Origin: Leucoraja erinacea | Lineage: Eukaryota | Direction of reading: 5' to 3' | Length of the DNA: 64,000 nt | Assembly (NCBI RefSeq): GCF_028641065.1 | Contig: NC_073391.1 | Span: 5,332,001-5,396,000, forward strand | Part shown: positions 1 to 64,000 of the stretch, piece by piece | How the letters are laid out: the number at the start of each line of letters is the position of its first letter | Position numbering within the stretch: position 1 is the stretch's first letter | Notes under the pieces: generated by a model | The model's database searches: none | The model's input: only the letters and a program-made list of their open reading frames with translations | What the model was told of the DNA's origin: nothing | Made by a program: the position numbers and the translations under genes

Positions 1-35
1 AAATGGTCAGCATCTTGTCAGGAATTAGCTAACTA

Positions 36-445
36 AATTCATAAGGTCATAAGTGATAGTACCAGTATTAGGCCATTCGGCCCATCAAGGCTACTCCGCC
101 ATTCAACCATGGCTGATCTATCTTTCCCTTTCAACCCCTTTCTCCTGCCTTCTCCCCATAACCCCTGATACCCATACTAATCAAGAATCTATATATAACT
201 GCCATAAAAATATCTGTTGCCTTGGCCTCCACAGCCTTCTGTGGCAAATAACTCATCAGATTCACCACCCTCTGACTAAAGACATTTCTCCTCATCTTCT
301 TCTGAAAATGAGTATCCTTTAATTTTGAGGCTATAACCTCTGGTCCTAGACTCTCCCCCTGGTGGAAACATCCACTCCACATCCACTCTATCCAGGAATT
401 TCACTATTTGGTAAGTTTCAATGAGGTGTCCCTTCATCCTTTTAA
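36..445 (-). mobile_element. CR1 LINE 3' fragment
   Basis: Minus-strand peptide RRNVFSQRVVNL...GIRGYGEKAG, the CR1 ORF2 C-terminus, plus 3' UTR. Confidence 0.8.
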
Positions 446-1744
446 ACAAAGCAGAGGCTGGGATCCATGTAGGTCAGGAATTCTGGATTTTCCTGCCATT
501 GGCACAAGACCTATTCTTGCAACCTGCAGTCACCAGTCCCCACATGGTCCAAGGCAATCATTGCTATGATGCTAATGAAATAGGAAAGCGAAAAATGTGA
601 AAAATGATTAAATATGTTGAATATACCTCAAATCAACTACAAGCATTTGAAAACAATGTTGTAATAAAAAGCACCAAATCCAAAATAACTTAAAAGGAAG
701 AGACTTAATCTTCCCCTTCCATTCTTCCTCAGAGTCCTCTTTGAAATCAATGGCCTTACTTGGACATCTCAGACAATTCCTGCTCTATTGCTGGAAAAAA
801 ACAATGCACAGCTCAGTAAAAGCTACTGAAACTCAGCCAGAAAATTACAGCTTTCTACCTTCATATTGGAGACCTGTGGCAACATTGCACTTAAATTGAG
901 AAATGACTGTCTTTCTACACAGAATTATTGGCATTTACCAAGAAGGCTAGATCAACATCAAATACAATTTCTAGTCCAACTTTTAGACTGTGTCTATGGA
1001 GACTACTACATTTACAGATTATTGGACTGTCCAATAATCCTGTCCAAAAACAAAATAATAACCAAAATACATTACTTTGGTGGAAAAATATGTTATATCA
1101 ACATAAATCAGATCAGCCATCATATTATTTTTATGCTTGTACATTCAGGTTACTACTTTGCTTCAAATCTATGGTCACATTTGTAAGTAGAGCTCTGCTT
1201 TCCCAGTTTTCCCAGTAAATGCTTTGAAACTCAAAGGATGAATAGAGCAACCTAAATATTATTTTCTGGTTTACTGGAACAAACATGCAAGCAGTATGCT
1301 TCCAACAGGTGTCATATAACTTTGTTTATATCCTAATAGGGAATTTAATACAAAGACAGCATTTGCAGCATTTTCAAACTACCTTATCCTCCAATTTTGT
1401 AAATATGACAATGCATGAGGCTTTTTATTCACGGCCAAATAAATTAGTTCTATATTCTCTGGAGTTTAAAGTAAGCTGGGAGTGATCTTATTGAAACATG
1501 TTAGTTCCTTCGAGGGCAGAGTAGATGTCGAGATGGTTTCACGATTTGGAGAATCTCAGAGAAAGTCCCATTTGCCTGCATTATGCCCATTTCCCTCAAA
1601 AGCTTTCTTATCCTTGTGAGGATAAAACGAACTGCAGATGCTGGTTTACAAAAGAAAGGCACAAAATGCTGGAGTAACTCAGTGGGTCAGGCAGCATATC
1701 TGAAGAACATGGATAGGTGACAGTTCGGGTCAGGACCCTTCTTC

Positions 1745-1920
1745 ATAGAAACATAGAACATAGGTGCAGGAGCAGGTCATTCGGCCCTTCGAGCCTGCAC
1801 CGCCATTCAATATGATCATGGCTGATCATCCAACTCAGTATCTCATGCCTGCCTTCTCTCCATACCCCCTGATCCCTTTAGCCACAAGGGCCACATCTAA
1901 CTCCCTCTTAAATATAGCCA
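1745..1920 (-). mobile_element. CR1 3' end, left half of the copy split by DIRS element A
   Basis: CATAGAAA tail and 3' UTR near-identical to the reverse complement of 8550-8730. Confidence 0.88.
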
Positions 1921-2096
1921 ATTTTACTTCGGAGTCACGTGAGTGACTACGTGAAGAACCCACCCAGCGCGCAGGCGCGGCATTACGTCAGCAGTGCAAC
2001 AGCGGCAGCAGCTGGAGCCAGGCTCTCCAGCTGCAGCATAAAGACGAGACCTCAGGTAAGTGCCTTTTTTGTTTCAGAGTCGCGCTAGAGAGAATA

Positions 2097-3308
2097 ATGG
2101 CCTCTCGCAAGCGACCAGCCAGGAGGACTGCCTGCCCTACTCCACCCGAGGACGGGTCCATAGCGGGACGGCAGCCTCTCGCAGCGGAGGAGCTTTTTCA
2201 ACGCTCCCGCTCACCCGACACCGAGCCGCCCCCAGTGCTGCAAATCTCAACGCCCCGCACAGGGAGGAAGGCGACACAGAAAACCGACCGGCCGGTGTCC
2301 TCCGATGATTCGGAGGAACGGGAACACTCTCCCCCACCGAAAAGGGGAGACGTTCGGATAAGCTGCATGAGGCAGCTCCTCGAACGTATGATTAATGAGG
2401 AGATGCGGCATCTCCCAGGAGGACGGGCTTTGGCCTCCTCCTCTCCACACCCTTCTGTACCCTCTATATTCGAGGGCAGTAAGGGAGGCCAGGACTGGGC
2501 TGGCCTATCCCAAGGGCAGGCGGAGGATATCGTCAGCATGCCGGGCGTGCCGGAAGAAGAGCTACTGGGTGTAGTGGGCCGATATGCGGCACCACCAACA
2601 ACTGGGATGGTGTTGCCACCCAGAATGGCGGCAACTATAAACAGGCTGTCCAACAACCCGCTGCAGGACAAGGCTGTCCAGCAGGCCCTTGACAACTACA
2701 TCGCGCCCGAAAATTGCGAGGCGCTGAGGGTCAAGACGGTAAATGGGCAGATCTGGAACCAGCTGGGGCAGCACATAAGGGCTCAGGAGGTCAAAATGCA
2801 GCGAGTCCTGAAGCTACACTCAGCAGCCGTCACCGCCTTTGCTCGGTCAGTTGGGGAGGAAGACCTGACCATACCCCAGCAAGATGCCCTCGCACTGATG
2901 TGCGGCACCACGTACGAGCTAAACAACCTACGGCGGGACAACATCAGGCCTGCCCTCAACCCAACATATGCGGGCCTCTGTAAAGCTCCAGCGCCCGAAC
3001 GACAGGCGCTGCTATTTGGTGCGGATCTGGCCAAAAGGCTCAAGGAGTTGGAAGAGGCGGCAAAACCAGTAGGCCTCATGAGGGCAGGGCCAGGACCGAG
3101 CAGGGCGAAGACACCCAGTTGGCCGCACGCCTCGGCAGCCACCAGCAGATACCGAGCTGGTGAAAGCCTGGTGACCGCCTCCCACTACCCCCAGTGCTCT
3201 TTTTTAGAGCGGGGCCCAGGGCGGAGCCGTGGGAAGATGCGCCGCCCCACCGCAGCACCAACACGGACAACCTTGGGCCAGACCCACCGGAAACGACCCC
3301 ACAAGTGA
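2097..3308 (+). CDS. DIRS gag-like ORF1 (element A)
   Basis: 403 aa open frame, first ORF inside the DIRS termini. C-terminal half aligns by eye with element B ORF1 (PENCEALRVKTVN / PKNCNALHVASVN; LLFGADLAK / LLFGGDLSK). Confidence 0.88.
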   Translation: MASRKRPARRTACPTPPEDGSIAGRQPLAAEELFQRSRSPDTEPPPVLQISTPRTGRKATQKTDRPVSSDDSEEREHSPPPKRGDVRISCMRQLLERMINEEMRHLPGGRALASSSPHPSVPSIFEGSKGGQDWAGLSQGQAEDIVSMPGVPEEELLGVVGRYAAPPTTGMVLPPRMAATINRLSNNPLQDKAVQQALDNYIAPENCEALRVKTVNGQIWNQLGQHIRAQEVKMQRVLKLHSAAVTAFARSVGEEDLTIPQQDALALMCGTTYELNNLRRDNIRPALNPTYAGLCKAPAPERQALLFGADLAKRLKELEEAAKPVGLMRAGPGPSRAKTPSWPHASAATSRYRAGESLVTASHYPQCSFLERGPGRSRGKMRRPTAAPTRTTLGQTHRKRPHK

Positions 3309-3310
3309 AC

Positions 3311-5245
3311 ATGGAGGTAGGTGGGTCTGGTTCCTGTCAACATACACAGACAAAGGGTGTAGTATTAACAGGGGGACGTTTGAGGTTCTTCAAGCATGTT
3401 TGGTGCTCCCTTACTAACAATCAGTTTATACTCAACAGTATTAGTGGATACAAGATTGAATTCAAACCAGGCGTAGAACCGCCAGTTCAGCACATGCCCC
3501 AAAGGGTGTTCCTTCCCTCGGCAGTTGAGAAGGTAGAAGGACAAGCTGAACTTGATCGGCTCGTGGCTAAAGGCATCATAGAAATGACCACACACGAGCC
3601 GCAAGAATTTGTATCAAATATTTTTCTCAAAACTAAAAAAGATGGTGGATGTCGCATTATTATTGACCTGACATCACTTAATCAGTCTGTTGAGTATCAA
3701 CATTTCAAAATGGAGACATTTGTCACTGCCAGACAACTGATCTCCAAGGGATACTACATGGCAAGCATAGATATCAAAGATGCTTACTATTTGGTACCCA
3801 TTCATAAAGATTACTTTAAATATCTGAAATTTATCTGGAGGGGCCAGCTATGGCAGTACCGAGCTTTGCCCAATGGTTTAACGACAGCTCCCAGACTATT
3901 TACGAAAATTCTTAAAGTGGCCATGAAGAAATTGAGAGAATTAAAACATTTAGTAGTGGCCTATCTGGACGATGTTCTCATATTAGGAAGAACACGTGAT
4001 CAAGCTGTCGCAGGAGTGTTAGCCACTAAACAACTCCTTGAAACTTTGGGTTTTATCCTCCACCCAGATAAATCAATATTGGAGCCTACTACTAACATGG
4101 ATTACTTAGGCTTCACTATTGACACGATTCACATGACTGTCACTCTGCCCAGAAACAAAACAGTTTCACTCATTGAAGCTTGTAGCCATTTAATTGCCAC
4201 ACCGCAACCTAGAATACGGCATGTAGCCAGAGTTATTGGCTCTATAGTAGCAGCATTTCCGGCTGCCCAACATGGGCCCTTGCATTATCAAAATCTCCAA
4301 AGAGCAAGGACTCATGCATTACGCCTTCATAGGGGGCATTATGATCGCAAAATGGATTTACCCGCTGAAGCCAAATTAGAACTTCAGTGGTGGGTTGACA
4401 ATATTTGGCACAGTCACAGTCCTATCACCGTAACCAATCCTAACATAACCATTGCAACGGATGCCAGTGCTTTAGGCTGGGGAGCTACTAACTCCAAAGA
4501 CAGCACAGGTGGCAGATGGACTAATTCAGAGGCATCGCTACTACACTCACTGGGCATTAACTTTTTGGAAATGCTCGCCGCCTTTTATGGGCTAAAAGCA
4601 TATGCATCTGGTATGCGACACGTGCATGTTAGAATTATGATCGACAACACTACGGCAGTATCTTATATCCAGCACATGGGTGGCATTAAATCAGTATCAT
4701 GCGACAAATTAACTGCTATAATCTGGCAATGGTGTGTCGAGAGACACATTTGGCTATCAGCTGCCTATTTACCAGGCAAGCTAAATTTAGTGGCGGACAC
4801 CAGGTCACGAAAATTCAACGACAACATCGAATGGATGTTGGACCCAAAATCATTTGCTAAAATTATCAAGCAATATGGTACGCCAGATATAGATTTGTTT
4901 GCGTCTAGGTTAAATCACCAACTACCCATGTATGTGGCTTGGGAACCAGACCCAGAGGCAGCAGCGGTAGATGCCTTCACGCTGGACTGGGGAAATTTCT
5001 TTTTCTATGCTTTCCCTCCCTTCTGCCTCATCAGTCGGGTACTCCAGAAAATTCAGGCAGACTCAGCCTCTGGCATTCTGGTCGTGCCCGACTGGCCTAC
5101 CCAACCATGGTTCCCAATGTTCCACGACATGGTGGTAGAGACACCAATGGTCCTTCAACACCACCCCCAATTATTGACTCACCCGGTAACTGGCATTAGC
5201 CATCCATGCCACCAAAAATTGAAACTCCTGGTTTCCAGATTTTGA
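3311..5245 (+). CDS. DIRS pol: reverse transcriptase - RNase H - adenine-methyltransferase-like domain (element A)
   Basis: RT motifs SIDIKDAY, LPNGL, YLDD; RNase H motifs TDAS, INFLEML, IDNTTAV, VADTRSR; C-terminal IDLFAS...YAFPPF. Start placed at the ATG (MEVG) conserved in both elements, 2 nt after the gag stop. Confidence 0.95.
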   Translation: MEVGGSGSCQHTQTKGVVLTGGRLRFFKHVWCSLTNNQFILNSISGYKIEFKPGVEPPVQHMPQRVFLPSAVEKVEGQAELDRLVAKGIIEMTTHEPQEFVSNIFLKTKKDGGCRIIIDLTSLNQSVEYQHFKMETFVTARQLISKGYYMASIDIKDAYYLVPIHKDYFKYLKFIWRGQLWQYRALPNGLTTAPRLFTKILKVAMKKLRELKHLVVAYLDDVLILGRTRDQAVAGVLATKQLLETLGFILHPDKSILEPTTNMDYLGFTIDTIHMTVTLPRNKTVSLIEACSHLIATPQPRIRHVARVIGSIVAAFPAAQHGPLHYQNLQRARTHALRLHRGHYDRKMDLPAEAKLELQWWVDNIWHSHSPITVTNPNITIATDASALGWGATNSKDSTGGRWTNSEASLLHSLGINFLEMLAAFYGLKAYASGMRHVHVRIMIDNTTAVSYIQHMGGIKSVSCDKLTAIIWQWCVERHIWLSAAYLPGKLNLVADTRSRKFNDNIEWMLDPKSFAKIIKQYGTPDIDLFASRLNHQLPMYVAWEPDPEAAAVDAFTLDWGNFFFYAFPPFCLISRVLQKIQADSASGILVVPDWPTQPWFPMFHDMVVETPMVLQHHPQLLTHPVTGISHPCHQKLKLLVSRF

Positions 5246-6216
5246 ACAGGCCTTACCGGGGATTGGGGTTATCAGACAGAACAATCACCACCATGTCGGC
5301 ATCCCTGCGAGTTTCCACCAAGAAACAGTACCTGACCTTCATCAGGAAATGGGAACAGTACTGTCTGGACGCAGGGACATCCTACACGACGACTTCGATC
5401 TCGGATGTGCTGGAGTTCCTGGCCCACCTGCACCATGATCTCAAGATGAGCTACAGTGCCATCAACACGGCTCGGAGCGCACTGTCCGCATATCTAATGC
5501 CGATAGAACAGCATAGTGTGGGATCCCACCCTCTAGTCATCAGACTCCTTAAGGGGATCTTTAATACCAAACCCCCTACACCTAGATACACTCACATGTG
5601 GGATGTGAGTGTGGTTCTCACACACCTTCGAGGTTGGCCTCCGGTGGGATCCCTGAGCCTGGAACAGGCCACTTACAAAACCCTCATGCTCATGGCGCTT
5701 GTCTCAGCTCAAAGGGTCCAGTCGCTCCATCAGCTTAATCTAAACTACATGGTGACCACCCCAGATACCATTACTTTCACTATGCCGGGGTTGGTAAAAC
5801 AAAGTAGACCAGGTACATCAAACTCCCCGATGATCTTCCGGGCTTACCCTCCAGAACCTAGGCTGTGTGTGGTGACCCACCTTCAACATTATCTAGACAC
5901 TACCCAAACGCTAAGAGGGAGAGAGAAAGCCTTATGGGTTAGCCACAGGAAGCCTTTTGGACGGGTAACCAGACAAACATTATCCAGATGGTTGAAACAG
6001 GTCCTCAGCATGGCAGGGATTAACACTAATGTTTTTAAATCCCATTCAACCAGGGCAGCGTCCACCTCAGCGGCGGATAGGATGCAGGTTCCCCTCGACC
6101 ACATCCTCAGGGCAGCGGGATGGTCAAGGGAATCGACATTCCAACGATTTTACAACAAACCGCTGATGGAACAGGACGTCTTTGCGGATACTCTTTTACA
6201 AACCGCAAAGTTATGA
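5239..6216 (+). CDS. DIRS tyrosine recombinase (element A); probable spliced start
   Basis: Catalytic signature R (AQRV), HSTR, AGW, Y (FQRFY). 5' boundary placed at the inferred splice acceptor (CAG|ATT, 5238/5239). Confidence 0.93.
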   Translation: MLNRPYRGLGLSDRTITTMSASLRVSTKKQYLTFIRKWEQYCLDAGTSYTTTSISDVLEFLAHLHHDLKMSYSAINTARSALSAYLMPIEQHSVGSHPLVIRLLKGIFNTKPPTPRYTHMWDVSVVLTHLRGWPPVGSLSLEQATYKTLMLMALVSAQRVQSLHQLNLNYMVTTPDTITFTMPGLVKQSRPGTSNSPMIFRAYPPEPRLCVVTHLQHYLDTTQTLRGREKALWVSHRKPFGRVTRQTLSRWLKQVLSMAGINTNVFKSHSTRAASTSAADRMQVPLDHILRAAGWSRESTFQRFYNKPLMEQDVFADTLLQTAKL

Positions 6217-6379
6217 TTTAAAGCCCATGGGAGCTATTTTGTTTTTTGTTATAGTTAATAAATATTTCTTTTATAACTAAACAAACTTGTTGGTCTCTAG
6301 CTACCACTTCCTCCCTCGATGACCTTTCGGCAGTGAGTGATATAACTGTTACACGGTTTGAAATCACAGACCTTTGAAG

Positions 6380-6492
6380 TCTTCACGTAGTCACTCACGT
6401 GACTCCGAAGTAAAATAGTAAGATTAAACGAGTACTTACCAGTACGAAGTTTGATCTGTATTTTATGAGGAGTTACGATGAGGGATTACGTG
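6380..6492 (+). repeat. Internal complementary region (ICR) of DIRS element A
   Basis: 6380-6416 is the reverse complement of 1921-1957 and 6414-6492 is the reverse complement of 6637-6715. The two halves overlap on AAT, reproducing the circle junction. Confidence 0.95.
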
Positions 6493-6715
6493 CCCTCCGC
6501 TCCCACCCTCATTATATAGATCAAATTCGGACTAATGTCTCGTTGGTCTTCACTATCTTTACTTCAACTAGTGTCTATCTGTGATTCCACACCGCTGCTT
6601 GGAAGTATGCCGCGCCTGCGCGCTGGGTGGGTTCTTCACGTAATCCCTCATCGTAACTCCTCATAAAATACAGATCAAACTTCGTACTGGTAAGTACTCG
6701 TTTAATCTTACTATT

Positions 6716-7275
6716 AACTGGCCTCAACTGCTTTCTGTGGCAGAGAGTTCCAAAGATTCACCACTCTTTGTGTGAAAAATGTTTTTCTCATCTCGGTCCT
6801 AAAGAGTTTCCCATCTATCCTTAAGCTGTGACCCCTTGTCCTGGACTTCCCCAACATCGGGAACAATCTTCCTGCATCTAGCCTGTCCAACCCATTAAGA
6901 ATTTTGTAAGTTTCTATAAGATCCCCCCTCAATCTCTTAAATTCTAGCGAGTACAAGCCGAGTCTATCCAGTTTTTCCTCATATGAAAGTCCTGACATCC
7001 CAGGAATCAGTCTGGTGAACCATCTCTGCACTCCCTCTATGGCAATAATGTCCTTCCTCAGATTTGGAGACCAAAACTGTACGCAATACTCCAGGTGTGG
7101 TCTCACCAAGACCCTGTCCAACTGCAGTAGAACCTCCCTGCTCCTATACTCAAATCCTTTTGCAATGAATGCTAACATACCATTCGCTTTCTACACTGCC
7201 TGCTGCACCTGCATGCCTACTTTCAATGACTGGTGTACCATGACACCCAGGTCTCGTTGCATCTCCCCTTTTCCT
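6716..7275 (-). mobile_element. CR1 ORF2 C-terminal fragment, right half of the copy split by DIRS element A
   Basis: ORF 6714-7178 (LVRPHLEYCVQFWSP...FFTQRVVNLWNSLP) continues seamlessly into 1920 leftwards once the DIRS is removed. Confidence 0.9.
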
Positions 7276-7853
7276 AATCAAACCTAATTCAGACTGATTG
7301 CAGGGGGTAAATTAACATCTGCAATTCCTTTTTATCAAAGCTAGTGACATTGTTACAAGATTAGGGGTTGGTCACTAAAACCTAAAACACATTAGCACTT
7401 CTCTGACAGAGAGTGATGAATCTCAGCAATTTTCCACACTAGGGAGTTGTGCAGCCAGATGACTAGTGTATTTAAAGAGGAAGTATTTTTGAAAGATCGG
7501 GGCACTGAGGGCTAGAGTGAGCTGATGCAGATAAGGAGATGTGTCATGGGGCAGATGGGCCATGATCATATTGAATAGTGGGACGGGCCTGAAGGGCTGT
7601 GGCCTATTCTCGTTCTTATTTTCTTATGCTGAGCAGAACGTGGGCAGCTCAGCTTTAGCCACTGAACAGCGAGGCAGAACTGAGATATACAATTATACAA
7701 TTCTATTGACATCCTGACTATGGGTTTCAACTCGACTTGACGGGCCAGGCACAACAGTCAGTCAACAATGTCAACATTAAAGGAACTGTAATAACCACAC
7801 TTGTGAACATTAACCAGTCACACAAATATGCTCTGTACCTTCACACAGATATA

Positions 7854-9305
7854 CAGTGCATTCAGAAAGTATTCAGACCACTTCACTTTTTCCACATTTT
7901 GTTATGTCGCAGCCTTATTTTAAAATGGATTAAATTTGTTTTTTTAAATCATCAATCTACACACAAAACCCCATAATAAAAAAGTGAAAGCAGGTGTTTA
8001 GAAATTTTTGCAAAGTAATTAAAAAGTAATAACGGAAATATCACATTTACATAAGTATTCCGACCCTTTACTCAGTACTTTGTTGAGGCACATTTGGCAG
8101 TGATTACAGCCTCAAGTCTTCTTGGATATGACTCCACAAGCGTGGCACACCTGTATTTGGGTAATTTGAGGAATAATATCCGTAATATGAGGAGGTAATA
8201 TCTGGGGAAGGACATTATTGCCATAGAGGGAGTGCAGAGACGGTTCACTAGACTGATTCCTGGGATGTCAGGACTGTCTTATGAAGAAAGACTGGATAGA
8301 CTTGGTTTATACTCTCTAGAATTTAGAAGATTGAGAGGGGATCTTATAGAAACTTACAAAATTCTTAAGGGGTTGGACAGGCTAGATGCAGGAAGATTGT
8401 TCCCGATGTTAGGGAAGTCCAGGACAAGGGGTCACAGCTTAAGGATAAAGGGGAAATCCTTTAAAACCGAGATGAGAAGAACTTTTTTCACGCAGAGAGT
8501 GGTGAATCTCTGGAACTCTCTGCCACAGAGGGTAGTTGAGGCCAGTTCATTGGCTATATTTAAGAGGGAGTTAGATGTGGCACTTGTGGCTAAGGGGATC
8601 AGGGGGTATGGAGAGAAGGCAGGTATGGGATACTGAGTTGGATGATCAGCCATGATCATATTGAATGGCGGTGCAGGCTCGAAGGGCCGAATGGCCTACT
8701 CCTGCACCTAATTTCTATGTTTCTATGTTTCTAATTTCTCCCATTTTTCTATGCAGATCCTCTCAAGCTCTGTCAGGTTGGATGGGGAGCGTCGATGCAC
8801 AGCTATTTTCAGGTCGCTCCAGAGATGTTCGATCGGGTTCAAGTCCGGGCGCTGGCTGGGCCACTCAAGGACATTCACAGACTTGTCACAAAGCCACTCC
8901 TGCGTTTTCTTGGCTGTGTGCTTAGGGTCGTTGTCCTGTTGGAAATTGAACCTCCACCCCAGTCTGACGTCCTGAATGCTCTGGAGCAGGTTTTCATCAA
9001 GGATTTCTCTGTACTTTGCTCCGTTCATCTTTCCCTTGATCCTGACCAGTCTCCCAGTTCCTGCCTCTGAAAAACATCCCCACAGCATGATGCTGCCACT
9101 GCCCTTGGAATGGTATTGGCCAGGTGATGAGCGGTGCCTGGTTTCCTCCAGATGTGACGCTTGGTATTCAGGCCAAAGAGTTCAATCTTGGTTTCATCAG
9201 ACCAGAGAATCTTGTTTCTCATGGTCTGAGACTCCTTTGGGTGCCTTTTGGCAAACTCCAAGCGGGCAGTCATGTGCCTTTTACTGAGGAGTGGCCATTC
9301 TACCA
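7854..9305 (-). mobile_element. Tc1/mariner (DD34E) transposon, truncated and interrupted by a CR1
   Basis: TA followed by CAGTGCATTCAGAAAGTATTCAGAC terminal repeat. Minus-strand WSDETKIE, WGCFS, FQQDNDPKH and PDLNPIEHLW motifs across a frameshift. Confidence 0.9.
8168..8730 (+). mobile_element. CR1 3' fragment inserted in the Tc1
   Basis: ORF 8232-8636 is the CR1 ORF2 C-terminus; (TTTCTATG)n tail; flanked by TAATTT on both sides. Confidence 0.9.
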
Positions 9306-10502
9306 TGCGTAAATCAAAGGAAGGTATTTGAAATAATAACTTGATTAAGCCATTAACACTGAAAATGTATCACCTTAGGCCTGAGCTGCAGAGCAGTGAA
9401 ATTGAGGCACGTGGCAGTGACTTTCTTTGATGTTATAGGTGTTGATTTCCTTCATCACAGTGAACATTATTAGTGGGACACTCACCGTGTGACCAATTGG
9501 TTAGTGCTGATGGACATGTGTTGTTCTCACACAACAGCTGGTGGTAGTGATTTCTGTGGATTGCTGATCTGATACCATTCATACTGAGCAAGGTCCTGGT
9601 GATGTATCTGACAGCAGGTGCCAGATGTCCATGGGGAACTCATGAAGGTTGCGGAGGAATCCTGTCCCAACACCGATGCTTACACCGATTCTCAGCGAAT
9701 TGCAGCCTTGTGGGTGATTGGGATTTCAGTTCATTTGGGAGTCTGTGCTAATTCATTGTAATGAGAATATAAAATCTGTCACGCAGATTGCCGTGGCTCA
9801 AACAGGTTTGGCTCCTTCCCTAATCCGCTGCCTTTGTACGCGGGATGAATGGTGGCTGTTCCACAGCGGTCCTGTGTGACGGGGGAGAGGAGAAGTCTCT
9901 GGTCAGCTGGAGTCAGCAAGTATATGCCACCTGTACCTCTGCCTGAAGATCAGAGACTTCACTTCTCCAAGGGCGTGGTGTCAGAGATCTACTGCAACCA
10001 CACAGCCATTCCAAAACCTCCCCGCATGTGACATGAAAGATCACAGCGACCTTCACCTCTGGCTCCTTGCAGGTTGGTGCTGGCGAGACCAGCATCCAGC
10101 ATCTGGCCCACTGCCATCCCAAAGAGAAATAAATTATTCCCCTTCAAGGATTCTTACTCCTGCTTCTGAAGCAGAGACCCCATCCACATGACCCATCACA
10201 CGTGGAGGTCCCCCACTAGAGAGTCGAGAGGGTCAGGAGTGCTTAATTGTCCTACGTACCAAAACAGAACAATGAAATTCTTACTTGCAGCAGCATAACA
10301 CCGGTGTAAACCAGAATAATGGCAATAACATTAGGAAACAGAATAAAGTTCAAGAAATAAAACCAATATTAGTGTAAAAAGAAACAAAAGCTTGAGATCC
10401 CCCATGCAACAAGACAGTTCATAGTTCGAAGTTTAGTTGGTGTTTGTAGTGTTCAATAGCAACAAGGATAATTGTTGGGAAGAAGCTGTTCCAAAACCTG
10501 GA

Positions 10503-10710
10503 AGGTAGACAAAAGTGCTGGAGAAACTCAGCGGGTGAGGCAGCATCTACGGAGCGAAGGAAATGGGCAACGTTTTGGGTCGAAACCCTTCTTCAGACCC
10601 GAAGCGTTGCCTATTTCCTTCGCTCCATAGATGCTGCCTCACCCACTGGGTTTCTCCAGCATATTTGTCTACCTTCAATTTTCCAGCATCGGCACTTCCT
10701 TCTTAAACCT
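10503..10710. repeat. Inverted pair of Penelope-terminus-derived repeat
   Basis: GGTAGACAAAAGTGCTGGAGAAACTCAGCGGGTGAGGCAGCATCT arm and its reverse complement. The same family follows the GIY-YIG remnant at 22642. Confidence 0.7.
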
Positions 10711-11944
10711 AAACCTGGGAGTCTCAGTTTTCAGAATCCTATACTTCTTCCCGATGGCAGGACAGTAATGAGTGTGTGGCCAGGCTGGTGTGGGTCCTTG
10801 ATGATACTGGTTGCCTCTTTTAGGCAGCGTCTCTTACAGACCCCTTTGATGGTGGGGAGGTCAATACCTGTGATGGACCTTTGATGGTGGGGAGGTCAGT
10901 GCCCGTGATGGATGTAGCAGTGTCCACTATTTTTTTCCAGGATATTCGATGTACTGAACCAGGCTGTGATGCAATCAAGCAAAACTATTCTCTGCAGCTT
11001 GCACAGTCTCGATATTGAACTGATGACCACTTATGTCAATCTTACTCTTGACTCACTTGCTACTCAGCAGCCTGCGTCTGGCCAGATGGGATTTGTTGGC
11101 ATTATGAAAGAGGAACGACACAGGGGTAAGAGAGCAGAAAGTGCGATATATGATTACACTGCCTCCAATTTGGAAATCAAAGGATATTGTGGCATTAGCA
11201 ATGAGCGTGATGAGAGAAGATGGATGACATGTAGACTTTAGACTTTGGAGATACAGCGCAGAAACTGGGCCTTCCACCCACTGAGTTCATGCCGACTGCC
11301 GGTCACCCTGTGGACTAACATTATCCTCAATTTTGACAATTTACTGAAGCCAATTAACTTAGAAACATGTACGTCTTTGGACATATGAGCCTCGATGATC
11401 TCTCCAGTTTCTGAGATGACCTCTCTATAGTCACCTGCACTGCCCTCTATGCAGCTGAACAAATCAGCAAGGAATTGCCAGGCTGACAGCAAACAGGGTC
11501 ATTGAAGATAAGAGTCAGCAAGTCATGATGCAGCTCAATAGGACTTTATTAATCAATTTACAGATCAGTCTGGAGAAGGGTTTCAGCCCGAAACGTTACC
11601 TATTTCCTTCACTCCATAGATGCTGCTGTACACGCTGAGTTTCTCCAGCATTTTTGTGTACCTAGGACTTTATTTAGGCTGGTTTGGAGTCATATGTGCA
11701 GTTCTGGTTGCACATTACCGTAGAGTTGTGGAAGCTTTGGAGAGGGTGCAGAGGAGGTTTACCAGAATGCTGCCTGGATTAAAAGGTTTTGCTACAGGGA
11801 GAGGTTGGATAGACGGATTGCTTTCTCTGGAACGTCAACTTGGGGGAAACATGATAGAAGTATGTAAAATTGTGAAAGACATAGATAGAGCAGAAATCAG
11901 AACCATGGTGGAAATGTCCAACACTAGAGGGCATAGCTTTAGTT

Positions 11945-12250
11945 TTGTTTAGAAATACAGAGCAGAAACAGGCCCTTTAGCCCACCGAGTCCGTGCCGAC
12001 CAGCGACCCCCGCACACTAACACTATCCTACACACACTAGAGACAATTTACAATCTTTACCGAAACCAATTAACCTACAAACCCGCACGTCTTTGGAGTG
12101 TGGGAGGAAACCGGAGCACCCGGAGAAAACCCACGCAGGTCACGGGGAGAATGTACAAACTCCACACAGGCAGCATCCGTGGTCAAGATTGATCCCAGGT
12201 CTCTGGCGCTGTGAGGCAGCAACTCTCCCGCTGTGCCACTGTGCCACCCA
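11945..12250 (-). mobile_element. tRNA-derived SINE (HE1/V-SINE-like)
   Basis: Reverse complement of the GGTGGCACAGTGG...GGTT tRNA-like head, shared core and (CTAAA)n tail; many copies in the window. Confidence 0.75.
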
Positions 12251-12659
12251 AAGCTATAAGGTGAGAGGGGGGAAAGTTCAATGGAGCTGTGTGGGGCATA
12301 TTTTTACATGGAGTAGTGGGGCCAGGATAGGTGAAGGAGGCCGATAAGAAAGTGGCTTGGAAGTATGGATTCAGAATAGGCTTACTGATTGGAGACAGAG
12401 GGTTGTGGTTGAAGGACAATATTCTGGCTTGATGTCTGGTGGGAATTTGTAGGAATCTGACTTCCGGTGGCGCTATGCTGGGATAACGACACGCTCTGCT
12501 GAGACTTACCGGCTGCTTGCGTCGAGGGGTGAGTGATGTCATCAGAACCCGACTCCGGTTGTTTAAATGTCGGTAAGTCGCACCCCCCCGAAAAAAACCG
12601 TTACGGGATGAGTAGGCCTGACTGAAGCCTCGGCCTCAATTTCAGCGCCGGCCCAAGAA

Positions 12660-13365
12660 GAAGCTTCTATACAACTTCGAGCGGCAGCATTTTGAAACAG
12701 TAATTCACGCCTTTATTTCATCTCGGCTGGATTACTGTAACGCGCTCTACTCTGGAGTCTCACGAGCTTCGTTGGCTCGTCTCCAGTTGGTCCAAAATGC
12801 TGCCGCTCGCCTTTTAACCGGAACTCGAAAGAGGGAGCACATTACGCCAATTTTGGCCTCCCTTCACTGGCTCCCAGTGCACTTTCGAGTTCATTTTAAA
12901 ATTATTTTATTTGTTTTTAAATCATTGAATGGCCTCGCCCCGCCTTACCTCTCTGAGCTGCTCCACCTATATGCTCCTACCCGGTGCCTCAGGTCAGCGG
13001 ATCAGCTGCTCCTTGAGGTACCAAGGTCTAAGCGGAAGCTCAGAGGGGATAGAGACTTTTCTGTTGCTGCCCCGGCACTCTGGAACACCTTGCCGCTGCA
13101 GATCAGACAGGCCCCTTCACTGTCCATCTTTAAATCCTCCCTAAAAACTCACTTTTATTCACTGGCTTTCGACACTGGCTGAGACATTGTTCCTGTTTTA
13201 GTGCTTTTAAATGTCTTTTAATTTTTACTGTTTTTATAGTCCTGTCGTCTTAATGGTTTTAGTAGTTTGTAATAACTTTTTTTTGACTTCCCATGTACAG
13301 CACTTTGTGGTAACTGATGTTGTCTAAAAGCGCTTTATAAATAAAGTTATTATTATTATTATTAT
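12660..13365 (+). mobile_element. L2 LINE 3' fragment
   Basis: IHAFISSRLDYCN...LQLVQNAAARLL...HITPILASLHWLPV peptide; tail TAAAAGCGCTTTATAAATAAAG(TTA)n. Confidence 0.9.
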
Positions 13366-13519
13366 TCCAAAGTTAAAGTTTAAAAAAGTCAGAATGGAGG
13401 AATTTTGAAATTCTTTCGAGTTCTTTGGGGAAGAACTCTCAACTATGAAGAAGGAATTAAAGAATTTGAAGGCAGAAATATCTACTGCCATCAGTAAAGA
13501 AATACCATCAGTAAAGAAA

Positions 13520-14130
13520 TATGCTTTCATAGGTCGAGGCATTGAATATAAGAGGCAGGATGGAAGTCCTGATGTGGCTTTATAGGACTTAGGTTAGGGT
13601 GCCTTTGGAGTATTGCATGTAAATCAGGTCGCCCCATTGAAGGAAGGAAGTGGAGTTCTTGGTGCAGAGAAGGTTTACCAGAATGCTGCCTGGGTTAGAG
13701 GGTATTAGCTACAGGGAGAAGTTGGACAAACCTGGATAGTTTTCGCTGGAATGCTAGAAGTGGCGTGGAGACCTGATAGAAGTATATAAAATGATGAGAA
13801 GCATGATTCTGAGCCAGAATCTTTTTCCTAGGATGGAAAAATCTAACACTCGAGGGCATAGGATTCAGTTGAGAGGGGCAAAGTTTAAAGGGGTTGTGCG
13901 GAGCAACTTTGTTTACATAGATGGTGGTGAGTGCATGGAACAGACTGCTGGGGTTGGGGGTTGAGGCAGATATGACAGTGGAATTTATGAGACCTTTGGA
14001 TGGGCATCTGAATACTTGAAATGGAGGAATATGAGTTATGTGCAGGCAGAATAGAGATGATCTCGGCATCATGTTTGGTACAAACATTGTGGTTTGAAGG
14101 AACTTGTTCTTGTGCTGTTCTTTCTATTGC
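13520..14130 (+). mobile_element. Degenerate CR1 3' fragment
   Basis: Nucleotide similarity to the other CR1 copies (AGGTTTACCAGAATGCTGCCTGG, GACCTGATAGAAGTATATAAAAT). Confidence 0.7.
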
Positions 14131-15419
14131 ATTTCTTTTGATGAAGAAACTCCGGCAATGCTATTGGGACAGGATTTCCAGGATTTGGATCCAGTAATGC
14201 TGCAGGAACACCAATATTTTTGAATTTCAGCAAATTTGTGGTAAATTTCGAACCATTCACAAATCTGGCAAAGATGTATAACATTGGTCTGTTATAGCTG
14301 TTTTGGGGATATTACCCTTAATGTGGAGAGAATTGGAATTTTAAGTTTGCCTAACCTAAATAGCGTATGCCTAAGAGGGGAACCCACCCATCGTGGTGTT
14401 GGCATGTGTCTGCCACGCTTCCCTTCCTTGACTGTGGAGATCGTGGCTTTGGGAAGTGTTGTCAAAGTAGATGGTACACTACATTATACTGCAGTCACAG
14501 TAAACGCGTGGTGAAAGAAGAGAATGTTTAGTTTGATAACAAGAAATAAGCATCAAAATAATCTTAGTTAAGAACCTGTGGGAAAACAATCATATTAAAA
14601 CAACTCAGACAAAACAGCAAATTACATTGTTCTGCCCAATTAAATTGAGTGCTACTATACTTAAGTGGCAATATGAATGCAAAGTCATTATCTCTCTTCA
14701 GGGAAGGCTGAGCTCGATCCTGTGAGTGCATCGGTTTCTGAGCATCAGTGACATTTCTAATGAAAGAAAATTGTCGATCGGCTTGTCAGTTCTTATCAGT
14801 CGTTAGAAAATGAAAAACAGAACAGCATAGCTGTGTTTTGGTCCGAGGCAGATAATTGTGTTTTAAAATCAGAGGTAGTAATTAGTCTTGAGATGCTGCT
14901 GAATAAAGAACTGGAATTCAGATGCAGAGACAGATGGTGGCATTAGACAATGGAGGGACTGAAAGGAGGAAATCATTGGGAAATGAAGCTCTGAATGTAG
15001 GAGGAGGATGAGGACCTCTGGGAATAGGGGTCAGAGTGAGGAATGATGAAACACTGTCAATATCATTCAAAGCATCAGTGCTGCTCCTTCCAGTTGGATT
15101 GAAATGGCTGCTCTGGAGATTTTACTTGCGAACATCAATAAGGGCTTTTGGTTTGGGAGGAGTGATTTTGAAGTTGCAGAATTTGCTGTGCGCGTCCATG
15201 ACAGGAAATTTGCAGCCACTTTCATGCATCCAGGAGGGGTTGCATGTCCAGAAAGCTGTGTGGACCTCAATTTTCTGTCACACAATTCCTTTTTATCCCA
15301 CGGAATCCCAGTGGGGGGGACCTGACGATGTTCAAAGACTCATCTTGGACCTGATCAAATACGTCACGATTATGACCGCCTCAGAGAAAGTGCGTGGAGG
15401 AGCGTGTTCCTACCGATAT

Positions 15420-16310
15420 AGGGCCTGTCCCACTTAGGTGACATTGTAGGCTAGTGCAGGAGACTCTGCGCTCGCCACATGGTCGCCACATGTTCGCTGG
15501 TGGTCTCTGGTGAGTCTCCTTCATGGTCGCGAGGAGTTCCCGCATTCTGGGAAATAGAAATGTTTCTGCGACCAAAAATTGGCCGCCATGGAGAAAATCG
15601 ATAATCCTGTAGTCGTAGGTGCAGTTGTAGTGGGGTCGCCATGTAGTTGTAGTTAGTTGAGGTAGTCTTAGGTAGTTTTAGTCAATCGCCTTTGCTAACC
15701 GGGCATTTTCATTGGTTCATTGGGGGAAAAAAACTGAAAGCATTAGTTTTCAGAAGGTAACCAACCGGTAATGTTAAATGTCCGCCGAACTTCACAGCTG
15801 TGTATCTCTGGCTTATTAAAAGTTGTCTGGCTTTTTAAAGGTTGTCTCCACTCCTTCTCCCCCCTTCTCCCCCCTTCGCCCCCCCCTCTTTTAAAGGACT
15901 TACCGTACACTATGCTAGCCATCTTAATAACAGCGCCAACCTTCCTATTCATTGCGGTGTGTGTCTGTATCACCTTGGCTTTGCACCGTGTGAATTTCAG
16001 ACAGCGTTCCCCCCGNNNNNNNNNNNNNNNNNNNNNNNNNNNNNNNNNNNNNNNNNNNNNNNNNNNNNNNNNNNNNNNNNNNNNNNNNNNNNNNNNNNNN
16101 NNNNNNNNNNNNNNNNNNNNNNNNNNNNNNNNNNNNNNNNNNNNNNNNNNNNNNNNNNNNNNNNNNNNNNNNNNNNNNNNNNNNNNNNNNNNNNNNNNNN
16201 NNNNNNNNNNNNNNNNNNNNNNNTTCCAGTTCCGTGTTTTTCAGGCGATTGCCGGCAACTTGACAGCCGCTGGCAGTCCGCTGAAAAATCGCTTAAGTGG
16301 GACGGACCCA
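15420..16310. mobile_element. Harbinger-type MITE(s), gap-interrupted
   Basis: AGGGCCTGTCCCACTT at the left and AAGTGGGACGGACCCA at the right; spans an N gap, so this may be more than one element. Confidence 0.6.
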
Positions 16311-18380
16311 TGAGACTATCGCTGGAGGACCACAATCGATTGAGGACGAGATCTGTTGCAAGCATGTCACTGGATGTATAGTTATGCAAGATGTCCAAGC
16401 ATGACCTCAAGAAGACCATCGAGAATGCAAAGAGATATTTCTGGTTTAAAGTGGAGGCTTAAGCGGATGTTTGACAATTGTGACAATTGAGTGATGGAGT
16501 ACAGAAACAGGCCCCTCAGCCCAACTCGTCCATGCTGATCAACATGCCCCATCTAAGCTAGTCCCATTTGCCCACATTTGGTCCATAGCCCTCTAATCCT
16601 TGTCTATTCATTATTTCATTACATCCGACAAAGAAGCTCAAGTTAAAACAACACATCACTCCATGTATGAGCTCAATGCTTTTTCTACTGACTTCAAAAT
16701 GGACAACTATGATGTAGCTTCACGAGCCCCCACATCTTCCGACAACCCTATTGTCATCAGTCTCCAAGGCCAATGTCCGAAGACCCTTCCTGAGGGTGAA
16801 CACTGGGAAAGCATCCAGCCCTGATGGTGCAACAGTCTGCATTTTTAACACTTGCGCAGCACAACAGGCAGGAGTTTTCAAGGGCATCTTCAGCTTCTCA
16901 CTACTGCAGTCCATGGTCCCCACATGGTGTTAAAGGACATCCATAATACTGGTGCCCAAGAAGAGAAAGGTGAAATGACCAATGACTACTTGGTAGTACG
17001 TCATTATGAAGTACTTCAAGAGGTTGATTAAGACGTTAATCAACTGCTGCCTTGGGAATGATTGGGATGCACTTTATGGAACATAGAACATTACAGCAGA
17101 GGAACAGGTCCTTTGGCCATCAATGTCCGGGCCAAACATGGTGCCAAGTTAAACTAATCGCTATATCACAAACAATACCGATCCCTGTGAAACTCCACTC
17201 ATGAACGATCTCCAGCCAGAGGAGCTCCCTTCCATCACAATCCTACCGTATACGAGTAAACCAGTTCTGAATCCAAACGACCAACTTGCCATGCATCCTA
17301 TGCATCTTAATCTTCCAGATCAGTGTACCATGGGGGACTTTATCAAATGCCTTACTAAAACTCATGTAGACAACATCAACTGCCCTCGTTGATCCATTCA
17401 ATCTGTCTAGTGACATAACAGATCAACAGTGGGTGTGATCTCGCTGGCTCTCCACTTTGCGCTGGACCAGTTGGTCAACAGATACCTCAGGCTGTTGTTT
17501 GACTACAGCTTGGTGTTCAACACCATCATCCCTTCTAAACTCATCATCAAGCTCAGGGAGCTGGCTCTCCAATCCTCCTTCTGCTCTCAACTTCCTCATT
17601 GCCAGAACTCAATCAGTATGAATTGATACCACCTCCACCTCGTTGACGATAAGCACAGGTGCACGTCAAGGCTGCGTGCTCTTCCCCCAGCCTCACTCTT
17701 GCCACATAAATGACCGTATCGCTAGACACAGCTCCAACGCCATCTTTAACTTTCCAAACAAAATTACTGATATTGGACGAATAACGGGTAATGATAAATC
17801 AGAGTACCAGAAAGAGATCAAGAATCTGGTTTGAATGTTACCAGAACATCAATCTTGCTCTTGAGGTTAACAAGGCCAAGAAGCTAATGGTTGACATCAG
17901 AGGCCATGCACTTGTCTTCATTGTTGCGATAGTGAGGAGAGAATCATCAGTGTCAAGTTCCTGGGTGTACAGATCGCCGATGATCTGCCCTGGGCAACTA
18001 CAGAGAAAGCTCAACAACCTTATACATCCTCAGATGTTTGAGGAGATTTGGCATATCGCAGAATACTCTATACACCTTCTGCAAGTGATCTGTGGAGAGC
18101 ATGCTGACTGGATGTATCATGGCCTGGTTCGGGAATTTGAGCACTCAAGGACGATGGATACTGCAGATAGTGATGGACGTAGCCCGGTCCATCACAAGTA
18201 TTGACGTCACCATCATCCAAGTGATCTATGGGAAGTGGGGCCTCAAGGAGGCAGCTGATAATATCAAAATCCCACATCACCCTGGCCACGCTCTCATCTC
18301 GCTGTTGCCATTGGGAAGATGATACAGGAGCCTGAGAGACATTATCCCAGCTTTTTCCCAACAACCATCAGGTTCTTGAA
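16311..18380 (+). pseudogene. Highly degenerate Rex1/Babar-like LINE remnant
   Basis: Broken peptides LLFDYSLVFNTIIPSKL, STGARQGCVL and IKIPHHPGHAL match the cleaner copy at 55538-57619. Confidence 0.7.
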
Positions 18381-18396
18381 CCATGCTGCATAATCT

Positions 18397-18720
18397 GGCG
18401 GCATTGTAGCGTGGCGGTAGAGCTACTGCCTTACAGCACCAGAGACCCGGGTTCCAGCCTGACTATGGGTGCTTGTCTGCACATAGTTTGTACGTTCTCC
18501 CCGTGACCTGCATTGGTTTTCGCCAAGATCTTCGGTTTCCTCCCACACTGAAAGACGTACAGGTTTGTAGGTTAAATGGCTTAATATAAATGTATAAGTG
18601 TTAAATTGTCTCTCGTGTGTTTAGGGTAGTCTTAATATGCAGGGAATGCTGTTTGGTGCGGACTCCGTTGTCCAAAGGGCCTGTTTCCATTCTGTATCTC
18701 TAAACTAAACTAAACTAAAC
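18397..18720 (+). mobile_element. tRNA-derived SINE (HE1/V-SINE-like)
   Basis: A/B-box-like head (GCGTGGCGGTAGAG...GGGTTCCAGCC), shared core, (CTAAA)n tail. Confidence 0.78.
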
Positions 18721-19540
18721 CTGAACCACAATGCTACAGTATCTCAGCTCTGAACTACTATGCATTATGAACAACAAAGATTGCACCATGTACTTTGACT
18801 TGCACTATCACGGACTTGTTCACTGTAATGCTGATAATTGATTGCATATTTATTTGTTGTGCTGTTGCATTTAATGTGCCTGTAAAGCTGCAGCAAGGAA
18901 GAATGTTGTTATTCCCAGTGCATATGGCAATAAAACATTCTTGACATTTATAAGTGTAATGAATTCCCGCAGGAAGTTTTTCACTCAACACTAAAATTGA
19001 TGGTATAGTTAGTGGACAGTGAAGAAAGTTTTCTAAGTTTACAATGGGGTCTTGATCAATCGGGCCAGTGAGCCGAAGAATGGCAGATGCAGTTTAATTC
19101 AGAGAAGCGTGAGGTGTTAGACAAACGAGAACAGTGAATGCTAAGGTACTGGGGAGTGTTGTAGAGTAGTGAGATCTTGAGGTGCAGGTTCATAGTTCCA
19201 TGAAAATAGGGGCACAGGTGAGCAGGGTGACAAAGAAGACATGTGGCATGCTTGCACTCAGCGGCCAAGGCTTTAGGTACAGGGCTAGGATGTCATGATA
19301 CATCTGTATACAACAATGATAGGGCAACATTTGGTGTATCAGGTACAGTTCCAGCTGCCTTGCTGCAGGAAACATATCATTAAATTAGAAAGGATTCAAA
19401 AATGACTTTTGAGGATGCTACTGTGTCTGGAAGGTTTGAGTTATAAAGAGAGACAATGAAGCCAGAATTAGTTTCCTGGAGGCTGAGGGTGAGTTTACAG
19501 GGGCTTGTAAAACCATTGAGGGCACATATAAGGTGCATAG

Positions 19541-19975
19541 CATAGAAACATAGAAACATGGAAAATTAGTGCAGGAGTAGGCCATTCGGCCCTTTGAGCC
19601 AGCATCTCCATTCAATATGATCATGGCTGATCATCCAAAATCTGTACCCCGTTCCTGCTTTCTCCCCATATCCATTGATTCCATTAGCCCTAAGAGCTAT
19701 ATCTAACTCTCTTGAAAACATCCAGTGAATTGGCCTCCCCTGCCTGCCATGGCAGAGAATTCCACAGATTCACAACTCTCTGGGTGAAAAAGTGTTTCCT
19801 CATCTCAGTCCTAAATTGCTGACCCCTTATTCTTAAACTGTGACCCCTGGTTCTGGACTCCCCCAAAATCGGGAATATTTTCCTGCATCTAGCCTGTCCA
19901 ATCCCTTAAGAATGCTATATGCTTCTATGATCCCCTCTTATCGTTCTGAATTCCAGTGAAAGCAAGCCCAGTCGG
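19541..19975 (-). mobile_element. CR1 3' fragment nested in an older CR1 (about 19000-20295)
   Basis: (CATAGAAA)n tail and 3' UTR on the minus strand. Confidence 0.8.
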
Positions 19976-20329
19976 CACCATGCTCATTACACCAGGGTGT
20001 GGGTGTCTAAAACCAGAGCACATTGGTTTGTGGTGAGAAGGGAAAGATTTAGACAGGACCTGGTCAATTTTTTCTCACAGTGTGTTTATGGTACAAGCTG
20101 CCAGAGGAAGTGGTAGTGACACACGCAATGATGACATTTAGAAGAGACTTGGACAGTTACATGGAAAGGAGAGGTTTGGAAGGATATGGGCCAGGTGCAC
20201 AAAAATGGGATGAACTTGTGTAGGCAACTTGGTCAGCATGGAATAGTTGGGCCCAAGGGTCTGTTTTCACACTGTACAGCTCTTTGACTCCATAACAGCA
20301 AGGCTGGTGCCATCTTGGGGAACGGCTGC

Positions 20330-21286
20330 TAACCAGTCCATCCGTTTAATTCACTTTTTTTTTGCAGTTTTTAGTAAGTCCTGCGCTTCGTCTGTTGGAG
20401 AATGGATTTTTTTAATGTGGGGGGAAGGGGGTAATTTTACTTCTAGGTCCCTACCTGGTCGGTGAGGCAGCTTTTTCTCCGGGCTGCCCCGTCGACCCGT
20501 CCTCGTGGCCTACCAGCGGGCGTGGAGCGCCGTTTCCTGGCGGGGACCGCCCAGCACCTCGGCTTCGTTGGCGGCACAGCGCTGGAGCACTATCGCGGAG
20601 CGGAGCGGGCGATGCCTTGCCTGGGTCGCCGCGCTGGATCGACGCGCTGGAGCTCCGGTGAGCTGTGACCGCCGAGATCAACACCTCCGGGCTGCGGGTC
20701 TGCGGAGCGGAGCGGGCGGCGCCGACTGTAACATCGGGAGCCTGGGAGCTCCAAACCGGCGCGGCCTTGTCGGCTTCGGAAGCCGCGGTCCCCAGCTAGG
20801 AAGCGGCCGTTCCAGGTGGCCCAGCCGCTGTGAGGACTCTCCCGACGCCGGGGCAACACCACCCGGCCAGAGCGGCCAGGAACATCAGGCCTCCGTAGAG
20901 GCAATAGCGGAGGCCTCAATAGGCCTGACTTTGGGTGAACTGGGGATGGGGACTGGACATTGTGCCTTCCCCCACAGTGGTATAACCATTGTGGGGGGAT
21001 GATTTTTTTTTGTGTAAGTTAATATGTTAGTCTGTGTCCAAGATGGCTGTCGGAAGGGAGAGTGGACGCTGGCGCGCTTTAGCTGCCGCTGCTCTCTCTT
21101 CACATTGTGTTTTTTGATTTTTTGTCTTTGGAGCGATTTCTGTCTTTAATTTGTGTATTGGTGATGTCGTTATTATTTATTTTACTCCGACTATATGTTT
21201 TTTCTCTTCTGTTAATTTCTGTAAGGTGTCCTTGAGACTTTGAAAGGCGCCCGAAAATAAAATTTATTATTATTATTGTTATTATT
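20330..21286 (+). mobile_element. GC-rich non-autonomous retroelement with L2-type tail
   Basis: Ends TGTAAGGTGTCCTTGAG...GAAAGGCGCCC...AAATAAAAT(TTA)n; no credible ORF; 5' boundary approximate. Confidence 0.5.
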
Positions 21287-21622
21287 AGAGTCCTAGAGTG
21301 ATATAGCGTGGAAACAGGCCCTTCGACCCAACTTGCCTACTCTGGTCAATATGTCCCAGACACACTAGTTCCACCATATCCCTCAAAACCTGTCCTACCC
21401 TTGTACCTGTCTAATGTTTCTTAAACATTGTGATAGTCCCTGCTTCAATTACCTCCTCTGGCAGCTTGTTCCATACACCCACCACCCTTTGTGTGAGAAA
21501 GTTACCCCTCAGATTCCTATTAAATCTTTTTTGCTTCACCTTAAACCTATGTCCTCTGATCCTCGATTCCCCTACTCTGGGCAAGAAACTTTGTGTATCT
21601 ACCCGGTCTATTCCTCTCATGA
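21287..21622 (-). mobile_element. CR1 (HER1-like) 3' fragment
   Basis: Peptide RGNFLTQRVVGVWNKLPEEV on the minus strand. Confidence 0.8.
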
Positions 21623-21979
21623 TGTTACACGCATGATTTTATATAATGGCAAGGAAATTCTGACTGTATTATAGGTGGAAGAGAAAGAGTTAGAATTTTA
21701 ATTAATTTGAAATGGATATGTATTGCTATACAAGTATTAATGGGAGAAATTACCTTGTCAGACTCCCTTAAGTGACGTCCTGCTGTGAACCTACGATTGT
21801 TGTCTTTGTTGTGATTGAATCAAATGAACACAGGTATCATTTTCTCAATATCATTAATGTACAAGAGTTTAGCATTGTGCACTATTCTCATTTCCTTAAT
21901 AATGACTGAAATTGGTTCAAACATTTTCCACGTACATCATGTCCAACTGGGAACTAATCATACACCAGTTTTTTACAAT

Positions 21980-33085: not shown

Positions 33086-33542
33086 ATTGAAGTTCATTTG
33101 TAACCTCACCTTTCCTTTGGACCTCCGTTTTCAACTGCTGCAACCGAGGACATCACTGTTATCTGTGGTTAACAGATGGTAAAATCTACTGCCAAATGTA
33201 ATTGTTTTCTATGAATTATTCATTCTTCTCCTTCTTGCGTATGGCGTGCACAGCCGAAAGTTGTAAGACAACTTGTTCCGTTTGATCTTCTGTTTGTGCA
33301 CGCCAGGTTGATTGCATGCGTCGAAACAGGGCGGACCACGTGAAGGTTGCAATCTCCCACCCCATTTATTCATTCATGTGATGTGGGAGTTGCTAGAATG
33401 TTGCCAGTCATTGCCAGCATTTATGTCCATATCTTAATTACCTCTGAACTGAGGAAACAGTTAAATGTCAGGTGTTGATGGGTCCCAGGTCATTGTTAGT
33501 CTAGGCTGCTTAGAAAAAGAGATATCCTTCCTTGAAGACCCG

Positions 33543-34020
33543 GGTGGCGCAGCGGAAGAGCTGCTGCCTTATGCCTCTGTCCCACTTAGGAAACCTGAAC
33601 GGAAACCTCTGGTTTCCTTGCGGTTCCCGGAGGTTTTTGTCAATCTCCCTACCTGCTTCCACTACCTGCAACCTCCGGCAACCACCTGCAACCTTCGGGA
33701 ACCACACGGAAACCTTGGGTGGGGCGCAAAGTCTCCAGAGGTTTCCGTTCAGGTTTCCTAAGTGGGACAGGGGCATAACAGCGCCAGAGCCCCTGTTTCG
33801 ATCCTCACTACGGGTGCTTGTCTGTACGGAGTTTGTACGTTCTCCTCCTGACCTGCATGGGTTACCTCCCACATTCCAAAGACATACAGGTTTGTAGGAT
33901 TGGTATAAGTGTAAATTATCCCTGGTGTGTGTCGGTGCTGTTAATGTGCGGGGATCATTAGTCAGTGCAGCCTCGATGGGCTGAAGGGCCTGTTTCTGCG
34001 CTGTATCTCTTTACGAAACT
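33543..34020 (+). mobile_element. tRNA-derived SINE interrupted by a MITE
   Basis: Head GGTGGCGCAGCGG...GCCTTA resumes as CAGCGCCAGAG after the MITE. Confidence 0.75.
33572..33775. mobile_element. Harbinger-type MITE
   Basis: ~40-bp TIRs (TGCCTCTGTCCCACTTAGGAAACCTGAACGGAAACCTCTGG and its complement); flanked by TTA / TAA. Confidence 0.8.
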
Positions 34021-34274
34021 GAACTCCATGTCTAAAGGACATTAGTGAACCCAATGGGTCAGGATGCCAATCCACTAATTTCATGCTTATGGTGTCTGAA
34101 CATGTTGTTTGGAAGTTCCAGGCTGATTTAATTACTTGAATTTAAATTCCCAGGTTGCTATTTTGAGAATTGAGCTTGTCTCTGTGTCAATCATCTGGGC
34201 TTCTTAACTGCTATGCTGCACTATCCTTGTTGTGTTATTTTTCATGCAAGAGAAGGAAGTGAGAGATTTTTGAT

Positions 34275-34582
34275 TAGTTTAGTTTAGTTTTAGTTTAGGG
34301 ATACAGCACAGGCCACACCGGGTCCACGCCGACCAGCGATCCCCGCACATTAACACTATCCTACACACACTAGGGACAATTTTTACATTTACCAAGCCAA
34401 TTAACCTACACACCTGTATGTCTTTGGAATGTGGGAGGAAACTGAAGATCTCGGAGAAAACCCACGCAGCTCACGTGGAGAACGTACAAATTGCGTCCAG
34501 GCAGCACTTGTAGTCGGGATCGAACCCGGGTTTCCGGCGCTGCATTCGCTATAAGGCAGGAACTCTACGGCTGCGCCACCAT
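34275..34582 (-). mobile_element. tRNA-derived SINE
   Basis: (TTTAG)n tail at the left; reverse-complement B-box (GGGATCGAACCC) at the right. Confidence 0.78.
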
Positions 34583-34989
34583 GACGTGTGAAGGGTGTCA
34601 GGGGTTACGGGTAAGAGCAGGAGAATTGGGTCGAGAAGGGGAGATAGGTCAGCCATGATTGAATGGCGGCCTGGACTTGGTGAGTCGAATGGCCTAATTT
34701 GCCCCTGGAACATAAGAACTTGTGAAAGTGAGTGACTTGGGTGATGTGACTGTCATGGTTAAATAGTAGGCAGTGTATAAAAGCTATGGAGTACTGTCTG
34801 CATCTGTGTTACAACTGTGAGCACGCAATGGAGCTAATGAACATTAATTATAGATGTGTGGGAAGGAACTGCAGATGCTGGTGTAAACTGAAGATAGACA
34901 CAAAAAGCTGGAGTAACTCAGTTGGACAGGCAGCATCTTTGAAGAGAAGGAATGTGTGATGTTTTGGGTCGAGACCCTTCTTCAGGGGT

Positions 34990-35681
34990 CCATGTCCTTG
35001 TTCATCAGTCAATGAAAGTAAGCATGCAGGTACAACAGGCAGGGAAGAAAGTGAATGGCATGTTGGCCTTCAAACAAGAGGAGTTTAGTATAGGAGCAAA
35101 CAAGTCCTACTGCAGTTGTACAGAGCCCAAGTGAGACCAGAGTATTGTGTGCAGTTTTGGTCTCCAAATTTGAGGAAGGCATTCTTGCTTTTGAGGGAGT
35201 GCAGCGTAGGTTCACAAGGTTAATTCCCGGGATGGTGGGACTGTCATATGCTGAGAGAATGGAGCGGCTGGGCTTGTATACTCTGGAATTTAGAAGGATG
35301 AGAGGATATCTTATTGAAACATATAAGATTATTAAGGGTTTGGACATGCTAGAGGCAGGAAACATGTTCCCAATGTTGGAGGAGTCCAGGATCAGGGGCC
35401 ACAGTTTAAGAATAAGGGGTAAGCCATTTAGAACAGAGATGAGGCAAAACTTCTTCACACAGAAAGTTGTGAGTCTGTGGAATTTTTTGGAGGACGATTC
35501 TCTGGATGCTTTCAAGAGAGAGCTAGATAGGGTTCTTAAAGATAGTGGAGTCAGGGGATAAGGGGAGAAGGCAGGAACCGGGTACTGATTGTGGATGACC
35601 AGCCATGATCACATTGAATGGCGGTGCTGCCTCGAAGGGCCAAATGGCCTACTCCTGCATCTATTGCCTATTGTCTATTGT
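34990..35681 (+). mobile_element. CR1 3' fragment
   Basis: EGVQRRFTRLIPGM...RGHSLRIRG...FFTQKVVSLWN; (CTATTG)n-like tail. Confidence 0.88.
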
Positions 35682-37424
35682 CTTCAGACTTGAGTGGGTA
35701 GAGATGGCCGGTTGTGAATGATTGTGGTGTGAAGTATTGAACCTTGTGGGAGGCTAATCGTTCAGTCAGTGAGATTTAGCATTTGAATTAGTACTCATTC
35801 AGTTTTAACCAGACATGTGATGTGATGGTTTTTGTTTTGACTGTGTATCTCGCTACTTGGCATATGACTCCGGAATATACATGTCCTAAAAAATCCTGTT
35901 ACCATCTTTCCGGTCTTTCCAGGGTGTTGTGTCCCTGAGTTGCCACCTTCCCTGTCAGGCCCAATGCCACTGAAAGGATGCACTTTACCACATTCCATCT
36001 CCTCCACTCGGGAAATGCACAATAATGGGGACCACTCTCTTTCATGTGTGGGAAGGAACTGAAGATGCTGGTTAATACTGAAGATAGACACAAAGTGCTG
36101 GAGTAACTCCTAACTGGAGTCAGGCAGGATCTCTGCAGAAGAAGGATGGGTGATGTTTTGGGTCGGGACACTTCGTAACAACATGAGTGTTGCATGGTGA
36201 CGCCTTACAGTGGCAGAACCCTGGGTCCCCAGTTTGATCCTGACTATGGGCGCTGTCTGTATGGTGTTTGTACGTTCTCCCTGTGACCAGCGTGGGTTTC
36301 CTCCGGGATCTTCGTTTTCCTCCCGCACTCCAAAGTGTTAATGTGCAGGGATCGCTGGTCAGTGCAAACTCGGTGGGCCAAAGGGCCTGTTTCTGCTCTG
36401 TATCTCTAAATTGATCTGCCAACAGTCATAACAACTTGAAATACATGAAACATGAAATTAAAGTGACAAGCGGAAAGAATTGGGGATGCGCAAAGATTGG
36501 GGTGGGGAGGAGTCAGTCTATTCCTCGACAGAAGGGGAGAAGTTGTACAGTTTGATAGCCACAGGGAAAAAGGATCTCCTGTGGCGTTCTGTGCTGCATC
36601 TTGGTGGAACCAGTCTGTGGCTGAAGGTACGCTTCAGGGGAGAGTGGACTGTCCCCTGTGGTGCCCCTGTGTTGCTTGCTGCCATGTCCGAGACACAGTT
36701 CTGTTGGCTGACATATTGTGGTCATCCAGACAGGTAGACCACGAGGCCCACTGAGTTACTCCAGCACTTTGTGTCTATCTTCACTCTTCACTCTTCCATA
36801 TCCTATCATAAGTGTTTTTCCAAGCTGCATTTATTGCCACATTTCCTTTTGTCGGGTCGTTCTGCAACAATGCATCTCCCTGTTATGAGACGTGGCTGGC
36901 TGTCAGCGATAAATTTGCATCAACTCGTGCTAGTCGCTCGGTAAATTGAGCCCCCTGTTGAAGTGCTAATAAGATTAACAGCATCATTAGCACTGGCTGG
37001 TGCTGCAGCGCCCACCAAGTCCGCATCACCCAGCGATCCCCACACATTGACACTACCCTACACAAACTAGGGACAATGGTGAATCGAAGATAGCCAACTA
37101 AGTGTCATTTGTAAAGTTAGAAATATCAATACCAATACCAATACCAATATGTGGCGTCAAAACTTTACGAGTAACTTCTCAATATTGGGCATGTGTCATT
37201 AGAGATCATTGATGATAAGGTATCAGTAGTGTTCAAGGAATATTCTCTGGATTGTGTGATCCAAGATGTCTATAATCCCTTTGCTTCCACAGATGTTTCT
37301 TGACCTCTGAGTTCCTGCAGCAGTTTGTTTTTTTTGTTCAAGATTCCACCATCTGTAGTCTCTTCTGTCTCCAAGATGTGATCTGGTTGTAGTTACAGTA
37401 ATATTAAAGCTACAGTTTGCCTTA

Positions 37425-37732
37425 GGTGGCACGGTGAGAGCTACTGCCTTACAGCGCCAGAGACCCGGGTTCGATCCTGACTACAGGTGCTGTACGCGGT
37501 TTATACCTTCTCCCCGTGACTTACATGGGTTTTCTCTGAGATCTTTGGTTTCCTACCACAATCCAAAGACGTACAGGTTTGTAGGTTAATTGGCTTGGTA
37601 TAAATGTAAAATTGTCCCTAGTGTGTGTAGGATAGTGTTAGTGTACGGGAATCACTGGTCGGGGCAGACCGGTGGGCTGAAGGGCCTGTTTCAGCGCTGT
37701 ATCTCTAAAGTAAACTAAGGTAAACTAAACTA
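37425..37732 (+). mobile_element. tRNA-derived SINE
   Basis: GGTTCGATCC B-box, shared core, (CTAAA)n tail. Confidence 0.8.
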
Positions 37733-38592
37733 ATATGCCTCAAGTACCTCAAAACTAGCGGCTGTCCATAATAATAGCAACAAAAATAATACTGGAATGT
37801 ATACCTCAGATGCTGACGTCTGAAAGGGAGACCTCACCTCATGGAGTGGAGAAAAGGAACATCAGTTCAAAAACTATTCATACTTTGAATTCGTTAATGT
37901 TTTGCTTTTAAAAAAGACTCATGGATGACGAGTGTTTCTAGTTATTGGGAGATAAGCACGTTGATAATAAATCTCAAAACTTCACCCATTCCTTCTCTCC
38001 AGAGATGCTGCCTGTCCCGCTGAGCTATTCCAGCTTTTTGTGTCTATCTTTTTTAATAAAAACATATTTCAGGACTCATGTTTCTTCCAGCGAGTGAGGC
38101 AGAAAATGAATTGAGGAAATCGGGGGAGAAAAGAAATGTATGTGTTTTTTGGTAAGATTGCTAATTCTGAAGCTTTTTTTAATTTCCTGAATTGCGATTG
38201 TATAAATATACTGTGAAAAATCTCATGAATGAGTAGTATGAAAGTATTTTATATTCTGAAGACGTTTTAAGTTATGTGGAGGCAAGACAAAGATATTCAA
38301 CGTAACATATTTATGATGACAACAACTTTCCTTATTGACCACGAAATACTTTTCTCACACGTGCAAACTTTCTTTGTGCTTTTGATGTGTAAAAAAGGGT
38401 TAATCAATACTTTTTTTTCTATTGCTAGTGCTGGAATTTAATGACCCACTTCTTTAGAGCATTTGTTTTGAAAGAAATGGGAGGTAACGTCATTGGTGAG
38501 TGTAAGGGCATAGAAAGTTCAGAGAGTCGCAGGTGTCAGAGGTTTGTGGCACAGCAGATAGTGCAGCATTTGCTCACAGTTATTGGGATAAA

Positions 38593-38804
38593 ATGAGCTC
38601 AGTCGAGAAACTGGGAAGTTTGGGAATCACACCCAAGAGGAGAAAGCAGAAAGAGGAAGAACTTTGTGGTTCGCACTGTCAATATGAAATAAGGTTTCAA
38701 GATCTGCTCATATATGTTGTGGAAAGAAAAATGGGATCGAGCAGAAGAATGTTTCTGATGGATTTAGCACGTAAGAAAGGATTCAGAGTCGCTGATATCA
38801 TGAG
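38593..38804 (+). CDS. DNTT: Terminal deoxynucleotidyl transferase, coding exon 1 (NLS + start of BRCT domain)
   Basis: Translates MSSVEKLGSLGITPKRRKQK...IRFQDLLIYVVERKMGSSRRMFLMDLARKKGFRVADIM, matching the TdT N-terminus (IKFQDL...KMG..RR.FLM.LAR.KGFRV). Ends at donor AG|GTACGG, phase 2. Confidence 0.92.
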
Positions 38805-40597
38805 GTACGGCTTTGTGAGGCTCACTTGGCACTTTCTAGGTGGTGTTCGCTTGAGGTTATACGGGAGGAGACGCAAATGCTCATCAGTTAAACTTCAAAA
38901 CTTTATAGTATAAAATTGAAAAATATTTTTAAAATCCGTGCAAATGTACAAGTTCAAATTCAAGTTCACATGTATTGTCACATGCACCAATTACGGTAGT
39001 GATATTTGAGTTACCATACAGCCATACAAGTAAAAAGAACACAATACTTGATAGAGTTTAACATAAACATCTACAGAAAAGGCATTACTTCTGTTTAATT
39101 GTAAATTATTTGATATATTTTGTAAACCAATGTATGTTCCATTGTCAATCTTACAGAAAGTGAATTATCCCCTGACTATAATAATAACTGTAAAATAACA
39201 ATAATAATAATATATACTTGTTTTTCAAATAGTTGAAGAAGATAGGTACATTGTGCGCGGCACAGTAGCTCAGCAGGTTATGTTCCTATCTCGCAGCTGT
39301 TGAGACCCAGATTTGGTCCTGATCTCTGGTGCTGACTGCGTGGAGTTTGCATGATCCCGCTGTGATCACATGGGGTTGACTGAATTGCTCAAAGAACCAG
39401 CACACAATAGAAGGGCCAAATGGCCTATTAAGAAAAAAAAATTTTTGGAAATATGAAAAATGTTCAACATATTTATGATGTTATCAGCTTTCCTTTATGA
39501 CCAGGAAATATTTTTCTCAAAAATACAAACTTCCTTCACATTTTTGATGTGCAAAGTAACACTCAAAATCCAACAAAACATTCAAATCTGACAAAGGGTG
39601 TATATATATCTTGAAATATTGGTTCGTTTTTTCTCTTTCCACAGATGCACCCGAGCCTGCTGAGTATTTCCTGTATTTTCTGTATTTAATTTATCATTCA
39701 TGTTTGGTCATTATAGTTATGGATCCATAAATTAGATTGGACCTGATATCTAACCCCCAGATTTACTTTTCAAAACTGGGTTTTAGGATTAGGAATAATT
39801 CTGGAAATTGTACTGAATTGTATTGAATTACAAGGAAATATTTTTCCAGTTCAAGTTCAAGTGAGTTTATTGTCATGTGTCCCAGATAGGCCAATGTAAT
39901 TCTTGCTTTGCTTCAGCACACAGAACATAGTATGCATTTACTACTATGAATGTTCATACACAAAAAAAGGCAGTTTAATTTTATTTACCAGCTTTTGTGG
40001 AACGTAATAAAAAAAACTAACCATGCCAAACATCGCTGACATAAGCAGCAGATCAGTTATGTTGCCGATAACTATGTTGGCAATCATCCATTGTATTGCA
40101 GTTATTCAACATCTTCTGAGCAGTGTTTTCTTCTGAGCAGTTTAGCTTGTTGCCACAATGCTGTATTCTCTGCCAAATATAACCACAAACATAAGTCGTA
40201 CAAAGAAATGATGGTACCAAACCAGATGTCAAAATCCCCAGTGATACCAAGGGTGTATGTGACAGGAAGATAGAGCTTAATTATTGTAGATTATTTGTCT
40301 CCAAATAAAACCACAGGAAGAAGATCTATGACATTTCAAACTGTAATGTTACACATGAAGTATTATTCCAAACTGAAACAATTATTTTTTGATGTCAATT
40401 TTACCATCTGTTAATCAAGGTAATTTAAGCAAATGTAATCTCGATAACTAAGGTGATTTAAGTAACCATGTACAAGAATGAGGATATTTAAATGTGTGGG
40501 AATGAGGCAGACTCAATATTCTGATTCTTTGTTTTCCTGAAAATGTTACTATTTATGAGGTTTATCCGGGGTGTGAGAGGGTCATGAATGGGAGTTA

Positions 40598-40910
40598 AGG
40601 GCCTGTCCCACTTACATTTTTTCGGCGACTTGCCAGCGCCCGGCGTAGTCGCAGCAGGTCTCCGAAATTTTTCAACATGTTGAAATTCCAGCGGTGACCA
40701 GAACAAGGTACGATTCTTTAGGCAACTACTCACGACCATGCAGGCTTCACCCCGTGACATTTCACAAGGGTGTCACCTGTATGATCGTGAGTCGTCTCCT
40801 CAGTCACCCAAAGAGCGTAGCGTCTTTCTGGTCGCCGTGTTGAAAATTTTCGGCGACCAATGACGGGTACCGGCAGTCGCCGAAAAAGTCATGTAAGTGG
40901 GACAGGCCCT
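40598..40910. mobile_element. Harbinger-type MITE
   Basis: AGGGCCTGTCCCACTTAC ... GTAAGTGGGACAGGCCCT; flanked by TTA / TCA. Confidence 0.8.
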
Positions 40911-40969
40911 TCACAGTGAAGTGGTCACACCTGAGTTTCAGGTAAGGACATAGATTGATGACCAGATAA

Positions 40970-41345
40970 GGGAAACATAAAAAGATAGAAAATAGAGGCA
41001 GGAGGAGGCTCTTCGGCCCTTCGAGCCAGCACCGCCATTCATTGTGATCATGGCTGATCATCCACAATCAGTAACCCGTGCCTGCCTTCACCCCATATCC
41101 CTTGATTCCGCTAGCTCCTAGAGCTCTATCCAACTCTCTTTTAAATTCATCCAGTGAATTGGCCTCTACTGCCTTCTGTGGCAGAGAATTCAAGAAATTC
41201 ACAACAACACTTTTTCTCATCGCAGTTTAAAATGCCCCCCCCCCCCCTATATTCTTAGACTGTGGCCCCTGCTTCTGGACTCCCCCAACATTGGGAACAT
41301 TTTTCCTGCATCAAGTCCTTTTATAATTTTAAATGTTTCATTTAA
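40970..41345 (-). mobile_element. CR1 3' fragment
   Basis: 3' UTR and ORF2 end match the other copies on the minus strand. Confidence 0.75.
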
Positions 41346-42095
41346 CTCTCGAGACTGACCAGAGACCACAGTCAGTGATGGTAGGTGACAACACCTTCTC
41401 CACGATAATTCTCCACACCATAGCCCTGTGATGGTGCGTTCTCAGTTCCCTGCTATACTCACTATACACTCATGACTGTGCCGCCCAATCCAGCTCTAAC
41501 TGCTTCAACAGCTTTAAGCAGTAGCACCACTTTGGTGGGCTGGATCATTGATGAGCCAGAGTACAGCAATGAGATAGAGAACTTATTAACATGGTGCCAG
41601 GACAACACCCTCTTCTGTAATGTTAGTAAGATGTTTGCAGATAGTTGTGGATGTTGCCCAGATCATCACGCAAACCAACCTCCCTTCCGCTGCCTCGGCC
41701 AGGCCACCAGCATAATCAAGGACCAGTCTCACCCTGGTCATTCCCTCTTCTCCCCTCTCACGTCAGGCAAAAGGTACAGAAGTTTGAAAATGCACACCTC
41801 CAGATTCAGGGGCAGTTTTTTCCCAGCGGTTACCATGCAACTTAATAGCCCCCTCACAAACTAGAGTGCAGTCCTGACCTCCCTTCTACCCCACTGGAGA
41901 CCATCAAACTATCTTTAATCGGACTTCATTAATCTTTATCTTGCACTAAATGTACCCTTTATCATTTATCTGTACACTGTGAGTGGCTCGATTATAATCT
42001 AGCATATCATCTTTGATTGGATAGCATACACCAAAACGGTTTTCATTGTAGCTGGGTATACATGACATTAATAAACTAAAGTAAATTAAACTAAA
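41346..42095 (+). pseudogene. Degenerate Rex1-like LINE 3' remnant
   Basis: EIENLLTWCQDN and IIKDQSHPGHSLFSPL.SGKRYRSLK peptides. Confidence 0.7.
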
Positions 42096-44879
42096 TGAAG
42101 GAGCTAGTAAGCAACTTTCGAAAGTGTGGTGGATTACATGTCTCAGTCAGTATCATCGGTCCAGTGGAAATGGTTGAGTGAGTTCAAGTTCATTGATGTA
42201 AATATTACCAACGATCTCTTCACGGATAAACCACAGTAAGGCGAAAGCCAAGCATTGGCACTGGAGACTGAATCTGGCTGTCTCCAATGGCTTGATTGTA
42301 TTTATGATTTAATTGGATAGCATGCACAACAACGCTTTTCACAGTACCTCTGTACTGGTGACAATAATCCTAATCTAAACCTTGCATGTGGTTACTCAAA
42401 TGGAAAGCACTCCCACGTGGAGGAATTAACTGGGGTTTTGATTTCATCCAAATGACTAACTTCCCTGTACCCTTCATTGGGTAAAAACAAAAGGGCCTCT
42501 TTTATTGAATGCAAAATTAACTGAAAGCTCTATTGAGAGTAAAATTAGATTTTTGGATGTGGGGTTGGACAATTTCGACTGATAAGCTGAAAATAAATGA
42601 CTTTAATAGCTGTGAATCCTTGGTACCTGTCATCACGGAAGGTTGTGGATGCTCAATAAATGTATTTATCATGAATGCATTCTTGGGATAATGGGACGTA
42701 TCCTCATGGTTTAGGATGGCTAAGTAGAGTGTTGACTTTAGCAACTGCCAGACGCTACATGTAGGTAACGTTCAACTGAAACCCTCGGCAACAAAAGACA
42801 AGAAGTCACTTTAGTGAAAGGGATTTGCTGGCGTCTATCATGGCAATGAATGCCAACTGTTTGAACTAAAACCTTGTTGTCTTAATAAAGGTTTTCATTT
42901 TCACTTTTAATGTGAGATACTCATGCTTCTGAAGCCTTTGCTTCTTAAGCTTTGATAGAGAGCGAGAAAGAAAAATGGCTTTTGTAATGTGAGAGAAAAT
43001 AAAATAAAGAAAGGAGCTGAGGAGCCACATTTCATCACTGGTGACAATTCTATAATGCTACATCAAAATAAAGTCAAGGCATACACCAATGGAGACATCT
43101 AAATCAATAAAATAAATTTATGATTTATGGGCTCACCAATAAGTTTAGGAAACATAGTTGGATATCGATCTTTAGTTCTCATCGCATAGTGCCAACTATT
43201 TAATTAACCCACTGCATCAGTGTTTTCTTTAATGATCCAAATATTTATCAGGAATAACAAGCATGTATTGGCTTTGCATATTTACAGAGACATTTATTAT
43301 ATCTTAAAAAAAACAGGCTGAAAATCTCTGTACAAATATGTTCTGTTCCCATGTGAATTATGGACAGGTTGCAAGTACCGTGTAAAGAGACTTGACATTT
43401 CTGTACACATCGTTTATAATACTTAATGGTTTAGTTTAGTTTAGTTTAATTTGGTTTATTGTCACGTGTACCGAGGTACAGTAAAAAGCTTTTATTGCGT
43501 GCTATCTAGTCAGCAGAAAGACAATACATGATTACAATCGAGCCATTTACAGTGTTTAGATACATGATAAAGGAATAACGTTTAGTGCAAGGTAAAGCCA
43601 GCAAAGTCCAATTAAGGATAGTCCGAAGGTCACCAATGAGGTGTTTAGTTGTTCAGCATTGCTCTCTGGTTGTGGTAGGATGATTCAGTTGCCTGATAAT
43701 AGCTGGAAAGAAACTGTCCCTGAATCTGGAGGTGTGCATTTCCACACCTCTATAATATTTGGCTGATGGGAGAGGGGAGAAGAATCGCCAGGGTGCGACT
43801 CGTTCTTGATTATGCTGCTGGCCTTGCCAAGGCAGCGCCAGGCATAAATGGAGTTAATAGAAGTGCTTTGTGTAATATTCTGGGCTGCGTCCTCAATTTA
43901 CTGCAATTTTGTGTGGTCTTGGATGGGGATGTTTCCAAACCAAGTTGTGATGCATCCTGATAAAATGGGTGACTTCATGGTTATTGGTAAAGTATTTAGT
44001 ATTAGGGATGTTCATCAAGTTCGAGTAACGTGTGGAAGGGATGCCATTGTTCAGATACCATCCAGTTGCATATTCTTATCCGTGAAGGACATACAGTAAG
44101 TGAAACAGCTGAAATGTTGTGACAATCTATGAGGTCTACAGTCATCGCTAGTGAGGGTATTTGAAATATTTAAATAAATCTACATTTCTTAAAAAAAAAC
44201 TATCAATGGAAGTGACTGTAGAACTATTAGATTGTCAAAAAATATCTGGTTCACTGGGTGGGGATTGAAATGGTGGTTCCTCATCATTTGATGCTAGTCT
44301 AGTGCTGTACGCACAATGCTATGGTGGGTTTCTAGTCAGCCTTGTGATGATTGTTTATCTGTAGGGGCATGTTACCTGTACACGATCTACATCAGGACCT
44401 ACTGGGGATATGACATCCAGTTTGATTTGCTTAGAATGAATGAATGAATGAATGTACGATTGAATAAATGAATGAGGTGATATGATGGATTTGGAAAGGA
44501 TAAAGAGCAAGACCACTGGATAAATCCCTAGATTAAAGTGTCCTAGCTGTCAGGACATGTGTAATTGGAATGCAGTCTACAACATGACAAAGAGAAAAGA
44601 TTGTGTTAAGGTTGAACATTCTTTCCAGCGTAATAGGTGAGAGATCATGAACTGTGTAAGGCCAGTTAGTTTGGAACTCATATGGGGCATTCTTCACGGA
44701 ATGACAGTGGTCATTCAGAGGAAGTTGGTGCCTCTTCTGATTAATGATCATTCCTCAAATTCCTTTGAGTGGGAGTTGAAACCACCTCCAGCTGGATTGG
44801 AGACCTTCGCAGTGACAGGCAGGTTCTGCGAAAATATGCAGCATGAATGCATGCATTAGACTGGTTTATCATCAACTGC

Positions 44880-45174
44880 GACACGGTGGCGCAGTGGTAC
44901 AGTTGCTGCCTTACAGCGCTTGCAGCGCCGGAGACACGGGTTCGATCCCGACTACGGGTGCTGTCTGTACGGAGTTTCTACATTCTCCCCGTGACCTGCG
45001 AGGGTTTTCTCCAAGATTTTCAGTTTCCTCCCACACTCCAAAGACGTACAGGTTTGAGGTAAATTGGGTTGGTATGAATGTAAAAATTGTCCCTTTTGGG
45101 TGTAGGATAGTGGTCGGTGTGGACTCGGTGGGCCGAAGGGCCTATTTCCGTGCTTTATCTCTAAACTAAACTAA
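44880..45174 (+). mobile_element. tRNA-derived SINE
   Basis: GGTGGCGCAGTGG A-box, GGTTCGATCCC B-box, (CTAAA)n tail into which a MITE has inserted. Confidence 0.82.
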
Positions 45175-45708
45175 AGGGGCTGTCCCACTTGGACGACCTA
45201 ATCTGCGAGTTCTTGCGAGTTTGCCCTTGACTCGTACTCGCAGCATGGTCAACATGAGGCCGTAGGAGGTCTTTGTGACTCTCCTTCATGCTTGAAAGTG
45301 GTCCCCGTGTGCTCGAGGCCTCAACTAGGTCGCTGCATATTTTTCAACATGCTGAAAAATGCCCGCGAGTAAAAAATAGGTCGCCATGAAAAAAATCACC
45401 ACTGTTTTTACTCGTAGGTTTAGTCGTACTAAGTCGTAGTAGGTCGGCATGTTAGTCATGGGTAATCAGGGGGTAGTCGAAGGTAGTCGTAGATAGTCTT
45501 CATCATAGTCGAAGGGAGGTTGAAGGAGATTGAAGGAGGTCGTCTTCACTCTCCACTATTCGGTGTCCAATTTTCCCGAAGTTAGTCGTAGCTAGTCGTA
45601 GCGGGTCTTCAACAACATAGCCGAAGGACGTCTTCAACAAGACATTTTTCAAACGCTCCTAAACTCTTCTGAACTCGCCAATTAGGTCGCCCAAGTGGGA
45701 CAGCCCCT
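45175..45708. mobile_element. Harbinger-type MITE
   Basis: AGGGGCTGTCCCACTTGG ... CCAAGTGGGACAGCCCCT; exact 3-bp TSD TAA (45172-45174, 45709-45711); internal AGTCGTAG/AGTCGAAG repeats. Confidence 0.88.
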
Positions 45709-46137
45709 TAAACAAAATCATCTGATTGAAGGGTAATTTCTAAGCAAATTGTGGCAGGAAGATCTGTTCATGGATTTTTAGAGATTTGATTAAATCTTTG
45801 ATTTAATTGTGCCGTTTTGAATCTGAGATAAGGATCCAGTTAGCAAAGGCAGCAGAGAGTTCTCACCTGCAGCAAGAATTCATACAGTTGCACAAAGAGC
45901 AGCGCTCATCCCAAGTCTACCATCGGGAACAAGGTGCAGGAACCTGGGAACCATTTTCTTTGTGTTGAAGAACGGTTTCTTCACTTTAAACAACTGGTTC
46001 ATGCACTGCCCTGTCAGTCCTACCCCAGCAACAAGCTACTATGGACTATGCACCACTAAGCCCACACAACACACTTTGGCCTGAACTATCTTGGCTGTGT
46101 TTACCTACGATAACTCTGAATTGATTGTATATTTATT

Positions 46138-46360
46138 TGTGTAGGAAGGAACTGCAGATGCTGGTTTACATCGAAGTTAGACACACAATGCTGGAGTAAC
46201 TCAGCGGGACAGGCGGCATCTCTGGAGAAAATGAATGGGTGACGTTTTGGGTCGAGACCCAAAGAGGGGTCGAGATCTGAAGAAGGGTCTCGGCTGGAAA
46301 TGTCACCCATTCCTTCTGTCCCCAGAGATGCTGCCTGACCGGCTGAGTTACTCCAGCCTG
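46138..46360. repeat. Inverted pair of Penelope-terminus-derived repeat
   Basis: Two opposed copies meeting near 46260-46275. Confidence 0.7.
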
Positions 46361-46472
46361 TTGTGTGTTTATTTATTGTGTTGTTGCATTCAATGTCCCT
46401 GTAAAGCTGCAGCAACTAAGAACTTTATCGGTCTGGTCCCATCACACAAGACAATTAAATACTCTTGATCTC

Positions 46473-46475
<3 letters not shown>

Positions 46476-46509
<34 letters not shown>

Positions 46510-47395
46510 CAGGCCTTACATTAGCATCAAGGCCAACAGGGCCACCAGGAGCTGCCCCTATCAGCAGGAGAGTAGCAACAGCACCAGGAGCACCTAGAGG
46601 CCCTGTGCCCATCACCAGGAGCATGCACAACAGGACCAGGATTAACAGCAGCAGCAAGCCTTTAGTTTATAGATACAATGCCGAAACAGGCCCTTCGGCC
46701 CACCGAGTCCACGTCGACCAGTGATCCCTGCACACTTACACTATCCTACACACAATAGGGACAATTTACAATTATTCCAGGCCTATTAACCTTCAAACCT
46801 GAACGTCTTTGGAGTGTGGGTGGAAACCGAAGATCCCGGATCAAACCCACGTGGGTCACTAGGAGAACGTTAAAGCTCCGTTCAGACAAGCCCCCGTAGT
46901 CAGGATCGAGTCCGGGTGTCAGGCGCTGTTAGGCAGCAGCTCTACAGCAGCTCTACCGCTGCACCACCGTGCCGCCCAGCAGATGTACCGGCATCAGTAT
47001 CAGCAAGAACAGTGATGTAATGCACGCTGCGGAAGCACCAAGAAGATGAGCAGATTCTACGCCGGAAGGATGAGCGGCAGCAACAGGCCTTGCACCAACA
47101 GAAAACACAGGCCTACACCTGGGGCACAGGTAGAAGGTCCAGGCAGAAGCAGCAGAGGCAGCAGTAGTGCAGCACCAGCAGAGAACACAGGTCTGCACAG
47201 CCGCACCTGAGGCCCGGGGACGAAGGTCCTGTATCAGCAGAGTTGCCCCCGGGAAGGGCAGGTCTGCACAGCCGCACCCAGATGATCGTCTAGCAGCAGA
47301 GGCAGCAACAGTTGGAGGGGTACCAACCTCGTACTCTGTGCCAGCTCAGTACCAGCCTCGGCAAGAATAGAAGCAGCAGCAAACTGGAAGCCAAT
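46476..47395. repeat. (CAG)n tract and CAG-rich degenerate repeat, split by a SINE (46662-46976, minus)
   Basis: About 11 pure CAG units at 46476-46508; recurring CAGCAGCA(A)CAGGCCT and CAGGTCTGCACAGCCGCACC words. Confidence 0.65.
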
Positions 47396-47899
47396 TCAGG
47401 ACAACCATGAGCATTTTGAGTATCCAAGCAGGACCTTCCAGCTTCAATATCAAATCTGCTGATGTTCTTATTATCCCCCCCCCCCTCCAGGCTCAGCTCC
47501 AATTCCCTGCAGGCAATGAGCCAGGGGACTCTAGGGGTTAAACACACATCGCTGGAATCCCAGCCATCCATATTCGCAGTTACTTTGCATCTAGTGTTGA
47601 TCTACCCTGCATGTAGTTTAGTTGATGGCTGCATTTGATGCACCATGCAGACGGGCATTGCTTGCATAAGCAATGCCAATATTTCTTGGCCTGCTGCAAC
47701 ATGGCATGTTCAGGATGGAATAGACCAACCCCGCTGGAATTGTGCTGAATGGAACATGGGTCAGCCTCATCTTCTGCTTCATGAAGACTGCTCATCAATA
47801 ACCCCGAGACACTCTTCATCATCAAACTGAGCTGATTTTGAGTCGGAAGGAACTGCAGATGTTGGTTGTAAGCTGCCCCAGCAAAATATGACTTGCTGT

Positions 47900-48372
47900 T
47901 GTTCCGGGTTGCTAAACAGTGTAACTCCCCCTCCCATTCGCACGCCGACCTTTCAGTCCTGCGCCTCCTCCACTGCCAGAATGAGGGGAAACACAAATTG
48001 GAGGAACAGCAGCTCATATTTTGCTTTGGCAGCTTACAACCCAGCGGTATGAAAGTGATTTCCCTAAACAAGTAATCCTCGCTTTCCCTCTCTCTGTGTC
48101 CCTTCCCCACCCTCTTGATTAATTTTACTGTTTGTCTGCCTTGTTGTCACCTTCCATTCATCCACCAATAAACCATTTTACATATCCTTGAACATCATCT
48201 GCTTTGATCTGTTCTTTTTCACACCGAACACATTCTTTGTATTCTTCCATATCTCGTTTCCCTCTCCCTTGACTCTCAGTCTGAAGACTGGTTTCATCCC
48301 TAAACGTCACCCATGCCTTCTCTCCAGCGATGCTGCCTGTCCCGCTGAGTTACTGCAGCAATTTGTGTCCAT
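47900..48372 (+). mobile_element. Penelope-like 3' remnant plus terminal repeat
   Basis: Same sequence as 22370-22740 (LEEQQLIFCFGSLQPSGM), followed by AGTCTGAAGA terminal segment. Confidence 0.78.
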
Positions 48373-48884
48373 GTTGCGCTGACTTTGAAATTCCTATGGG
48401 ATCTAACGTGACCTTTCCACGACTCATTCCTCTTTGAATTTCCTCACACGTGACGTGTCGGTCACCAAGTGAAACTGACGTGTGAATAGTGGAACTGTTG
48501 TGTGGTCTACATGAGTTCTGTGTCTGTGAGCGATATCCTCTATGGAATCATCATTGCCGTATGCAATCTGGATCCAATTCATTGGCATGTCTAAATGCAC
48601 TGCAGGAAATCAAAGAATAAATGAAAGGAGACAAGGAACGAATATTTGAGGTTGTGATTATGTGGATCATTTTATTTCACTCAGCACTGACATCAAGTCA
48701 ACATGAATAAGTAACCTCCACCAAGTGGCAGACAGCTACGGTATTTAATTCATTCTCCAGGTAGCTAGAAAGATCCCGTGTCTTCACCAGGCTGAGTATG
48801 GGCAGCAACCCAGTACTCATACACCCCCTCATTCACACACATTCCTAGAAATTGAACTTTGCAACAGAAAACATCATCGTTTTT

Positions 48885-49015
48885 ATAGTCTGAAGAAGGG
48901 CTTCGACCCGAAACATTGCCTATTTCCTTCGCTCCATAGATGCTGCCTCACCCGCTGACTTTCTCCAGCATTTTTGTCTACCTTCGATTTTCCAGCATCC
49001 GCAGTTCCTTCTTAA
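48885..49015 (+). ncRNA. Penelope-terminus-derived repeat with minimal hammerhead-ribozyme-like core
   Basis: CTGAAGA (48890-48896), stem GGG/CCC, GAAA (48910-48913), CATT, fitting CUGANGA-stem II-GAAA-NUH. Activity not shown. Confidence 0.5.
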
Positions 49016-50573
49016 ATAGTTTTTATTTTGTTGCGGTTGATAACTCTCGCAATACCTGAAGACCTGATGTGTTTTCTCTTTTGCTCTTGAGCAAGTTCAA
49101 TATGGAAGTCACCTCAAGAACAAATCTTTGGATAAAATGCATTTTTAAATGTATACTCTAAATTAAGTGCATCTGGCTTCCTCTCTGCCTCCACCATCTC
49201 TACCCTAGACATATTGTATTAACTAAGATAATCTGAGCACTTAAATCCTTCACATTATCTGTTGTATAATTTGTTATGCCCTGCCTGAAGCCTCTTTGTT
49301 TAAACCTCTTTGACATTGGGACTCTCCTGTACTCAAAATCACTATGTGCCAGCTCTCTGGCACTCAATCTAATGTAACTACCATTTGGTGTTACATGGGC
49401 ACCAAACTCCTCAGATAGACACAAAATACTAGAGTAATTCAGCGGGATAGGAAGCATCTCTGGAGAGGAATGGGTGAAGTTTTGGGATAACATAGAACTT
49501 GGTTAACTGATGGTCGGTGTGGATAGTAGGCTGAACGGCCTGTTTCTATACTGTTTTTCTAAATTGAACTAAACTAAGCTCTGTGGCAGAGCTAGCATCT
49601 GCTGCTGTAAGGCAGCAACTCTACCACTGTGCCTCTGTGCCGCAGATAAGAAAAGCACATCAGTTAAAGAAATATGGAAAAGTGTAGTGAGTTGGTTTGT
49701 ATTGTTTGTGAATGATAACTGCAAAGAAAAAAGCTATTTGTGTTGTTCTTCCCTGGTGCATTCTACTCATGATTTATTTGCTTTTAATTTATTAGATGCC
49801 AGTTAATTTAGTAGAAAATTAGTATTGAATCAAGATGGCCTTTATTTATCCCTTGAAGATCTGACATTCTGACTGCTTCAGGTGCGCTGCTCTGGAAAGG
49901 TGTGAAACTGGAGACATGCACGGACTACAGACTTTTAATTATAGAGATGAATAACCTATTTTTAAATGATGATACAGAAGGACATATTTTCAGGACTTTG
50001 CTATCAACAGGGAACATTGCCTGCCAGCTGTGCATATAAAGAAATCAGAATCATGCACCACTTCATCTTTCTCTTTGCATGGTTTGCTCCGGCAACGAGC
50101 TGGCACAAACCTAATGTGTCAAATGGCTTCCTTCTGTGCTGTGAACTTCTAAACTTCATGGTCCTGTACCTGGCAACATTCCCCGCTGACACTGTGGAAT
50201 GGGGATTTTATTTCAACATCAGATGTAATTTGCATGCTTGTCGTTCTATCTGTGGAACACTATGAGAGGGGTAAGTAGATGAAAGATAAGTTTTTGTTTT
50301 TTATTTTGGAAACATCGACTGAATAAGTGAAGGTACATGAAGTGCCGCAGCCTAGGCTTCGAGCTGTTTAAGTAATGAATTCGGGAAGGATTTAGAGCAC
50401 TATGGAAAGAGCAGTTCTCAAAAAATCTCCTTGGCATCTGTCTACCTTATATCGGGGCACTGTTGCTGCTTGGGCACTTTGGAGTTAAAATGGGAAATTA
50501 GGAAAAAACAGAATTTGTTCCTTCCACTAGGAACCACCATGACTCCAGAGATGGACACAAAATGTTGGAGTAA

Positions 50574-50811
50574 AGGGCCTGTCCCACTTTCACGACCTAA
50601 TTCAAGACCTTTTGGACTCGTGGACATTTTTCATCATGCTTGAAAAAACGCCCCGACCTACTTGATGCCACGAGAACCTACAACTAGCATCACAGCCTGC
50701 TACGACCTTCTTACCACCTCCTACGACCTCGTGACGACCTTGCTGCGAGTATGAGTCAAGGGCAAACTCGGCAAAGGTTGTGAATTAGGTCGTGAAAGTG
50801 GGACAGGCCCT
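50574..50811. mobile_element. Harbinger-type MITE inserted in a Penelope-derived repeat
   Basis: AGGGCCTGTCCCACTTTCACGACCTAATTCA TIR and its complement; inserted at GGAG-TAA. Confidence 0.82.
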
Positions 50812-51391
50812 TACACACAGCGGACAGGAATTCCTTCTCTCCAGAGATGCTGTCTGTCCCGCTGAGTTATTGCAGCATTTTTCATCTATTAGCGGTGTAA
50901 AGCAGCATCTGCAGTTCCTTCCTACACCATGCCTCCAGCAGGAATGGGCTTCAAACACTCATACTGGTATATACATAAAATACTCTGACAGCTCTTCACA
51001 AATTTGTGATCCCTATTATCAAGAAAGACAATAATAGCAAGCACAAGACTCCTTCCAGATCATGCACTATTCTATTTTGGAAATAAATTGTCTTTCTTTC
51101 GTTGCTGTGGGTTTAAATCCTTGATCTCTCCACTTCAAAGACAATAGCGGTTCAAGCAGATGGTTCCCCATCACCTTCTCAAGGGCAATTAGGAATCAGA
51201 AATGAACACTGCTCCTGGCAGCTATGCCCACATCAGATAAATGACTGCATTTAAAGAAGGAATCGAAAGCCAATATATATTGATGCTCCCGACATGAAAA
51301 ATGTGTGTCTCATGGACTCTTGTGTAAGTCAGATCTTACGTAATTTAGAAACAGAAGTGCTACTGCACAAGCATAAATTTACCATTCAACA

Positions 51392-51620
51392 CGGAGACCA
51401 CATGGGAGCTCCATCGCAGAGACCACGGGGGAGGTCTGACATGGAGACCACATGGGAGCTCCGCATGGAGCCCATTGAGGGAGCTCCATCGCAGAGGCCA
51501 CGGGGGAGGTCTGACATGGAGGCCACATGGGAGCTCCGCATGGAGCCCATTGAGGGAGCTCCATCGCAGAGGCCACGGGGGAGGTCTGACGTGGAGACCA
51601 AGTGGGAGATCTGACATGTG
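51392..51620. repeat. 75-bp minisatellite (two full and two partial units)
   Basis: Units start at 51440 and 51515 (CATGGAG(A/G)CCACATGGGAGCTCCGCATGGAGCCCATTGAGGGAGCTCCATCGCAGAGGCCACGGGGGAGGTCTGA). Confidence 0.88.
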
Positions 51621-52769
51621 GGCATCAGTGGACTTAAAGAATGCTTACGTAATTACAAGTTTATGTAAGTCACCTATTATGTAAGTCGGGAATTCCCTGA
51701 ATTTGAACATATTAGTACATTTAAAATAGTATAATTTGCTAATATTGTATAATTTGTTTTCCATGCCAGATTATATATTTGGATTTGAAATATAAAATAA
51801 ATTATGTAAAAATAATGAATGTTCTCATGCAATAGCAGCATAGCAGTAACAACAGGTTGCTAGACTCTATTTACATATATGTTGGGGGGGGGGGGGACTG
51901 ATATATTAATGAGATGTTTTTTTTTTATCTTTTAATGTAATTCAGCATTGAAACAAACCCTTTGGCCCAACTCATCCATGCCAACTAGGTTTTATAGTTC
52001 AGCAAGTCCCAATTGCCAGCAGTTGGCACATCTCCCTCTAAACCTTTCCTAGTCATGTAGCTATGTGAATGTCTTTCAATTATTCTCATTGTACCTGCCT
52101 CCACATTGGCTTGGTAGGAATGTAAATTGTCCCTAGTGTGTGTAGGGTAGTGTCAATGTATGGGGATCACTGGCCGGCGTGGACTCTGTGTACCGAAGGC
52201 CCTGTTACCTCGCTGTACCTCTACACTAAACTAAACTAAAACTTTCATAAATTGTAATCCAAATGACTCATATGGGTGACAAACAACAGTGGACCCGACG
52301 CAGGCAGCTGTCAGCAAACTGCAGTCCTCTAATCAGAAAGACCATTCTTCAGCGTTGGCCTTTGACACCTTTCACCAAGCCTGGAGTCCAGTTGGTTGTC
52401 CCTCTGAATCCCATCCAGCCACATGCCCACCACTGATGCCAGGCTCATTTGTCTATAGTTAACTGACTAGTCTTTGCACCCCTTCCTAAAAAGAGGTACA
52501 ACTTTAACCACCCTCCATTTTTTGGAACCTTACCATAGCTAAAAGTGTTGATACACATATCTCTGCTGGACCCCCCGTGGTTTCTTCCCTAACTCTCACA
52601 ATATCTGAGGATACACTCAGTCAGGCCTTGGGGATTGATCAAGACAGGCAGCATCTCTGGATAGAAGGAATGGCTGGCGTTTTGGGTTGAGACCCTTTTT
52701 CAGACTGGGTCTTGACCCAAATCGTCACCCAATCCTTCTATCCAGAGATGCTTCTTGTCTTTGCTTCTT

Positions 52770-53385
52770 GTAGGAGCAGGGAGGTTCTACTGCAGTTGTA
52801 CAGGGTATTGGTGAGACCACACCTGGAGTATTGTGTACAGTTTTGGTCTCCAAATCTGAGCAAAGACATTCTTGCCATAGAGGGAGTACAGAGAAGGTTC
52901 ACCAGTCTGATTCCTGGGATGTCAGGACTTTCATATGAAGAAAGACTGGATAGACTCGGCTTGTACTCGCTAGAATTTAGAAGATTGAGGGGGGATCTTA
53001 TAGAAACTTACCAAATTCTTAAGGGGTTGGACAAGCTAGATGCAGGAAGATTGTTCCCGATGTTGGGAAAGTCCAGGACAAGGGTTCACAGTTTAAGGAT
53101 AAAGGGGAAATCCTTTAGGACCGAGATGAGAAAAACATTTTTCACAGAGAGTGGTGAATCTCTGGAACTCTCTGCCACAGAAGGTAGTTGAGGCCAGTTC
53201 ATTGGCTATATTTAAGAAGGGGGTTAGATGTGACCCTTGTGGCTAAAGGGATCAGGGGGTATGGAGAGAAGGCAGGTACTGGATACTGAGTTGGATGATC
53301 AGCCATGATCATATTGAATGGCGGTGCAGGCTCAAAGGGCCGAATGGCCTACTCCTGCACCTAATTTCTATGTTTCTATGTTTCT
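52770..53385 (+). mobile_element. CR1 3' fragment inserted in a Penelope-derived repeat
   Basis: REVLLQLYRVLVRPHLEYCVQFWSP...; (TTTCTATG)n tail; the host repeat resumes at TGTCCCGCTGAGTTA. Confidence 0.88.
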
Positions 53386-53480
53386 GTGTCCCGCTGAGTT
53401 ATTCCAGCATTTTGTGTCTATCTTTAGTGTAAACCAGCTTCTGCAATTCCTTCCTACACCTTACGGATTCATCCCCCTTA

Positions 53481-53712
53481 AGGGCCTGTCCCACTTAGGC
53501 ATTATTTGCGCGTCATTTACGCGACATCATTTACGCGTCCCGACGCACGACGCGACATCATTTACTGGTCACGCGCGCGTGGAGCGTGGTGTAATATGGT
53601 GGCGTAGGCAGTGACGTGCGATCGCTCGCGGCGCCCCAGGACTTTGGGATTCACAAAATCTTCGCGCGCCACCTGCGTGACGTGCAAATGACGCCCAAGT
53701 GGGACAGGCCCT
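53481..53712. mobile_element. Harbinger-type MITE
   Basis: AGGGCCTGTCCCACTT ... AAGTGGGACAGGCCCT; exact TSD TTA (53478-53480, 53713-53715). Confidence 0.88.
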
Positions 53713-54202
53713 TTAGTATTCATGAAGACTGCCAGCATCTAGTCCTTTATAATTTAGATGTAGTTAAAAAAGAATCACTACTCATATACGTCCCCACAAT
53801 ACCTTCGCTTCCTTGACCTTCTTCACAGTAACTACAGATGAGAAGTACTCACCTAACTCCTGGCCCATCTCCTGTGCGTGACACTAATGTGACTATGTTG
53901 ATCTTTAAGGGGCCTTTTTTCTTCTTTGTTACTTTTTGCTGTTAATATTTCTATGGAATCTCTTAGAACCTTTCTTTATCTTGCTGGCTTGAGCTATCTA
54001 ACGTCCTCACTTTGCCCCAATTATTCTCTTAAATATAGTCCTACATTTCTTGTATTCCTGAAGCGACTTGTTTTATCCCAGTTGACGATACCTGACATAT
54101 GCCTCCTTTTCTTAGACTTGATCCTCAATGGCAAGGAAGATACGATAGTGCCATTTAAGAGATGTTTGGATAGACATATGGTTATGTCAGGAAAGGAGGG
54201 AT

Positions 54203-54705
54203 ATGTTCCGTGTTCTATGTTCCATGTTCCATGTTCTGTGTTCCATGTTCTACAGTATGTTCCATGTTCTATGCTCTATGTTCTATGCTCTATGTTCTAT
54301 GCTCTATGTTCTATGCTCTATGTTCTGTGTTCTGTGTTCTGTGTTCTGTGTTCTGTATTCTATGTTCCGTGTTCTATCTTCTGCATTCCGTGTTCTACAG
54401 TATGTTCCATGTTCTATGTTCTGTGTTCATGTGTTCTATGTTCTATGTTCGTGTGTTCTGTGTTCTGTGTTCTGTGTTCCGTGTTCCGTGTTCCGTGTTC
54501 TATGTTCTGTGTTCCATGCTCTATGCTCTATGTTCCATGTTTTATGTTCTGTGTTCGTGTGTTCTATGTTCTACGTTCTGTGTTCTGTGTTCCGTGTTCC
54601 GTGTTCCATGTTCTGTGTTCTGTGTTCTGTGTTCTCTTTTCTGTGTTCCGTGTTCCGTGTTCTGTGTTGTGTGTTCCATGTTGTGTGTTCCGTGTTCCGT
54701 GTTCT
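54203..54705. repeat. 7-bp (TGTTC[TC][AG]) minisatellite
   Basis: About 500 bp of TGTTCTA/TGTTCCG/TGTTCTG units directly after a degenerate CR1 3' end; probably an expanded LINE tail. Confidence 0.9.
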
Positions 54706-55340
54706 AACCAGCATCGCTCAGTCAACTTCTGCAAGTTCCTTTCTAATACACTCAAAATTGGTCTTGCCCAATTGCAGACTTCAACATGTGGACTAGTCCT
54801 AACTACTTCCATAATTATTAAAAAACAACTATGTTCGCTGGTTCCATTATGTTCCCCCAATGACATTTCAATCACTACCCAGACTTATTCCCTATTCAGA
54901 GGTCCCATGTTTCACTCTCTCTAGTAAGGACCTCTGTAGGTTGTTTCGCAAACCTTTCCTGCACATCCTTAAGAAATTCCACCTTGTGCAAGCCCTATGC
55001 ATTATTGGATTCCAAATCAATATGAGGAAAGTTAAAATCACCTACAATTACAAACCTATTGTTCTTACAGCGATCCATGCTCTCTGCATATTTGTTCCTC
55101 TAATTCTTGCTGACTATTAGAGGTCCTATCATACAATGACTTCAAAAAAAATCATCACTTTTTTCCTTTGTTCCACCCATATAGCCTCATTGGATGATAC
55201 ACCAAGAATATCGTCTCCGAGTACTGCTTGGATGTCCGCCCTTATCAAAATCCCCCCCCCCCCCCCCCTCCCCCTCCTCTCCCACCTGCAACTCTACCAT
55301 ACCAGTAGCTTTGCCAATCCTGGTCTTCACTGAGCCATAT

Positions 55341-58300
55341 AATGAATGAATGAATCTCTTTATTGTCATTGCACATGGTACAACGAAATTTAAAAGTCAA
55401 TCCCACGGTGCGATTCACAAGAGCAATATTTAAAAATATAAGAAAAGGTAAAAATATATACATATTAAAAAAAAATTACAGATAAATAACAATAGCAGCT
55501 GAGGTAGAACCATTCAGTTGAATGTGAGTGTTATTTCTTATTTTGCATTGTTAAGTTCACGTATGGCTATGGGGTAGAAGCTATCTCTGCGTCTGTTTGT
55601 GCGAGTTTTGAAAGACCTGTACCGTCTGCCAGAGGGCAGCAGGTGGAACAGGTTGTGTCCAGGGTGGGAAGGGTCCTTTAGGATGTTGGCTGCCCTGCCA
55701 AGGCAGCGAGAGCTGAAGATGACTTTCAGGGAAGGCAGTGGGCAGCCAGTGATTTTTTGTGCGGTGTTGATGACCCTTTGAAGGGCTCTCCTGTCCGCTG
55801 CAGAGCAGCTGGCATACCATGTGGTTATACAGTACACCAGCACACTCTCGATGGAGCAGTGGTAGAAGGACACCAGCAGCTTCTCCTCCAGTTTGTTTTT
55901 CCTGAGGATCCTCAGAAAGTAGAGTCGCTGCTGGGCCTTCTTGACTGCTGTGGTGGTGTTTGTAGTCCAGGAGAGATCCTCCGTAATTTGTGTGCCCAGG
56001 AATCTGAAGTCTGAGACCCTTTCCACACAGTCCCCATTGATGAATAGGGGTTTGGGGGCTGCACTGTTCTTACGGAAGTCTATGATAATTTCCTTTGTTT
56101 TTGTGGTGTTTAGGATGAGGTTGTTGTCTGAACACCACGCTGCCAGTCTTTGGACTTCCTCCCTGTAGGCTGTCTCATCTCCTCCTGAGATACGTCCAAC
56201 CACAGTCGTGTCGTCCGCAAACTTGACGATGGAGTTGGTGGAGTGGGCGGGGGCACAATCGTGGGTGTAGAGGGCGTAGAGGAGGGGGCTCAACACACAG
56301 CCCTGTGGGGAGCCGGTGCTGAGTGTGATGGGGGTGGAGAGGTGATGGCCCAGTCTGACGGTCTGGGGGCGGTTAGACAGAAAGTCCTTGATCCAGAGGC
56401 AGATGGGTTGGGAGAGTCCTAAATCCATGAGTTTGGTGACCAGTCTGCTGAGGATGATGGTATTAAAGGCGGAACTAAAGTCAATGAAAAGCATCCTCAC
56501 ATAGCTCCCCTGGTGTTCGAGGTGGGTCAGTGCAGTGTGAAGAGCAGTGGCGATGGCATCCTCAGTGGACCTATTTGATCTGTAGGCAAACTGGTGTGGA
56601 TCGAAGGTGGGCGGGAGGCTGGCTTTGATGTGCTGCTGGACCAGCCTCTCGAAACACTTCATGATGACTGGTGTGAGAGCGACCGGTCGGTAGTCGTTAA
56701 GGCCGCTGATAACAGGCTTTTTTGGTAGTGGGATGATTGTGGCAGACTTCAGGCACGGTGGGATGATGGATTTGGACAGGGACAGTGTAAAATGACTTGA
56801 TTCCACACAGAGTCTTTTACTATAACTATTTATTACATTTACTAATACACACTATGCAATAGCTGTCCGTGGTCATCACTGGAGCTAGAGAGCGAGCTAG
56901 AGGTGGGGACACTACAATTATACTGGAGACAATGGGGAGTGGTTAGTGGTGGGGAGGTCACTATGTTAAAGGAACATGCACTGATCTACAGACAGGTTGA
57001 AGATTTTCGTGAAGACCTCGGAGAGCTGGTCTGCACATTCCTTCAGAACCCTTCCTGTCACGCCATCCGGGCCGGCAGCCTTCCTCGGGTTCACCGCCCT
57101 GAGCACCCGCCTCACTTCATGCTCCTGCACAGTGAGGGTGTAGTTGTTGTTGTTAGGGGCTGGTGGGAGAATGGTGACGATCTCTTCTGGTTCTGCCTCG
57201 AAGCGAGCAAAGAAGCAGTTCAGCTCCTCTGCCAGTGAGGCGTGGCCGTCGGCCGTCGTGCTGTTGCTGGGCTTGTAGTTGGTGATGTGCTGGATGCCCT
57301 GCCACACCCGCCGTGGATCGTTGTTGTTAAAGTGGTCCTCTATCTTCCTCTTGTGGGCCGCTTTGGCATCCCTGATGCATTTCTTCAGGTTGGCTCTAGC
57401 AGCGCTGTACAGGGCTCTGTCGCCAGACCTGAAGGCGGTGTTGCGGTCCTTGAGGAGAGTTTGGACCTCTTTTGTCATCCACGGCTTCTGGTTGGGGTAC
57501 ACCCGGATGAAGTCTGTCGACGGTGACGTTGTCAACACAGTTCTGGATGTAAAAGAGTACCGTGGATGTGTACTCCTCCAAGTCCTGATTTCCAAAAATG
57601 TCCCAGTTTGTCCTTTCAAAGCAGTCCTGTAGCTGTGAGGAAGCTCCTTCAGGCCAAGTTTTAACAGTCCTGGTGGTGGGTTGAGCTTTTCTCCTGAGGG
57701 GGGTGTATGCTGGTGCTAAGTGAATGGATAGGTGATCCGACTGGCCTAAGCGTGGTAGTGGTGTGGCTCTAAACCCCTTCTTGATGTTTGAGTAGGCCTT
57801 GTCTAATGTATTTTCTCCCCTGATTGCACATTTGATGTGTTGTTCAAACTTGGGGAGAACTGATTTTAAGTCTGCGTGATTGAAATCACCAGCTATGATA
57901 TGGGCTGCTTTGGGGTAGGTGTTCTCTTGTTTGCTGATAGCGCTATGGAGGTAGCCTAGGGCTATGCTAGCATTAGCATCCGGTGGGATATACACAGCTG
58001 TAACTATGACCACGGTAAACTCACGTGGAAGGTAGAAAGGCCTGCATCTAACTATCAGGTACTCCAAATCAGCAGAACAGTGTCTGTCTATGATTGTGGT
58101 ATTTGTGCACCAGTTGTTATGAACGTAGATGCATAACCCCCCTCCTTTGCTCTTACGGGAGTCTTTGTTTCTATCCCAGCGAAACGCTGTGCGGCCTGCT
58201 AGCCCAATGGCTCTGTCCGGTACAAGTGCGTATAGCCACGTCTCTGTTATTAGCAGAATGCAACTGTCCGCGATGAATTTGTTTGCGGCGACCTGTAGTC

Positions 58301-58740
58301 TTAGTTCGTCCATTTTGTTGGTGATAGATCTGGCGTTGGTGAGAATGATGCTGGGTAGTGGTGGTTTATGTGGTTGTTGCCTTAGCCTAGCGAGTAGTCC
58401 GGACCAGCGACCACGCTTTTGCTTCCTGTGCCTCCTCCGTCTCCGGCGTTTGCTGGGGCCGACAACAATCCACGGAGAGCCCGGTGTCCTGGCTATCTCC
58501 TCTGGTATGTTGCGTGAATGCAGAAAAACGCACTTAACTGCCTGTTTACACTGTAATCCGATAATCAGAAGATCCTGTCGGCTGAAGGTGAGATTCGCAC
58601 GACAAAACGTAACATTGTCAAACAGACATACAAACAAAAACACACCAAAAAAGCACCGAAAGGGAGAGCTTCGAGCCGCTGCGACTGTGCGCGCCACCAT
58701 CTTGCCGCCATTCTCCTGGCTGTCACATTCCAGTCCCACA
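55341..58740 (-). mobile_element. Near full-length Rex1/Babar-like LINE (APE endonuclease + RT), disrupted
   Basis: APE motifs NARS, ETWL, GGG, YIPP, GDFN, SDH; RT motifs [29 protein letters not shown]; (TTCA)n tail near 55341. One frameshift near 57515 and a 205-bp insertion. Confidence 0.92.
56786..56990 (-). mobile_element. Solo LTR inserted in the Rex1-like LINE
   Basis: TGT...ACA termini; exact 5-bp TSD GACAG (56781-56785, 56991-56995); AATAAA on the minus strand. Removal restores the reading frame ([12 protein letters not shown]). Confidence 0.82.
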
Positions 58741-59099
58741 TAGTAGGGACAATTACGTAGAACAATATATGTAGAACAATTAGGGGCCGGTGTGTAGGAG
58801 CCATTCTTGCTTAGGCTAGTTACTGTAAGCATATTTTATTATTGTGTCTAGAAATTTCTTGCAGAATGATTTTGTACGCTTGGGGTGGGCTTTTGATACG
58901 TTGATGGGTGTGACATACATGGGATCAGGCAAGCGAAACCACAGGGAGCGGAGCGGTCAGATGGACTGGAGCCAGTACGGGAGAAGGAATACAGTTTTTA
59001 CCAGTTCAGATTGTAACAATGGAAAGCTGAGATAAAGAGGATCTGGAATGTTTAGTTTTTGCCTGTACAACTACTTCAATGAAAATCAATGAAGCTGGA

Positions 59100-60180
59100 A
59101 AGAGAGACTGGAGGATTAGTTTTTGTTATCGACTGTGTAAATTCCACTCCTCCCTGACTGTATAGTAACGGCAATTATGAGTTGGACATTGGAAAAGTTT
59201 AAACTTGCCATTACATAATCCATGTCCTGAGTTCTTGAATTTAAATAACTGCAGTTTACATTAATTCCACCTTCCTTTCTCCTTGTCCACTCTATTGAAC
59301 TTCCATTAACTTCTACATCAGACTCTATTTGCCTATCTGCCATACTATCACTTTGGGTCCCAATCTTCCTGCTAGACTAATTTAAACGCTTCCAAGTAGC
59401 ACCAGCAAATCTTCCCACAAGGATGTTAGTGCCCCTCCAGTTCAGGAGCAAATTGTCCACCTTGTACGGGTTCCAGCTTGGCTAGAAGAGCGCTCAATGA
59501 TCAATATACTTGGAACCTTTCCCCATGCATCAACTCCTTCCCCACAGGTTTGTTGGAACCATCTTCCTAATCCTTGCCTCACTAGCTCATGGCACAGGGA
59601 GTAATCCACAGATTACAACCCTAGACGTTGTGCTTTTCAATTTACTGCCTCGTGCCCAATTCTCTTTGCAGGCCCTCATCTCTCTTCCTACCCTATGTTG
59701 TTGATACCAATAGAGACCATGACCGCGGGCTGCTCATCCTTCCCTTTCAGAATGTCTTGTACCCGAGACATCCATGACCTTGGCACCAGAAAGGCTGCCC
59801 CCCTTCCTCTTTCAGAACTTCCTGTCTGTGCTTGTCCAATCTTTGTCCTACTCGGTTTTACAGCAGAACCAGGTGTGGTGCCAGTGATCTGGCCGCAGCA
59901 GCTATTGTTCACCCTGGCTGCTATAATCCCACCACCCTTCCACCCTCAACAGTATCCAAACTAGTATAGACACAAAATGCTGGAGTAACTCAGCGGGACA
60001 GGGTGCATCTCTGGAGAGCAAGAATGGATGACATCGGGTGACACTTGTTTGAGAGGGGGATAGCCACAGTGTAGCCGTGAACTACCCACCTCCCTCTCCT
60101 GGTGGTTACCCAGCCCGCTGTCTGAATCTCGAACTGTGATCACCTTCCTGAAACTACTATTATCGGTCTCTCTGCCTTCC
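59100..60180 (-). pseudogene. Degenerate CR1 ORF1 (SGNH-esterase-like) / ORF2 start
   Basis: RVQDILKGKDEQPAVMVSIGINNIG resembles the CR1 ORF1 esterase block (V.V.IGTND). Confidence 0.55.
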
Positions 60181-60439
60181 GTATAACAACAAAGTGCTCA
60201 TTTTTATTTTGTAAATATCTGGTAACTATAACTATTCAGTCAAACATGTTCTTGGACCTTGATATTTGTTGATTATTTATCTTTAGAAAACTTTAGTACC
60301 GTAAAGATTGCTGATTTCAGTTCATGACGCGGATAGATCTACATCTCCGAATACAGATTTGAAAAATTCTCTTTTAAGGGGCCTTCTATTTTTTACTTTC
60401 GAGCCTGCACCTCATTCTTTTTCATTTTTTATATACACA

Positions 60440-60680
60440 GTATTCACCTGCCTTTTTACCCCCTGACTCACAAGGGCCACATCTAACTCCCTTTTTCCAA
60501 TGATTTTCCTCTTTACCCTCTGTGGCTTTTTCCAGAGATTGTCTCTGTGTGAAAAAAGTTCTTCTCATCTCATTTTTAAAGGCTTTCCCCTTTATCCTTA
60601 ATCTGTGACCCCTTCTCCTGGACTTCCCCAACCTCGGGAACAATCTTCCTGCATCTAGCCTAGTACAACCCCTTATGGAT
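60440..60680 (-). mobile_element. CR1 fragment
   Basis: FPRLGKSRRRGHRLRIKGKAFKNEMRRTFFTQR peptide. Confidence 0.78.
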
Positions 60681-60751
60681 TACGGTAGTTACATAATTGG
60701 CATCCTAAAATTAGGTTCCACTGTACTGTTTTAGAGAGTATAAACCAAGTA

Positions 60752-60754
60752 AAA

Positions 60755-60789
<35 letters not shown>

Positions 60790-60790
60790 A
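60752..60790. repeat. (AAAT)n microsatellite
   Basis: Direct reading. Confidence 0.9.
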
Positions 60791-61689
60791 AAGAAAACTT
60801 TGTATTGGCCTTTAGAAAATCAATTTTGTGCTGGTCTTTGGCGATCAGAGGTAGTGCTGGCAGTTTATTCCAAGATCTTGCTTAAGGAAGTGGAGAGTAC
60901 AATTATAATGGTGTATATGTGAAAGACACTGATGTGGTGGAGAAGATGGTGAAAATGTGTCATTCATACTTGGGAGAGAGTGAAAGGGGCCAAAACAAAA
61001 TTAGGAAATGAAAGAGGAAATTCAGTGATGAAGACAAATGAATGAGGGCGAAAAAGCATAAGTGGGGTTGGAAGAAAGGAAGGCAAGTGGCAAAATAGTA
61101 AGCAAAGACTTTTACTTGCTACTGGGGAAATGTGAAGAGACATTAGTTAGCATTGTCCTGTAAATAGAAGTCAGTTAAGTCTGCAGTAGTGCTAGTAATT
61201 TGGGCTGCAGAGACAGATAAACAAAGACTGAAAATAAACATTCATTTCTGTTTCCTTCCTGATAAAGATTGGATAACTAAAATGGAGTGAAGATGCCGCA
61301 CTGTTCTGCTTGATGAGCAAGAAATTATATTTAGCGGGTTTCTTAGTCTGCCATTATTCTGCTTTTCTTCATGTTAATTATCAAGCATTTGAATATTTTT
61401 TTTAACCATCATCTGCTAAATATGGATCTTTGCGAAGCATTAATCTGCAACATTGCCCAATCATCTTTTCCAGTTCTAGCATAGCATGGCCTCATCTAAA
61501 TTAAAATCATGACTTGTGTGCAAAATGCAGGCTGCAGCTCAGGTATTCTTCCTGGTTGGATTGCTTCAGCAACTTTTAATTCCAGGAATAAGAAATTGTA
61601 TTTTTTATTGTGTAAGAAACCTCGATAAGTTTCACAGATATCGAATTGAAGATCACAAAATAAAATAAACCTGTAACTTACAGAGATGT

Positions 61690-62045
61690 ATAATATCACG
61701 AGAGGAACAGATCGGGTAGATGCACAGAGTCTCTGGTCCAGAGTAGGTGAATTGAGAACGGACTTAGGTTTAAGGTGAAGGGGAAAAGATTTAATAGGAA
61801 TCTGAGGAGTAACTTTTTCACACAAAGGGTGGTGGGTGTATGGAACAAGCTGCCAGAGGAGGTAGTTAAGGCTGGGTCTATCCCAACATTTAAGAAGCAG
61901 TTAGACATGTACACGGATAGGACAGGTTTGGAGGGATATGGACCAAACATGGACAGGTGGGACTAGTGAAGCTGGGACATGTTGGCCGGTGTGGGCAAGT
62001 TGGGCCAAAGAACCTGCTCCTACATTGTATCACTCTATGACTCTA
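61690..62045 (+). mobile_element. CR1 (HER1-like) 3' fragment ending just before the DNTT exon 2 acceptor
   Basis: NFFTQRVVGVWNKLPEEVV peptide; tail ACTCTATGACTCTAAC. Confidence 0.82.
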
Positions 62046-62069
62046 ACTGTTTCCATTTTCTTTCGACAG

Positions 62070-62244
62070 TGATTCAGTCACACATATTGTAACTGAGAAT
62101 AACTCCTGGAATGAGATTTGCGACTGGATTCAAACCCAGAAGATGTCAGATGCCAACAAGTTGAATTTACTTGATATCTCCTGGTTTACAGATAGTATGG
62201 GTGCTGGAAAACCTGTGGACATAGAGGAACGGCATAGAGTGCAG
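62070..62244 (+). CDS. DNTT: Terminal deoxynucleotidyl transferase, coding exon 2 (BRCT domain)
   Basis: Acceptor ttttctttcgacag. Joins exon 1 in frame (AG+T = Ser) to give SDSVTHIVTENNSWNEICDWIQTQKMSDANKLNLLDISWFTDSMGAGKPVDIEERHRVQ. Donor CAG|GTAAAT. SDSVTHIV.ENNS fits TdT better than Pol mu. Confidence 0.93.
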
Positions 62245-62639
62245 GTAAATTTACTTTCCCTGCGAGATATATAATACTCTGCATGATTGTTTTATCACAT
62301 TATTCTGCACTCTACTTTTTAATAAGAATAAAAATAATTGATTTACATCTTTTATATAATAGTTGCATTTCCCTTATTCAAGTAAGTTGATATTTTAAGG
62401 TGTATGATGATTCATAAAGTAGATTCATAAATTTATGGCAAAGAGGAACCTATCCAATTAGCATATTATCCAATATATTGCTTTCCCGTCTCGATCCACT
62501 TCCTAACCTAGTCTGTTGCCTTGTTTGGTTATGATATATTATTGGCTCATCCAACTACTTTTATCTTTGATAAATCTTTCAACCTCAATTGTCATACAGC
62601 AAAAACATTTGAAGATGGTGGTAACAATAAACACGTGAA

Positions 62640-63560
62640 CTGGAGGAGGACCATTATTCTTACAGGGAAGTTTGCCAGTACTGCTCGCTAGGGTTTAAAC
62701 TGGAAAGGCAGGAGGAGGTGGGGGTGGGTGAGAGTCAAAGTAGTAGGTCAGAAATTGGAAAGAGTGATAGGAAGATATATGTTAGGACCAGTAAGTCTTA
62801 AAGGAAGGACAGGCAGGGAGGGGTGAAAGAATATGGTGATGCTGATGGGCTGAAGTGTATTGTTTCAATACATGGATATTATGGAGAAAGCTGATGAACT
62901 TAGAGCCTGGATCAGTGCTTGGCACTATGATGTTGCGGCCAGTACAGAAACGTAGTTGGAAGAGGGACATGACTCACAGCTCAATGTTCTGGGGATTCGT
63001 GTTTCAGACGTGATCAAGAGGGAGGCACAAGTGGTGGAAGATTTGTGCTACTAATCTTCAACATTGTCAAGTGAGGATTTACGAGAGGATTCTTCAACAG
63101 AGGCAATATGGATAGAGTTTAGAAATAAGAAAGGTGCATACGCTCTAATATTATAATGAGGGAGTACAGCGTAGGTTCACCAGGTTAATTCCTGGGATGG
63201 CGGGACTGACATATGATGAAAGAATGGGTTCTGGGCTTGCATTCACTGGATTTAGAAGGATAAGAGGGAATCTTATAGAAACATAAAATTCTTAAGGGAT
63301 TGGACAGGCTAGATGCAGGAAAAATGTTCCCGGTGTTGGGGGACTCCAGAACCAGGGGTCACAGTTTAAGAATAAGAGGTAGGCCATTTAGGACAGGTGA
63401 GGAAAAGCTTTTTCACCCAGAGAGTTGTGATTCTGTGGAATTCTCTGCTACAGAAGGGAGAGGAGGCCAATACATTGGATGTTTTCAAGAGAGAGTTAGA
63501 TTTAGCTCTTAGGGCTAACGGAATCAAGGGATATAGGGAAAAAGGGATATGGGTGACTAC
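62640..63560 (+). mobile_element. Degenerate CR1 fragments (endonuclease N-terminus, then 3' end)
   Basis: KADELRAWISAWHYDVAA.TET-like peptide near 62885; DRLDAGKMFPVLGDSRTRGHSLRIRG at 63300-63400. Confidence 0.7.
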
Positions 63561-64000
63561 ATATTGATCTGTTTATTTATTTATTTATTATTTATCTATC
63601 TATTTTCTAGTTATTTATTTATTTATTTATTTCGAGCAGAATAAAAGAATAAAAAGTAAGTGTGAAACAGCATACAAAAAACAAAACAAGAATATTTATA
63701 AAGTGTCATAAACAATATCTATAAATAAATGAAATTGTATGTGTCTGAAAAGGAGCCAAAGCTTATTAATTCCCACCCCTTATTCAACTGCTTATAATTA
63801 TCTTATAGAAATTCAGCAGCTATATGTACACCATTTGTACACCAGCAGCTATATGTACACCAAATTATTTACATTTATACACTAATCAAATATTTACAGA
63901 GCCATACAAAAAAGAGACAAAAAAATAAAAAAGAAAAGAAAAAAATCCTCATATACTATACATTGTCTTATTCTTATATACAACCCATTATATTCATATT

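What the first reader, a model, noticed from the sequence alone, without database searches (positions are those of the whole stretch)
3311..5260. DIRS recombinase appears to be expressed by splicing out the whole pol gene, sharing the pol start codon
Seen: both diverged elements begin pol with the identical 13-mer ATGGAG|GTAGGTG (3311 and 28561), a good start codon followed after two codons by a consensus-like donor (GT at 3317 and 28567), while the flanking sequence has diverged. Both have a pyrimidine-rich YAG at the homologous position where pol ends (ctcctggtttccag|ATT at 5238/5239; atttgttggcttgtag|ACT at 30479/30480). Joining them is in frame with YR and gives collinear N-termini: ME-ILNRPYRGLGLSDRTI (A) and ME-TLKEPLRDMGLSSRTV (B). 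The YR frames have no ATG at a shared position, and in B the frame is closed by TAG right at the acceptor. Inference: the ~1.9 kb RT-RNaseH-MT region is a retained intron, so one ATG makes pol (unspliced) or YR (spliced). I do not know of this being described for vertebrate DIRS1-like elements, whose downstream-ORF expression is poorly understood.
Basis: partly seen in the sequence, partly recalled or inferred. Interest (0 to 1): 0.85.

Follow-up and report, generated by a model that had tools for sequence, protein, structure and literature searches.

The report
DIRS recombinase likely made by splicing
Two skate-like DIRS retrotransposons, and about forty distant relatives, carry conserved in-phase splice signals that would cut out the reverse-transcriptase gene to express the recombinase, but one RNA run showed no spliced reads.

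Summary
ATGGAG|GTAGGTG sits at 3311 and 28561. A pyrimidine-rich YAG sits at 5238 and 30479, in phase with the recombinase (YR) frame.

The splice idea gains strong comparative support:
- GAG|GTAGGT is identical at the same spot in two distant relatives.
- In 16 of 30 DIRS families the best donor-like site of the whole element lies in this short gag-to-RT linker (1.7 expected). It is in phase 0 of the pol frame in 24 of 30.
- In 17 of 38 families the best acceptor-like site is in phase with YR, where the YR frame opens (0.55 expected).
- The acceptor position differs among families, and the frame opening moves with it.
- Four RefSeq gene models (two sea-urchin loci, a brittle star, an abalone) join gag directly to YR at the predicted junctions, with no pol.

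Two corrections are needed. First, pol is most likely made as Gag-Pol by -1 frameshifting at an in-register U UUU UUA. Second, the ATG exists only in A and B, so it is not a general pol start codon. Relatives would make a Gag-YR fusion.

Direct evidence is missing. One oligo-dT RNA run, sampled at 5% and about 12 reads deep at the donor, showed no junction. Contigs of three other runs are unspliced.

Other first-stage notes of this scan flag the same arrangement in three more elements of this genome.

The parts
1921..6715 (+). DIRS1-like element A: inverted terminal repeats, internal complementary region, gag, pol, YR
   Evidence: Self-BLAST shows inverted terminal and internal repeats at 1921-1983 / 6607-6669, 6380-6416 and 6414-6492 / 6637-6715. 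ORFs. Pfam RVT_1 and Phage_integrase hits.
2053..2061 (+). Leader donor-like site CAG|GTAAGT (GT at 2056), 40 nt before the gag ATG and followed within 22 nt by a Y-rich cag
   Evidence: Top-scoring 5'ss-like site of element A. Sequence. No use of it seen in reads.
2097..3308 (+). gag ORF of A (403 aa)
   Evidence: Homologous to gag of the relatives by tblastn.
3200..3206 (+). Slippery heptamer T TTT TTA in gag register: inferred -1 frameshift site into the pol frame
   Evidence: Register read directly from the sequence. The same or an AAAAAAC heptamer lies in register in most relatives. It is an invariant island in the alignment.
3194..5245 (+). pol frame ORF of A (RT-RNaseH-MT); open from 3194, stop at 5243-5245
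3311..3316 (+). ATG GAG: last two codons of the proposed exon 1, in good Kozak context (A at -3, G at +4)
3314..3322 (+). Donor-like site GAG|GTAGGT, phase 0 of the pol frame
   Evidence: Identical 9-mer at the homologous spot in B, L002 and L006. Second-best donor score of the element.
3317..5238 (+). Proposed 1922-nt intron covering nearly all of pol
   Evidence: Inferred from the two sites. Implied introns in relatives are 1658-1913 nt. No junction reads found.
5206..5208 (+). ATG in the YR frame upstream of the acceptor-like site (possible rival start, A only)
   Evidence: The 336-aa ORF forms P0123 and P0125 start here.
5219..5238 (+). Acceptor-like site: pyrimidine-rich tract plus CAG, phase 0 of the YR frame. 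The AG is also the start of the pol Arg codon AGA
   Evidence: Weak score (5.2, rank 12). The same position is rank 1 in L002, L005 and L006.
5239..6216 (+). YR coding region of A (proposed exon 2; 325 aa plus stop)
26876..31965 (+). DIRS1-like element B. Its 5' side abuts masked N runs, which I did not fill
27016..27024 (+). Leader donor-like site CAG|GTAAGT of B (GT at 27019), followed 32 nt later by ttgttttag just before the gag ATG
27053..28540 (+). gag ORF of B (495 aa)
   Evidence: 74% identical to Leucoraja erinacea LOC129696901.
28423..28429 (+). Slippery heptamer T TTT TTA in gag register (B)
28561..28572 (+). ATG GAG|GTAGGT: start codon plus donor-like site of B (GT at 28567)
28567..30479 (+). 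Proposed 1913-nt intron of B
   Evidence: Inferred.
30460..30479 (+). Acceptor-like site of B (..ttgttggcttgtag). Its TAG closes the YR frame
30480..31454 (+). YR coding region of B. The first ATG in frame is at 30504-30506

Best explanation
Elements A and B are intact DIRS1-like retrotransposons with the gene order gag, RT-RNaseH-MT, YR. Their full-length RNA carries a weak, regulated intron.

The proposed sites:
- Donor: GAG|GTAGGT just after gag, in phase 0 of the pol frame.
- Acceptor: a YAG at the very end of pol, in phase 0 of the YR frame.

The proposed products:
- Unspliced RNA serves as the genome. It is also the mRNA for Gag and, through -1 ribosomal frameshifting at U UUU UUA, for Gag-Pol.
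- Spliced RNA keeps gag, the frameshift site and a short pol-frame linker, and joins that linker in frame to YR.
- YR is then made in one of two ways. It may be a Gag-linker-YR fusion through the same frameshift; this is the only route open to relatives without an ATG. In A and B it may also be a free protein starting at the ATG two codons before the donor, which lies 2 nt (A) or 20 nt (B) after the gag stop.

What is shown:
- The sites, their phases and their conservation.
- The co-variation of acceptor position with the opening of the YR frame.
- The in-register slippery heptamers.
- Gene models in other animals that have exactly this join.

What is inferred:
- That the splice happens in this species.
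- Which translation route is used.
- That frameshifting occurs.
For: 1. Donor. The 9-mer GAG|GTAGGT is identical in A, B, L002 and L006 inside a linker that otherwise cannot be aligned. On the + strand of the 80 loci it occurs only once elsewhere. In 30 families, the best 5'ss-like site of a scan of about 4.3 kb falls in the roughly 240-nt linker in 16 (1.7 expected) and is in the top 3 in 25. It is in phase 0 in 24 of 30. Typical forms are CAG|GTGAGT and GAG|GTGAGT.

2. Acceptor. In 38 families, the best acceptor-like site that is in phase with YR and inside the open YR frame is rank 1 of about 280 AGs in 17 (0.55 expected) and in the top 3 in 30. The control phases 1 and 2 give 0 and 1 rank-1 cases.

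3. Co-variation. The acceptor falls into position classes at -216, -201, -141, about -75 and 0 relative to A's first YR codon. The YR frame opens 0-27 nt upstream of the acceptor in most families. At -216 the Ser codon is AGY in 27 families and TCN in 5, against a 26% AGY background. The families with TCN, Cys, Asn or Ala there carry their acceptor elsewhere.

4. Many families have a long open YR frame with no ATG, and no conserved slippery heptamer in the pol/YR overlap. Translation must therefore enter from upstream.

5. Both ends together. In 17 of 29 families the in-phase donor and the in-phase acceptor are both in the top 3 of the element.

6. Gene models. P0128 (XP_071502116.1, Diadema antillarum), P0276 (second D. 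antillarum locus), P0280 (Amphiura filiformis) and P0168 (XP_046546323.1, Haliotis rubra) have a Gag N-terminus. They read the slip site in the pol frame ('FFR') and carry a linker ending in E or Q that joins directly to the YR start. The joins are ..LPKE|VLKLPFENSGMS..KPAE|IVRRSL and ..PYEQ|CYRASPTED. None has any pol.

7. Frameshift. Gag to pol is a -1 shift in nearly all families, and TTTTTTA or AAAAAAC lies in gag register.
Against: No junction between 3316 and 5239 appeared in the one true RNA run laid (X24, oligo-dT). About 5% of the run was read, at roughly 12 reads deep at the donor and 48 at the acceptor. There is no step in depth at either site, and both strands are covered about equally.

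Contigs of X1, X5 and X10 run unspliced across both sites. These runs may be DNA, and contigs drop rare forms in any case.

The cluster of A's own YR holds only 307-, 324- and 336-aa forms. None starts with ME followed by the YR sequence.

The acceptors of A and B score weakly (rank 12 and rank 8). Their AG doubles as a conserved pol Arg codon, and the -216 acceptor tract doubles as the conserved FPPF motif, so coding constraint explains part of the signal.

I could not check whether the RefSeq models rest on RNA-seq introns or are ab initio. They also contain an extra intron inside gag that looks like a device to avoid the frameshift.

Related families are not fully independent. No frameshift-stimulating structure stood out (z scores near 0).
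Confidence: 0.62

Rival explanations
1. Translation-level expression with no splicing. YR is made from the full-length RNA by termination-reinitiation or another recoding event at the pol stop. It would start at ATG 5206 in A (37 nt before the pol stop) and at ATG 30504 in B (20 nt after it). The splice-like motifs would be by-products of coding: Val-Gly or Val-Ser codons, the Arg AGR codon, and the FPPF-Ser motif.
For: A has an in-frame ATG at 5206, and 336-aa ORF forms start there. B and the skate model P0018 start at MGLS. Pol to YR is a -1 shift in 70 of 74 loci. No spliced reads were seen. Many other families have an ATG, CTG or TTG two codons before the conserved YR start.
Against: The two ATGs are not homologous. 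In A, starting at the next ATG (5293) would drop the conserved GLS motif. L001 and L006 have no ATG anywhere near. B's overlap window is 4 nt and has no slippery sequence, and no conserved heptamer exists in any overlap. This rival does not explain four things: the invariant third-codon positions of GAG GTA GGT, the AGY bias at -216, the movement of the acceptor together with the frame opening, or the pol-less gene models.
Confidence: 0.17
2. The donor-like site is a genuine U1 snRNP binding site, but it is used for something else. It could stabilise the RNA or suppress premature polyadenylation of the full-length transcript. It could also pair with a different acceptor. Alternatively, the leader donor CAG|GTAAGT, not the post-gag donor, is the one that joins to the YR acceptor, as in a retroviral env-type mRNA.
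For: A and B have a perfect-consensus donor in the leader. Joined to the YR acceptor, it would leave a first AUG in the YR frame in both elements (5293 and 30504). Several families have YAG|ATG at the -201 acceptor, so they need no upstream reading frame. U1-dependent control of full-length versus short RNA is documented for plant Ty1/Copia (PMC5580714).
Against: The post-gag donor is in phase 0 of the pol frame in 24 of 30 families, although only phases 0 and 1 are possible inside an ORF. The gene models use the post-gag join. In A, a leader-to-YR join would lose the conserved N-terminal residues up to GLS.
Confidence: 0.13
3. Coincidence or relic. A and B share the 13-mer by descent, the AG by coding constraint, and nothing functional follows.
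For: A and B are related, and only two copies lie in the window. Both acceptors are weak.
Against: The flanks of the 13-mer have diverged beyond alignment while the 9-mer core is kept in relatives whose YR is only 44-47% identical to A's. The family-wide enrichments are far beyond chance.
Confidence: 0.05

Closest known systems
Ty1/Copia retrotransposons: Drosophila copia (recalled from memory) and plant EVD and others (PMC5580714)
   Same: An intron inside the element's own coding region is alternatively spliced. One primary transcript thus gives both the full-length genomic/polyprotein RNA and a shorter subgenomic mRNA. The splice sites are weak and conserved across families.
   Different: In those elements the spliced RNA serves to overproduce Gag. 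Here the spliced RNA would bring a downstream enzyme gene (YR) into frame, the intron is almost the whole RT-RNaseH-MT gene, and the product may be a Gag-YR fusion.
Retroviral env mRNA, and spliced pol mRNA of foamy viruses (established knowledge)
   Same: A downstream gene is expressed from a singly spliced subgenomic RNA, while the unspliced RNA is kept as genome and gag-pol mRNA.
   Different: The retroviral major donor lies in the leader before gag, so gag is removed. Here the conserved donor lies after gag and in phase with the reading frame, so gag and its frameshift site stay in the spliced RNA. No envelope gene is involved.
-1 programmed ribosomal frameshifting for Gag-Pol (HIV-1 uses U UUU UUA; established knowledge)
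   Same: The same heptamer lies in the same register at a gag/pol overlap with a -1 relation.
   Different: No stimulatory stem-loop could be shown here. In the proposed scheme the same frameshift site would serve two mRNAs, giving Gag-Pol and Gag-YR.
DIRS1-like retrotransposons as described (PMC3266345, PMC9210276, PMC7192593)
   Same: Gag, RT/RNaseH/MT and YR genes, inverted terminal repeats, an internal complementary region, and frequent 'long ORF overlap' between pol and YR.
   Different: None of the papers I searched or read proposes how YR is expressed or mentions natural splicing. The long overlap is reported as a descriptive feature. Here it is explained as exon 2 beginning inside pol.

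Membership tests
DIRS1-like retrotransposon (order DIRS) | Reverse transcriptase/RNase H gene | tested here: met
   Pfam RVT_1, E = 4e-19 (A) and 2e-19 (B).
DIRS1-like retrotransposon (order DIRS) | Tyrosine recombinase gene instead of a DDE integrase | tested here: met
   Pfam Phage_integrase for both, plus the SAM-like N-terminal domain in A. 450 YR relatives found.
DIRS1-like retrotransposon (order DIRS) | Inverted terminal repeats plus an internal complementary region near the 3' end | tested here: met
   Inverted self-matches at 1921-1983 / 6607-6669, 6380-6416 / 1921-1957 and 6414-6492 / 6637-6715, with the equivalents in B.
DIRS1-like retrotransposon (order DIRS) | Methyltransferase-like domain after RNase H | tested here: inconclusive
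   Pfam found no MT family in A or B. The conserved FPPF / WPTQ region is present. Homologous regions of P0135 and P0171 give weak Dam / PCIF1_WW hits.
Retroelement with a spliced subgenomic mRNA | Conserved 5' and 3' splice signals at fixed positions across family members | tested here: met
Retroelement with a spliced subgenomic mRNA | RNA molecules that carry the exon-exon junction | tested here: inconclusive
   None found in X24 raw reads at low depth, nor in contigs of X1, X5 and X10. Pol-less gag-YR RefSeq models exist in other animals, but their RNA support could not be checked.
Retroelement with a spliced subgenomic mRNA | The spliced RNA encodes a functional product in frame | tested here: met
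   The donor is in phase 0 of the pol frame and the acceptor in phase 0 of the YR frame. Both frames are open up to the sites. I did not build the joined sequence.
-1 PRF Gag-Pol expression | X XXY YYZ heptamer in the zero-frame register inside a -1 overlap | tested here: met
   T TTT TTA at 3200-3206 and 28423-28429. TTTTTTA or AAAAAAC lies in register in most relatives.
-1 PRF Gag-Pol expression | Downstream stimulatory RNA structure | tested here: inconclusive
   MFE z scores from -0.2 to +0.7 for four elements. Pseudoknots are not modelled.
-1 PRF Gag-Pol expression | Measured frameshifting | not testable with these tools
   Needs a reporter assay or ribosome profiling.

The most novel reading that the evidence does not exclude
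Metazoan DIRS1-like retrotransposons in general would express their tyrosine recombinase from a spliced RNA in which the whole RT-RNaseH-MT gene is an intron. Because donor and acceptor are both in phase, the single gag/pol frameshift site would yield Gag-Pol from unspliced RNA and a Gag-YR fusion from spliced RNA. The long-noted 'long ORF overlap' of pol and YR would simply be exon 2 starting inside pol. Skate elements such as A and B would have added an ATG at the exon-1 end so that free YR can also be made.
Probability: 0.5. Interest if true: 0.85.

Novelty: new variant of a known kind. Interest (0 to 1): 0.78.

Why it matters
How DIRS elements express their recombinase has not been explained. 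The papers I could search describe only overlapping ORFs.

A splice that removes pol would do four things:
- Give the order DIRS a defined gene-expression programme, comparable to those of retroviruses and copia.
- Explain the puzzling pol/YR overlaps and the recombinase ORFs that lack an ATG.
- Predict a Gag-YR fusion that could carry the recombinase into particles.
- Predict pol-less spliced copies in genomes.

It also matters for annotation. Gene finders already emit gag-YR 'uncharacterized proteins' that may be real transposon mRNAs.

The claim can be tested directly with RT-PCR, long-read cDNA, or inspection of the RNA-seq evidence behind four existing RefSeq models.

Tried and rejected
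I could not fetch the DNA behind P0001, P0128, P0168 or P0280.

2. Canonical -1 slippery heptamers in the pol/YR overlap: none is conserved. A second frameshift was therefore rejected as the general route.

3. L067 looked like a gag-YR spliced copy, but it is an internal deletion. It keeps 160 nt of pol after the donor, so it is not evidence.

4. The cluster of A's YR and the N-termini of 120 YR relatives show no spliced-type ORF.

5. Searching with B's gag for skate gag-YR models found only two gag-only Leucoraja erinacea models.

6. RNA folding downstream of the slip site gave no signal above shuffled sequences.

7. Long single ORFs with YR but no RVT_1 hit (P0215, P0216, P0236, P0254) turned out to be the YR frame staying open across pol. 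They are not spliced forms.

8. Literature searches for DIRS splicing found nothing relevant.

9. I left out the step of joining the exons. I built no spliced sequence and searched for none. Exons were searched separately by reference.
Full report
**What is there.** The window holds two intact DIRS1-like retrotransposons.

| Feature | Element A (about 1921-6715) | Element B (about 26876-31965) |
|---|---|---|
| gag | 2097-3308 | 27053-28540 |
| pol frame open | 3194-5245 | 28387-30486 |
| YR frame open | 5200-6216 | 30480-31454 |

 Pfam finds RVT_1 in both pol products and Phage_integrase in both downstream products. Self-comparison shows the inverted termini and the internal complementary region. 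A and B are about 66% identical in pol but about 90% identical in the terminal repeats. The closest named proteins are from the little skate, Leucoraja erinacea.

**Check of the observation.**
- The 13-mer ATGGAGGTAGGTG occurs only at 3311 and 28561 in the window (0.1 expected with up to one mismatch).
- The YAG sites are at 5236-5238 and 30477-30479.
- Codon phases are as stated.
The homologous triplet in B is GTG and is followed by stops.

**Is the ATG the pol start?** Probably not in general.
- In A and B the pol frame is the -1 frame of gag.
- The heptamer T TTT TTA (3200-3206 and 28423-28429) lies inside the gag/pol overlap in exact gag register. I read this directly.
- Among 80 related loci from metagenomes (YR 39-50% identical to A's), gag to pol is -1 in nearly all.
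- A TTTTTTA or AAAAAAC heptamer is in register in most of them. Many have no ATG at all in the pol frame before RT.
- Pol is therefore best read as a Gag-Pol frameshift product.
- No stimulatory hairpin stood out, so this remains an inference from the heptamer, the frame relation and the missing ATGs.
- The 'pre-pol acceptor' ttttttag of an earlier first-stage note (s1-877141) is this slip site.

**The donor.** In a four-way alignment of the gag-to-RT linker (A, B, L002, L006), only two nucleotide islands are invariant. One is the slip site and the other is GAGGTAGGT.
- The codon before it is ATG only in A and B. It is ACA in L002 and GAT in L006.
- On the + strand of the 80 loci the 9-mer occurs just once elsewhere.
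- I scored every GT with a rough 5' splice-site matrix.
- In 16 of 30 families, the best site of the whole scan of about 4.3 kb lies in the linker of about 240 nt (1.7 expected). It is in the top three in 25 families.
- It is in phase 0 of the pol frame in 24 of 30 families. Inside an ORF only phases 0 and 1 are possible for GTRAGT.
- Typical forms are CAG|GTGAGT, GAG|GTGAGT and AAG|GTGAGT, which read [Q/E/K]-Val-Ser with Ser always as AGT.

**The acceptor.** Positions below are given relative to A's first YR codon.

A, B, L001, L002, L005 and L006 form a short-overlap group.
- The YR frame is closed 0-13 codons upstream (5-7 in the four metagenome loci, 13 in A, 0 in B).
- Except for A's ATG at 5206 there is no ATG, and a pyrimidine tract plus YAG ends exactly at position 0.
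- This site is rank 1 of all AGs in L002, L005 and L006, but only rank 12 in A and rank 7-8 in B.

Most other families have the 'long ORF overlap' described in the literature (PMC3266345).
- Their YR frame opens near -216, and their top acceptor-like site is at -216. It is the end of the conserved FPPF-Ser motif, ..cctcctttcag|T.
- Smaller groups have it at -201 (YAG|ATG), at -141 or near -75.

Over 38 families:
- The best site that is in phase with YR and inside the open YR frame is rank 1 in 17 (0.55 expected) and in the top three in 30.
- The two control phases give 0 and 1 rank-1 cases.
- At -216 the Ser codon is AGY in 27 families and TCN in 5, against 26% AGY among the Ser codons of pol.
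- The families with TCN, Cys, Asn or Ala there are the ones whose acceptor and frame opening lie elsewhere.
- In 17 of 29 families with both ends present, the in-phase donor and the in-phase acceptor are both among the top three. The implied introns are 1658-1922 nt.

No conserved slippery heptamer exists in the pol/YR overlap. Many long YR frames contain no ATG. A reading frame entering from an upstream exon explains these data better than a second frameshift or reinitiation.

**Gene models elsewhere.** A profile search of 1.84 billion proteins returned long proteins with a C-terminal YR and no RT. Four are RefSeq models:
- P0128 = XP_071502116.1, Diadema antillarum.
- P0276, a second locus in D. 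antillarum.
- P0280, Amphiura filiformis.
- P0168 = XP_046546323.1, Haliotis rubra.

Their N-termini match gag of the loci and their C-termini match YR. Nothing in them matches pol.
- Each reads the slip site in the pol frame ('FFR').
- Each continues through a short linker that ends in E or Q.
- Each then joins directly to the YR start: ..LPKE|VLKLPFENSGMS.. and ..KPAE|IVRRSL.. (position 0 class), and ..PYEQ|CYRASPTED.. (-216 class).
- These are the junctions predicted from the DNA of other families.

Two caveats apply. I could not see whether RNA-seq supports these introns. All four models also contain an extra intron inside gag that moves into the -1 frame, which may be the annotation pipeline's way around the frameshift.

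**RNA in this species.** The element is present at near full length in several runs. Laying four runs on 1921-6715 gave no joint between 3316 and 5239 and none from the leader donor.
- X24 is the only run on record as RNA. About 5% of it was read.
- Depth was about 12 at the donor and about 48 at the acceptor, with both strands covered alike and no step at either site.
- A bump from about 4748 to 5760 carries its own variants, so it comes from another copy.
- A joint needed at least three reads to be listed. A spliced share below roughly a quarter at the donor would therefore be missed.
- X1, X5 and X10 are contigs of uncertain kind and show the unspliced form.

**Mechanism proposed.** Unspliced RNA is the genome and encodes Gag and frameshifted Gag-Pol. 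Inefficient splicing from the post-gag donor to the acceptor at the pol/YR boundary yields a gag-plus-YR mRNA. The same frameshift then gives Gag-linker-YR. In A and B the ATG two codons before the donor, in a strong Kozak context just after the gag stop, could also start free YR.

The predicted free N-terminus is Met, one residue, then the conserved YR start. This is collinear with the families whose YR frame has an ATG two codons upstream (MP-LVR.., MS-VIR..).

**Rivals.** The rivals are translational coupling at the pol stop, a U1 site with another role or use of the leader donor instead, and plain coincidence. I weigh them in the rival section.

**Limits.**
- The scoring matrices are approximate, and related families share ancestry. 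The enrichment figures are therefore descriptive, not exact probabilities.
- The papers I could search contain no report of natural splicing in DIRS elements. Subscription papers were not searchable.

**Verdict.**
- The intron reading is well supported by comparison across families and by gene models in other animals. It is unproven at the RNA level in this species.
- The 'shared pol start codon' should be replaced by 'shared reading frame after the gag/pol frameshift site, with an added ATG in A and B'.

Noticed in passing
window 3200-3206 and 28423-28429: A T TTT TTA heptamer lies in exact gag register inside the gag/pol -1 overlap. It is conserved, or replaced by AAAAAAC, in most related families. 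This is a likely Gag-Pol frameshift site. It also explains the 'ttttttag acceptor' of an earlier first-stage note.
   Followed up: yes
window 2053-2077 and 27016-27051: In both leaders a perfect donor CAG|GTAAGT is followed only 22 nt (A) or 32 nt (B) later by a strong pyrimidine tract plus AG, just before the gag ATG. That is too short for an ordinary intron. The two sites may each pair with distant partners. No use of them was seen in reads.
   Followed up: partly
window 5983-6715 vs 31224-31965: The non-coding 3' region with the terminal repeat and internal complementary region is about 90% identical between A and B in its repeat cores. The pol genes are only about 66% identical. This points to strong constraint on, or exchange of, the recombination sites.
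   Followed up: no
window 4748-5760: RNA-seq depth in X24 rises about five-fold here. The rise comes with fixed variants (for example 4747 C>T in all reads) and read ends at 4748 and 5567. This looks like a fragmentary copy embedded in an expressed host transcript.
   Followed up: no
window 1744-1922 and 6713-7146: The flanks of element A match inverted copies at 8200-8727 and 52771-53380, and more diverged copies elsewhere. A is therefore inserted in another repeat family.
   Followed up: no
L067 1180-1600: This is a non-autonomous DIRS. It keeps gag, an AAAAAAC slip site, a donor-like ACAG|GTTAGT and the first 50 or so pol residues, then jumps to the end of pol and a full YR. It is an internal deletion whose ends are not at the splice-like sites.
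   Followed up: yes
proteins P0215, P0216, P0236, P0254: Single ORFs of 790-1031 aa end in YR but have no RT hit. The YR frame stays open across nearly all of pol, an extreme overlap like that described for Dictyostelium DIRS-1.
   Followed up: partly
proteins P0128, P0276, P0280, P0168: All four RefSeq gag-YR models contain a further intron inside gag. It runs from near the conserved RD.KLQ or PVT..LF motifs to a point 25-45 codons before the slip site, and it switches to the -1 frame. It is either an annotation device or a real splice that bypasses frameshifting.
   Followed up: no
protein P0002 (Leucoraja erinacea LOC129695449): This model runs from the pol C-terminus straight into YR. The frame changes at the A-run that in element A reads ccaaaaatt (about 5212-5220). 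A one-base length difference there would fuse pol and YR.
   Followed up: no
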